From a virus (taxonomy: Duplodnaviria > Caudoviricetes), in IMG/VR virus record IMGVR_UViG_3300048858_000111, positions 1 through 56,145 of that record: a stretch of DNA of 56,145 bases. One strand, written 5' to 3'. The notes beneath the pieces were generated by a model. It made no database searches. It saw only the letters and a list, made by a program, of their open reading frames with translations, and was not told where the DNA came from. The position numbers were made by a program, and so were the translations under genes. Positions 1 through 56,145 of this stretch are shown here, one piece after another; position 1 is the first letter of the stretch, and each line of letters starts with the position of its first letter.

Positions 1-17
1 TTACTCGCTACTTTCAA
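1..17 (+). promoter_or_regulatory. Probable integrase arm-type binding site
   Basis: TTACTCGCTACTTTCAA matches 47634-47650 TTACTCGCCACTTTGAA at 15/17. Confidence 0.7.
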
Positions 18-1128
18 ATAGAGTCTCGATGACTCCCGCGAAGTCGGCGATCTCGGCCTGGCGTTCGATGTAGAACTCCTTCGTGATCTCCTCCGACCCG
101 TGCCCGAGCTGGTCGGCTGCAGCCTTCGTGCCGACCTGCCGGGCGAGGAGCGTCGCGACGGCCTTCCGGTAGTCCCGGGGCGTCTTGCCCTCGTACGGGG
201 TGTCGACGAGCGCCTGCCGCCACTGTCGTCTCGTGTTCGCAGGCCACCGCCACGTGCCTGTGGCAGAGGGGAAGACCATCGGGTACTCGGCGTTCACGCG
301 GCGCTCCGTGAGCATCGCGACCACGGTTGGCGGCAGCTGCAGGCCGCGGTTGCCGGCCTCGCTCTTCGGGTGGTCTTGCCGGACGAGGCCTTCGTCATCG
401 ATGAGGGTTCCGTTCACGTACACGACACCGCGTGCGAGGTCGATGTCCTCGTCCCATCGGAGGGCGAGCGTCTCGCCGATCCGGGCGCCGGTGGCGGTGA
501 GCATCTGGGCGAGCTCGTACAACTCGGAGACGTGGTCCCGGTCGTACTCGCGGAACAGGTCGCGCATGGCGTGAATGTCGCTCCCGCTCATGACCTTCAC
601 GATCCGCTTCCTGGCGGACACAGAGATGACGTCGGCGGCGTAGTTCTTCGGGACCGCCCCGTGACGCACGGCGAGGGCGAACATCTGCACGAGGACGGTG
701 CGGGCTGTGCGGGCCGTAGAGACGCGCTCCATGCGTTCACGGATGAAGCGGTCAAGGCGCGGTGTTGTCGCCTCACGCAGGCGCAGGTCGCCTAGCGCGG
801 GCAGAATCTGACCTCGGACAGAGTTCCGGTACGTCGTGAGGGTGCCGACGGGTGTGCCCTTCAGCTTCCGCTCCGCCAGCCACGCGGCCGCGAGTTCCTC
901 GATGGTCGACGTGGGGGAGAGCAGGCCATCGGACTCGCCCTCGGCAAGCTTCGCCCGCAACGCCGCGAGTAGAACCGTCTCAGCGTTCGCCTCGGTCTTG
1001 CCGTAGCGCTGCATTTTCCGCCGCCGGCCTGTCGCGTCACGGTAGTAGGCCGTCGCCATTGGTCGCCCTCCGACCGTGCTGCGGGTGACCTTGCCCCACG
1101 TCTCGAGGGGGAGCGCTGGTCTAGGCAA
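1..1128 (-). CDS. int: Tyrosine integrase
   Basis: GARIGE (R), PKSEAG (K), RDYR (HxxR position), QLGH and EFY catalytic motifs; probable TTG start at 1128 overlapping the upstream stop. Confidence 0.93.
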   Translation of the reverse strand: MPRPALPLETWGKVTRSTVGGRPMATAYYRDATGRRRKMQRYGKTEANAETVLLAALRAKLAEGESDGLLSPTSTIEELAAAWLAERKLKGTPVGTLTTYRNSVRGQILPALGDLRLREATTPRLDRFIRERMERVSTARTARTVLVQMFALAVRHGAVPKNYAADVISVSARKRIVKVMSGSDIHAMRDLFREYDRDHVSELYELAQMLTATGARIGETLALRWDEDIDLARGVVYVNGTLIDDEGLVRQDHPKSEAGNRGLQLPPTVVAMLTERRVNAEYPMVFPSATGTWRWPANTRRQWRQALVDTPYEGKTPRDYRKAVATLLARQVGTKAAADQLGHGSEEITKEFYIERQAEIADFAGVIETLFESSE

Positions 1129-1564
1129 GAGCGGCCTTTGCAACCCACTGGCCCTCGCCCATGCGGGGGTCGACGTACGTGATCTCGCCGAGGCGCATGA
1201 GGCAGTACTCCCGGTAGTCACGCACGATCTGCGGTGTCACGTCGAGCTCCTCGGCAATGAAGGCGACATCGTGAGAGATGGCCTCGGCACGGGCGTACGC
1301 GAGGGGGTCGACGAGCAGGGACGCGGCGAACCTGTTGGCCTGGCGCTCACCCGAGGGGCTGGCGCAGGTGTGGCAATACTTCGCGTGGCCAAGTTCGTGT
1401 GCGATGACCTCATGGCGCTCTGCGCGGGTGAGGTTCATCTCGACATAGATCGTCGATTCGTCGTGGTCGTAGAAGCCGACGAGGTCTTCTTCGATCTCGT
1501 CGAGGTGCGCGATCACCAGGCGTACCCCGAGTCGCCGAGCCACCCCCCACAGCTCTCGCATCAT
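1121..1564 (-). CDS. ImmA/IrrE-family metallopeptidase (anti-repressor)
   Basis: HELGH zinc motif, ERQANRFAASLL; lies between repressor and integrase. Confidence 0.88.
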   Translation of the reverse strand: MMRELWGVARRLGVRLVIAHLDEIEEDLVGFYDHDESTIYVEMNLTRAERHEVIAHELGHAKYCHTCASPSGERQANRFAASLLVDPLAYARAEAISHDVAFIAEELDVTPQIVRDYREYCLMRLGEITYVDPRMGEGQWVAKAALA

Positions 1565-1568
1565 CCGG

Positions 1569-1955
1569 CTACTCCTCGGTGTCCTTCTTGGGGCGTCGCT
1601 TCGCAGCCATCTCACCCTTGCCCTGCTCCCAGCGCTGGCGGGCCTTCTCGGTCGCAGCGCGCGGCGTGGAATCAGTATCGGCATCGCCTACGACACTGAG
1701 CGTCCGACCGGCAGCGGCCGGCCTCGCTTGAGCGACTAGCTCGAAGGGGGAGAGGCCGAGGAGCTCGGCGATGCCGTCGAGATCGGTGGTGCTCCACGGG
1801 TGCTTACCGTTCACGCGGTAGGAGACGTAGGTCTGGTTGCGGCCGATCTGCTCAGCGATGTCTTCTTGGCGCACGCCAGCGGCTTTCCGCAGGCGCTCGA
1901 TGGTGAGCCTGAGCGCGTCGGAGAAGGGCGACAGATCGTTCTCGGTGTTATCCAC
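1569..1955 (-). CDS. XRE-family immunity repressor
   Basis: HTH LRKAAGVRQEDIAEQIGRNQTYVSYRVNG; divergent from cro; GTG start at 1955 assumed. Confidence 0.85.
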   Translation of the reverse strand: MDNTENDLSPFSDALRLTIERLRKAAGVRQEDIAEQIGRNQTYVSYRVNGKHPWSTTDLDGIAELLGLSPFELVAQARPAAAGRTLSVVGDADTDSTPRAATEKARQRWEQGKGEMAAKRRPKKDTEE

Positions 1956-2033
1956 GAGTCTCGACTGTAGCAATGAAATATTGCCAGCGCCATATGTTGA
2001 CATGAATATGGCGATGAACATATGGTCTACAAC
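1956..2033. promoter_or_regulatory. Lysis/lysogeny switch: promoter and operator
   Basis: TTGACA (1997-2002), 18 nt, TATGGT (2021-2026), ATG 7 nt later (leaderless); inverted repeat CCATATGTT (1990-1998) / AACATATGG (2017-2025). Confidence 0.75.
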
Positions 2034-2276
2034 ATGAACTTGACCAACGCAGTCGGCGGAGAGCTCAAAGCGGAACTCGCCCGTCGAGACCTGTCGCAAG
2101 AAGTCCTCATGACCGCTTGGAAAGTGAACCAGTCGACGGTGTCGGCGAAGCTCAAGGGCCGTTCACCCATCTCCACTGAAGAACTCGACGCGGCAGCACG
2201 AGCGCTGGGCTTCGACCCGTTCGAGTTCGTCGCTCGCGCTGGGGCCAACGCTGTCCGGAACGAGGCCGCAGCGTGA
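2034..2276 (+). CDS. Cro-like HTH regulator
   Basis: ELARRDLSQEVLMTAWKVNQSTVSAKLKG; first rightward gene. Confidence 0.8.
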   Translation: MNLTNAVGGELKAELARRDLSQEVLMTAWKVNQSTVSAKLKGRSPISTEELDAAARALGFDPFEFVARAGANAVRNEAAA

Positions 2277-2467
2277 GTGCCACCGTCTGGCTCAACGAGC
2301 AGCAGTGCTCGGAGATGACCGGCATACCTGTCGGCACTCTGCAGGACTGGCGCACGAAGAAGCTCAACATCCCGTTCTCGCGGATCGGCCGGTTGGTCCG
2401 GTACGCGGAAGACGAGGTCGACGCCTACATGCGGTCGCAGACGGTCGCCGTGAAGAAGTCGGCCTAA
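2273..2467 (+). CDS. Excisionase-like HTH protein
   Basis: GIPVGTLQDWR...IPFSRIGRLVRY..DEVDAYM. Confidence 0.8.
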   Translation: MSATVWLNEQQCSEMTGIPVGTLQDWRTKKLNIPFSRIGRLVRYAEDEVDAYMRSQTVAVKKSA

Positions 2468-2559
2468 CCACCCCCCAAGACTGCCGCGTCCACACCCCCC
2501 ACGGATCCCCCCTTCCGGTGGGCGCGGCACCCCCATCCCTGATGAGAGAAGAGAGAGCA

Positions 2560-2802
2560 ATGGATCAGGTCGAGATCGATCGTGCGATCCTCTGGTACTT
2601 CGGTGGCCAGGGGCTCGGCAGGCAGCCCGGTGACTTCGTGCATCGGATCATTCGGGCCATCGCGGTCGCGGATCAGATGAACCGGGACAAGCTCGCGGTC
2701 GTCTTCCCGGACCGGGTGGCGGCGTACATCGAGGTGGCGCACACGACGGATGGGCTCGAGGCTGTGCGCCGTCGGGTCATCGCCGCGGTGGTGCCCGCAT
2801 GA
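2560..2802 (+). CDS. Hypothetical phage protein
   Basis: Purine-rich RBS, ATG 2560, ATGA coupling to next gene. Confidence 0.7.
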   Translation: MDQVEIDRAILWYFGGQGLGRQPGDFVHRIIRAIAVADQMNRDKLAVVFPDRVAAYIEVAHTTDGLEAVRRRVIAAVVPA

Positions 2803-2936
2803 ACCCGAACCGGATGGTCCTCGAAACGATCCGCGCGCTCCGCGACTCGGACGCCCGCAAGCTCGCGGCGCAGCGTGCGCAGTCTCGTGCCGCTCAGCCT
2901 CGTCGTCGCGACCACCGCAAGCTGGTGACCCGGTGA
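2799..2936 (+). CDS. Small hypothetical protein (45 aa, not in ORF track)
   Basis: MNPNRMVLETIRALRD...; 4-nt overlaps on both sides. Confidence 0.55.
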   Translation: MNPNRMVLETIRALRDSDARKLAAQRAQSRAAQPRRRDHRKLVTR

Positions 2937-3034
2937 GCCGGCGGCAGACGTACCAGCGCCCCTCGTGGTGGCGGCGCCTCGCGGGGCCCCGGCTGACGGC
3001 TCGCCTGGTGCGAGCGATGCGGGGTGCGTCGTGA
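2933..3034 (+). CDS. Small basic hypothetical protein (33 aa)
   Basis: GTGA coupling at both ends. Confidence 0.45.
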   Translation: MSRRQTYQRPSWWRRLAGPRLTARLVRAMRGAS

Positions 3035-3201
3035 TCCGGTGGACGCTCTGGCTGTCGCTGTTCTCGTCGGCCATCGGGTTCGTGGTGGTCGCCGCGGTCA
3101 CCCGGACGATCAACGGGGGCAGCGTCCTGCTCGCCATCGTGTTCATCGGCGCCGGGGTCGGGCTATTCAAGCTCGACGAGGCGAGCAGGGCAAGACGGTG
3201 A
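3031..3201 (+). CDS. Small two-TM membrane protein
   Basis: Two hydrophobic stretches; GTGA coupling. Confidence 0.6.
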   Translation: MIRWTLWLSLFSSAIGFVVVAAVTRTINGGSVLLAIVFIGAGVGLFKLDEASRARR

Positions 3202-3491
3202 GCGCCGTGGAAGCAGACGAGAAGCTCGACACGTGGCTGCTCGAGCACCTGGACTTCGAGCCGCCCTGCAGCCTCCCGGCGACAGAGTGCAGCAAGCCCG
3301 CCGCATGGTACCTGCGGATGCGGTGTTGCGGCTCGCTGGTCGCAGCGCTCTGCGAGGAGCACAAGCTGCGTCTCGCCGCCGAGTTCGTGATCTCGGACGC
3401 GATCCGGTTCACATGGCAGTGCGCCGTCTGCAGTGCCCGGCGCACCGCAAGCGATCTGACCGAGTTCATCCCCGTGAAGGCGGCATCGTGA
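3198..3491 (+). CDS. Cys-rich hypothetical protein
   Basis: Multiple Cys/His (C..C, CC, CEEH, CAVC); coupled. Confidence 0.65.
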   Translation: MSAVEADEKLDTWLLEHLDFEPPCSLPATECSKPAAWYLRMRCCGSLVAALCEEHKLRLAAEFVISDAIRFTWQCAVCSARRTASDLTEFIPVKAAS

Positions 3492-4087
3492 GCATCGCCG
3501 ACGCCGTCGCCTCCATTGCCCCGGGCCGCGCGTTCGGGTTCGGTCACGTGGCCGGTGTGGACCCGTCACTCACCGGCACCGGGCTGGCTCTCGTGTCGCC
3601 GTCCGCGTTCGTGGTTACGAAGCTCGCCCGCACCGCTCCGGCGAAGACGCTGCGGGGGACCGACGAGCGGATCCGGTACATCACCGGGCTGACGGTCGCC
3701 TTCATCCCGCGGGGCTCGCTGGTGCTGATCGAGAAGCTGTTCGTTCCGCAGGGCAAGGGCATGGACGGCTCGCTGATCGAGCGGGCCGGGCTGTGGTGGT
3801 TTCTCGTCGACCAGCTGCTGCACCGCGACTGCGAGGTCGTGCCGGTGCAGCAGGCCACCCGGGCGAAGCTCGCGACCGGCAATGGCAACTCGAAGAAGGC
3901 CGACGTGACCGCGACGATGCGGTCCCGGTTCCCCGGGGTGCAGATTCCGGACGACAACGTCGCCGACGCGCTCGCCCTCGCGGCGGCCGCGGCGCACTGG
4001 GCTGGGTTCCCGGCCGATGGGCCCCTGGACCGGAAGCAGAACGAGGCCATGACCGCTGTGGCGTGGCCGAGCAGAGAAGAGAGATGA
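3488..4087 (+). CDS. RuvC-like Holliday junction resolvase
   Basis: GVDPSLTGTGLA, LIE, KLATGNGNSKK, DDNVADALALA. Confidence 0.85.
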   Translation: MSIADAVASIAPGRAFGFGHVAGVDPSLTGTGLALVSPSAFVVTKLARTAPAKTLRGTDERIRYITGLTVAFIPRGSLVLIEKLFVPQGKGMDGSLIERAGLWWFLVDQLLHRDCEVVPVQQATRAKLATGNGNSKKADVTATMRSRFPGVQIPDDNVADALALAAAAAHWAGFPADGPLDRKQNEAMTAVAWPSREER

Positions 4088-4389
4088 CCATGACCGTTCA
4101 GATTCAGCCGGCGAAGCCGAAGGACGAGCACAACGGGCTCGCCGATCTCGAGGACGCGATCCTCGCGAACCCGCACGACACCATCACGGTGGTCACCACC
4201 TATGTGGTGAAGAAGATCACCGAGGACGTGGAGACGGGGGAGCGGTATCCGGTCCTGAAGGCGAAGCACATCGAGCCCATCGTCGGTGACCTGGCGTCGA
4301 AGGCTGTCGAGCTGCAGGCGGCGGCGTACAAGAAGCGCACCGGTGCCGAGGAGCTCGACCTCGACTTCGAGGGCGGTGACGACGAGTGA
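4084..4389 (+). CDS. Hypothetical phage protein
   Basis: RBS, coupled ORF, acidic C-terminus. Confidence 0.7.
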   Translation: MTMTVQIQPAKPKDEHNGLADLEDAILANPHDTITVVTTYVVKKITEDVETGERYPVLKAKHIEPIVGDLASKAVELQAAAYKKRTGAEELDLDFEGGDDE

Positions 4390-5327
4390 GCACCGACACG
4401 GCGACGACCGCCGCATTAGGTCTCGACTACGCCCTCGCCGCGACCATCGTCGCGTCCTCCGAGGACCGGCCCGGGTGGCTGGCCGCTCGCCGTCGGGGAT
4501 GCACCGCCACTGACGTCGCCACCCTCGGTTCGAAGAGCACCGCCGCGTTCCGGCGCGTGCTGAAGGAGAAGCGGGGCGAGGTCGCCGACTTTCGGAACGC
4601 GTCGATGGATCACGGGAGCGCTCGGGAGCCGGTCATCGCGGACTGGGTGCAGCGTCACTTCGGCATCGAGCCTTCGCGGTCGCTGTACGCCCACAACGCG
4701 AACCCTCGGCACCTGGCCACCCCGGACGGGATCTCGTCGCAGTTCTCGTTCACGGGAGAGCTCGCGGAGATCAAGACCACGAACAAGCCGTGGACGACGA
4801 TCCCGCGCCGGTACCTGCGGCAGGTGTGGTGGCAGCAGTACGTCCTCGGCGCCGAGCGCACCCTCGTGGTGTGGGAGGAACGCGACGAGAACTTCCAGCC
4901 CGTGAACATGGAGCCTGAGTGGCGGTGGGTGAAGCGCGACGAGGCAGAGATCGCCGAGCTGAAGATCCTCGCCGACGAGCTGCTCGAGTTCATGGACTCC
5001 GAGGAGCCCGTGCCCGACCCGTTCTACGACGAGCGCATCACCCGCTACCTCGAGGCGCAGGATCGCCGCGACGAGGCCGACGCGGTCATGAAGGCGATTG
5101 AGGACGAGGTCCGCGAGCACGCCGCCGGCAACCCGGTGCGGGTGTTCGGAACGCTCGGTGACCTCACCCTCGGCGAGGCGAGCACGCAGACCCGGTTCGA
5201 CTCGGCCGCGTTCAAGAAGGCCGACCCCAGCACCTACAGCCGGTTCCAGAAAACGATCGGGATCCGGCCACGGCTGACGATCGCCCCGCTGAAGCGAGAG
5301 GAGAGCACCGATGGTGTTGAAGACTAG
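4386..5327 (+). CDS. YqaJ/lambda-exonuclease-family recombination nuclease
   Basis: WLAARRRGCTATD, LATPDG, EIKT, YLRQVWWQ. Confidence 0.88.
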   Translation: MSTDTATTAALGLDYALAATIVASSEDRPGWLAARRRGCTATDVATLGSKSTAAFRRVLKEKRGEVADFRNASMDHGSAREPVIADWVQRHFGIEPSRSLYAHNANPRHLATPDGISSQFSFTGELAEIKTTNKPWTTIPRRYLRQVWWQQYVLGAERTLVVWEERDENFQPVNMEPEWRWVKRDEAEIAELKILADELLEFMDSEEPVPDPFYDERITRYLEAQDRRDEADAVMKAIEDEVREHAAGNPVRVFGTLGDLTLGEASTQTRFDSAAFKKADPSTYSRFQKTIGIRPRLTIAPLKREESTDGVED

Positions 5328-6417
5328 GCAGCCGACCGGGCAGCCCTCGTGGCCGATCATCCTCCTCGCAGGCCGCGAGAAGGCGGGCAAGTCGTGGGCG
5401 CTCGCCCAGGCGTCCGCGTCGCCGATCATCGGCCGCACCCTCTGGATCGGGATCGGCGAGGACGACCCGGACGAGTACGCGCTCGTGCCCGGCGCCCGGT
5501 TCGAGATCGTCGAGCACGACGGCTCTTACCGCAGCATCCTCCAAGCCGTCCGTGACGCTGTCGCGGAACCGCAGCAGGGCGGGCTCCCCACCCTGATCGG
5601 TGTCGACTCCATGACCCGACTGTGGAACCTCATCGGTGACAACGCGCAGGCGATCGCCAACAAGCGTGCGAAGGGGCGCCGCAACGAGTCGGGCGACTAC
5701 ACGATCACCCCCGACCTCTGGAACCAGGCCGCGAAGGAGTGGACAGATGTCCTCGACGCTCTGCGTGAGCACCAGGGCCCCGTGATCGTGACGGCCCGGC
5801 TGGAGTCGGTGACGGTCATGGAGAACGGGCAGCCGACGTCGAAGAAGGAGTGGAAGGTGCAGGGCCACAAGTCCCTGCCCTACGACGTCGGCCTGATCGT
5901 GCACATGACGGAGCGCGGGAAGTTCCAGCTCGTCGGCGTGCGCTCCACCCGGATGCAGATCGAGCGGGAGCGGCCGTGGCCCGGGTTCACCGTTGACGCA
6001 GCCTGGCGCGAGCTGGGCCTCGCGGACACCGTGGCCGGCGCACGCACGCACGCCACGATCCGCCCCGAGGTCGATCGCGACTGGGTCGCCGAGGTCCGCA
6101 AGGCGACCGTGAAGGAGGACGCCCGGTTCGTGTGGCAGGCCGCGAAGAAGGACGGCGCACCGCAAGACGTGCTCGACCAGATCGCCACGTTCGCGTCATC
6201 ATTGCCGGACGCCGAGCCTACTCCGGCCGCGGCGCCCGTTGCCGCGCAGCCCGAGGCTCGGGCTGCTGAGGCCCCGCAGGCCGAGGTTCCGCCTACCGCC
6301 GACGAGGCGCCCATGGTGTTCGCGGAGCCGCCGACCACGTCCTCGGAGTGGCCCGTCACGACCATCCCCGACGGCGAGCCGGGCCACCTGGCATCCGGCG
6401 ACGACGACGTGTTCTGA
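5311..6417 (+). CDS. AAA/RecA-like recombinase (Sak4-like)
   Basis: Walker A GREKAGKS, Walker B IGVDSMT; next to exonuclease; acidic tail DDDVF. Confidence 0.75.
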   Translation: MVLKTRQPTGQPSWPIILLAGREKAGKSWALAQASASPIIGRTLWIGIGEDDPDEYALVPGARFEIVEHDGSYRSILQAVRDAVAEPQQGGLPTLIGVDSMTRLWNLIGDNAQAIANKRAKGRRNESGDYTITPDLWNQAAKEWTDVLDALREHQGPVIVTARLESVTVMENGQPTSKKEWKVQGHKSLPYDVGLIVHMTERGKFQLVGVRSTRMQIERERPWPGFTVDAAWRELGLADTVAGARTHATIRPEVDRDWVAEVRKATVKEDARFVWQAAKKDGAPQDVLDQIATFASSLPDAEPTPAAAPVAAQPEARAAEAPQAEVPPTADEAPMVFAEPPTTSSEWPVTTIPDGEPGHLASGDDDVF

Positions 6418-6424
6418 GGCGCTC

Positions 6425-6907
6425 ATGGATGACCAGCCGAAACCGCTCGAGGCCGACGTGCTCGCGCAGCTGCAGGAGATCGGGCTCAGCAACCCCGACC
6501 CCCGCGACCCGCTGCACCTGAAGCTCGTCGCCACCCTGCGGCGCATGCGCGGGCAGTCCTCGGGCGCCCGGCTGGTGGCGCTGAAGTACGACTTCAACTG
6601 GGAGCTCGTCGCAGCCGGCCGGGAGTTCGCGCAGGCGAAGACCGACTACGAACACCACATCGACCGTGAAGCCGTGCGCTTCCGGATCGAGGGCGAGAAG
6701 TCCGGGGACATGGCTCTTCGCCGTGCGAACGCCACGGACGAGGCCTACACGCTGCTGCTGAAGTACCGCCTCGCGGAGCAGCGGGAGAGGGCGATGAGGA
6801 AGTTCCTCGACACCCTCTCGAACGCATTCGACAACCACCGCACGGATCGTGCGGACGCTCGCGCTGGGAATCAGTTCCACGCGCAAGGACATGACGGAGG
6901 GGCTTGA
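6425..6907 (+). CDS. Hypothetical coiled-coil protein
   Basis: GAGG RBS, ATG 6425. Confidence 0.65.
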   Translation: MDDQPKPLEADVLAQLQEIGLSNPDPRDPLHLKLVATLRRMRGQSSGARLVALKYDFNWELVAAGREFAQAKTDYEHHIDREAVRFRIEGEKSGDMALRRANATDEAYTLLLKYRLAEQRERAMRKFLDTLSNAFDNHRTDRADARAGNQFHAQGHDGGA

Positions 6908-6908
6908 A

Positions 6909-7526
6909 ATGCCTACTGGATACACATCAGAGCTGTACGCGGGCAAGGACGTGACGTTCGAGCACTTCGCATTGCGGTGCGCTCGCGGCATGGGCGTCGC
7001 GATCGAGCTTCGCGACGAGCCGCTCGAGGTGCCGCTGCCCGATGAGTTCGTGATCGGCACCTACGAGACGGAGCGCGCCTTGGAGGCGCAGCTGAAGCTG
7101 GCCGAGGCGTACGCCCGCACCCCGGACGACTGGGCGGCGCTCGAGCTGAAGTCGCGCACCGAGGCGAACGAGGCCTACGAGAAGTCGCTCGCCGAGTCGG
7201 ATGCGCTTCGGGACCGCTACGAGGCGATGCTCGCCGAGGTGAACGACTGGGAGCCGCCGACAGAGGAGCACGAGGGCTTGAAGGCGTTCATGGTGGAGCA
7301 GCTGACGTCGTCGATCAAGTTGGACACCGACTACTCGTACTCCTGGTTCCAGAAGGATGCCGAGCCTCGCACGTGGGAGCAGTACCGCCGCGATCAGCTG
7401 GTGAAGCTGCACGCCGAGAAGAAGTGGGCCGAGCAGGCGCTTCGTGAAGAGGAGGCGCGGGTCGCTGGCCGCAACGCGTGGGTGCGCGCTCTGCGTGAGT
7501 CTCTCGCCGCGAAGGCGGGTGCGTGA
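6909..7526 (+). CDS. Hypothetical phage protein (MPTGYT N-terminus)
   Basis: GGAGGGG RBS; MPTGYT...TF..FAL.CAR.MG. Confidence 0.75.
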   Translation: MPTGYTSELYAGKDVTFEHFALRCARGMGVAIELRDEPLEVPLPDEFVIGTYETERALEAQLKLAEAYARTPDDWAALELKSRTEANEAYEKSLAESDALRDRYEAMLAEVNDWEPPTEEHEGLKAFMVEQLTSSIKLDTDYSYSWFQKDAEPRTWEQYRRDQLVKLHAEKKWAEQALREEEARVAGRNAWVRALRESLAAKAGA

Positions 7527-7729
7527 TGGCGCTCTTCAACGAAGACGGGAGCTGGTCGACGACCGAGTGGGGAATCGAGTACCCGGGAGGCGTGCAGCAG
7601 GTTAGCGATGACCGCGGCGACGTCGAAGACGGGGTGCAGTGGGTGGTCGGCGGCCGCCTCGTGCGCCGCGAGGTCACCTACACCGAGTGGGTCGAGGCAG
7701 CCGATGCCGACGATCCGGAGGTTCAGTGA
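7523..7729 (+). CDS. Hypothetical protein
   Basis: Coupled ORF. Confidence 0.6.
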   Translation: MMALFNEDGSWSTTEWGIEYPGGVQQVSDDRGDVEDGVQWVVGGRLVRREVTYTEWVEAADADDPEVQ

Positions 7730-8427
7730 TGAGCGCCGCTGACCTGTACGAGGACGGATTCCCGCACGGCACGAAGGAAGGCTACGAGCGCGGATGCCGG
7801 GGTAGTGCCTGCCCGAACAAGTTCGAGGGCCTCGACACCTGCCACACCGCCTCCATGCGGTACGCCCGCGATTACGCCTACCGTCGCGCCGTCGACGCGG
7901 GCGAGACCCCGCCGCCCGAGTTCCCGAAGGCAGAGACGAAGAAGGCGTCACAGCACGCCGAGGAGCGGGTGTGGGCCGAGCCGGTCGTAACCGTCGCCGA
8001 CAGCGCCGAGCCGCTTCCCGAGGAGACCCCGGCGCTGACGCCCTCGACTCCTCGGAAGGATCGGGCCCCGAAAACCGCGGCGGTGCACCCGTCGCCTGCG
8101 ATGTACCAGCGCGGGTGCCGCAAAGACAACGAGTGCCCCTCGTTCCTCGCCGGTGGCATCTCGTGCCGACGCGCCCGCCTCGACTACGTGAAGGACCGGG
8201 CCGCCGCGAACCGCGCCGAGCGCGAGGCCGCGGCCACCCAGTTCGACCGTATCCCCGTCGAACCCGCCGCGGCGCTCACCGTCGACGAGTCGCGCACGAT
8301 CGAGCTCGCCCCCGCGCCGGCCGCGCCGCCGGAGGCGCTCGAGGTCGAGACGACGGTCACCCGACTGCCCGGTGGTGGCGTCACGATCGTCATCCGCATC
8401 CCCTCCGCCATGGTCGTGGCCGCATGA
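7729..8427 (+). CDS. Protein with two H-x5-Y-x-RGCR...C...C metal-binding repeats
   Basis: HGTKEGYERGCRGSACP and HPSPAMYQRGCRKDNECP. Confidence 0.7.
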   Translation: MSAADLYEDGFPHGTKEGYERGCRGSACPNKFEGLDTCHTASMRYARDYAYRRAVDAGETPPPEFPKAETKKASQHAEERVWAEPVVTVADSAEPLPEETPALTPSTPRKDRAPKTAAVHPSPAMYQRGCRKDNECPSFLAGGISCRRARLDYVKDRAAANRAEREAAATQFDRIPVEPAAALTVDESRTIELAPAPAAPPEALEVETTVTRLPGGGVTIVIRIPSAMVVAA

Positions 8428-8930
8428 CCGCCGTGCAGCAGCTCGCGTTCGACTTCGACGCCACTCCCGAGTGGGTCCCTCTCGTGAAGCCCACGACCCC
8501 GAACCTCGCGACCCTCGTGGCCGAGGACCGGTGCCGCGACTGCGGCGCGAAGTGCGCGTTCAACCAGGGCGGCGCCACCCCCGGTATCGGCCTCTTCATG
8601 GTCTGCGACGAGTGCGCGAAGCTCGACCGCTGCCGACTGGTGTGCTGCACCCCGGTCGCTGAGCGACGCCCGTCGCGCATCGGCCTCACGCTCGACGAGG
8701 GCGCGCACTGCGACTGCGGGTGGTGGATATGGGCCGAACGGTGGGACGACGACGACCCGAAGGCGCGCATCCCCCTCACCCCCGACGAAGTCGTCGACCT
8801 CATGGCCGAGCACGCCGAGCCCCGGCACGTCAGCCGCTGGGGAAAGGCGCACCTCGTGGCCGAGCACGACGAACTCGTGGCCGCGCGTGAGCGTCGCCGG
8901 GCTGCGTACCGGAAGCGGGCCGCAGCATGA
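8424..8930 (+). CDS. Cys-rich hypothetical protein
   Basis: CRDC, CDEC, CDCG; ATGA coupling. Confidence 0.65.
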   Translation: MTAVQQLAFDFDATPEWVPLVKPTTPNLATLVAEDRCRDCGAKCAFNQGGATPGIGLFMVCDECAKLDRCRLVCCTPVAERRPSRIGLTLDEGAHCDCGWWIWAERWDDDDPKARIPLTPDEVVDLMAEHAEPRHVSRWGKAHLVAEHDELVAARERRRAAYRKRAAA

Positions 8931-9092
8931 GTATCGAGATCAATCTCATCTGCGACCACTGCGGGCGCGTCATCGACGGCGGCAAGACAGCCCGCGCAAT
9001 ACGTGCTGAAGCCAAGAGCACGGGCTGCAAGGTCGCCCTCGCGGGTGGCCGAGACCTCTGCTGGGATTGCGCGAAGCGGGCCGCAGCATGAG
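8912..9092 (+). repeat. 20-bp direct repeat flanking one small gene
   Basis: GAAGCGGGCCGCAGCATGAG at 8912-8931 and 9073-9092. Confidence 0.9.
8927..9091 (+). CDS. 54-aa zinc-finger protein (not in ORF track)
   Basis: MSIEINLICDHCG...DLCWDCAKRAAA; ATGA overlaps at both ends. Confidence 0.7.
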   Translation: MSIEINLICDHCGRVIDGGKTARAIRAEAKSTGCKVALAGGRDLCWDCAKRAAA

Positions 9093-9474
9093 CGCCCTCG
9101 ACGGCACACTCGAGGTCGGCGACCTCGTGTGGCAGCAGATGTACGACCCGCAGCACCCCAGCTTCGACGCGACGCTCGCCGAGCGCATCGCCGCCGGCAA
9201 GACCTACGGTGACCGCCGCAAGATGCGACTCCTCGGCATCTGGCCTTACGACGGCGACCGGTGCAACTCGTGCCTGGGTTCCGGTCGAAGCATGGTCCGA
9301 GAGCGCGGCGTCTGCCAGCCCTGTGGCGGTGCTGGGAAGTTCCATCGCCCGCACGTCACCGTCCGGTGGCAGCTCGCCGAGGCGGGTCGTGAGGGTGACC
9401 ACAGCACCTATTCGTGGGTGGATGACGGCTGGTGCGTGCTCGAGCACGTGACCGATGAGGGAGCGCTGTTCTGA
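9088..9474 (+). CDS. Protein with two DnaJ-type CxxCxGxG motifs; homologue at 49583-49969
   Basis: CNSCLGSG and CQPCGGAG; 100/128 aa identical to the prophage 2 copy (hand alignment). Confidence 0.8.
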   Translation: MSALDGTLEVGDLVWQQMYDPQHPSFDATLAERIAAGKTYGDRRKMRLLGIWPYDGDRCNSCLGSGRSMVRERGVCQPCGGAGKFHRPHVTVRWQLAEAGREGDHSTYSWVDDGWCVLEHVTDEGALF

Positions 9475-9902
9475 TGGCTCGTTCAGAGGTGTCGCGGGCC
9501 ACCCGCACCAGAGTGCTCGAGCGCGACGGCTACCTGTGCCAGAAGTGCGGCCGCACCGTCGGCCTCGGCGCGAACATGCAGCACCGGCGAGCACGCGGCC
9601 GGGGTGGGCGCGGCAAGGAGGTGTCGGTGAACTTCCCGGAGAACCTGCTTTCCCTGTGCGGGTCTGGGACGACGGGATGTCACGGGTGGGTGACGGGGCA
9701 TCCGAAGGAGTCGGACGAGCAGGGGTGGTCGGTATCGACGAACGCGACGACGTACGGGCCCGAGGCGGTGCCGGTGCTTGGCCGGGATGAGTACGGGCGG
9801 GAGCAGTGGTACTGGCTCGAGGGCTTCGACCGGATGCCGGTGCTCGAGGAGACAGCAGTGATGCGCCTGGTGGCGCTCGGAATCAGGAAGGACGCATTAT
9901 GA
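9474..9902 (+). CDS. HNH endonuclease
   Basis: RDGYLCQKCG...QHRR...NLLSLCGSGTTGCHGW. Confidence 0.8.
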   Translation: MARSEVSRATRTRVLERDGYLCQKCGRTVGLGANMQHRRARGRGGRGKEVSVNFPENLLSLCGSGTTGCHGWVTGHPKESDEQGWSVSTNATTYGPEAVPVLGRDEYGREQWYWLEGFDRMPVLEETAVMRLVALGIRKDAL

Positions 9903-10324
9903 AGCGGCTCAACGAAATGAAGGTCGCGGTCGCGCTACTCGACGCAGCAGCAGCATCGGGCAGTGTGCTGGATGCAGTCTGGCCGGGCTACGTGAGCGAC
10001 ATCGCAGGCCACCTGGCGGATGCCCCGCACCTCTTCCGCGACGACCCAGTGCGACGCATCGCGCAGGTCATCATCGACGCGGCCAACATGGACGACCTCT
10101 ACGACGACGAGGACGAAGCGCTCAGCGTTGGTCCACGCGAGACGACATGGACGGATGCGCAGGCTGACGAGGTATGGGAGCTCGAGTTCGACGACGGAGC
10201 CATCCGCGCTTACATCTTCGATGGCTTCGCGTTCGTGGGGGAACTACGGCCAGGCGGCGGCAACAGCATCCCGGCGCAGCATCCGAGCATCGTCGCAGGT
10301 CGGCGAGTCTGGATGCCCCGATGA
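9899..10324 (+). CDS. Hypothetical protein
   Basis: GAAGGA RBS; coupled. Confidence 0.6.
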   Translation: MKRLNEMKVAVALLDAAAASGSVLDAVWPGYVSDIAGHLADAPHLFRDDPVRRIAQVIIDAANMDDLYDDEDEALSVGPRETTWTDAQADEVWELEFDDGAIRAYIFDGFAFVGELRPGGGNSIPAQHPSIVAGRRVWMPR

Positions 10325-11070
10325 GCCGGGCGGAGGGGTTTGCTCCGATCCCTACATGGATGATCCGAGACGCAGACATCAGCATCTACGCGCTGACCGT
10401 GTATGCCTCCCTGTCGTCGAGGTCGGGGCTCCGAGAGATCATCCCCGGCAGGGCCACGCTCGCCAGCGAGGCGCGGTGTTCGGTGAGGCAGGTGGCGCGT
10501 GCGCTGACTGAACTCGAAGAGCTCGGCGTCGTGCGCCGGGTGCGACGGAAGAGCGCTTCCGGCCGCGCATCGAACGGCTACACGTTGCACCCGAACGGGC
10601 TCATTCCGGTTGAGGACTCCCAGTCCTCTACTTCCGAGGTGGAGGACTCCGGCGACGCAGGTAAGGGACTCCAGCGACAGGGGTTTGGGACTGAGGCTGC
10701 ATCCGCTCCTCTATTAGGCAGAGATAGTGAGGCAGAGATAGATGAGGCAGCCCCGCGCAAGCGCGGCACCCGCATCTCGGACCCCTTCGTGGTGACTTCG
10801 TCGATGAGGGCATGGGCGGCAGAGCAGACGCCGCTGGTGAACGTCGACCGCTGCACGATGCGGTTCGTGAACTACTGGCGGGCGAAGTCGGGCAAGGACG
10901 CGACGAAGCTCGATTGGGAGCGGACGTGGCAGAACTGGCTGTTGAAGGACCAGGAGGACTCTGAGCGCCGACCGGGTGCGAAAAGCACGACGGTGGATCA
11001 CGGCCGGGAGGTCGACCGCATCCTGCGCGAAAAGCTCGGCGGCTCCGAGCAGCTGGCGGTGTCGGCGTGA
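10321..11070 (+). CDS. Replication initiator (N-terminal wHTH)
   Basis: FAPIPTW...PGRATLA...SVRQVARALTELEELG; C-terminal FVNYW...KLDWERTWQNW; upstream of loader and DnaB. Confidence 0.8.
   Translation: MSRAEGFAPIPTWMIRDADISIYALTVYASLSSRSGLREIIPGRATLASEARCSVRQVARALTELEELGVVRRVRRKSASGRASNGYTLHPNGLIPVEDSQSSTSEVEDSGDAGKGLQRQGFGTEAASAPLLGRDSEAEIDEAAPRKRGTRISDPFVVTSSMRAWAAEQTPLVNVDRCTMRFVNYWRAKSGKDATKLDWERTWQNWLLKDQEDSERRPGAKSTTVDHGREVDRILREKLGGSEQLAVSA
10612..10750. repeat. Probable replication origin inside rep
   Basis: GAGGACT-ccc-AGTCCTC palindrome, three GGACTCC copies, then AT-richer AGGCAGAGATAG x2. Confidence 0.55.
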
Positions 11071-11456
11071 ACGCGGCCGAGGTGAACGTCTTTATCACCA
11101 GGGCAGCGCTGCTCGACCCTCGCATGAAGCGGGTCGATCCGAACGAGCAGGCCGACATGGTGATCGCCTGGGCCGACGTGCTCGACGATGTCCCACTCGA
11201 CGTCGCCCTTGACGCGCTCCGCCAGCACTACCGCAGCTCGTCCGACTCCATCACGCCGGGCCGTGTGGTGGAACTCGCGAACGTCGCGGCGGCACCGGTG
11301 CTGCCCGACATCACCGAGGAGATCATCGCCGAGGACATGCAGAAGCAACTCGTCGCCGCGGGCGTCACCGAGGCCGAGTGGCGCACGCACGGCCACGATC
11401 TCGCGTGGGTCGCCGCCCACTTCGATCTCAACGTGCTGGAGGCCGCAGATGACTGA
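11067..11456 (+). CDS. Putative helicase loader/inhibitor
   Basis: AWADVLDDVP.DVA.DALRQHY; between rep and dnaB. Confidence 0.65.
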   Translation: MNAAEVNVFITRAALLDPRMKRVDPNEQADMVIAWADVLDDVPLDVALDALRQHYRSSSDSITPGRVVELANVAAAPVLPDITEEIIAEDMQKQLVAAGVTEAEWRTHGHDLAWVAAHFDLNVLEAADD

Positions 11457-12813
11457 CTACATCCCCACCGACGCCGACGCCCCTGCCGAGGACGGCGGCA
11501 ACCCGGAGATGCCCCACGACCTCAACGCCGAACGGTACGTGGTCGGCTCCATGCTCCTCGACCCGACGATCGTCGACGACGTCCTCGACGAGATGGTCGT
11601 CGCTGATCTGTTCCACCCGCACCACGAGATCATCGCCGAGTCCATCCTCCGTCTCGCCTCGGCCGGGCAGCCGACCGGGCCGATCGCGGTGAATGACGAC
11701 CTCACGAAGCACGGCAAGCTGCAGCAGGCCGGCGGCCCCACGAAGGTGTTCGAGCTCGAGGGGTACCCGTCGACGGCCGCGAACGCGGGCTACTACGCCC
11801 GCATCGTCCACACCAACGCTGTGCGGCGCCGCACCATCGAGGGCGCCACCCGGATGCTCGCCGCGGCGAGGGCGGGTGACCGTGACGTGTCCGAGATCGT
11901 GGACGCCGCCCGCCGTGAGGTCGACGACATCCAGACCGGGCGCCGGAAGCACCTCGGGATGATCTGGGAGGGCATCGACGAGCTCTTCGAGGAGCTGCAG
12001 TCGAAGCCGGTGTATCTCCCGACGCCGTGGGAGTCCATCAACCGCATCATCGGCGGCTGGCTGCCCGGCGCGTTCTACGTGGTCGCCGCGCGGCCGGCGT
12101 CGGGGAAAACGATGGCGGTGCTGCAGGCGGCCATGAAGCTGGCGCACACCGGCGTGGTGGCGTTCTCGTCGATCGAGATGGGCAAGAAGGAGCTACAGAA
12201 GCGACTCATCGCGAACTACGGCGACATCAACCAGACCATCATCCGCGACCACGCCCTCGACAAGAGCGACTGGGACAACGCCGCACGCGCCCGCGCCCGA
12301 GTCGTCGGGGCCCCGGTGTGGATCGACACCAGGGGAGTGGTGACCGTCGCCGACATCCGCGCCCACGCCCGCGCGGTGGCCCGCACAGGGAAGCTCGCGG
12401 CGATCGTCGTCGACTACCTCCAGCTCGTGAAGGGCGAGGGGCAGGACCGCCGCCTCGAGGTCGATGGTGTGTCGAGGGCGTTGAAGCAGCTCGCGAAGGA
12501 ACTGAACGTGCCCGTCATCGCGGCCGCGCAGCTGAAGCGGGCGCAGCCGCAGCGGGGGAAGCAGCGCACCCTGCCGACCCTGAACGATCTTCGCGAGTCC
12601 GGTGGCATCGAGCAGGACGCTGACGTCGTGATGCTGCTCGAGCGCGGCGTCGAGGACCAGGCGAGGCAGCTGACCGTGGTGGTCGCGAAGAACCGCCAGG
12701 GCGAAGACAAGCAGGTGACGTTGCGGTGGGAGGGCGAGTTCGCTCGCATCCTCGATCGCCGTTGGTCACCGACCGCATTGATCGAAGAGAACGAACTGAG
12801 GAGGCAGCAATGA
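11449..12813 (+). CDS. dnaB: DnaB-like replicative helicase
   Basis: AARPASGKT, IVVDYLQL, LKQLAKELNVPVI, DLRESGGIEQDADVV, KNRQG. Confidence 0.95.
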   Translation: MTDYIPTDADAPAEDGGNPEMPHDLNAERYVVGSMLLDPTIVDDVLDEMVVADLFHPHHEIIAESILRLASAGQPTGPIAVNDDLTKHGKLQQAGGPTKVFELEGYPSTAANAGYYARIVHTNAVRRRTIEGATRMLAAARAGDRDVSEIVDAARREVDDIQTGRRKHLGMIWEGIDELFEELQSKPVYLPTPWESINRIIGGWLPGAFYVVAARPASGKTMAVLQAAMKLAHTGVVAFSSIEMGKKELQKRLIANYGDINQTIIRDHALDKSDWDNAARARARVVGAPVWIDTRGVVTVADIRAHARAVARTGKLAAIVVDYLQLVKGEGQDRRLEVDGVSRALKQLAKELNVPVIAAAQLKRAQPQRGKQRTLPTLNDLRESGGIEQDADVVMLLERGVEDQARQLTVVVAKNRQGEDKQVTLRWEGEFARILDRRWSPTALIEENELRRQQ

Positions 12814-13061
12814 CCGCATGGACCCTGACGGAGCCGGCTGAGCGTCTGGTGGCGCGGGTCGAGGTGAACGACGAGTGCCGCGTGGATGTGCGGCTTGGGA
12901 AGAAGACGGTGTCGTTCTCGCCGGAGCAGGCGCACGAGTTCGGCACCGCGATCCTCGCGGCTGGGCTTGACGCGAAGATGACGCTCGACCAGATGCTCCG
13001 CGACCGCGCCGAGCGCCTGCTCGAGCCGACGGCGATGGACTGGGACGGGGTCGACCGATGA
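12810..13061 (+). CDS. Hypothetical protein
   Basis: GAGGAGG RBS; coupled. Confidence 0.65.
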   Translation: MTAWTLTEPAERLVARVEVNDECRVDVRLGKKTVSFSPEQAHEFGTAILAAGLDAKMTLDQMLRDRAERLLEPTAMDWDGVDR

Positions 13062-13276
13062 GCGCCGGCCCCATCAAGCAGTGGCGCGAAGGCCACAAGG
13101 TCGCCAGCACCTCCACCGCGGCGAAGGACCGGGTGTGCTTCATGAAGCTCGGCGCCGGCCGGGCGTACTGCGGCCGCCGCCCACAGGTCAGCGTCGACGA
13201 CTGGAAGCGCGTCACCTGCGCAGATTGCGGTGCCGCGTATCGCGCCGACATCGAAGCTCAGGCGGTGGAGTCGTGA
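13058..13276 (+). CDS. Small Cys-containing hypothetical protein
   Basis: YCG...VTCADC; coupled. Confidence 0.6.
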   Translation: MSAGPIKQWREGHKVASTSTAAKDRVCFMKLGAGRAYCGRRPQVSVDDWKRVTCADCGAAYRADIEAQAVES

Positions 13277-13482
13277 TCGGCAACCTGAGCGCGGCGGGCC
13301 TTCCGCCAAAGCTGAGCAGACCTGACCGTAGACCAGACGCCCATGACGGCGATGACCGCGTACAGCAGGGTGCGCCACTCGAGGCCCTGGCTGGCGACCA
13401 CGAAGGCTCCGATCACGACGATCGCGACCGTGAGCACGCCGAAGAAGATGGCCATCGCGAGGTGCCACCACATCTTCCGCAT
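13258..13482 (-). CDS. Antisense two-TM membrane protein (moron)
   Basis: MRKMWWHLAMAIFFGVLTVAIVVIGAFVV...LLYAVIAVMGVW; -10 TAGCGT 7 nt before ATG. Confidence 0.6.
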   Translation of the reverse strand: MRKMWWHLAMAIFFGVLTVAIVVIGAFVVASQGLEWRTLLYAVIAVMGVWSTVRSAQLWRKARRAQVADHDSTA

Positions 13483-13533
13483 GCAGCCGACGCTACCCCC
13501 ACCCTCACGTTCGACCACTACCGGGAGCAGTTC

Positions 13534-14562
13534 ATGGCACAAGGCATCCCCGAAGACACCGCGGAGATCTTCGCCACCGAAATGGCGACAGGAGGGCTCA
13601 GGAAGCCGCGGACCACACGAACCCTCACGGACGACGAGATCGCCGCTGAGATCGCACGCCGTACAGCGCTCACGTGCAATCGCTCCGGACGGCACGGCTG
13701 CACCCTGCACGCCGGCCACGACGGCGACTGCATCCTGCTCTGTGCCGCGCACCCGTTCCGCATGGCAGCGCTTCAGCCCGCCGATGGCGACGCGTGCGAC
13801 ATCGAGCCCGTGCTCGCCCGGTACGGGCACCTCTGCGGCCCCTGCTACGGCCGAGCCCGCAACAACCTGCACCAGGCCCCGCAGCTGCTCGCCCACATCC
13901 GCGGCCAGGTCGTCCCCGCCATGGAGTCCGCTCGCGGCCCCCGAGTGTCAGGCACGAAGGACGCACCCATCCCGCTGCGCGCCGACCCGCTGCACGACGC
14001 CGACGACCTCTACGCGCAGATCGTGAACTGGGTGGTGTCATTCGCCCGCGAGACCGGCACCCGACCCCCGGCGGCCGCGGTCGCGTTCCTCCGCCAGCAG
14101 GCCGACGCCGTGCGGCTCCCATCGTGGGCGCGAGACGGGGCTTCGGCATACACGCTGGCCGAGGATCTCGTGCGCTGGTACGAGCAGCACGAGCTCACCA
14201 TCGTCACCGCCCTCCACCCGCTCACCGTGCGCTCCTGGTGCGACGACATCGGCGCCATCATCGGCGCGTACCGGTCCAGGTACCCGCAGGCCGAGAAGCG
14301 ACCCCGACAGGCTGCAGCGCGCGAGTGCCCGGTGTGTGGCGAGCACACCGTGCGTGCCGAGTTCTACGCCGCCGGGGTGCAGGTCGAATGCTCCCACTGC
14401 GGTCACGTCGTCCCCGAGGCCGAGCACGACCGCTTCGTCGACTGGGCCGAGACGACGTCGGCGCCCCGTGCGCTGTCGCTGCAGTGCGACCGTGGCCGCC
14501 ACCACCTGTGCGGGTGGGTCGACTGCCCCTGCAGCTGCCACACCGGGAGCGTGGCGGCGTGA
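13534..14562 (+). CDS. Multi-zinc-finger protein (may start at GTG 13273)
   Basis: LCGPC, CPVCG..CSHCG, C-terminal C..C.C.CH. Confidence 0.7.
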   Translation: MAQGIPEDTAEIFATEMATGGLRKPRTTRTLTDDEIAAEIARRTALTCNRSGRHGCTLHAGHDGDCILLCAAHPFRMAALQPADGDACDIEPVLARYGHLCGPCYGRARNNLHQAPQLLAHIRGQVVPAMESARGPRVSGTKDAPIPLRADPLHDADDLYAQIVNWVVSFARETGTRPPAAAVAFLRQQADAVRLPSWARDGASAYTLAEDLVRWYEQHELTIVTALHPLTVRSWCDDIGAIIGAYRSRYPQAEKRPRQAAARECPVCGEHTVRAEFYAAGVQVECSHCGHVVPEAEHDRFVDWAETTSAPRALSLQCDRGRHHLCGWVDCPCSCHTGSVAA

Positions 14563-14567
14563 TCCAG

Positions 14568-14744
14568 CTACTTCGCGCGCTTGGCCGCGGCGACAGCCTT
14601 ATCCCGGATGTAGGTCGAGACGGGAGTGTCCGCCGCTGCCTTCTCGATCAGCGCGAGCTCGGCGGGGGAGAGCCGCAGGTTGATGTTCTCGGTGCGGGCA
14701 TTGCCGGTCGAGGGTCGCCCTCGGGGTCGCTTCTCGTCGGTCAT
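14568..14744 (-). CDS. Ribbon-helix-helix DNA-binding protein with RGRP motif
   Basis: RPRGRPSTG..TENINLRLSPAELALIEKAA...VSTYIRD. Confidence 0.75.
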   Translation of the reverse strand: MTDEKRPRGRPSTGNARTENINLRLSPAELALIEKAAADTPVSTYIRDKAVAAAKRAK

Positions 14745-14810
14745 GAATCCAACTATATCGTAAAGCAGAAAATAGTAGACAAGGTGCATTTAGTGCTTTA
14801 CGGTAAATAC
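14745..14810. promoter_or_regulatory. AT-rich divergent promoters with inverted-repeat operator
   Basis: TAGACA-17-TACGGT-6-ATG on +; TATAGT-7-ATG on -; CGTAAAGCA (14759-14767) / TGCTTTACG (14794-14802). Confidence 0.7.
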
Positions 14811-15092
14811 ATGACCTCCTCCACTCAGACCCCCGCCCGCGCCAAGCTCGCAGCCGCCACCGACCGCCTCCCGCTCGACAAGGCCATCGCCGGGCTCGTG
14901 CACCTGAACACTCTGCCGACGACGCCGGAGCGCGTCATCACCCGAGTCGCGCTGATCGAATCCATCGAGCGCCGTTTCCCCGCGGTCAAGGCCTGGGTCG
15001 AAGCCTTCTATGACGTCGAGCTGGATCACGCGAACTGGGACATCGACACGGTCGACGCCATCCTCCTGGCCGTCGACGAGCTGGGCCTCTGA
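14811..15092 (+). CDS. Hypothetical protein (leaderless)
   Basis: ATG directly after promoter; TGATG coupling to next gene. Confidence 0.7.
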   Translation: MTSSTQTPARAKLAAATDRLPLDKAIAGLVHLNTLPTTPERVITRVALIESIERRFPAVKAWVEAFYDVELDHANWDIDTVDAILLAVDELGL

Positions 15093-15340
15093 TGGCCGAG
15101 ACACAGAACCTCACCGCATTCGATGCGCTCGAAGCCGAGTACGAGCGCTCCCTTGCCGCCTACAAGACCGCTCAGGCGGTGATGGATGCTGCCGGTGCCG
15201 CGATGATGGCGGCGCAGTGCCGCACCCACTTCGCGACGACTCCCGCCGAGGAGCCCGGCTACAGCACCCGCCTCCACTGCACCCTCGCGAAGGGGCACGA
15301 GGGCGCCCACACGAACCCGGCCCACAGCCGAGCAGCCTGA
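15092..15340 (+). CDS. Hypothetical protein with CTLxxGHxG motif
   Basis: CTLAKGHEGAH; similar CTLHAGHDG in the 13534 protein. Confidence 0.6.
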   Translation: MAETQNLTAFDALEAEYERSLAAYKTAQAVMDAAGAAMMAAQCRTHFATTPAEEPGYSTRLHCTLAKGHEGAHTNPAHSRAA

Positions 15341-15351
15341 GGAGGCACACC

Positions 15352-17013
15352 ATGCCCGAACAACTGATTCACCTATCCGACGACGTCGCGCTCCCGCTCG
15401 ACATCGTCACCGAGTCCAACGCCATCCTCGGCAAGAAGGGGTCGGGCAAGACCTCCGCCGCGATCGTGCTGCTCGAGGAGATGTTCCGCGCCGGCGTTCC
15501 CGTCGTGAGCATCGACCCGAAGGGCGACCACTACGGCATCCGCTCATCCGCCGACGGCACCGCCGAAGGTCTGCCGATCCCGGTGTTCGGTGGCCTCCAC
15601 GGCGACATCCCGCTCGAGCCCACCGCTGGCGCTGTCATCGCCGACCTCGTGCTCGAGCGGCGCCTGTCCTGTGTCCTCGACGTGAGCGAGTTCTCCCGCG
15701 CCGACGTCCGCCGGTTCCTCCTGGCGTTCGGCGATCGCCTGTACCGGAAGGCGAAGCGGGAGCCGATGCACCTGTTCCTCGAGGAGTGCCACGAGTACCT
15801 GCCGCAGCAGGTCCGTGCCGAGGATGCGCAGCTCGTCGGGGCGTGGCAGAGGGTGGTGAAGATGGGTCGCTTCAAGGGTGTCGGTGTCACCCTCCTCAGC
15901 CAGCGTTCTGCCGCCGTGAACAAGGACGTGCTCGAGCAGGTCGACAACCTCTTCGTGATGCGCACGACCGGGCCCCGGGACCGTGACGCGATCAAGGGGT
16001 GGATCGAGACCCACGCGGACGCGAAGGGCATTCTCGCGTCGCTGCCGACTATGGCGTCGGGGGAGTGCTGGTTGTGGCAGCCGGGCCGCGGCGAGCCGGT
16101 CAACTTCCGGTTCCGGATGCGCGACACCTACGATGCCGGGTCGACGCCGAAAATCGGGGAGAAGCCGAGGCCGCCGGCCACGCTCGCCGACGTCGACTTG
16201 TCCGCGATCAGCACGGCGATGGCCGACACGATCGAGAAAGCGAAGGCTGATGACCCGAAGGAACTCCGAGCCCGGGTAACGAAGCTCGAGGCGGAGTTGC
16301 AGGCCGCTCGCCGTGTCGCCGCGCCGGCTCCGGTGGTAGTTGAGAAGGAGGTGATCGTCGAGCGGAACGTCGGTGGCCTCACTCGGAAGCAGAAGGCCGC
16401 CTGGGACTCTCTCACGCGCACCGTCGCCGCCTTCTCCGCCGCCTTGGAGGGGACGAGCCCGGCCGAGACGTCGGCACCCGGCCCTGACCGCTCGGCGCCC
16501 GCTCCGGCGCCAGTCACGGAGCGGCCCCGGCCCGCGCCATCGGGTCTGTCGAAGGCGCAGCGGGCGATCCTCACCGTCCTCGCTCAGCGCGGCACCCAAA
16601 CTGCGCAGCAGGTCGCCACCCTCAGCGGTTACTCCGCGAAGGGCGGCGGCTTCAGCAACGCCCTCTCCGGACTCCGCACTGGCGGGTTCATCACCGGCGG
16701 CCGCACCGACCTCGCTGCCACCCCCGAGGGGCTGAGCGCGCTCGGTGCGTTCGAGTCGCTGCCCACCGGCCAAGACCTCGTCGCGTACTGGTTGGGCCGC
16801 TCATCGAAGGCAGAAGCTCTGATCCTCGAGCAGCTCATCGCGGCCTGGCCGAACACGCTCACCCGTGACGAGATCGCTGAGCGCACCGGCTACGCGGCGA
16901 ACGGAGGCGGCTTCAACAACTCGCTCTCCCGCCTCCGCACCCTCCAGCTGATCAGCGGCGGCCGCGACGGCATGCGGGTCGACGACGAGCTCGGAACGGC
17001 AGGGGCCGAGTGA
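15352..17013 (+). CDS. HerA/FtsK-superfamily ATPase with two C-terminal wHTH repeats
   Basis: GKKGSGKT, IDPKGD, LFLEECH, GRFKGVGVTLLSQR; duplicated SKA..IL..L...GY...GGGF.N.LS.LRT; GAGGAGG RBS. Confidence 0.82.
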   Translation: MPEQLIHLSDDVALPLDIVTESNAILGKKGSGKTSAAIVLLEEMFRAGVPVVSIDPKGDHYGIRSSADGTAEGLPIPVFGGLHGDIPLEPTAGAVIADLVLERRLSCVLDVSEFSRADVRRFLLAFGDRLYRKAKREPMHLFLEECHEYLPQQVRAEDAQLVGAWQRVVKMGRFKGVGVTLLSQRSAAVNKDVLEQVDNLFVMRTTGPRDRDAIKGWIETHADAKGILASLPTMASGECWLWQPGRGEPVNFRFRMRDTYDAGSTPKIGEKPRPPATLADVDLSAISTAMADTIEKAKADDPKELRARVTKLEAELQAARRVAAPAPVVVEKEVIVERNVGGLTRKQKAAWDSLTRTVAAFSAALEGTSPAETSAPGPDRSAPAPAPVTERPRPAPSGLSKAQRAILTVLAQRGTQTAQQVATLSGYSAKGGGFSNALSGLRTGGFITGGRTDLAATPEGLSALGAFESLPTGQDLVAYWLGRSSKAEALILEQLIAAWPNTLTRDEIAERTGYAANGGGFNNSLSRLRTLQLISGGRDGMRVDDELGTAGAE

Positions 17014-17381
17014 TGCCGAAGCGCATTCAGATGTCACGACAGCACCCGTGGCGGGCTGAGAACCCCGACGCCGTGATCGTGGCCCGGCCATCGAAGTGGG
17101 GCAACCCAATCCTGCTCTCAGACGTCGGCAGCCAATACCCGAGTCTCGACGACGCGCGCATCGCGACCCTCGTCGTCCGAGACTTCGAGGCGCTCGCACG
17201 CCGCGGACACCTCTCGTTCCCGAACTGGCGCTTCCTCGGCGGCGAGCGTGGACGGGTCGCTTGGACCTACCCCGGCCTCGACGAGATCCGCGACGAGCTC
17301 GGTGGCCACGACCTCGCATGCTGGTGCAGCCTCGACATGCCCTGCCACGCTGACCCGCTCCTCAAGCTTGCGAACAGCTGA
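17010..17381 (+). CDS. DUF4326-family protein
   Basis: VARPSKWGNP...ELGGHDLACWC....CHAD.L. Confidence 0.8.
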   Translation: MMPKRIQMSRQHPWRAENPDAVIVARPSKWGNPILLSDVGSQYPSLDDARIATLVVRDFEALARRGHLSFPNWRFLGGERGRVAWTYPGLDEIRDELGGHDLACWCSLDMPCHADPLLKLANS

Positions 17382-17620
17382 TGGCCGCGCGCTGTGTGAA
17401 CATCGACGGTGTCCTCCTCCGAGTCACCGACAACTTCGACGCCAGCGAGGGTTCGGAAGACATGGCCAACGCCCGCGAACTCGTCGCCTACATGCGCGAG
17501 GGCATCAAGAACCTCCCACCACGCCCCTGTTTCGCTCGACGCTGCGGCCGGGACGAGTGGCACGTGCACGGGACGGAGTGCAGCACCAGCTGCCGGTGCG
17601 GGCAGGGAGAGCTCCAGTGA
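17381..17620 (+). CDS. Hypothetical Cys/His-rich protein
   Basis: Coupled ORF. Confidence 0.55.
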   Translation: MAARCVNIDGVLLRVTDNFDASEGSEDMANARELVAYMREGIKNLPPRPCFARRCGRDEWHVHGTECSTSCRCGQGELQ

Positions 17621-17865
17621 CCGCACCAATCGGCGCCGTCGTCGGCCTCTACATCGACACCACAGCCCGCGTCCTGCCCGACCAGTACATCCGAACCGAC
17701 AGCGGCCGCACCTACCAGGTGCTCACCGTCCGCACCCAGCAGCGAGGCAAGCACGCCGGCACCCGCCAGCACCTCCGCGTGCTCGTCGTCCCAGAGAGCA
17801 CCCCCGCCGAAGGCGACGTGGTGGTCCCGATCCGCTGGTACCCCCGGAACAAGAGGGCGCGCTGA
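17617..17865 (+). CDS. Hypothetical protein
   Basis: GGGAG RBS; GTGA coupling. Confidence 0.6.
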   Translation: MTAPIGAVVGLYIDTTARVLPDQYIRTDSGRTYQVLTVRTQQRGKHAGTRQHLRVLVVPESTPAEGDVVVPIRWYPRNKRAR

Positions 17866-18245
17866 TGCAGCCCACCCTCTTCGACCTCGACGACGACCGG
17901 CCGGCCCGAGTCGCGCTCGAGTACGCACAGATGCCCGCCCGCACCCCGTTCTCGCGCACGCCCGTGAGCGCCGACCTCGCCCGGGAGAGTGGAACGACGT
18001 CGTGGGTGCGCGCCGGGCAACGCGTAGACGCGGGCCGACAGCTCGTGCACGGCCTCACCCTCGACCCGCCCACCGTCACCTGCGACGGATGCGGCCACAC
18101 CGCAACCGCCCCGAGCCGCGGCGTCCCGTTCAACGTCGTCATCCTCACCTGCGGCATCGTCTTCAACCCGCACACCTACGGCCGCGGCGACGACCGGCGC
18201 CTCTGCCGCAACTGCCGACGCACCGAGTGGGGACACACCGCCTGA
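17865..18245 (+). CDS. Zinc-binding hypothetical protein, N-terminal QPTLF
   Basis: CDGC..., LCRNC; coupled. Confidence 0.6.
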   Translation: MQPTLFDLDDDRPARVALEYAQMPARTPFSRTPVSADLARESGTTSWVRAGQRVDAGRQLVHGLTLDPPTVTCDGCGHTATAPSRGVPFNVVILTCGIVFNPHTYGRGDDRRLCRNCRRTEWGHTA

Positions 18246-25547: not shown

Positions 25548-26951
25548 TTGCTCACTCAGACCAGCATCCCCGGGACCGACGACTGGTGGCTCATGCAGCT
25601 CGCCGTCGAGTGGGGCAAGGATCTCGTCCGCCTCGGGGAGCTGAAGCGCCGCCGCGACGGTGTCGCCGAGGCGCCGAACTGGGGCGACCCGGCGATGACG
25701 GCTGCCTACCAGAAGTTCGTAGAGCAGCGCCGGCTGAACGTGGCGAACCTGGTCGTAGAGGCGGGCGTGAACCGGGAGAAGCCCCTCGGCTTCAAGACGG
25801 CCGCTCCCGGTGACGACTTCGGCGACGCCGCGGCCATGGCCACATGGAACCGCTCGAACATGAAGGTCGGCGTCCGTGATTTCCTTGCCGACGCCGCCAC
25901 CTACGGCTCGGCGTTCATCACGGTTACGGGCTCAGCGCAGGCGGGCGCCGGCGGGACGTACTCGCACCCGTCGATGGTGCCGTCGAACGGGTGGAGCACG
26001 TGCACCCGCCAGTACGCCACCCAGCCGTGGCTCGCCGAGGCAGCGCTCACCGTCGGATTCGACCCGATCAACCAGGTCGACATCCTCACCCTGTTCCGGC
26101 CCGGGTACTGGCGCCAGGCCTTCCGGCGCACGCGCGGCACCTCCTCCCTGCCCACGGATGGCACCGTGTGGTCGCCGGGCCGCGGCTGGGAATGGGTCTC
26201 TGACCCTGTGCCACTCGGTTTCACCAACGAGGTCAACGTCGTCCGGATGGACATGGACGGCCGCAAGGGCGTCTTCGAGCGCCACCTCGACACTCTCCGC
26301 CGCATCGATCAGACCATCCTCGACCGCATCACCATCACCGCGATGCAGGCCTTCCGGCAGCGCGCGCTCAAGGGCGACCTCCCGAAGGTGTACCCGCCGG
26401 AGCACCCCCACGCGGGCGAGACGATCGACTACAACGACATCTTCAAGGCGGGCCCCGCCGCGCTCTGGCTCACTGGCAGCGCCGAGATCTGGGAATCGTC
26501 GGTCACGGACATCACCCCCATCCTGGAGGCCACGAAGTCCGACTTCCGGAACCTCGCCGCCGTGACATCCACGCCGATGTACATCCTCTCGCCCGAGATG
26601 GCGAACGGATCGGCGGAGGGAGCATCCCTGGCTCGAGAGGGCCTGGTGTTCCGAGTCGAGGCCGACATGGACCGTGCGTCGGCCACATTTGCGCTCGCGC
26701 ACTCGCTGGCCTTCCAGGCGCAGCGGGACGCGGCCCGAGCGGACGCCTCGCAGATCGAGACGATCTGGGCTCCGGCCGACCGCTCGTCGATCACCGAGCG
26801 CGCGTCGGCGTCGTCGCAGGCGAAGGCTGGCGGTCTGTCGCAGCGGATGATCAACGAGAAGGTCTTCCAGCTCACCCCGGCGGAGATCGAGCTCGAGCGG
26901 CAGTACAAGCAGGATGAGGCGTTCGACGTGCCGGTCGCGGCTGCCAGCTGA
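25548..26951 (+). CDS. Portal protein
   Basis: Follows terL; GAGGAGG RBS with TTG start; QAFRQRA, NGSAEGASL.REGL.F. Confidence 0.88.
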   Translation: MLTQTSIPGTDDWWLMQLAVEWGKDLVRLGELKRRRDGVAEAPNWGDPAMTAAYQKFVEQRRLNVANLVVEAGVNREKPLGFKTAAPGDDFGDAAAMATWNRSNMKVGVRDFLADAATYGSAFITVTGSAQAGAGGTYSHPSMVPSNGWSTCTRQYATQPWLAEAALTVGFDPINQVDILTLFRPGYWRQAFRRTRGTSSLPTDGTVWSPGRGWEWVSDPVPLGFTNEVNVVRMDMDGRKGVFERHLDTLRRIDQTILDRITITAMQAFRQRALKGDLPKVYPPEHPHAGETIDYNDIFKAGPAALWLTGSAEIWESSVTDITPILEATKSDFRNLAAVTSTPMYILSPEMANGSAEGASLAREGLVFRVEADMDRASATFALAHSLAFQAQRDAARADASQIETIWAPADRSSITERASASSQAKAGGLSQRMINEKVFQLTPAEIELERQYKQDEAFDVPVAAAS

Positions 26952-27988
26952 TGGCCGGCGACGTCGAACGCATCCAGCGGCTGACGGAGAGGCACGCAGA
27001 GCAGAGGCGCGCTCTCATTGTGCAGTTGGTTCGTCTACTCCTGGGTCTGTGGGGCGATTTCAGCGGCTGGACGGACCAGCGCCTGGTCACGGGCCAGACC
27101 GCTGGCTCAGCGAACCTGGTCGACGCCGCGCTGTCCCGCACGCGGCTGCTCAGCCGGTCGTACATCAGCGCCGTGCTCTCCGAGATGGGAGTGCGGGACC
27201 TCCGGCTCCCGCCGACGGTCGACCTGTACCCCAGATCGGGCGTGAGCGAACTCGCCGTCTACGCCCGACCCGTGAAGCAGTACCTCTACCAGCAGTCCAT
27301 CGGGGCCTCCGTCGCCGACGCGACCACCGCGGCGATGGACCGGCTCGAGGAGATCGCCACCCTCGACGTGAAGGCCGTCGACAGGGACGAAGCGCGAGTC
27401 GTTTACGAGGCGGTGGCGAGAGTCACCGGGTACCGGCGGGTGATTCACCCCGAGCTGTCCGAGACAGGCACCTGCGGCCTCTGCCTCGTCGCCTCGCAGC
27501 GGGTCTACGCCTCCGACGAGTTGCAGCCCCTCCACGGGCCGTCCTGCAACTGCGACACCCTCCCGATCGTGGCCGGCGACGACCCCGGGTTCCGTGTGAA
27601 CGACAACGACCTGAAGGCCATCTACGACGTGGCGGGCAGCACCGCTGCCGAGGATCTCCTGAACACCAGGATCACCATCAACGAGCACGGCGAGCTTGGT
27701 CCGATCCTCACGAAGAAGGGCGACCACTTCCGGGGCCCCAGCGAGGCGGGCCACCCTGCCTACGTGCCACCGACGCCCGCGAGCGTCCGTGCTGAGAAGG
27801 CCCGGGAGCGCGACGTGCTCGCGGCCGAACTCGGGCTCGCTGAAGCCGCTTACGAGGTGCTGCGCGACGCGGACCCCGCCGGTGTTCCGCCGGGCGGCGA
27901 CGCCGGGCTGCGGATGTTCCGTGCGGCGAAGAGCATGCGCGAGCGGATGCAACTCCTCGACCGGGTCATCGCCACGCTCCCCGAATAG
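26951..27988 (+). CDS. Head morphogenesis (MuF-like) protein
   Basis: GYRRVIHPE....TCGLCLVAS...PLH...CNC...PI. Confidence 0.72.
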   Translation: MAGDVERIQRLTERHAEQRRALIVQLVRLLLGLWGDFSGWTDQRLVTGQTAGSANLVDAALSRTRLLSRSYISAVLSEMGVRDLRLPPTVDLYPRSGVSELAVYARPVKQYLYQQSIGASVADATTAAMDRLEEIATLDVKAVDRDEARVVYEAVARVTGYRRVIHPELSETGTCGLCLVASQRVYASDELQPLHGPSCNCDTLPIVAGDDPGFRVNDNDLKAIYDVAGSTAAEDLLNTRITINEHGELGPILTKKGDHFRGPSEAGHPAYVPPTPASVRAEKARERDVLAAELGLAEAAYEVLRDADPAGVPPGGDAGLRMFRAAKSMRERMQLLDRVIATLPE

Positions 27989-28055
27989 ACCACCGGCCAC
28001 CGGCCGGCCCCGCCCGCCACGGGCACAATCCACCGACACGGAGGACCAACCACCC

Positions 28056-28706
28056 ATGTTCCGCATCAACGCCTTCGGGCAGCGCATCCCGACCAACCCG
28101 CGTCTCGTGTTCCACTCGGACCCCGACGCGCCGCCGTCGGGAGGCAACCCCGCGGACCAGCCTGTCGACCTCGGCTTCCCGGCGAACACGCCGGTGGCGG
28201 AGATGACGACGGAGCAGCAGGTCGCCTACTGGAAGCACAACGCGCGGAAGCACGAGAAGACCGCGACCGCGCGCGCCGACTACGACCAGCTGAAGGCTGA
28301 CTCGGCCGAGCTGGCACAGCTCAGGGCCGCGAACGCCACCGAGCAGGATAAGGCACTGGATGAGGCTCGCCGCGACGGCGAGAACATCGGCGCCGCACGG
28401 TACCTGAAGCAAGCCGTCATGGGGCGCTTCCAGGGCCTCACCGGGAAGGACACCGCCGAGGTCGACACGATCTTCGCGCACGTCGATCCCACCTCCTTCA
28501 CGGACGCGAACGGCGACATCGACGCCGACGCACTCGCGAAGTACGCCGCAACCTTCGGGAAGAAGGAAGACGGCAACATCCCGCCCACGGATCCTGTCAA
28601 GGCCGCCCTGGAAAGGACGCAGAACCCCGGCGCGGCTGGCGGAAGCGGAGGCGGGTCGATCGCCCAGCTGAAGCAGCAGCGCAAGGAAGCACACCAGAAG
28701 AAGTAA
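28056..28706 (+). CDS. Scaffolding protein
   Basis: YWKH.ARKHE, coiled coil; upstream of capsid genes. Confidence 0.75.
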   Translation: MFRINAFGQRIPTNPRLVFHSDPDAPPSGGNPADQPVDLGFPANTPVAEMTTEQQVAYWKHNARKHEKTATARADYDQLKADSAELAQLRAANATEQDKALDEARRDGENIGAARYLKQAVMGRFQGLTGKDTAEVDTIFAHVDPTSFTDANGDIDADALAKYAATFGKKEDGNIPPTDPVKAALERTQNPGAAGGSGGGSIAQLKQQRKEAHQKK

Positions 28707-28729
28707 CCACCTACTGAGAGGAATCCATC

Positions 28730-29158
28730 ATGGATCTCACCCCCGTGGTGACCTCGACGGGCGGTTCGGACAAGACGTGGCTCGCGTCCGACCATGGGCT
28801 GGGCAACGCGCTCACCCGCACCCTCGATGTCTCCAAGTTCACCAGCGGCACCCACTACGACGCCAGCACGAAGGTGCTGAAGTCGGGCATCGGCATCGCG
28901 AAGATCACCGCGTCGGGGCTCTACGGCCCCTACGACACGACCGCTTCCGATGGCCGGCAGACCGCGCTCGACAGCTTCACCGCCAACGAGGAGCCGCTGC
29001 TGCTCTCGAACGGATCGACGTCGACCAAGGTCGCAGTCGCCGCCGTCCGCCACGCCATCATCAACCAGCCGAACCTCCCGATCGCTGCCCAGCGCGCGGC
29101 CGGGGCGTCCGACGTCGCGACGGCCACCACCGGTGGTCAGTTCATCTTCGAGAACTAG
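28730..29158 (+). CDS. Head decoration protein
   Basis: LKSG....KITASGLYGPYD..ASDGRQ. Confidence 0.75.
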   Translation: MDLTPVVTSTGGSDKTWLASDHGLGNALTRTLDVSKFTSGTHYDASTKVLKSGIGIAKITASGLYGPYDTTASDGRQTALDSFTANEEPLLLSNGSTSTKVAVAAVRHAIINQPNLPIAAQRAAGASDVATATTGGQFIFEN

Positions 29159-29169
29159 GAGGGCCCGGA

Positions 29170-30204
29170 ATGGTCTACTCGTCTGCATTCCGCACCGCCA
29201 CCCAGCTCACCGCGGCCGCTCGCGCTGCCGCCGAGCTGACGGCGGAGAGCTACCAGCTCTCCTCGTGGCTGCCCGCCCGCGACAACTTCGGGCTCTCGTT
29301 CAACTTCGACATCAACGCGTTGTCGCTGAACGAGGCGGCCACCTACCGGGCGTTCGACACCGAGGCGCCCTTCGGTTCGACCCCCGGCGCCCAGTCCCGC
29401 GCCGGCAAGCTCCCCCCGATCAGCCGCAAGCTGCGCGTCACGGAGTTCGACCAGCTCAGCCTCTACGGACAGACCGACGCCATCGGCCAGAAGTTCGAGG
29501 ACTACGCCGAGCGCCTCGGCGGCCAGATCGCCGCCCGCGTCGCGCTCGCGCAGGGCCAGGCAGTCGAGACCGGAACGATCGTCCTGAACGAGAACAAGCT
29601 CTCGTTCACGATCGACTTCGGCCGCGCCTCGGGTCACACCGTCACCGCGGCGGCCGTCTGGTCCCTCACCGCTACCGACGCGCTGACCGACCTCCTCACC
29701 TACAAGGCGGTGTACGTCGCCACGAACGGCTTCCCCCCGGCCGTGGCGATGATGTCGACGTCGATCATGTCGGCCCTGCAGAAGAACACCTCCATCATCA
29801 AGGCGTTCTGGGGTCGCGGGACCGACGTCTCGGGCATCATCAGCATCGACCAGGTGCGATCGGTGTTCGCCTCGTTCGGTCTCGGCCGCATCGTCATCAA
29901 CGACGACCAGGTCAAGGTCGGCGCGTCCAGCACCCGCCTCATCTCCGCCGACAAGCTGATCTTCCTCCCCGAGGAAGGTGGCATCCAGCTCGGCGGCGCC
30001 GGCGGCGCGCTCGGCGGCACCGACTGGGGCATCCCGGCCGAAGCCATCAACCCGACCTACGGCATCACCGATGCCGACAAGTCGGGTGTGTTCTCGGCAG
30101 CCTTCCACGACGACGACCCCGAGGGCCACAACGTGCTCGCGTCGGCCATCGTCCTCCCCGTGCTCGAGTCGGCGAACGCCACGTTCGCCGCCGACGTCCT
30201 CTGA
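29170..30204 (+). CDS. Major capsid protein
   Basis: A.YRAFDTEAP, LPPISRK, IDFGR; position in head operon. Confidence 0.88.
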   Translation: MVYSSAFRTATQLTAAARAAAELTAESYQLSSWLPARDNFGLSFNFDINALSLNEAATYRAFDTEAPFGSTPGAQSRAGKLPPISRKLRVTEFDQLSLYGQTDAIGQKFEDYAERLGGQIAARVALAQGQAVETGTIVLNENKLSFTIDFGRASGHTVTAAAVWSLTATDALTDLLTYKAVYVATNGFPPAVAMMSTSIMSALQKNTSIIKAFWGRGTDVSGIISIDQVRSVFASFGLGRIVINDDQVKVGASSTRLISADKLIFLPEEGGIQLGGAGGALGGTDWGIPAEAINPTYGITDADKSGVFSAAFHDDDPEGHNVLASAIVLPVLESANATFAADVL

Positions 30205-30215
30205 GAGGAGCAGTC

Positions 30216-30608
30216 ATGGCTGACAAGAAGCAGGTGCTCGCCACCGACGTGCACGTCACGAACAAGGACGGCGAGTCCAAGCTGCTCCGCGCGGGTTCCG
30301 AGCTGCCCTCGTGGGCGACGAAGCTCGTCACGAACAAGAAGGCGCTCGTCCAGGTCGAGGAAGCCCCCGCGGGCGACTCCGGAACCGGCGGGCAGGTGGG
30401 GACCGATCCCGGTTCGCAGACTCCGCCTGAGACGCCCTACGTGGCCAAGCGGGAGGGCGTCGAGGACGTCCAGCCGTACGACGCGTGGGCGTACCACGAC
30501 CTGCAGGCCGAGTCCATCGGGCGGAAGCTCGAGGGCGGCGGTGCGGGGAAGGCCGACGAGATCGTCGCACGGCTGAAGGCCGACGACGCCGCTCAGGCAC
30601 AGCAGTAA
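30216..30608 (+). CDS. Head-associated hypothetical protein
   Basis: GAGGAG RBS; AG..LP.WA....TN. Confidence 0.65.
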   Translation: MADKKQVLATDVHVTNKDGESKLLRAGSELPSWATKLVTNKKALVQVEEAPAGDSGTGGQVGTDPGSQTPPETPYVAKREGVEDVQPYDAWAYHDLQAESIGRKLEGGGAGKADEIVARLKADDAAQAQQ

Positions 30609-30623
30609 CGGAAGGGGGCCACG

Positions 30624-31019
30624 GTGACTCTGCCAGCAGTCGCAACCACCGAGCTCGAGAACCGCTACGAGGGAGACCTCGCGGAGTTCCGGGCCCAGTA
30701 CATCACGACGAAGCTCGCCGACGCCGTGGCCCTCATCCAGCAGCACTACCCGGAAGTCGAGGCTCGCCTCGGCGACGGGAGGCTGCTCACCCAGAACTAC
30801 AACCGCGTCGTGTGCGACGTCGTCCTCCGTGTCATCCGCAACCCGGGCGGCTTCACCAATGAGGGCGACGGCGGCTACTCGTACGGGCGCCGCGTCGTGG
30901 TCGCATCCGGAGACATCTGGCTCACCGACGGCGACGTCGATCTACTCTTCGGACGTGTCCAGGTCGCCGACATGGGGACCGCCAGCGTGGGCGTGCACGT
31001 GCCGCCGTGGTCCCGATGA
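30624..31019 (+). CDS. Head-to-tail adaptor
   Basis: VV.DVVLRV.RNP.G...E..G.YSY. Confidence 0.8.
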   Translation: MTLPAVATTELENRYEGDLAEFRAQYITTKLADAVALIQQHYPEVEARLGDGRLLTQNYNRVVCDVVLRVIRNPGGFTNEGDGGYSYGRRVVVASGDIWLTDGDVDLLFGRVQVADMGTASVGVHVPPWSR

Positions 31020-31360
31020 GTGGCCTGCTCGACGGCCGCCACACGGTCGAAGTGCAGCTCCGCGAGGCTGCCGCTGGCTCTCTCGGTCAGAAGAAGTACT
31101 CGAACGTCGGTGATCGACTTCCCATCCGGGGGAACCTGCAGCCGCTTTCCTCCGACGAGATCCTCGCCAACGGCCTTCAGAACGAGATCACGCGGCGGTT
31201 CTCGGGGAGGACTTGGCCAGGCGACAGCACCTCCCTCGTCTACACCGACGGGTGGGAGTGGTCGCCAGTCGGGGAGCCCGAGCACTTCGGGATGTCCCCA
31301 CGCACCGCGCACTACGTGGTGATCCTGAAGCGGGGAGCGAAGGATGGCGCAGGTCAATAA
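31016..31360 (+). CDS. Head-to-tail stopper
   Basis: Position; WPG...S.V...G..W..VGEP. Confidence 0.7.
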   Translation: MSGLLDGRHTVEVQLREAAAGSLGQKKYSNVGDRLPIRGNLQPLSSDEILANGLQNEITRRFSGRTWPGDSTSLVYTDGWEWSPVGEPEHFGMSPRTAHYVVILKRGAKDGAGQ

Positions 31361-31688
31361 GAGCGCCGGCATCATCGCCGCGCGCATCGCGGGGGAGTCG
31401 TCCGCGATGGACCTCGCCGCGCTCGTAGTCCTCGGCCGCGTGAAGATGGTCGCCTCCCGGTACCGCCTCACCGGCGGCTACATGGCCGCCCTCGCTGTGT
31501 CGAAGGTCCGCGGCAGGAACGGCGTGAAGGACCGCCTCGTGTCCGCGACCGACCCGGCCGCGGTGTCGATCGAGTACGGCCACTACGCCGTCCGCAAACG
31601 GCGCCTCGGCTCCCGACGGGTGTCTACGGGCGTTGTGCGGTGGGTGCCCGGGCAGTACATCATGACGAAGGCGCGAGGGATGCTCTGA
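31344..31688 (+). CDS. Neck/tail-completion protein
   Basis: A.SIEYGH, VPGQYIMT.A. Confidence 0.65.
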   Translation: MAQVNKSAGIIAARIAGESSAMDLAALVVLGRVKMVASRYRLTGGYMAALAVSKVRGRNGVKDRLVSATDPAAVSIEYGHYAVRKRRLGSRRVSTGVVRWVPGQYIMTKARGML

Positions 31689-32116
31689 TGATCGACGCCG
31701 AGAAGCTCATCTACGACCTCCTCACCCGCGACCTGGACGACGGCGTCACGGTCATGCCGGCCATCGACGTCGACGTCATGGACACCCTCCCGCTCGTCAC
31801 CTTCCACGTCACAGTGGGGCAGGCGATCGACAACTCGTCACCGCCACAGGGATGGGTCGTCACCCTCAATCTCGACGTGTTCGACGACGACCTGGACGAC
31901 GCGAAGAACCTCAGCTTCGCCCTTTACGACGTCGTCTGGGCGTGGGGGAACGGCTTCGCCAATCCGCCCGCCCTCATCGAGGACGTGGGCGGCGTCGCCC
32001 ACGACTCCGTCGACGACAACTCGATCTTCACCCGCGTCTTGACCGTCGAGGTCGAGTCCAAGCGGGTGACGCAATACGCAGGCAGCTTCGAGCTCACCCT
32101 GCGGCCGAGCAAGTAG
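31688..32116 (+). CDS. Tail terminator
   Basis: Acidic; immediately before major tail gene. Confidence 0.65.
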   Translation: MIDAEKLIYDLLTRDLDDGVTVMPAIDVDVMDTLPLVTFHVTVGQAIDNSSPPQGWVVTLNLDVFDDDLDDAKNLSFALYDVVWAWGNGFANPPALIEDVGGVAHDSVDDNSIFTRVLTVEVESKRVTQYAGSFELTLRPSK

Positions 32117-32171
32117 CACCCCGTCTCCATCACCGCTCCCGCGGTGGGTCCGCCAACCACAAGGAGACATC

Positions 32172-32726
32172 ATGGCCCTCGACGGATCCGCCGTCTTTCT
32201 GCCCGGTCGCGGCATCCCGTTCATCGGCGCTGTCGATACCGAACCGCCCGCCTACAAGACCATGACCCCGGCGACGCCCGGGTCCGGCTGGTCGGCGCTC
32301 GGGCACACCTCGCGCGAGAACAACGTGTCGCTCACGAAGAACGGCGGCGACGCCACCACGGTGGGCACCTGGTGGGAGCCCGCGTTCCGCACCACGTACG
32401 CCGACACCACCTGGTCGATCACGGTCAACGCGCTCCAGATGGACGAGAACACTCTCGACCTCGCGTTCGGCGGCGCGCTCGACACCGACGACGGATACAT
32501 CGTCCCGTCGAACATCGCGGCCGTCGACCGGGCCCTGTTCATCCTGTGCCTCGACGGCACCGACCGGATGGGTCTCTACCTGCCCCACGTCTCGCTGACC
32601 ATCGGCGACGCCCCGGCGTTCGACCCGACGAAGTTCTTCGAGATCCCGCTTTCCGCTGCCGTCCTCGGTTCCGAGGACCTCGGGGGAATCATGAAGTGGT
32701 TCCACCCGGCTCTCGAAGCGGCGTAG
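32172..32726 (+). CDS. Major tail protein
   Basis: W..LGHTS.EN, AAGGAG RBS; precedes chaperones. Confidence 0.85.
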   Translation: MALDGSAVFLPGRGIPFIGAVDTEPPAYKTMTPATPGSGWSALGHTSRENNVSLTKNGGDATTVGTWWEPAFRTTYADTTWSITVNALQMDENTLDLAFGGALDTDDGYIVPSNIAAVDRALFILCLDGTDRMGLYLPHVSLTIGDAPAFDPTKFFEIPLSAAVLGSEDLGGIMKWFHPALEAA

Positions 32727-32814
32727 CGGCACGACTTCCCGCCAGGTGATGGAATGCGGACCCGCCTGGCGGGGAGACCCCCTCTGAGGTCCGCGCACAT
32801 CGAAAGGGTCCGCA

Positions 32815-33225
32815 ATGACCAGCAAGCCGAAGAAGCCGCAGGACCACAAGGCGCCGAAGAGTGAACAGCTCGCAGCGGAGGCCAACCCGCCCACCGGCGC
32901 CGAGCTCCTGAAGCCCGCCCACGAGCTTCCCTCGTGGGACCGCCTCGACGTCACCGCGACGCTCATGGAGTCGATGAAGATGCTCGGCATCGACCTCGGC
33001 GCCACACCTGAGGAGGGTGAAGAGGCGCCGGAGTTCGAGCTCGACACCGAAGACGTCGAGTCGCTGCGCGCCATCGCGAAGATGCAGCGATCGCTGCTGT
33101 TCGCCGCGAAGGACCAGGCCAAGTTCACCCGCTTCGCGACCGGCCCGGACGCGATCTCCGAGGTCACCGAGCTGGCCATGTGGTTCCTCGGTGAACTGGG
33201 GAAATCCGAAGGCTCTGCGAGCTAG
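32815..33225 (+). CDS. Tail assembly chaperone (G)
   Basis: KKPQDHK N-terminus; slippery site near the end. Confidence 0.8.
   Translation: MTSKPKKPQDHKAPKSEQLAAEANPPTGAELLKPAHELPSWDRLDVTATLMESMKMLGIDLGATPEEGEEAPEFELDTEDVESLRAIAKMQRSLLFAAKDQAKFTRFATGPDAISEVTELAMWFLGELGKSEGSAS
33198..33204 (+). other. Programmed -1 frameshift site G GGG AAA
   Basis: -1 frame continues IRRLCELVDEFGDELRGDFQEFYQLDL, in frame with ORF 33291-33593. Confidence 0.75.
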
Positions 33226-33593
33226 TCGACGAATTCGGGGACGAGCTGCGTGGGGACTTCCAGGAGTTCTACCAGCTCGACCTCGTCGACGTGTGGCGCG
33301 GCACCATCACGGTGACCCGCGCTCTCGACCTCGCAGAGCTTCTGCACACCACCCCGCGCTCAAGGTACCGGGCCGCTCTGCTGCGTGACCCCCGCTGGCT
33401 CGACTGGTCGGGTCAGTCGGCGATCCTCGCCGACCTCGTCGACGCGCTCAAGGAGAACACCGTCTCCATGATCCAGCTGATGGGGGGCCAAGCCAACGCG
33501 AAGCCCTACCCGCGGCCGAAGCGAGGCGGGGAACCGCCCGCGCAGAAGATCGCCGATTTCCCCATCCGGGAGCTGGTGAACATGACTTCCTGA
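33204..33593 (+). CDS. Tail assembly chaperone frameshift extension (T)
   Basis: L..D.QEFY.LDL...KPYPRP; directly before tape measure. Confidence 0.78.
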   Translation: MRRLCELVDEFGDELRGDFQEFYQLDLVDVWRGTITVTRALDLAELLHTTPRSRYRAALLRDPRWLDWSGQSAILADLVDALKENTVSMIQLMGGQANAKPYPRPKRGGEPPAQKIADFPIRELVNMTS

Positions 33594-33606
33594 GGAGGGC
33601 CCCGGT

Positions 33607-36312
33607 ATGGCGCGAGTGGCCGGCGGCAAGGAAGTTGGGCGGGTATCGATCCGCGTCCTCCCGAACGCGACGAAGTTCCGCAACGACCTCCGGCTGCTGC
33701 TGCAGCGTGTCGAAGGCAGCATGGCGGCGAACCTGCGGGTGCAGGCCGACACCACCCGGGCGACGGCCACGGTCGAGCGGTTCCGGCAGCAGGTCGAGAA
33801 CAACCCGGCCCGCCTCCACATCGACACCGAGCCCGCCACCCGCGCGGTAGCGAACCTCCGCCGGGAGCTCCGCGGCACCGAGGCGAACATCAACGTCGGC
33901 GCCGACACCCTCGTGGCGGCCGCGCAGATGGCCAGGGTCTCCCGGGACCGGGTCTCCGTCATCCGCGTCGCCCTCGCGCGGGGGTCGGTCGCGAAAGTCA
34001 CGGCCGCCCTCGCCGCCCTGTCCGGCGCGCGCCTGCTCGGCAGCACCTTCGGGGACATCGGCCGGGGCCTCGCGAACATCGACAAGAACCTCCCGAAGAT
34101 CGCGCTGATGGCCACGGGCATCGCGTCGCTCACCGGGGTTGCGCTGTCCTCCACGGCCGCGCTCGTGAGCCTGGGCGCCGGCATCGCTCAGATCGCTGGT
34201 GTCGCGCTCCTCGCACCGGGCATGTTCGCCGCGGCCGCCGTCTCGATGGTGGCCCTCGTCGTCGCGCTAAAGAACGCGGGCACCCAGCTCGAGCCGCTGA
34301 AGCAGGGCTTCCTCGACCTCGGCGACACCATCAACGCGGAGTACTGGGCGCGCGCACGCGACCCGATCATCAACTTCGTCAACAGCGTGTTCCCGCAGCT
34401 GCAGGACGGCATCACCATGGTGTCGGCGTCGCTGGGCGAGTACACCGCGAAGCTGGCGTCTGCGTTCACCACCGCGTTCGGCGGGGAGCGTCTCGTGCAG
34501 ATGTTCGCGAACCTCGCGAACTCCATCGACATCTCGCAGGCCGGCGCGGACTCTCTCGCGTCCACGATCGCAATCCTCGGGACGCTGGGGGCGTCGTACC
34601 TTCCCCGGCTCGCGTCGTTCTTCGTGCGCATCGGGGACAGCTTCAACGCGTGGCTGTCGGCTGCAGAGGCCGACGGGCGACTGAACGCCTGGGTGGACCG
34701 CGCCATCGTCGCCCTGGGACAGCTCGGGTCCGTGTTCGCGTCCCTCGGCAGCATCCTCGCTGGCATCGACGACGCCATGGTCGCAGCCGGAGGCGGCGGG
34801 CTCGCCGCGTTCGCGGCCGGTCTCTCCACGGTCGCGAGCATCGTCAATGGGCCCGCCTTCCAGACGGGGCTCACCACGATCCTCGAAGGCGCCAACGCGG
34901 GCTTCTCCGCCCTCGGTGCCGCCCTCGGGCCGATCGGTGTTGCCATCGGCGCCCTCGCACCCACCCTGTCGTCAGTACTGACGACCGCGGGGGAGGCGCT
35001 GGGCGGGCTGCTCACGAGCATCGCCTCGGCGCTCCAGGAGCCAGCGTTCGCTGAGGGACTGGACCGCTTCTTCCTCGGCATCCAGCGGGGCCTCGACGCG
35101 CTCGGGCCCTCGCTTCCCGCCGTGGCGGCCGCGCTCGGCACCCTGGGTGCCGTCGTCGGAGATCTCGCCGCCCAACTCGGCCCCGTGCTCGCCACGGCGC
35201 TCGAGGAAGCCGCCCCGATCTTCAGCGCACTCCTCGCCGAGATCGCACCCCTGATCCCGCTCCTCGGCACACAGCTGATCGAAGCGATCGTCGCCATCGC
35301 CCCTGGACTGATGGCGATCGCGAAGGACGCGCTCCCGCAGCTCGTCGCCGTGATCGCCGAGCTAGTACCCGTCCTACCGCCGCTGGTGGCCCTGTTCGGC
35401 GAGCTGCTGGTGCAGACCGCTCCCATGGCTGCGCAGCTCCTCGAAACGCTGCTGCCCGCGTTCGCAGCCTTGACCCCTGCGATCATCGCCATGCTCGAGG
35501 CGCTTACCCCTCTCCTGCAGTACCTGCCGGCGCTGACGGTCAGTGTGCAGATCCTCGCGGGGGTCATCTCGACGGTCCTCGCGGCCGCGTTCACGGTCAT
35601 GCAGGTCATCTGGACCGGGTTCACCGCGCTGATCACCGGCGACTGGTCGAACTTCGCTGCGACGATCACCGGAATCACGAACGGTCTCGCGTCGTCGCTG
35701 AGCAATCTTTGGTCGGGAATCGCCAGCAACATCATTGGCACGTTGCAGGGGCTCGCGAACCAGGCTGTCGGTGCGCTCTCGGGCGTGCACGCCTCGATCG
35801 TGAACGCCTTCGCGGATGCGGGCTCCTGGCTCGGTCAGGCTGGCCGGCGCATCGTCGAGGGCCTCGCGAGCGGAATTCGCAGCGCGATCGGCGCTGCCCG
35901 GGCCGCGATCAGCGAAGTGATGGGGGCGGTGTCCGGCTTCCTGCCGAACTCGCCCGCGAAGGAGGGCCCGTTCTCTGGTCGTGGCTGGTCGCTCTACTCG
36001 GGGCAGGCCATCGTCCGCGACCTCGCGGAAGGACTCTCCGGGCCAGACTCGGTCGGTAAGGCGCGCGCCGCGGCCAACACGCTCATGTCGTCGATGGCGC
36101 TCGACGCTTCGGGCACGGTGGCTCTCTCGGGGTCTGCTGGTGACGTGAGCGCGGCATCGGCCGCCGCATCCGCTGACCGCCCGATCTACATGGACGGCGC
36201 TCTCTTCGGGGTGCTGAGGCAGATGGCGAACGGTGAGGCGCAGATCGTGCTCGCCGGGTACGACGCCGAGCGGGAACGCACCTTGGACGCCGGCTACAGA
36301 GTGGGGGTGTGA
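33607..36312 (+). CDS. Tape measure protein
   Basis: 901 aa Ala/Leu-rich; VGRVSIRV.P N-terminus; P.SPAKEGPFSG.G. Confidence 0.92.
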   Translation: MARVAGGKEVGRVSIRVLPNATKFRNDLRLLLQRVEGSMAANLRVQADTTRATATVERFRQQVENNPARLHIDTEPATRAVANLRRELRGTEANINVGADTLVAAAQMARVSRDRVSVIRVALARGSVAKVTAALAALSGARLLGSTFGDIGRGLANIDKNLPKIALMATGIASLTGVALSSTAALVSLGAGIAQIAGVALLAPGMFAAAAVSMVALVVALKNAGTQLEPLKQGFLDLGDTINAEYWARARDPIINFVNSVFPQLQDGITMVSASLGEYTAKLASAFTTAFGGERLVQMFANLANSIDISQAGADSLASTIAILGTLGASYLPRLASFFVRIGDSFNAWLSAAEADGRLNAWVDRAIVALGQLGSVFASLGSILAGIDDAMVAAGGGGLAAFAAGLSTVASIVNGPAFQTGLTTILEGANAGFSALGAALGPIGVAIGALAPTLSSVLTTAGEALGGLLTSIASALQEPAFAEGLDRFFLGIQRGLDALGPSLPAVAAALGTLGAVVGDLAAQLGPVLATALEEAAPIFSALLAEIAPLIPLLGTQLIEAIVAIAPGLMAIAKDALPQLVAVIAELVPVLPPLVALFGELLVQTAPMAAQLLETLLPAFAALTPAIIAMLEALTPLLQYLPALTVSVQILAGVISTVLAAAFTVMQVIWTGFTALITGDWSNFAATITGITNGLASSLSNLWSGIASNIIGTLQGLANQAVGALSGVHASIVNAFADAGSWLGQAGRRIVEGLASGIRSAIGAARAAISEVMGAVSGFLPNSPAKEGPFSGRGWSLYSGQAIVRDLAEGLSGPDSVGKARAAANTLMSSMALDASGTVALSGSAGDVSAASAAASADRPIYMDGALFGVLRQMANGEAQIVLAGYDAERERTLDAGYRVGV

Positions 36313-37100
36313 TCGTGGCATCCGCCCCCATCCTTGCGGCGTCTTCTCTGCCGTCCCCGCGGGTGCAGGTCACGTTCGCGGACCTGCACCCGCTGACGGC
36401 CACAGCGACCGTGTGGCGCGTTTCCGAGACGACGCTCGTCGTGCCCGGGGCGCGTCGCATGTTCGCTGCCGGTGGGCTCACACTCACCGACTTCTGGGTG
36501 CCCCTGAGCCGCGAGGTGACCTACTACGCCGAGATGTTCAACGCAGCCGGCGCTCGCCTCGGCATCACTCCCGCCGCATCAATCAGGGTGTGGGGTGACC
36601 GAGCGGTGTGGGTGATGGACCCGTACGACCCGGAAGGGTCAGTGCCGGTCGACCCGCACCCGTCGTTCGCTGAGTCGCTTCAGGCCGTCCGGGAATCGTC
36701 GCGGTACAACCTCGGCGACCGCGTCGTAGCGCTGATGGGTCCCGCGGGGCTCCTCGAGAAGCTGAACGCGTGGGCGTACACCGGCACCCAGGAGCAGCAG
36801 ACGCGACTCACCGCGATCCTCCGCGGCGGGCTCGTTCTCATCCGAGCTACAGAGCCGATCCCCATCCCCGACGTCCTGTACGCGTCCGTACGGTCGTGGG
36901 CGCAGCTGCCCGAGCATCGCCGCGGCGGATGGTTCTCCCGGTGGGAGGTCGCCGTCGACGAGATGTCACCCATCGAGGCAGGTGCCGCGAACACCGGGGT
37001 GCCGTGGCAGCGGTACGAGGGCGCCTTCACGACCTGGGGGCAGATGCAGGCCGCGTACACGACGTGGCTCGACGCGAAACGGAACCCACCAGGAGCGTGA
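36309..37100 (+). CDS. Minor tail protein (distal-tail-like)
   Basis: Position after tape measure. Confidence 0.7.
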   Translation: MIVASAPILAASSLPSPRVQVTFADLHPLTATATVWRVSETTLVVPGARRMFAAGGLTLTDFWVPLSREVTYYAEMFNAAGARLGITPAASIRVWGDRAVWVMDPYDPEGSVPVDPHPSFAESLQAVRESSRYNLGDRVVALMGPAGLLEKLNAWAYTGTQEQQTRLTAILRGGLVLIRATEPIPIPDVLYASVRSWAQLPEHRRGGWFSRWEVAVDEMSPIEAGAANTGVPWQRYEGAFTTWGQMQAAYTTWLDAKRNPPGA

Positions 37101-37101
37101 C

Positions 37102-38223
37102 GTGCTGAAACTCGACCCGGACCTCATCGAACTGCTGCAGGTATCGCACGCCGCCGAGATCCGGGCCACCGCCTTCTACGACGGCGAACTCGTCGGCCCG
37201 GTTCCGATCACGCAGGACGGGTCACTGAGGTACTCCGCCGACCAGGTCGTGCAGTGCGCCGGCTCGGTGTTCCTCGCTCGCGACAGCGCGTCGATGGTTC
37301 CCCGGTCGAAGGCCGACACGCTGGCCCCGTTCGGGCAGGAGGTCCGCATCGACCGGGTCGACCGGAAGGGGTCGGCCGAGTGGGTGACCACCCTCGGGCA
37401 GCTGCGAATCCAGAAGGTGCCCTCCATGCGGGAGTACTTCAGGCGATACCCGTCGTTGACGCAGGTCACAGGGTGGTCGGCGCAGCTCGACCTCCAGGAT
37501 CGGTTCGCGCAGATCGCCGCCGACGACTTCCTGTACCCGGAGTCACCGAAGCCGGGCAACAGCACGTGGCGGGAGATTCAGCGTCTCTCACCGGTCCCGA
37601 TAGTGATTGCTGGTTCCCTGCCCGACAGGGCGGTGCCGTCGTCTCTGACCGCGTACCCGAAGTCGCGGATGGAGACGCTCACAGCGCTCTTCTCGAACCT
37701 CGGCGCCTACCCGCACATGACACGATTCGGAGCGCTCACAGGCCGCGCGAAGGACGTTTGGATGACGGCCACCACCCCCGTCTTCACCATAGATGGCGTC
37801 ATCGACATGGACGACTCTATGACGGGCGATCTCTTCAACGCGGTCAAGGTGTCGTCCTCGGCCGGCGCGAACGGTCTCTTCGCTGTGAGGCAGATCACCG
37901 ACCCCGGCAACCCCCTACGCGTGAACGGCCCGTTCGGTCGGCGGGTGTTCACGCAGTCGTCGCCGCTGTACGAGTCCCAAGCCGACGTCGACCACGCCGC
38001 GGACACCCTGCTGCGGCGCGTGTCGACGAGGCAGGTGAAGACGGTGAAGGTCACGTGCCTTCCGCAGCCGCACCTCGAGCTCGGCGACTACATCGCTGCA
38101 CGGCAGAAGGCCGAGGACGGGACGGTGCTACGGACGGTGAGCGGCGAGATCACGACCATCAGCGCTCCGCTGGACGCGACAGCGTCGTGGACGCTCGAGC
38201 TCATTATGGCGGAGTCGTCATGA
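37102..38223 (+). CDS. Minor tail/baseplate hub protein
   Basis: LAPFGQE, GPFGR......SP, P.LELGD. Confidence 0.72.
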   Translation: MLKLDPDLIELLQVSHAAEIRATAFYDGELVGPVPITQDGSLRYSADQVVQCAGSVFLARDSASMVPRSKADTLAPFGQEVRIDRVDRKGSAEWVTTLGQLRIQKVPSMREYFRRYPSLTQVTGWSAQLDLQDRFAQIAADDFLYPESPKPGNSTWREIQRLSPVPIVIAGSLPDRAVPSSLTAYPKSRMETLTALFSNLGAYPHMTRFGALTGRAKDVWMTATTPVFTIDGVIDMDDSMTGDLFNAVKVSSSAGANGLFAVRQITDPGNPLRVNGPFGRRVFTQSSPLYESQADVDHAADTLLRRVSTRQVKTVKVTCLPQPHLELGDYIAARQKAEDGTVLRTVSGEITTISAPLDATASWTLELIMAESS

Positions 38224-39086
38224 GCGCCGACACTTCCCTCGCTCGCGCGGGCGCGGAACGCGAGTCCCGCGAATCGACCCTCACTCGAGCGCTGTGCACC
38301 GCATTCGATCCGGCAACGGGCATGGCGGTGTTCAACATCAACGGCGGCACACAGGCCGCACCCGTCGTCGGCTTCCCGCCCTCCGTGGGGTGGGAGGCGT
38401 GGCTGATCTACGTCGCCTCTCAGCCGCTCTGCCTCGGCCCCGTCTACCGCTCACCGTGGGGCGTGGTCGCAGCCGAGCCCGCCGGCGGCAAGGTCGAGGT
38501 GTCCGGCGACGACGGCCGCACCTACGTGCTTCCCTACGCGGACTCGCTCGAGCTCGCCGCGGCTGACCGAGTCGCGATCGACTGGGCCTCCGGAGTTGTC
38601 ATGGTCGAGCCCGCGTCCGAATCGGTGCCCGCCGATGTGATCCAGCCTCCCGGCGCGACCGGTGAGGTCCGCACCTGGAACTTCTTCCCCCGCGACTCCG
38701 GCTCGTACGGCTCCTCATGGTTCACGACGAGCGTGTTCTCGTCGGACTCGAACGTCGGCGTTTTCTTCTATGACGGCATCGCCGACACGATCCCTGACAG
38801 CGCGGAAATCATCTCCGTGTCGCTCCATCTCTCGGCCACCAGGTCCGAGGGTGCCGACCCGACGATCGGCCTCCACTCTGAAGCGGGGAAGGGCGGCGCT
38901 CCTACGGTGAGCGCGGCTGTCGCGGTCCCGGGAGGCACCGGCGACAAGTCGCTGCCGACCTCGTTCGGCGACGCCTTGAAGACGGGCGCCACTCTCGGGG
39001 TGGGCACGAACCACGGCGGCTACCACGTGTTCGCTCCCGCGAACGTCGACAACAGCGGCGCTCTCACGATCGTCGCGCAACTGTAG
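38220..39086 (+). CDS. Minor tail protein
   Basis: Coupled; beta-rich. Confidence 0.7.
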   Translation: MSADTSLARAGAERESRESTLTRALCTAFDPATGMAVFNINGGTQAAPVVGFPPSVGWEAWLIYVASQPLCLGPVYRSPWGVVAAEPAGGKVEVSGDDGRTYVLPYADSLELAAADRVAIDWASGVVMVEPASESVPADVIQPPGATGEVRTWNFFPRDSGSYGSSWFTTSVFSSDSNVGVFFYDGIADTIPDSAEIISVSLHLSATRSEGADPTIGLHSEAGKGGAPTVSAAVAVPGGTGDKSLPTSFGDALKTGATLGVGTNHGGYHVFAPANVDNSGALTIVAQL

Positions 39087-39095
39087 GAGGCCTGA

Positions 39096-39560
39096 ATGCT
39101 GAAGCCGCAGATCAGCTCGTCATCGCCGATGGAGGGCCCGGAGCAGATCAACGATGTCGCGGACTTCGCGGCGCAGGGGTGGCGGTGGAGGGGCGGCACG
39201 TCCGCGCAGCGCGCAGGGCTCCCCTCCGACGAAGTGTTCGACGGCATGGTCTGGAAGGACACCGACAACGGCGCCCACCTGTACCAGCGCTCCGGGGGTG
39301 AGTGGGGGAGGGTGCTCCGTCACTCCGCAGGAGTGTTCAGCGGCAGCACCTCGTCGACGGGCACCGCGACCGTCTCGCACGGGCTGCCCTCCACACCGGT
39401 CATCGTGCTCGCTACCGACAAGAACGAGGGCGCCGTGCCAGGGACCCGCAAGATCGTGTTCAACGCGTCGAGCACCACGCAGATCCAGTTCGTCGTGTTC
39501 AACGGCGGGTCTCCGCTGGCCGAGAACCCGGTCGTCTTCTCCTGGCTGGCCTACTTCTAG
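39096..39560 (+). CDS. Minor tail/fibre protein with C-terminal H-lectin-like domain
   Basis: GT.AQR...DG..W.DTD; V.HGLPSTP.IV...FSWLA. Confidence 0.65.
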   Translation: MLKPQISSSSPMEGPEQINDVADFAAQGWRWRGGTSAQRAGLPSDEVFDGMVWKDTDNGAHLYQRSGGEWGRVLRHSAGVFSGSTSSTGTATVSHGLPSTPVIVLATDKNEGAVPGTRKIVFNASSTTQIQFVVFNGGSPLAENPVVFSWLAYF

Positions 39561-39674
39561 CCGATCGGGTCGATCGCGGGGCACCCGCACCCGTCACACA
39601 CCCGCAGCGAGATCCGTCGTCGTCTCCGGGCACAACTACTCGACCCCCATGACCACAGGATACGGAGAACGACC

Positions 39675-40508
39675 ATGCCGCTCTACGCCAACGGTCGCGC
39701 CCCGAAGCGTGCCCTCGTCACCGTTCACGGCTGCCCGGCGACGCCGGACATGGCGCGGAGGGTGCTGTACACGAAGCGCGTCTACGACGCCTCTCATTCC
39801 GACGAGCTGCAGATCAACCAGATCTACAGGTTTATCGGCAACGCCAGCGACTTCGCGGTCGGGTACCAGGACTGGAGGAACGGCACCGACAGGTCGGGGC
39901 AGCTCGAGTTCGGGGCGTCGCAGTACTACGTCGCCGGCGTCGCGGCGGCCGGGGGCCCCTCGGCAGCGACGATCGGAGAGTCGAACCACGGCGACGACGA
40001 GATCGGCGCCGTCGACTGGTCCTGCGTCCATGTCGCCGACCGCCGAGCGATCGCGCGCGAGGCGGGGCTGATCCACAACATCCCGTCCGAGACGTGGCAC
40101 GCCGCCGGCATCGGCGTCATCACCGCCGACCTCTCCGGCTTCGCGGGCCTCGAGCCCGTCGCCGTGGCGCCCGATGACGGCTTCGACGAGCGCGACCTCG
40201 CCGACCTCCTCGGAGAGCTCGAGCAGCTGCGCAGCATCAAGCTGTACGCCCTCCCCGGCGGGTGGGTGTGGGTCGGCCCCGGCGGCCGCACCTGGGTGGT
40301 CCCCGACGTCGCGTACGCCGTGCTCGCCGACTACCTCAAGGCCGCATCGGGCATCCCCATCGCGGTTTCGCAGGAGGCGTTCGACTTCGCCACCACCCAG
40401 TTCCTGCCCACCCTCAACCCGGACCCGTCGAACGGGGCCCTCGATCGCATCCTCGCCCTGTCGCAGGCCGAGGTGCTCACGCTGATCGAGCAGATGGAGG
40501 TGGTGTGA
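39675..40508 (+). CDS. Endolysin 1: M15-type zinc peptidase plus shared C-terminal domain
   Basis: YR..., SNHG.....AVD, ETWH motifs; CTD paralogous to endolysin 2. Confidence 0.75.
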   Translation: MPLYANGRAPKRALVTVHGCPATPDMARRVLYTKRVYDASHSDELQINQIYRFIGNASDFAVGYQDWRNGTDRSGQLEFGASQYYVAGVAAAGGPSAATIGESNHGDDEIGAVDWSCVHVADRRAIAREAGLIHNIPSETWHAAGIGVITADLSGFAGLEPVAVAPDDGFDERDLADLLGELEQLRSIKLYALPGGWVWVGPGGRTWVVPDVAYAVLADYLKAASGIPIAVSQEAFDFATTQFLPTLNPDPSNGALDRILALSQAEVLTLIEQMEVV

Positions 40509-40509
40509 C

Positions 40510-41448
40510 GTGCTCACCGGCATCGACATCGCCACCTACCAGCAGACCCTCAACATCGAAGCGCTGCCCGCCGCCGGGGTGCACCTCGTCATCCACAAGG
40601 CGTCGGGCGCGAACGGCGGCCGCCTCTACGTCGACTCCGGGTACCGGCGCATCGCACCACGCGTGCGAGCGGCGGGGCTCGCGTTAGGGCACTACTTCTT
40701 CAACGGCCCGGTGCACCCGGCGGAGTCGGCACGCTTCTTCGTCGCGAACCTCACCGCGTATCAGCCGGGCGACCCGCTCGCGCTCGACGTCGAGGGGGAG
40801 GGGCTGCAGAACGTCGCCTGGTCGACGACCTGGTTCGAGACGGTGCTGCAGCTCATCCCCGACGCGAACCTCTTCCTCTACACGACCCAGGGGTACGTGC
40901 GGGAGTGGGACTGGTCCCCGGTCGTCGCCCTCGGTGTGCGGCTCTGGATCGCCGCGCCTGGTGACGACAGCCCCTTCGCGGGCGAGTTCGGCGACTCGGC
41001 CATCCATCAGCACACGTGGACGGCGACCTACGCCGGCTACCGGCCGCTCGACGGCAACCACGTCCGCGAGGACGTCATCCGCACGACCACACCGTCCGAA
41101 GGAGACGACATGTACGACGACGACGCGAAGAAGGCGCTCTTCGACGAGCTCGAGCAGCTGCGCCCCATCAAGCTCTACCAGTGGGGCACCGGCCTCATCT
41201 GGGTCGGCCCTGGCGGCAAGGAGTGGGTGGTCCCGAACGACGACTACGTCATCCTCGGCGACCACCTCAAGCAGGCCCCCCGCCGCCCCATCCCCATCAC
41301 CGACGGGATGCACACGTTCCTGACCAAGCAGTTCCTGCCGGGGCTGCACCCGGACCCCGCGAACCAGGTCATCGAGGCGATCCTGAAGCTCTCGGAGGCG
41401 GAGGCGAAGTCCCTCGCCGACAACATCCGCGCCGGCATCGCAGCCTGA
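40510..41448 (+). CDS. Endolysin 2: GH25 muramidase plus shared C-terminal domain
   Basis: GIDIATYQ, GHYFF, LDVE (DxE), LWIA, LDGN. Confidence 0.88.
   Translation: MLTGIDIATYQQTLNIEALPAAGVHLVIHKASGANGGRLYVDSGYRRIAPRVRAAGLALGHYFFNGPVHPAESARFFVANLTAYQPGDPLALDVEGEGLQNVAWSTTWFETVLQLIPDANLFLYTTQGYVREWDWSPVVALGVRLWIAAPGDDSPFAGEFGDSAIHQHTWTATYAGYRPLDGNHVREDVIRTTTPSEGDDMYDDDAKKALFDELEQLRPIKLYQWGTGLIWVGPGGKEWVVPNDDYVILGDHLKQAPRRPIPITDGMHTFLTKQFLPGLHPDPANQVIEAILKLSEAEAKSLADNIRAGIAA
41110..41448 (+). CDS. In-frame internal-start product: C-terminal domain alone (112 aa)
   Basis: GAAGGAG (41098-41104), 5 nt, ATG 41110 at the linker/CTD boundary. Confidence 0.62.
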   Translation: MYDDDAKKALFDELEQLRPIKLYQWGTGLIWVGPGGKEWVVPNDDYVILGDHLKQAPRRPIPITDGMHTFLTKQFLPGLHPDPANQVIEAILKLSEAEAKSLADNIRAGIAA

Positions 41449-41477
41449 CCGCCCTCTCGACCCTGAGAGGGGCAGCT

Positions 41478-41966
41478 GTGGACAAATTCCCCGTGGACCC
41501 GGAGAAGCGCCGCCGGCTGGAAGCGCTCATCCGGATCATCGACATCGTCATCTACCTCTTCGTATTCGCGGGAGGGATCTACGCGCTGCTGTTCACGCCC
41601 ACCAGCGTGCAGACCGAACTCATCGGCTACGAGTGGCTCATCGCGATCTGGGCGGCCCTGCTCCTGATCGGCGGCGCCCTCGGGTTCGTCGGCCGGCTGA
41701 GCCGCTACTGGGTGCTCGAGCTCCCCGCGACCGCGGCCGCGTTCTTCGGGATCCTCATCTACGTCGTCGTCCTCGGCCGCACAGCGTTCCTGTCGATCAC
41801 CGCGGCCGTGGCCGTCGCACTCGTCATCGTCGCGCTCGGGCTGATGCTGCGCCGCTACATCGAGTTGCAGATCTTCGGCACCGACCCGGGACACAAGGAC
41901 TTCCAGACCCGGCTAGCCGACATGATCCGGAGGCGAACGCAGAACGTCCCGCCACGCGCCGAGTAG
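41478..41966 (+). CDS. Four-TM membrane protein of lysis cassette
   Basis: Four hydrophobic segments; GAGAGGGG RBS. Confidence 0.72.
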   Translation: MDKFPVDPEKRRRLEALIRIIDIVIYLFVFAGGIYALLFTPTSVQTELIGYEWLIAIWAALLLIGGALGFVGRLSRYWVLELPATAAAFFGILIYVVVLGRTAFLSITAAVAVALVIVALGLMLRRYIELQIFGTDPGHKDFQTRLADMIRRRTQNVPPRAE

Positions 41967-41975
41967 GGGGACCAC

Positions 41976-42326
41976 ATGCCACAGCTCGAATCCATCAACA
42001 TCGTGGCCCTCGTCGTCGCGCTCCTCGGAGTCGGCGGCATCGGAGTGTTCTTCCGCGAGATCGTCGGGATCATCACCCTCATCCGCAACGGCGTCTCCGC
42101 GAAGGAATCTAAGCGGAAGAACGACCTCGTGGCGCAACGCGACTACGAGTACCAGCGAGCCGAGATCGAAACCTCGAACCGGCTCACCCTCGTCGACCAC
42201 GTCTCGCAGCTCCGCCGCCTGTTCATCGAGAACGGCATGGAGGATCTGCTGCCCGACTGGCCGGTGCTTCTGAAGATCCCCCCGCGGCCGTCCGAACCTG
42301 CGACCGCCACAACGAAGGAGAAGTGA
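41976..42326 (+). CDS. Single-TM coiled-coil lysis-cassette protein
   Basis: IVALVVALLGVGGIGVF followed by coiled coil. Confidence 0.7.
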   Translation: MPQLESINIVALVVALLGVGGIGVFFREIVGIITLIRNGVSAKESKRKNDLVAQRDYEYQRAEIETSNRLTLVDHVSQLRRLFIENGMEDLLPDWPVLLKIPPRPSEPATATTKEK

Positions 42327-42327
42327 G

Positions 42328-42561
42328 ATGAGCATCCCCACCGAGACCCCCAACGTCATCGTGCAGAACCCCGTCGTCCGCAAGGTCGTCGGCAACGTCC
42401 TCGCCGGCGCCACCCTGGTCCTCGCGATCGCGACCCTCGTCGACGGCGCGATCACCAGCATCGACTACGGCGAGATCACCGGCCCCGCCGCTGTCATCGT
42501 CGGCGGCCTGTTCGGCATCTTCCAGCTGGGAGTGACCTCTCCGAACGTTCCCAAGGCGTAG
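42328..42561 (+). CDS. Holin
   Basis: 77 aa, two TMs, NP.VRK and PNVP; AAGGAG RBS. Confidence 0.7.
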   Translation: MSIPTETPNVIVQNPVVRKVVGNVLAGATLVLAIATLVDGAITSIDYGEITGPAAVIVGGLFGIFQLGVTSPNVPKA

Positions 42562-42664
42562 CTCCGGGGCATCTCGCCTCACTCCAGCTGACCTCAGCGC
42601 CATCCGGCGCCCCGTTCTCGCAGACACATCATCCCCGGGAACGGGGCAGAGGAAGGTCCACCCG

Positions 42665-44029
42665 ATGCTGCGCAAAATCCACTTCACCAACCTCATCGGC
42701 AACTCGATCCCCTCGCCCTACGAGGCCTACGTCGAGATCGCCTACCAGTACCAGCTGCCCGGCGAGTCGAACCTGACGTGGAACATCCCGGCCCGCTACT
42801 ACCTCGACGTGGCCACCGGCGACCTCGACCGGAACGGCAACGACTGGGTGCAGCTGCAGGACTCCTACCTTGGGCTCCTGCCCATGGTGATCCGTATCCG
42901 CACCGTCTTCACCAACGGGCGCGGTCAGATGATCGGCGGCGAAGACCAGACATACGTCTTCCCTGACGGGACCGGCGACGTCAACTTCTCGCAGATGGTC
43001 CGCGTCGACCCCACACCCGGCGCCCTCTACGCCGCGTACGCGGACGCCACCCGCGACTCGGCCCTCGCCGCGCAGAGCGCAGCGACCGACGCTCTCGCGT
43101 CCGCGAACCAGGCGCTCGAGACAGCCGCATCCGTGCCCCTCCTCTTCAGCGCACCCTCGCCCACGTCGCCGAGGCCACCCGCCGCGCCCGGTCAGGAGGT
43201 GTGGTGGAAGGTCGTCAGCAGCGACCCCGACGTGCCGGTCCCGTACGCCATCGACGGCGACATCATCATCGTCGTCGCGCCCGAGCCGGTGCCGTTCACC
43301 TGGGCACAGCTCGACGGGCTCGGTGGTCTCTACCACGCTTCCCACGCGGGTGTCGCGAACGGCGCCGACCTGGCCACCGGAGTCGGCAACGCACTGCACG
43401 ACGAGTCAGGCAACGCCCGCCACCTCACCGTGCTCACCGGCACCGGCATCGCCGACATCCCCACCTACAGCGCCGCGGCCGGCGGCGGCAACGGTGCGAT
43501 CCTGTTCCCGCAGGTGTCGGCGCTCCGATCCGACACGATGTCGATCACTCCGTCTGCGGTGATCGTCGCCGTCAACGCGAAGTTCAACTCGCCCGCGGCG
43601 TCGACGGCCGATCAGACCGTGTTCACGCTCGGTGGCACAGGCTCGGGCAAGTTCTCGCTGTCGCGTGAGGGTGCGACCGACACGAAGCTGCAGGTCGCCA
43701 GCGCCGACGGGACCACGCTGTACCAGTCCGGGGTGCTGTCGTTCACCTCCGAGATGTCGATCATCTGCGTGTGGCTTCCGACCCGGGTGCGAGTGTTCGT
43801 GAACGGCACCGCCGTCATCGACGTCACGACAACGGCGCAGACACTCACCACCATCACCCAGATGTTCGTCGGTGTCGTGGTGACCGGCAGCAGCTCCGCC
43901 GTACTCCGCGCCTTCCGCGACGGCGAGCTGGGGATGCTCGCCTGGGCCACTCCCGGCACGACGGCGTTCGTCACCGACGAGCTCATCGAGGACATCAACG
44001 GCCTGCTCATGGCGGAACGGAACGCCTGA
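42665..44029 (+). CDS. Probable virion appendage protein with C-terminal LamG/concanavalin-like domain
   Basis: L.D.SGNARH.T, VRVFVNGT, F.DGELG; short Ala-rich helix and Pro linker. Confidence 0.65.
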   Translation: MLRKIHFTNLIGNSIPSPYEAYVEIAYQYQLPGESNLTWNIPARYYLDVATGDLDRNGNDWVQLQDSYLGLLPMVIRIRTVFTNGRGQMIGGEDQTYVFPDGTGDVNFSQMVRVDPTPGALYAAYADATRDSALAAQSAATDALASANQALETAASVPLLFSAPSPTSPRPPAAPGQEVWWKVVSSDPDVPVPYAIDGDIIIVVAPEPVPFTWAQLDGLGGLYHASHAGVANGADLATGVGNALHDESGNARHLTVLTGTGIADIPTYSAAAGGGNGAILFPQVSALRSDTMSITPSAVIVAVNAKFNSPAASTADQTVFTLGGTGSGKFSLSREGATDTKLQVASADGTTLYQSGVLSFTSEMSIICVWLPTRVRVFVNGTAVIDVTTTAQTLTTITQMFVGVVVTGSSSAVLRAFRDGELGMLAWATPGTTAFVTDELIEDINGLLMAERNA

Positions 44030-44937
44030 TGCCCACCATCGCATCCATCGGCACCACCCCGGCCGGCACCGCCTACACGACCTACACCGACTCGGTCGAC
44101 GGCAACGGCATGCGCTGGTCTGTCTCCGACACTTCCGCTGGCGGAAGCAACCTGCGGTGGCTGCTGTACGGGCATGGCGCCGGGGGCCTCGACACCGAGC
44201 TCCACAACTCCACCGGGCTTCGTCCCCTCCGGGACTTCGCGCTCGACCTCGGCGCCGTGATCATGGAGTGCTACGGCGGGCCCTCGCAGTCCCTCGGCAA
44301 GTTCCACTGGGGCCGCTCCTTCATGAGAACCGCCTACCGCGACCTGTTCGACACGGTGAGCGCGCAGCACGACCTCGGCGAGCAAGGGCTCATCGTCGGC
44401 ACGTCGATGGGGCGCACGGCGACGAACTGGACGTTTTTCTACGACGACCTCATCTCCACGAAGGCCGCCGCGCTCGTCGACATCGTCGGCGTCTGGGACT
44501 TCCTCGCCGAGTTCCGAAACCCGACGAACCCGAACCACTTCGGTCTCGCCGGCTACTACGGGCTCCCGTCGACGGCGAGCGACGCGGAGTTCCTGGCTGC
44601 CACCGACACCCACAACCCGCGCTCAACACCGGCCGAGCTCATCGCTGGGAAGACCGTCTACGTGTACGTGGCCGGGGGCGACCAGACTGCGAACCCGAGC
44701 TGGCACGGGCAGGTGTTCTGGGACACCTACTCCAACGTCCTCACCCCGGCCTCGCAGTTCGAGCGGCGCGAGGGAGCCACGCACGGCAGCACACCGGACA
44801 CGGTGCGGCTGGTGAGGTTCGCGGCCGACGTGTGGGAGATCTCACCGCCCGGCCCCGGCGACGGGACGCTGTACCGGGCGATCAACGTGTACCGGCGCGG
44901 CGCGAGCACCAGGCGATACCCCATCACCATCCGATAG
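44029..44937 (+). CDS. Alpha/beta-hydrolase (esterase-like)
   Basis: HGAGG oxyanion loop, GTSMG nucleophile elbow, GGD acid, ATHG histidine. Confidence 0.78.
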   Translation: MPTIASIGTTPAGTAYTTYTDSVDGNGMRWSVSDTSAGGSNLRWLLYGHGAGGLDTELHNSTGLRPLRDFALDLGAVIMECYGGPSQSLGKFHWGRSFMRTAYRDLFDTVSAQHDLGEQGLIVGTSMGRTATNWTFFYDDLISTKAAALVDIVGVWDFLAEFRNPTNPNHFGLAGYYGLPSTASDAEFLAATDTHNPRSTPAELIAGKTVYVYVAGGDQTANPSWHGQVFWDTYSNVLTPASQFERREGATHGSTPDTVRLVRFAADVWEISPPGPGDGTLYRAINVYRRGASTRRYPITIR

Positions 44938-44943
44938 CAAGAA

Positions 44944-44984
44944 GCCCCCTCAGCCCTCTTCGGAGTGGCTGAGGGGGCGCTTTG
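44944..44984. terminator. Intrinsic terminator ending the late operon
   Basis: GCCCCCTCAGCC...GGCTGAGGGGGC between convergent genes, TTTG tail. Confidence 0.85.
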
Positions 44985-44987
44985 TCG

Positions 44988-45770
44988 TTAGTCCGAGAGG
45001 ATCACGATTCGATTCGCTGGGCCGGTGTGTTCTGGACTGGCCAAGGTGGTCCTTTCTACGAAATCCGCGTGTTGGACGGAGTCCAACGTCGGCCAGCGGT
45101 GCGCCTCCATCTCGTCAATACCTGACCAGAGAATCACGGCGTTGCGCTCTGTGAGGGCGCCCCGGTCCATCAATGGTCGGAGGAGGGCTTGCTTCATGAC
45201 GACAAAGATTGCTTCACCCAGCCAGAACCAAGTCAGCTGAGACGGCTGAACCGTGTCGTCCCCCTCATAGGTAAGCCCGAAGCGGCTGTGCCTTGATGCC
45301 AGATCCCACCGAGCTGGCGTACCCCACACGAGGAACACGAGATGCCCCGGCGGCACCTCGTCTCGCTCGCGAATGAAGCGGATGTCAGCCTCCGAGAAGT
45401 TCCATGGCCCCCTGTCTCGGGTGGCGCGAAGCATGGCGACGATTGTCGCCCACACGGCAAGGTCTGCGGCGGCAGCGCGATCGAATACGGTGTCCTGACC
45501 GTAGGCCAATCTGGTGACGAGGTCGCGGGTCCGATTCTCGAACCCGTTCATCCAGGTGCCATTGCAGTCGTGGCAGGCTCGCCTGACTTGCACATCCAGT
45601 GGAGGCGAGTGGTACCGATGGCTGTGGTCCTCGCGTCCATTAGGCCCCTCCCAATAGGCGTCAACGGCCACGCTCTGCGCCGACTTTGGTAACGCCTCCT
45701 GCAGCTTCAGACCGATCAGATGCGTGGACGTCAGCTCTGAGGATCCGCAGAACATGCACGTGCGCGCCAC
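44988..45770 (-). CDS. HNH-like zinc-finger nuclease with uncharacterised C-terminal domain
   Basis: CMFCG....T.TH...RRACHDCNGTWM..FE; lower GC; GGAGGG RBS. Confidence 0.62.
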   Translation of the reverse strand: MARTCMFCGSSELTSTHLIGLKLQEALPKSAQSVAVDAYWEGPNGREDHSHRYHSPPLDVQVRRACHDCNGTWMNGFENRTRDLVTRLAYGQDTVFDRAAAADLAVWATIVAMLRATRDRGPWNFSEADIRFIRERDEVPPGHLVFLVWGTPARWDLASRHSRFGLTYEGDDTVQPSQLTWFWLGEAIFVVMKQALLRPLMDRGALTERNAVILWSGIDEMEAHRWPTLDSVQHADFVERTTLASPEHTGPANRIVILSD

Positions 45771-46015
45771 TAGGTTCCCTCCTCGAGAAACCCGATCCTA
45801 TTTCCCAGCTCCCGGAGTCCGTCGACTGCATCTTGGGCGGTAGCAAACGGCCCCAACGCGAACGCCCTCCGCGACAGATCTGCATCGTCTGCGTGACTCG
45901 CCCGCCATCCGTCGGCTTCTTCCTCGATGCGCCAGTCTGCGTCGACGAGCACCCCGTTGACTTCGCGCACGACCCAGTAGTGGTCGTCTTCGATACCGCG
46001 GGCGAGGAACAGCAT
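45770..46015 (-). CDS. Hypothetical protein
   Basis: 1-nt stop/start coupling on both sides. Confidence 0.6.
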   Translation of the reverse strand: MLFLARGIEDDHYWVVREVNGVLVDADWRIEEEADGWRASHADDADLSRRAFALGPFATAQDAVDGLRELGNRIGFLEEGT

Positions 46016-46152
46016 CAGCGGTCGACGGTGATCCAGAGCCGCTGCAACTCGCCACGGTCGGGTAGCGCGGCCTTCGCGGTCTCGTAATCGGGGCCCTCGC
46101 CTTGGTCTTCTCGGATCTCGCCGTCGACGCGGTAGGCGGTGCGCACGATCAT
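46015..46152 (-). CDS. 45-aa hypothetical protein (not in ORF track)
   Basis: MIVRTAYRVDGEIREDQGEG...; ATGA overlap upstream, TGATG downstream. Confidence 0.6.
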   Translation of the reverse strand: MIVRTAYRVDGEIREDQGEGPDYETAKAALPDRGELQRLWITVDR

Positions 46153-46454
46153 CTTCTGACTCTAGTGTCGGTGCGTGGTCCCATGCCGCGGTGCTGGTCG
46201 TTGAGCGCGTCGGGGATGAGAGACGCGAGCATCTCCCGGTTGCACGCCATGGCGGCGTCCTCGAGCTCGATGAAGTACCCCTGCCCGATGAGTCGGCGGG
46301 GCTCCTTGTACGTCACCGCTCGCCACCGCGAGGCAGGCTCGCCTTCGATGGTGAGCTGCACCCATCGGAGGACGGCGAACGGTTCCTTCGTGCCAGGGAC
46401 GGGGAAGTGCAGCTCCACGGGCCGCAGGGTCTGGACGGGCTTCCAGTCGGGCAC
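46149..46454 (-). CDS. Hypothetical protein
   Basis: GAGAGGAG RBS with GTG; WRAVTY..PRRLIG.GYF..LE.AA. Confidence 0.7.
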   Translation of the reverse strand: MPDWKPVQTLRPVELHFPVPGTKEPFAVLRWVQLTIEGEPASRWRAVTYKEPRRLIGQGYFIELEDAAMACNREMLASLIPDALNDQHRGMGPRTDTRVRR

Positions 46455-46537
46455 GGTCGCTCCTCTCGTGGGGAGCGCGCCGGCCCGCGCAGCACTGATG
46501 GTAGGCACCACCACCGACGACACGCCAAATGACAAAT

Positions 46538-46570
46538 GCCCCCGACCAGCGCCTCTTGCTGGTCGGGGGC
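46538..46570 (-). terminator. Intrinsic terminator
   Basis: GCCCCCGACCAGC...GCTGGTCGGGGGC, then ATTTGTCATTT on minus strand. Confidence 0.85.
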
Positions 46571-46586
46571 GATCTGTGCCCTGCTG

Positions 46587-47276
46587 CTAGTCGTCGAGTC
46601 CGTTGAAGTCGCTGCTAGAGCAGCTGACGTACGCATAAGCGCCTGTCGATGTCTGCTCGCTGACCACTTCGCCGTCGATGCTGATTCGGCACGTCACCGA
46701 CCCTGGCTCGGCACCCGTCGTTCCTGACAGCGAGAAGGACTTGTAGTCGAAGTCATCCCCTGTCGGAACCGTGAACTCCTTCACGAACGGGATGGGGACA
46801 CCGTCTGCCGACTCCGAACCAGACGATCCGTTCGTGTAGGTCGAATAGCGGGCGTCGATCGTTGGCGCGTCACCGGTGATCTCGTACTTCACGGCGACCG
46901 GGACGGCGGCCGCTGCAGAGTTCGATGCCTGCACTTCCTCGTAGCTCGAGCTCACCGATGCAGCGAAGCCAGCGGTGTACACGATCGCAAGGATGATCGA
47001 CAGAATGAGCGCGACGAAGCTGATCACGGCTCCTGCGATCGCGGCGCCCTTCGACCGGCCCTTCAGGAAGATCGCAATGACACCGAGGACGAGTCCGATG
47101 AACGCGATGAATCCAGAGCCGTAGTTCAGGAAGGGGATGAAGGCTCCGACGAGTGCCAGGATGCCGATGATGAGGGCGGCGATGCCCAGCCCATTCGTCT
47201 TCTTCTCGGGCGCGGGAGCCGCGTACTGGGGTGCAGCAGGAGGCGGGTACATGGGTGGTTGCTGTGGCTCAGTCAT
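46587..47276 (-). CDS. Membrane protein (DUF4190-like TMs plus MmpS-like domain)
   Basis: Pro-rich N-terminus, TNGLGIAALI.GI, three TMs, VKYEITG...VTCRISIDGEVV...VSC. Confidence 0.78.
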   Translation of the reverse strand: MTEPQQPPMYPPPAAPQYAAPAPEKKTNGLGIAALIIGILALVGAFIPFLNYGSGFIAFIGLVLGVIAIFLKGRSKGAAIAGAVISFVALILSIILAIVYTAGFAASVSSSYEEVQASNSAAAAVPVAVKYEITGDAPTIDARYSTYTNGSSGSESADGVPIPFVKEFTVPTGDDFDYKSFSLSGTTGAEPGSVTCRISIDGEVVSEQTSTGAYAYVSCSSSDFNGLDD

Positions 47277-47370
47277 GTGTAGATGATGACAGAGCGCTTC
47301 TCCGCGCGGTGGCACCCGAAAGGGGGACGCGCACCATTCGGGTGTCGGTGGTGGGTGGCATCGTGGCTCC

Positions 47371-47649
47371 ATGCTCACCGACCAGGAACACGCCATCCTC
47401 GCCTTCGAGGAGCACTGGATCGACAGACCCGCAGGTGCGCGCGAGCTCGCGATCTTCGACACCTTCGGGTGGCGGCTGCCCCGTCACCAGCAAGTCCTGG
47501 GCCGGATGCTCGAACGGCAGGACGTGATCGCCGCGGCCCCGCAGCTCGTCTACCGCCTCCTCGCTCGGCGAGAGCGACGCCTCGCGGCGCGGGCAGCACG
47601 CCTTGCTCCCAGACCTGTGAGGCGATCCGCCACTTACTCGCCACTTTGA
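47371..47649 (+). CDS. DUF3263-family protein
   Basis: LTD.E.AILAFE..W...E.AI...FG....R..Q.L...P.LV.RL...R. Confidence 0.75.
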   Translation: MLTDQEHAILAFEEHWIDRPAGARELAIFDTFGWRLPRHQQVLGRMLERQDVIAAAPQLVYRLLARRERRLAARAARLAPRPVRRSATYSPL

Positions 47650-47732
47650 ATCCAAGGTGCCCGGAATTCGTCGGAAATCACCGGAAGGAGCGGCGCACCG
47701 CAGCACCGAGAATTCGCGCCAGTCGGCACTTT
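47628..47732 (+). promoter_or_regulatory. Integrase arm-type sites of attR
   Basis: CGCCACTT at 47628 and 47639; TCGGCACTTT at 47723; same motif at 1-17. Confidence 0.7.
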
Positions 47733-47742
47733 TCGGCTATCT

Positions 47743-48066
47743 TCAGAAATCGCACTCCGTATCAGTGGGTTCTGGGTTCAAGTCCCAGGGGGTGCACACT
47801 ACGCGGGTCGGCCCGCCGGGAAGTGTCCGACCCGTCATCAGCCAATAGGCATCGACCCCGGTGCGGTCGGCGATCTTGTCGGCGATCTCCGCGAGGTTAC
47901 GCGGCTTGCTGCCGAACGTCTCCCACTGCCGCCACGAGCCGGCGGGGATAGCGCACGCGAGCGCCGCTTCCTTCGCGTTCCAGCCCATCATGTGACGCAC
48001 CATCGCCAGTCGTACCGAGAAGTCGCCGGCGGTCGGCACCCACCCGGCAATTGCCATATCGCTCAT
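47743..48066 (-). CDS. XRE-family repressor whose 3' end spans the att core
   Basis: RLAMVRHMMGWNAKEAALACAIPAGSWRQWE...IA..TGVD..WL.TG; tail CTPWDLNPEPTD is the tRNA antisense. Confidence 0.85.
   Translation of the reverse strand: MSDMAIAGWVPTAGDFSVRLAMVRHMMGWNAKEAALACAIPAGSWRQWETFGSKPRNLAEIADKIADRTGVDAYWLMTGRTLPGGPTRVVCTPWDLNPEPTDTECDF
47761..47797 (+). repeat. att core: 3' half of a tRNA (probably tRNA-Lys CTT); attR of prophage 1 and left end of prophage 2
   Basis: A-TCAGT-GGGTT-CTGGG-TTCAAGT-CCCAG-GGGGTGC-AC: anticodon 3' strand, T-arm and acceptor strand, no 5' half; isotype from recall, anticodon absent. Confidence 0.85.
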
Positions 48067-48167
48067 GCCACCCATCTAACCGCATTGCGTGAATATCGTG
48101 CAATAGGGCGCATGCGTCGGCGTGGCGTGATTGACGCTAATTACACTCGTGTGATTCACTCACCTGC
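48067..48167. promoter_or_regulatory. Divergent promoter/operator region of prophage 2
   Basis: TTGACG (48131-48136); imperfect palindrome AATTACAC-TC-GTGTGATT (48139-48156); TTGCAC on minus strand. Confidence 0.6.
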
Positions 48168-48350
48168 ATGCCGAGTGAAATCACGCTATTCACGACTACC
48201 CAGGTCGCAGAGCGTTTCGACGTGGACACATCCACGGTACGCCGCTGGGTGCTCACCGGACGCCTCACTCCGACAGACACGACGCCCGGCGGTCACCACC
48301 GCTTCACGCAGGCCGACCTCGACGAGATGAAGCGTGGTCGCCGATCGTGA
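48168..48350 (+). CDS. MerR-like HTH (Cro/excisionase)
   Basis: TTTQVAERFDVDTSTVRRW...G.L....TPGGH.RF...DL. Confidence 0.85.
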   Translation: MPSEITLFTTTQVAERFDVDTSTVRRWVLTGRLTPTDTTPGGHHRFTQADLDEMKRGRRS

Positions 48351-49015
48351 GTGAGCCGAAGAACGTCGGCGGCTTCCTCGTGCGCCGCATGCAGGCGTGG
48401 GAGCGCGACTACACCACCATCCCCAACGCGTACGTGCGCGACGGCCGCCTGAGCTACAAGGCGCGGGGCATCCTCGCGGTGCTGATGAGCCACCAGGACG
48501 GCTACCAGCTCAGCCTCAAGGCACTCGCCGAGAGCAGCCGCGAGGACGGCATCGCAGCCGTCCGAACCGCGGTCAACGAGCTGGAGACGTTCGGCTACCT
48601 CGTGCGCGTCGACAAGCGTCTGCACGGCGGCAACAACGGCACCCGGTGGGAGCTGACCGACCCCACCGTGCCGCTGTTCGACCCTGTGGATAACACCCCC
48701 TCGACCCCATTCGAAAATCGCACGTCCGAAAATCGCACGTCCGAAAATCGCATGCAAACCCCATTCGAAAATCGCACGCAAGAAGAAGACCAAGTTAAGA
48801 AAACTAGAGCTTCCCAAGGTGACCCTACGAGCGGCGCTGCTCGGCCTGGGGATAACTCGGACGCCTTCGGCGCGCCCTCCGACCCGCTGACCCGATGGCT
48901 GAGCGAGCGATGCCCCGCCGACTGGCACGAGCCGCCGGCACCCCACGACCTCGGCACGAACGGCAAATGCCGAGGGTGCTACGAGCCCGCCCCACGAGAG
49001 GAAGCCCACGCATGA
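48347..49015 (+). CDS. Replication initiator (wHTH)
   Basis: YTTIPN...RD.RLS.KARG.L..L.SH...AV..A..ELE..GYL; internal iterons. Confidence 0.82.
   Translation: MSEPKNVGGFLVRRMQAWERDYTTIPNAYVRDGRLSYKARGILAVLMSHQDGYQLSLKALAESSREDGIAAVRTAVNELETFGYLVRVDKRLHGGNNGTRWELTDPTVPLFDPVDNTPSTPFENRTSENRTSENRMQTPFENRTQEEDQVKKTRASQGDPTSGAARPGDNSDAFGAPSDPLTRWLSERCPADWHEPPAPHDLGTNGKCRGCYEPAPREEAHA
48685..48855. repeat. Probable origin: four iterons flanked by DnaA boxes
   Basis: CGAAAATCGCA at 48712, 48727, 48742, 48766; TGTGGATAA (48685-48693) and TGGGGATAA (48847-48855); A-rich tract near 48780-48808. Confidence 0.75.
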
Positions 49016-49383
49016 GAATCACCGTCGATAGCCACCCGATCGAGAAGCAGGGCATACCCGAGAAGCTGCGACAGCTCGCTCGAGCGTTCGTCACCACCGA
49101 GCAGCAGGTTGACGACTTCGACACCGCCGACGCCCTACACCGAGGCTCAGCGAACCTGCGGTTCGTCGCGCAGATGGTCGAGGAAGGCTCGGCAGACGAC
49201 GACACAGGGTTGCTCTGGTGCGCAGCCGCCTACCGCCTGCTCGCCGCAGTGAGGGCACGGATGGATGATGCAGTCCACGAGGAGCGCGCACAGCGTCGCG
49301 TCGAGCTACCCATGCCCAAGCCGAGCGACACACCCGCAGCCAAACGCGCGTACGCCAAGGCGCGAGAGTCGGTAGAGCTGTGA
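49012..49383 (+). CDS. Hypothetical protein
   Basis: GAGGA RBS; coupled. Confidence 0.62.
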   Translation: MRITVDSHPIEKQGIPEKLRQLARAFVTTEQQVDDFDTADALHRGSANLRFVAQMVEEGSADDDTGLLWCAAAYRLLAAVRARMDDAVHEERAQRRVELPMPKPSDTPAAKRAYAKARESVEL

Positions 49384-49586
49384 GCCCCGTCGACGCGGTT
49401 CTGCTCATCCTCGGCCTGTCCATCGCCCTCGCACTGTGGGTCATGGTCGGCGTCATGCTCACCCGCGAGGCCCGCCAGCGTGCGTGCGTGATCGACGGCA
49501 CGGAGCGGCCGCAGCGGGCGCTCTCGAGGCGGCGAGTGAATCGCTTAGTGCGTCGATGGGAATCCGCGCGGGACGCGATCTCGTGA
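49380..49586 (+). CDS. Small single-TM protein
   Basis: AVLLILGLSIALALWVMVGVML; coupled. Confidence 0.62.
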   Translation: MSPVDAVLLILGLSIALALWVMVGVMLTREARQRACVIDGTERPQRALSRRRVNRLVRRWESARDAIS

Positions 49587-49969
49587 GCGCGCTTGACGGC
49601 TCGATCGAGGTCGGTGACGTGGTGTGGCAGCAGATGTACGACCCGCAGCACCCGACACCGCAGGCCACGCTCGCCGAGCGCATCGCCGCCGGCAAGACCT
49701 ACGGCGATCGCCGCATCATGCGCGTGCTCGGCATCTGGCCCTACAAAGGCGATAGCTGCAACTCGTGCTTGGGCGCGGGTCGCAGCATGCTCCGCGATCG
49801 CCTGCCGTGCGTGCCGTGCTCGGGTGCGGGCGTCATCCATCGGCCGCACGTCACGGTCAGGTGGGCGCTGGCCGAGTACGGCCGCGAGGGTGACGACTCG
49901 ACGCACTCATGGGTCGACGACAGCTGGTGTGTGCTCGAGCACGCGACCTTGGACGGCGCACTGTGGTGA
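49583..49969 (+). CDS. DnaJ-type zinc-finger protein; homologue of 9088-9474
   Basis: CNSCLGAG and CVPCSGAG; colinear 128 aa. Confidence 0.8.
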   Translation: MSALDGSIEVGDVVWQQMYDPQHPTPQATLAERIAAGKTYGDRRIMRVLGIWPYKGDSCNSCLGAGRSMLRDRLPCVPCSGAGVIHRPHVTVRWALAEYGREGDDSTHSWVDDSWCVLEHATLDGALW

Positions 49970-50280
49970 CGCTCCGCATCCCACACGGCGACGGCGCACT
50001 CGCCGACCCCGATCTGCCAGAGCAGAAGTGGGGCGGCCGCAAGGCGCAGCAGTACGTCCGCCTCACGCTCGAGCAGTACGGAGATCGCTGCTGGCTGTGC
50101 GGGTTGCCCGGCTCGACGACCGCCGACCACGTGATACCTCGCTCGCACGGCGGCGCAGTCTACGACCTGCGCAACCTCGCGCCGGCACACAAGAAGTGCA
50201 ACGAGTCACGAGGCAATCGAGAAGCCGAAGGGCCCGCGCGCATCGTCGAAAGCGGCCTCGATTTCTTTAGAGCGGCCTAG
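49966..50280 (+). CDS. HNH endonuclease (packaging-associated)
   Basis: CWLCG.PG.TTADHVIPRSHGG....NL.PAH..CN..RG. Confidence 0.9.
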   Translation: MTLRIPHGDGALADPDLPEQKWGGRKAQQYVRLTLEQYGDRCWLCGLPGSTTADHVIPRSHGGAVYDLRNLAPAHKKCNESRGNREAEGPARIVESGLDFFRAA

Positions 50281-50340
50281 CCGGACACCCACGCGCAGCC
50301 GTTTCCATTTCTCCCCATCTCTCCACAAAAAACCGAGGTT
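50281..50340. other. Candidate cos region of prophage 2
   Basis: GC core between T/C-rich and A-rich tracts, between HNH and TerS; positional inference. Confidence 0.35.
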
Positions 50341-50347
50341 GACCAGG

Positions 50348-50719
50348 ATGAACGCCGATCAAATCGAATTGCCCGGGCTCGAGCTGAATGCCGCCAACGG
50401 CGCTACGGCGTCTGCGCTGCGACGGGCTGTGATCGAGACGATCAGCGCGCTGCACCAGGCCAACCTGCTCGAGCCCCGGCACGCGGCCATGTGTCAGCTC
50501 GCGCTCGAGCTCGCCGACGCTGTTGCCGCCGGCACCCGCTCGGGACGCGCATCCGCTGCGGCTATGGCAGCCGGCCAGCTCCGCGAAACGCTCGAGGCGT
50601 TGCCCCAGCCGAAGACCGAGGGCGCCGAGCAGAAGTTCGAAGCGTGGGTGCTCGCGCTGAAAGCCGCCGGCGAGGTCGAAGAGAAGCCGGCCGACGCTCA
50701 GCCGCCGGCCGAGCAGTGA
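50348..50719 (+). CDS. terS: Terminase small subunit
   Basis: Helical LA..LA..V....S.A.A....L...L..L; directly upstream of terL. Confidence 0.7.
   Translation: MNADQIELPGLELNAANGATASALRRAVIETISALHQANLLEPRHAAMCQLALELADAVAAGTRSGRASAAAMAAGQLRETLEALPQPKTEGAEQKFEAWVLALKAAGEVEEKPADAQPPAEQ

Positions 50720-56145: not shown

Follow-up and report, generated by a model that had tools for sequence, protein, structure and literature searches.

Integration-dependent immunity (IDI) of the mycobacteriophages BPs, Brujita and Charlie was reportedly described by Broussard et al. in 2013 (Mol Cell 49:237). At tRNA genes, repeated use of the 3' half leads to the tandem accretion of mobile elements, which leaves an intact tRNA at one end of the array and copies of the core between the elements; in most such arrays, to our knowledge, no gene is read across the junctions.

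According to two reports, the C-terminus of an IDI repressor decides its stability, and the ssrA-like tags of these systems end in Ala-Ala (PMC8092301, PMC9934374). The only real precedent for a repressor read across a tandem junction that we found in the full-text literature is represented by prophiT36-2a and prophiT36-2b, tandem IDI prophages located at the tRNA-Thr site attB-2 of M. abscessus T36, T38 and T48 (Amarh et al. 2023, PMC9934374); the other uses of the word "tandem", among those checked, carried different senses. That paper states that the sequence lying across the attRa/attLb junction decides the stability of the downstream repressor, and that the order of integration is ambiguous. 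A hybrid junction setting the C-terminus of an IDI repressor was already analysed in 2023. IDI characteristics have also been described for the Gordonia phages Bowser and Schwabeltier (spelled Schnabeltier in the sequence records), for which no attB was identified (PMC4982277).

Here we describe a comparable junction within a stretch of 56,145 nucleotides (referred to below as the window), which constitutes a provirus-type virus record. Our reading, to which we assign a probability of about 0.72, is that a single tRNA-Lys(CTT) gene carries two temperate phages inserted head to tail, that the boundary between them is a hybrid attR1/attL2 site, and that the IDI repressor of the right-hand element (prophage 2) is extended by a probably neutral peptide, TECDF, encoded by the left-hand element (prophage 1). 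The features of the window are as follows.

1..1221, minus strand: tyrosine integrase Int1 of prophage 1 (Pfam Phage_integrase and Phage_int_M; longest ORF 406 aa)
1121..1684, minus strand: ImmA/IrrE-like metallopeptidase with an HExxH motif (Pfam Peptidase_M78, 3.8e-09)
1569..2099, minus strand: XRE-type repressor candidate (Pfam HTH_31/HTH_3)
2022-2276, plus strand: cro-like helix-turn-helix gene (Pfam)
2273-2467, plus strand: excisionase-like gene of the HTH_17 type (Pfam)
23849..25537, plus strand: large terminase of prophage 1 (Pfam TerL_ATPase)
44988..47276, minus strand: right-arm genes of unassigned function (GC3 gene call; phrog_32775/11491/8241)
46587-47276, minus strand: membrane protein (Pfam Mycobact_memb)
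47371..47649, plus strand: DUF3263 gene, final prophage 1 gene ahead of the junction (Pfam DUF3263, 6e-16; phrog_5316)
47650..47760, no strand assigned: putative P arm of the prophage 1 att site, with no relation to the tRNA except ACTC beside the core
47761..47797, plus strand: common core of 37 nt, equal to positions 38-74 of tRNA-Lys(CTT) (identity to intact genes)
47743..48075, minus strand: immunity repressor of prophage 2, IDI type (110 aa; probable start at 48066)
48168..48350, plus strand: divergent MerR/HTH_17 gene, excise/cro-like (Pfam HTH_17, 5.6e-11; phrog_2474/66)
48347..49015, plus strand: replication-initiator-like DNA-binding protein (phrog_1456/428/4707; Pfam HTH_36)
49909-50280, plus strand: HNH endonuclease (Pfam)
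50491-52206, plus strand: large terminase of prophage 2 (ORF; Pfam)
52406-53569, plus strand: portal protein (Pfam)
53503-55344, plus strand: prohead protease fusion (Pfam)
up to 56145, plus strand: further gene, ending exactly at 56145 (ORF end)

The record begins with the stop codon of the integrase gene (window 1-3) and ends with the stop of another gene at 56145. Since both ends coincide with gene boundaries, the record has been excised from a longer contig, and of the three core copies expected, the middle one alone lies inside it. The proteins of the window are catalogued under a contig of 121,418 bases. A single public DNA run (X1), labelled as a soil metagenome, contains the junction region and may be its source; no RNA run with this region was found among the sequencing runs searched.

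The two sides of the core carry the genes of two different phages, i.e. two terminases, two portals and different regulatory modules (Pfam). The only DNA that they share is a 300-nt segment of 78% identity (9089-9388 versus 49584-49883), placed within two ORFs of unassigned function (9067-9474 and 49436-49969). Homologous recombination between the tandem prophages could use this segment as a substrate.

The left end of prophage 1 has the conventional, non-IDI layout, in which the XRE-type candidate is adjacent to the integrase. The Int1 product found in the database (P0023, 100% identity) is 352 aa long and starts with MATAYYRD at approximately position 1059. Beyond the regulatory genes it carries replication and structural genes, and possession of a terminase gene (23849..25537) means that this element has its own packaging module. 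Its right arm (44988-47649), composed of a block of small minus-strand genes lacking a family match, the Mycobact_memb-like membrane protein and the DUF3263 gene, adjoins attR, which is the usual position of cargo expressed in the lysogen. A related provirus (G001) encodes an integrase 86% identical to Int1 over the matched residues 30-406 and is syntenic with prophage 1 in the early region; in the right arm the two have common pieces at 44945-45000 and 45905-46016, in conserved order, and share little else. The G001 sequence ends short of its att end. In two further loci, encoding integrases 67% (L012) and 59% (L004) identical to Int1, the integrase gene is separated by 78-80 bp from an intact tRNA-Lys(CTT), with the 3' ends of both genes facing each other. 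The location of Int1 relatives beside this tRNA, with the same core boundary, makes an indirect but fairly strong case that prophage 1 uses tRNA-Lys(CTT) and has its P arm at 47650-47760. Among named organisms, the closest relatives of Int1 come from Herbiconiux (86, 78, 76 and 69%) and Microbacterium (~60%), which suggests a host in the Microbacteriaceae; it is probably a Herbiconiux-like actinobacterium of this family.

Prophage 2 is visible from the core to the end of the record and continues beyond it, as indicated by the gene ending at 56145 and by a contig of run X1 that extends 9.2 kb further with unchanged depth. The 613-aa ORF at 53503-55344 combines a Peptidase_S78 domain with a long C-terminal part, presumably a fusion to a scaffold or capsid protein. 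Searches of IMG/VR and of the phage collection identified no close relative of this element, and the 41 + 41 genomes around G244 and G349 (overlapping lists) contained none. In metagenome contigs, exact matches numbered 0 both for the O+P2' 30-mer and for the P1+O 36-mer. A single-protein search of genome contigs with the repressor gave no close relative, and a search with the repressor alignment gave three distant loci. When 8 kb of prophage 2 was compared with phage genomes by blastn, matches (65-77% identity) were limited to the repressor, the xis-like gene and a piece of the terminase; for the gene at 48168-48350, the DNA identity to the xis-like gene of Babsiella/Xula amounts to 76.5%.

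The core (47761-47797) comprises the 3' strand of the anticodon stem, the variable loop, the T arm and the 3' acceptor strand of a tRNA. Over its whole length it matches, without a difference, the 3' part from A38 onwards in all five intact tRNA-Lys(CTT) genes examined (L004, L012, L026, L027 and L028), which are also identical to each other; the tRNA identity proposed in the initial annotation (Lys, anticodon CTT, loop CTCTTAA) is thereby confirmed. Immediately to the left, the window reads ACTCCGT and the tRNA ACTCTTA, and farther left the two are unrelated. A reading of the loop-like sequence CTCCGTA as tRNA-Arg(CCG) was rejected after the intact tRNA-Lys had been identified. Within the window the 37-mer is present in one copy, and matches with up to 3 mismatches appeared in none of 100 shuffled sequences. 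ARAGORN called no tRNA anywhere in the window, while cmscan gave one partial tRNA-like match (47752-47796; 14.9 bits, below the gathering score). A 29-mer of the fragment was present in 13 stretches of IMG/VR contigs (3 called as tRNA-Lys(CTT) and 2 as phage-borne tRNA-Lys(TTT)) and in 3 of 401 sampled Actinomycetes genomes, always inside an intact tRNA-Lys(CTT).

In IMG/VR contigs (L005, L006, L010, L013, L016, L008 and L015) the 3' half of tRNA-Lys(CTT) is joined to at least four different left arms, with the start of identity shifting slightly between loci. Several phage lineages use tRNA-Lys(CTT) as an integration hot spot. Another tandem array at this gene was observed in IMGVR_UViG_3300031084_000008 (L016, 3724-5037). 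The L004/L016 provirus, of ~45 kb and with an Int1-type integrase, extends from the tRNA to a second core copy, in which identity to the tRNA again starts at A38; 95 bp beyond the attR core of L016 lies a different tyrosine integrase. This second integrase following the core means that tandem occupation of tRNA-Lys(CTT) is not unique to the window, and the accretion known from other tRNA genes is thus also seen in L004/L016.

Several minor features of the junction sequence were also noticed. Pairing is possible between the end of the prophage 1 arm (GCACTCC) and the 3' acceptor strand (GGGGTGC), and 47752-47797 could therefore fold as a tRNA-like acceptor/T-arm minihelix; the cmscan scores of this segment are weak (mascRNA-like, 21 bits, E 0.06; tRNA, 14.9 bits), and the minihelix is probably due to chance. 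The same is likely for an imperfect direct repeat of ~25 nt (47705-47729 in the prophage 1 arm and 48014-48039 in the 5' part of the repressor gene) and for other short repeats at the junction. A scan of 47500-48400 for promoters and terminators found neither.

The repressor gene of prophage 2 is read leftward across this site. Translation of the ORF at 47743..48075 ends in ...VVCTPWDLNPEPTDTECDF*; the probable start is the second in-frame ATG (48066, MSDMA...), where the homologues also begin in the family alignment. The att core lies inside the coding sequence, and the antisense reading of the 37-nt block, CTPWDLNPEPTD, supplies residues 94-105, while residues 106-110 are derived from prophage 1 DNA. 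In the same frame, the antisense strand of an unaltered intact tRNA (L026) gives CTPWDLNPEPTD*, against CTPWDLNPEPTDTECDF* in the window. The TAA beside the intact tRNA is the antisense of T35, T36 and A37 and follows PEPTD directly. The stop used here is a TGA (47743-47745) five codons (TECDF) farther on, and both the extension and the stop are encoded by the final 18 nt (47743-47760) of the P arm. Two statements of the initial annotation, namely that the repressor runs through the tRNA fragment and gains TECDF from prophage 1, and that an intact tRNA would end the protein at PEPTD, are thus borne out by these translations.

Pfam provided no match for the repressor, which was assigned by comparison with PHROGs to phrog_2328, a family of transcriptional repressors (2.4e-20). 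A tblastn search of 50,697 phage records matched 40 of them, all below 60% identity. These include phages of Gordonia (Schnabeltier, Bowser (gp40), MagicMan and Eyes) and Arthrobacter, the mycobacteriophages Brujita (gp34), Island3 and Babsiella-type (gp34), and M. abscessus prophages (e.g. prophiGD53-3) in which the repressor occupies the very end of the record and attP is noted within it. The best matches were Schnabeltier and Bowser gp40 (57-58% over residues 2-86), and in alignments with IDI repressors the identity was 46-54%, with 46% for Brujita gp34. In an alignment of 21 proteins conservation is high over the first 85 residues, with 21 columns invariant and all of these retained by the prophage 2 protein; the tails are unconserved. 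On this evidence, the repressor belongs to the Brujita gp34/Gordonia Schnabeltier family of IDI repressors.

Many tails of the homologues contain antisense-tRNA peptides (VRHQGLEPRTR, PRVDSNHEPSD and APDSNREPTD) that are typical readings of the T arm and, within this one family, correspond to several different tRNAs. Short forms of the family end directly after such a peptide. Among the 11 long forms, four terminate in Ala-Ala (as an example of such an end, Brujita gp34 has ...NEHAA), and therefore the tag rule is not uniform; four of the other seven end in TVA-x-x, which may represent a different C-terminal signal. The ordinary picture of a single lysogen is provided by Williamsia muralis (L024), where a 103-aa homologue ends in EPRTR* inside an intact tRNA-Lys(CTT). 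A model obtained with AlphaFold2 and the family alignment predicts five helices within residues 19-81 (pLDDT ~90 for residues 21-80) and a tail disordered from approximately residue 86, with pLDDT below 50 for residues 91-100 and 104-110. These low values suggest that the tRNA-encoded part and TECDF are carried on a probably disordered tail.

The locus resembles the IDI systems of BPs, Brujita and Charlie in that (i) the att core lies in the 3' coding part of the repressor gene, (ii) a tRNA gene contributes its 3' part as this core, and (iii) the host tRNA would give a stop immediately to the left of the core. Shared with Brujita are also a homologous repressor (gp34, 46%) and a divergent MerR-like gene (gp35). 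The Brujita map reads integrase, repressor and divergent MerR-like gene, and the window presents a repressor together with a divergent excise/cro-like gene (HTH_17/MerR, 48168-48350). The IDI-type layout suggested from the sequence at the outset is supported by this homology and by the antisense reading through the tRNA-Lys(CTT) core. In contrast to the three mycobacteriophages, the host here is probably a member of the Microbacteriaceae and not Mycobacterium, attB is tRNA-Lys(CTT), and the stop codon in use comes from another prophage instead of the host. Bowser and Schwabeltier have no DNA similarity to prophage 2 detectable by blastn outside the repressor gene.

The tandem of strain T36 (PMC9934374) shares with this locus the occupation of one tRNA attB by two different prophages, the hybrid attR/attL junction at its centre, and a downstream IDI repressor that reads into the DNA of the upstream prophage. 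Both T36 phages are of the IDI type, and the question considered there is whether the remnant of the neighbour's ssrA tag is in frame or not. Here the upstream phage is a conventional one (Int/ImmA/XRE) with its integrase on the tRNA side, and it adds five residues to the repressor. Excision products were demonstrated by PCR for T36; the present case is described from sequence. The two cases differ in probable host family, in the tRNA, in the nature of the neighbour, and in having a five-residue extension as opposed to an out-of-frame remnant.

The presence of a separate conventional prophage on the left, together with the location of Int1 relatives at tRNA-Lys(CTT), indicates that the site is a hybrid attR1/attL2. 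The core would then be the middle of the three attachment copies, serving both as attR of prophage 1 and attL of prophage 2, with the intact tRNA expected to the left of Int1 and the third core copy, with Int2, at the far right. In phage 2 the attP core would be situated within the 3' part of the repressor gene, and for this reason the reading of the prophage repressor would leave the phage and pass, in antisense, through the tRNA-derived core. With the intact tRNA alongside, a TAA from the anticodon loop would close the protein at ...PEPTD; as the core is preceded on its left by the prophage 1 arm, translation continues for five codons (TECDF) to a TGA. By the general mechanism of tyrosine integrases, excision of prophage 1 (attL1 x attR1) would restore both the tRNA and the PEPTD* end. 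Insertion of phage 1 into attL2 and insertion of phage 2 into attR1 yield an identical map, and so the order of arrival of the two phages cannot be told. With a crossover close to the left core boundary, attL2 would be a complete target for phage 1 and attR1 would lack the host half-site needed by phage 2, which weakly favours the order given in the initial annotation, i.e. insertion of prophage 1 into the tRNA rebuilt at attL of prophage 2.

The join itself might be an artefact of assembly, in which the arms of the prophages were wrongly connected through the 37-nt repeat; the true order would then be tRNA, prophage 2, prophage 1, or the two would belong to separate genomes, and the repressor would have the PEPTD* end. 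The Logan contigs of run X1 indeed stop at 47790 and restart at 47768, with none bridging the core, which forms a separate 37-nt node of depth 139 (~5x that of the flanks) common to other sequences in the sample. Since these contigs break inside the core, the P1-core-P2' connection depends on the original assembly. However, the depths of the two flanks in run X1 are nearly equal (28.6 versus 25-27), as would fit one genome, and tandem elements at the same tRNA are present in another record (L016: a core followed by a second integrase). Ordinary reads, and the final k-mers that metagenome assemblers usually employ, are longer than 37 nt. The joints listed for the X1 contigs, all with sides of 20-27 letters, were taken as noise. 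We consider a false join improbable. Slightly more improbable still is that prophage 2 is a decaying remnant, or its repressor disused, so that the altered C-terminus has no biological meaning. It is true that only 8.3 kb of prophage 2 is visible in the record and that the integrase end lies outside; nevertheless, all its visible genes are intact ORFs with coding-type GC3, its DNA runs on for 9.2 kb past the record at the same depth in run X1, and the repressor keeps every one of the 21 family-invariant columns.

Even if the tandem reading of the junction is correct, the extension might make the prophage 2 repressor more or less stable or active, in which case the presence or excision of prophage 1 would tune the immunity and induction of prophage 2. 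This idea draws on the role of the C-terminus in setting the stability of IDI repressors, described in PMC8092301 and PMC9934374, and on the fact that the translated hybrid junction does alter this C-terminus. The authors of PMC9934374 argue that the repressor would become unstable, and the lysogen non-viable, if such a junction created an in-frame fusion, which implies that the junction sequence can matter in principle. Yet TECDF has no Ala-Ala end and contains Glu and Asp, the tail is predicted by AlphaFold2 to be disordered and outside the helix-turn-helix fold, and the tails of prophage-form homologues are unconserved in both length and sequence. Moreover, encountering a stop within 6 codons is unremarkable (p ~0.13, a rough estimate from 67% GC). 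An effect of TECDF is accordingly held to be a slim prospect, and the proposal of the initial annotation that prophage 1 tunes the stability and immunity of prophage 2 is unsupported, the tail being unconserved, predicted to be disordered and without an Ala-Ala end. A further variant, marginally less probable again, would have the C-terminus set by whatever occupies the neighbouring slot, an unrelated prophage acting as a reversible switch (PEPTD in its absence, PEPTDTECDF in its presence) that couples the induction of the two prophages. Given a predicted tail that is disordered and unconserved, the extension is most likely without effect.

The tandem arrangement at tRNA-Lys(CTT) would add an IDI system outside the described phages of Mycobacterium, Gordonia and Arthrobacter, in a host that is probably a soil member of the Microbacteriaceae. 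Its design is tidy: bases 35-36 of the anticodon and base 37 of tRNA-Lys(CTT), read in antisense, form the stop codon of the repressor. It would also be a second natural hybrid attR/attL junction that rewrites the C-terminus of an IDI repressor, in this case next to a conventional phage. Should the tail matter, the att junction could offer prophages at a shared tRNA hot spot a means of regulating each other; the likelier outcome is a neutral appendage of five residues.
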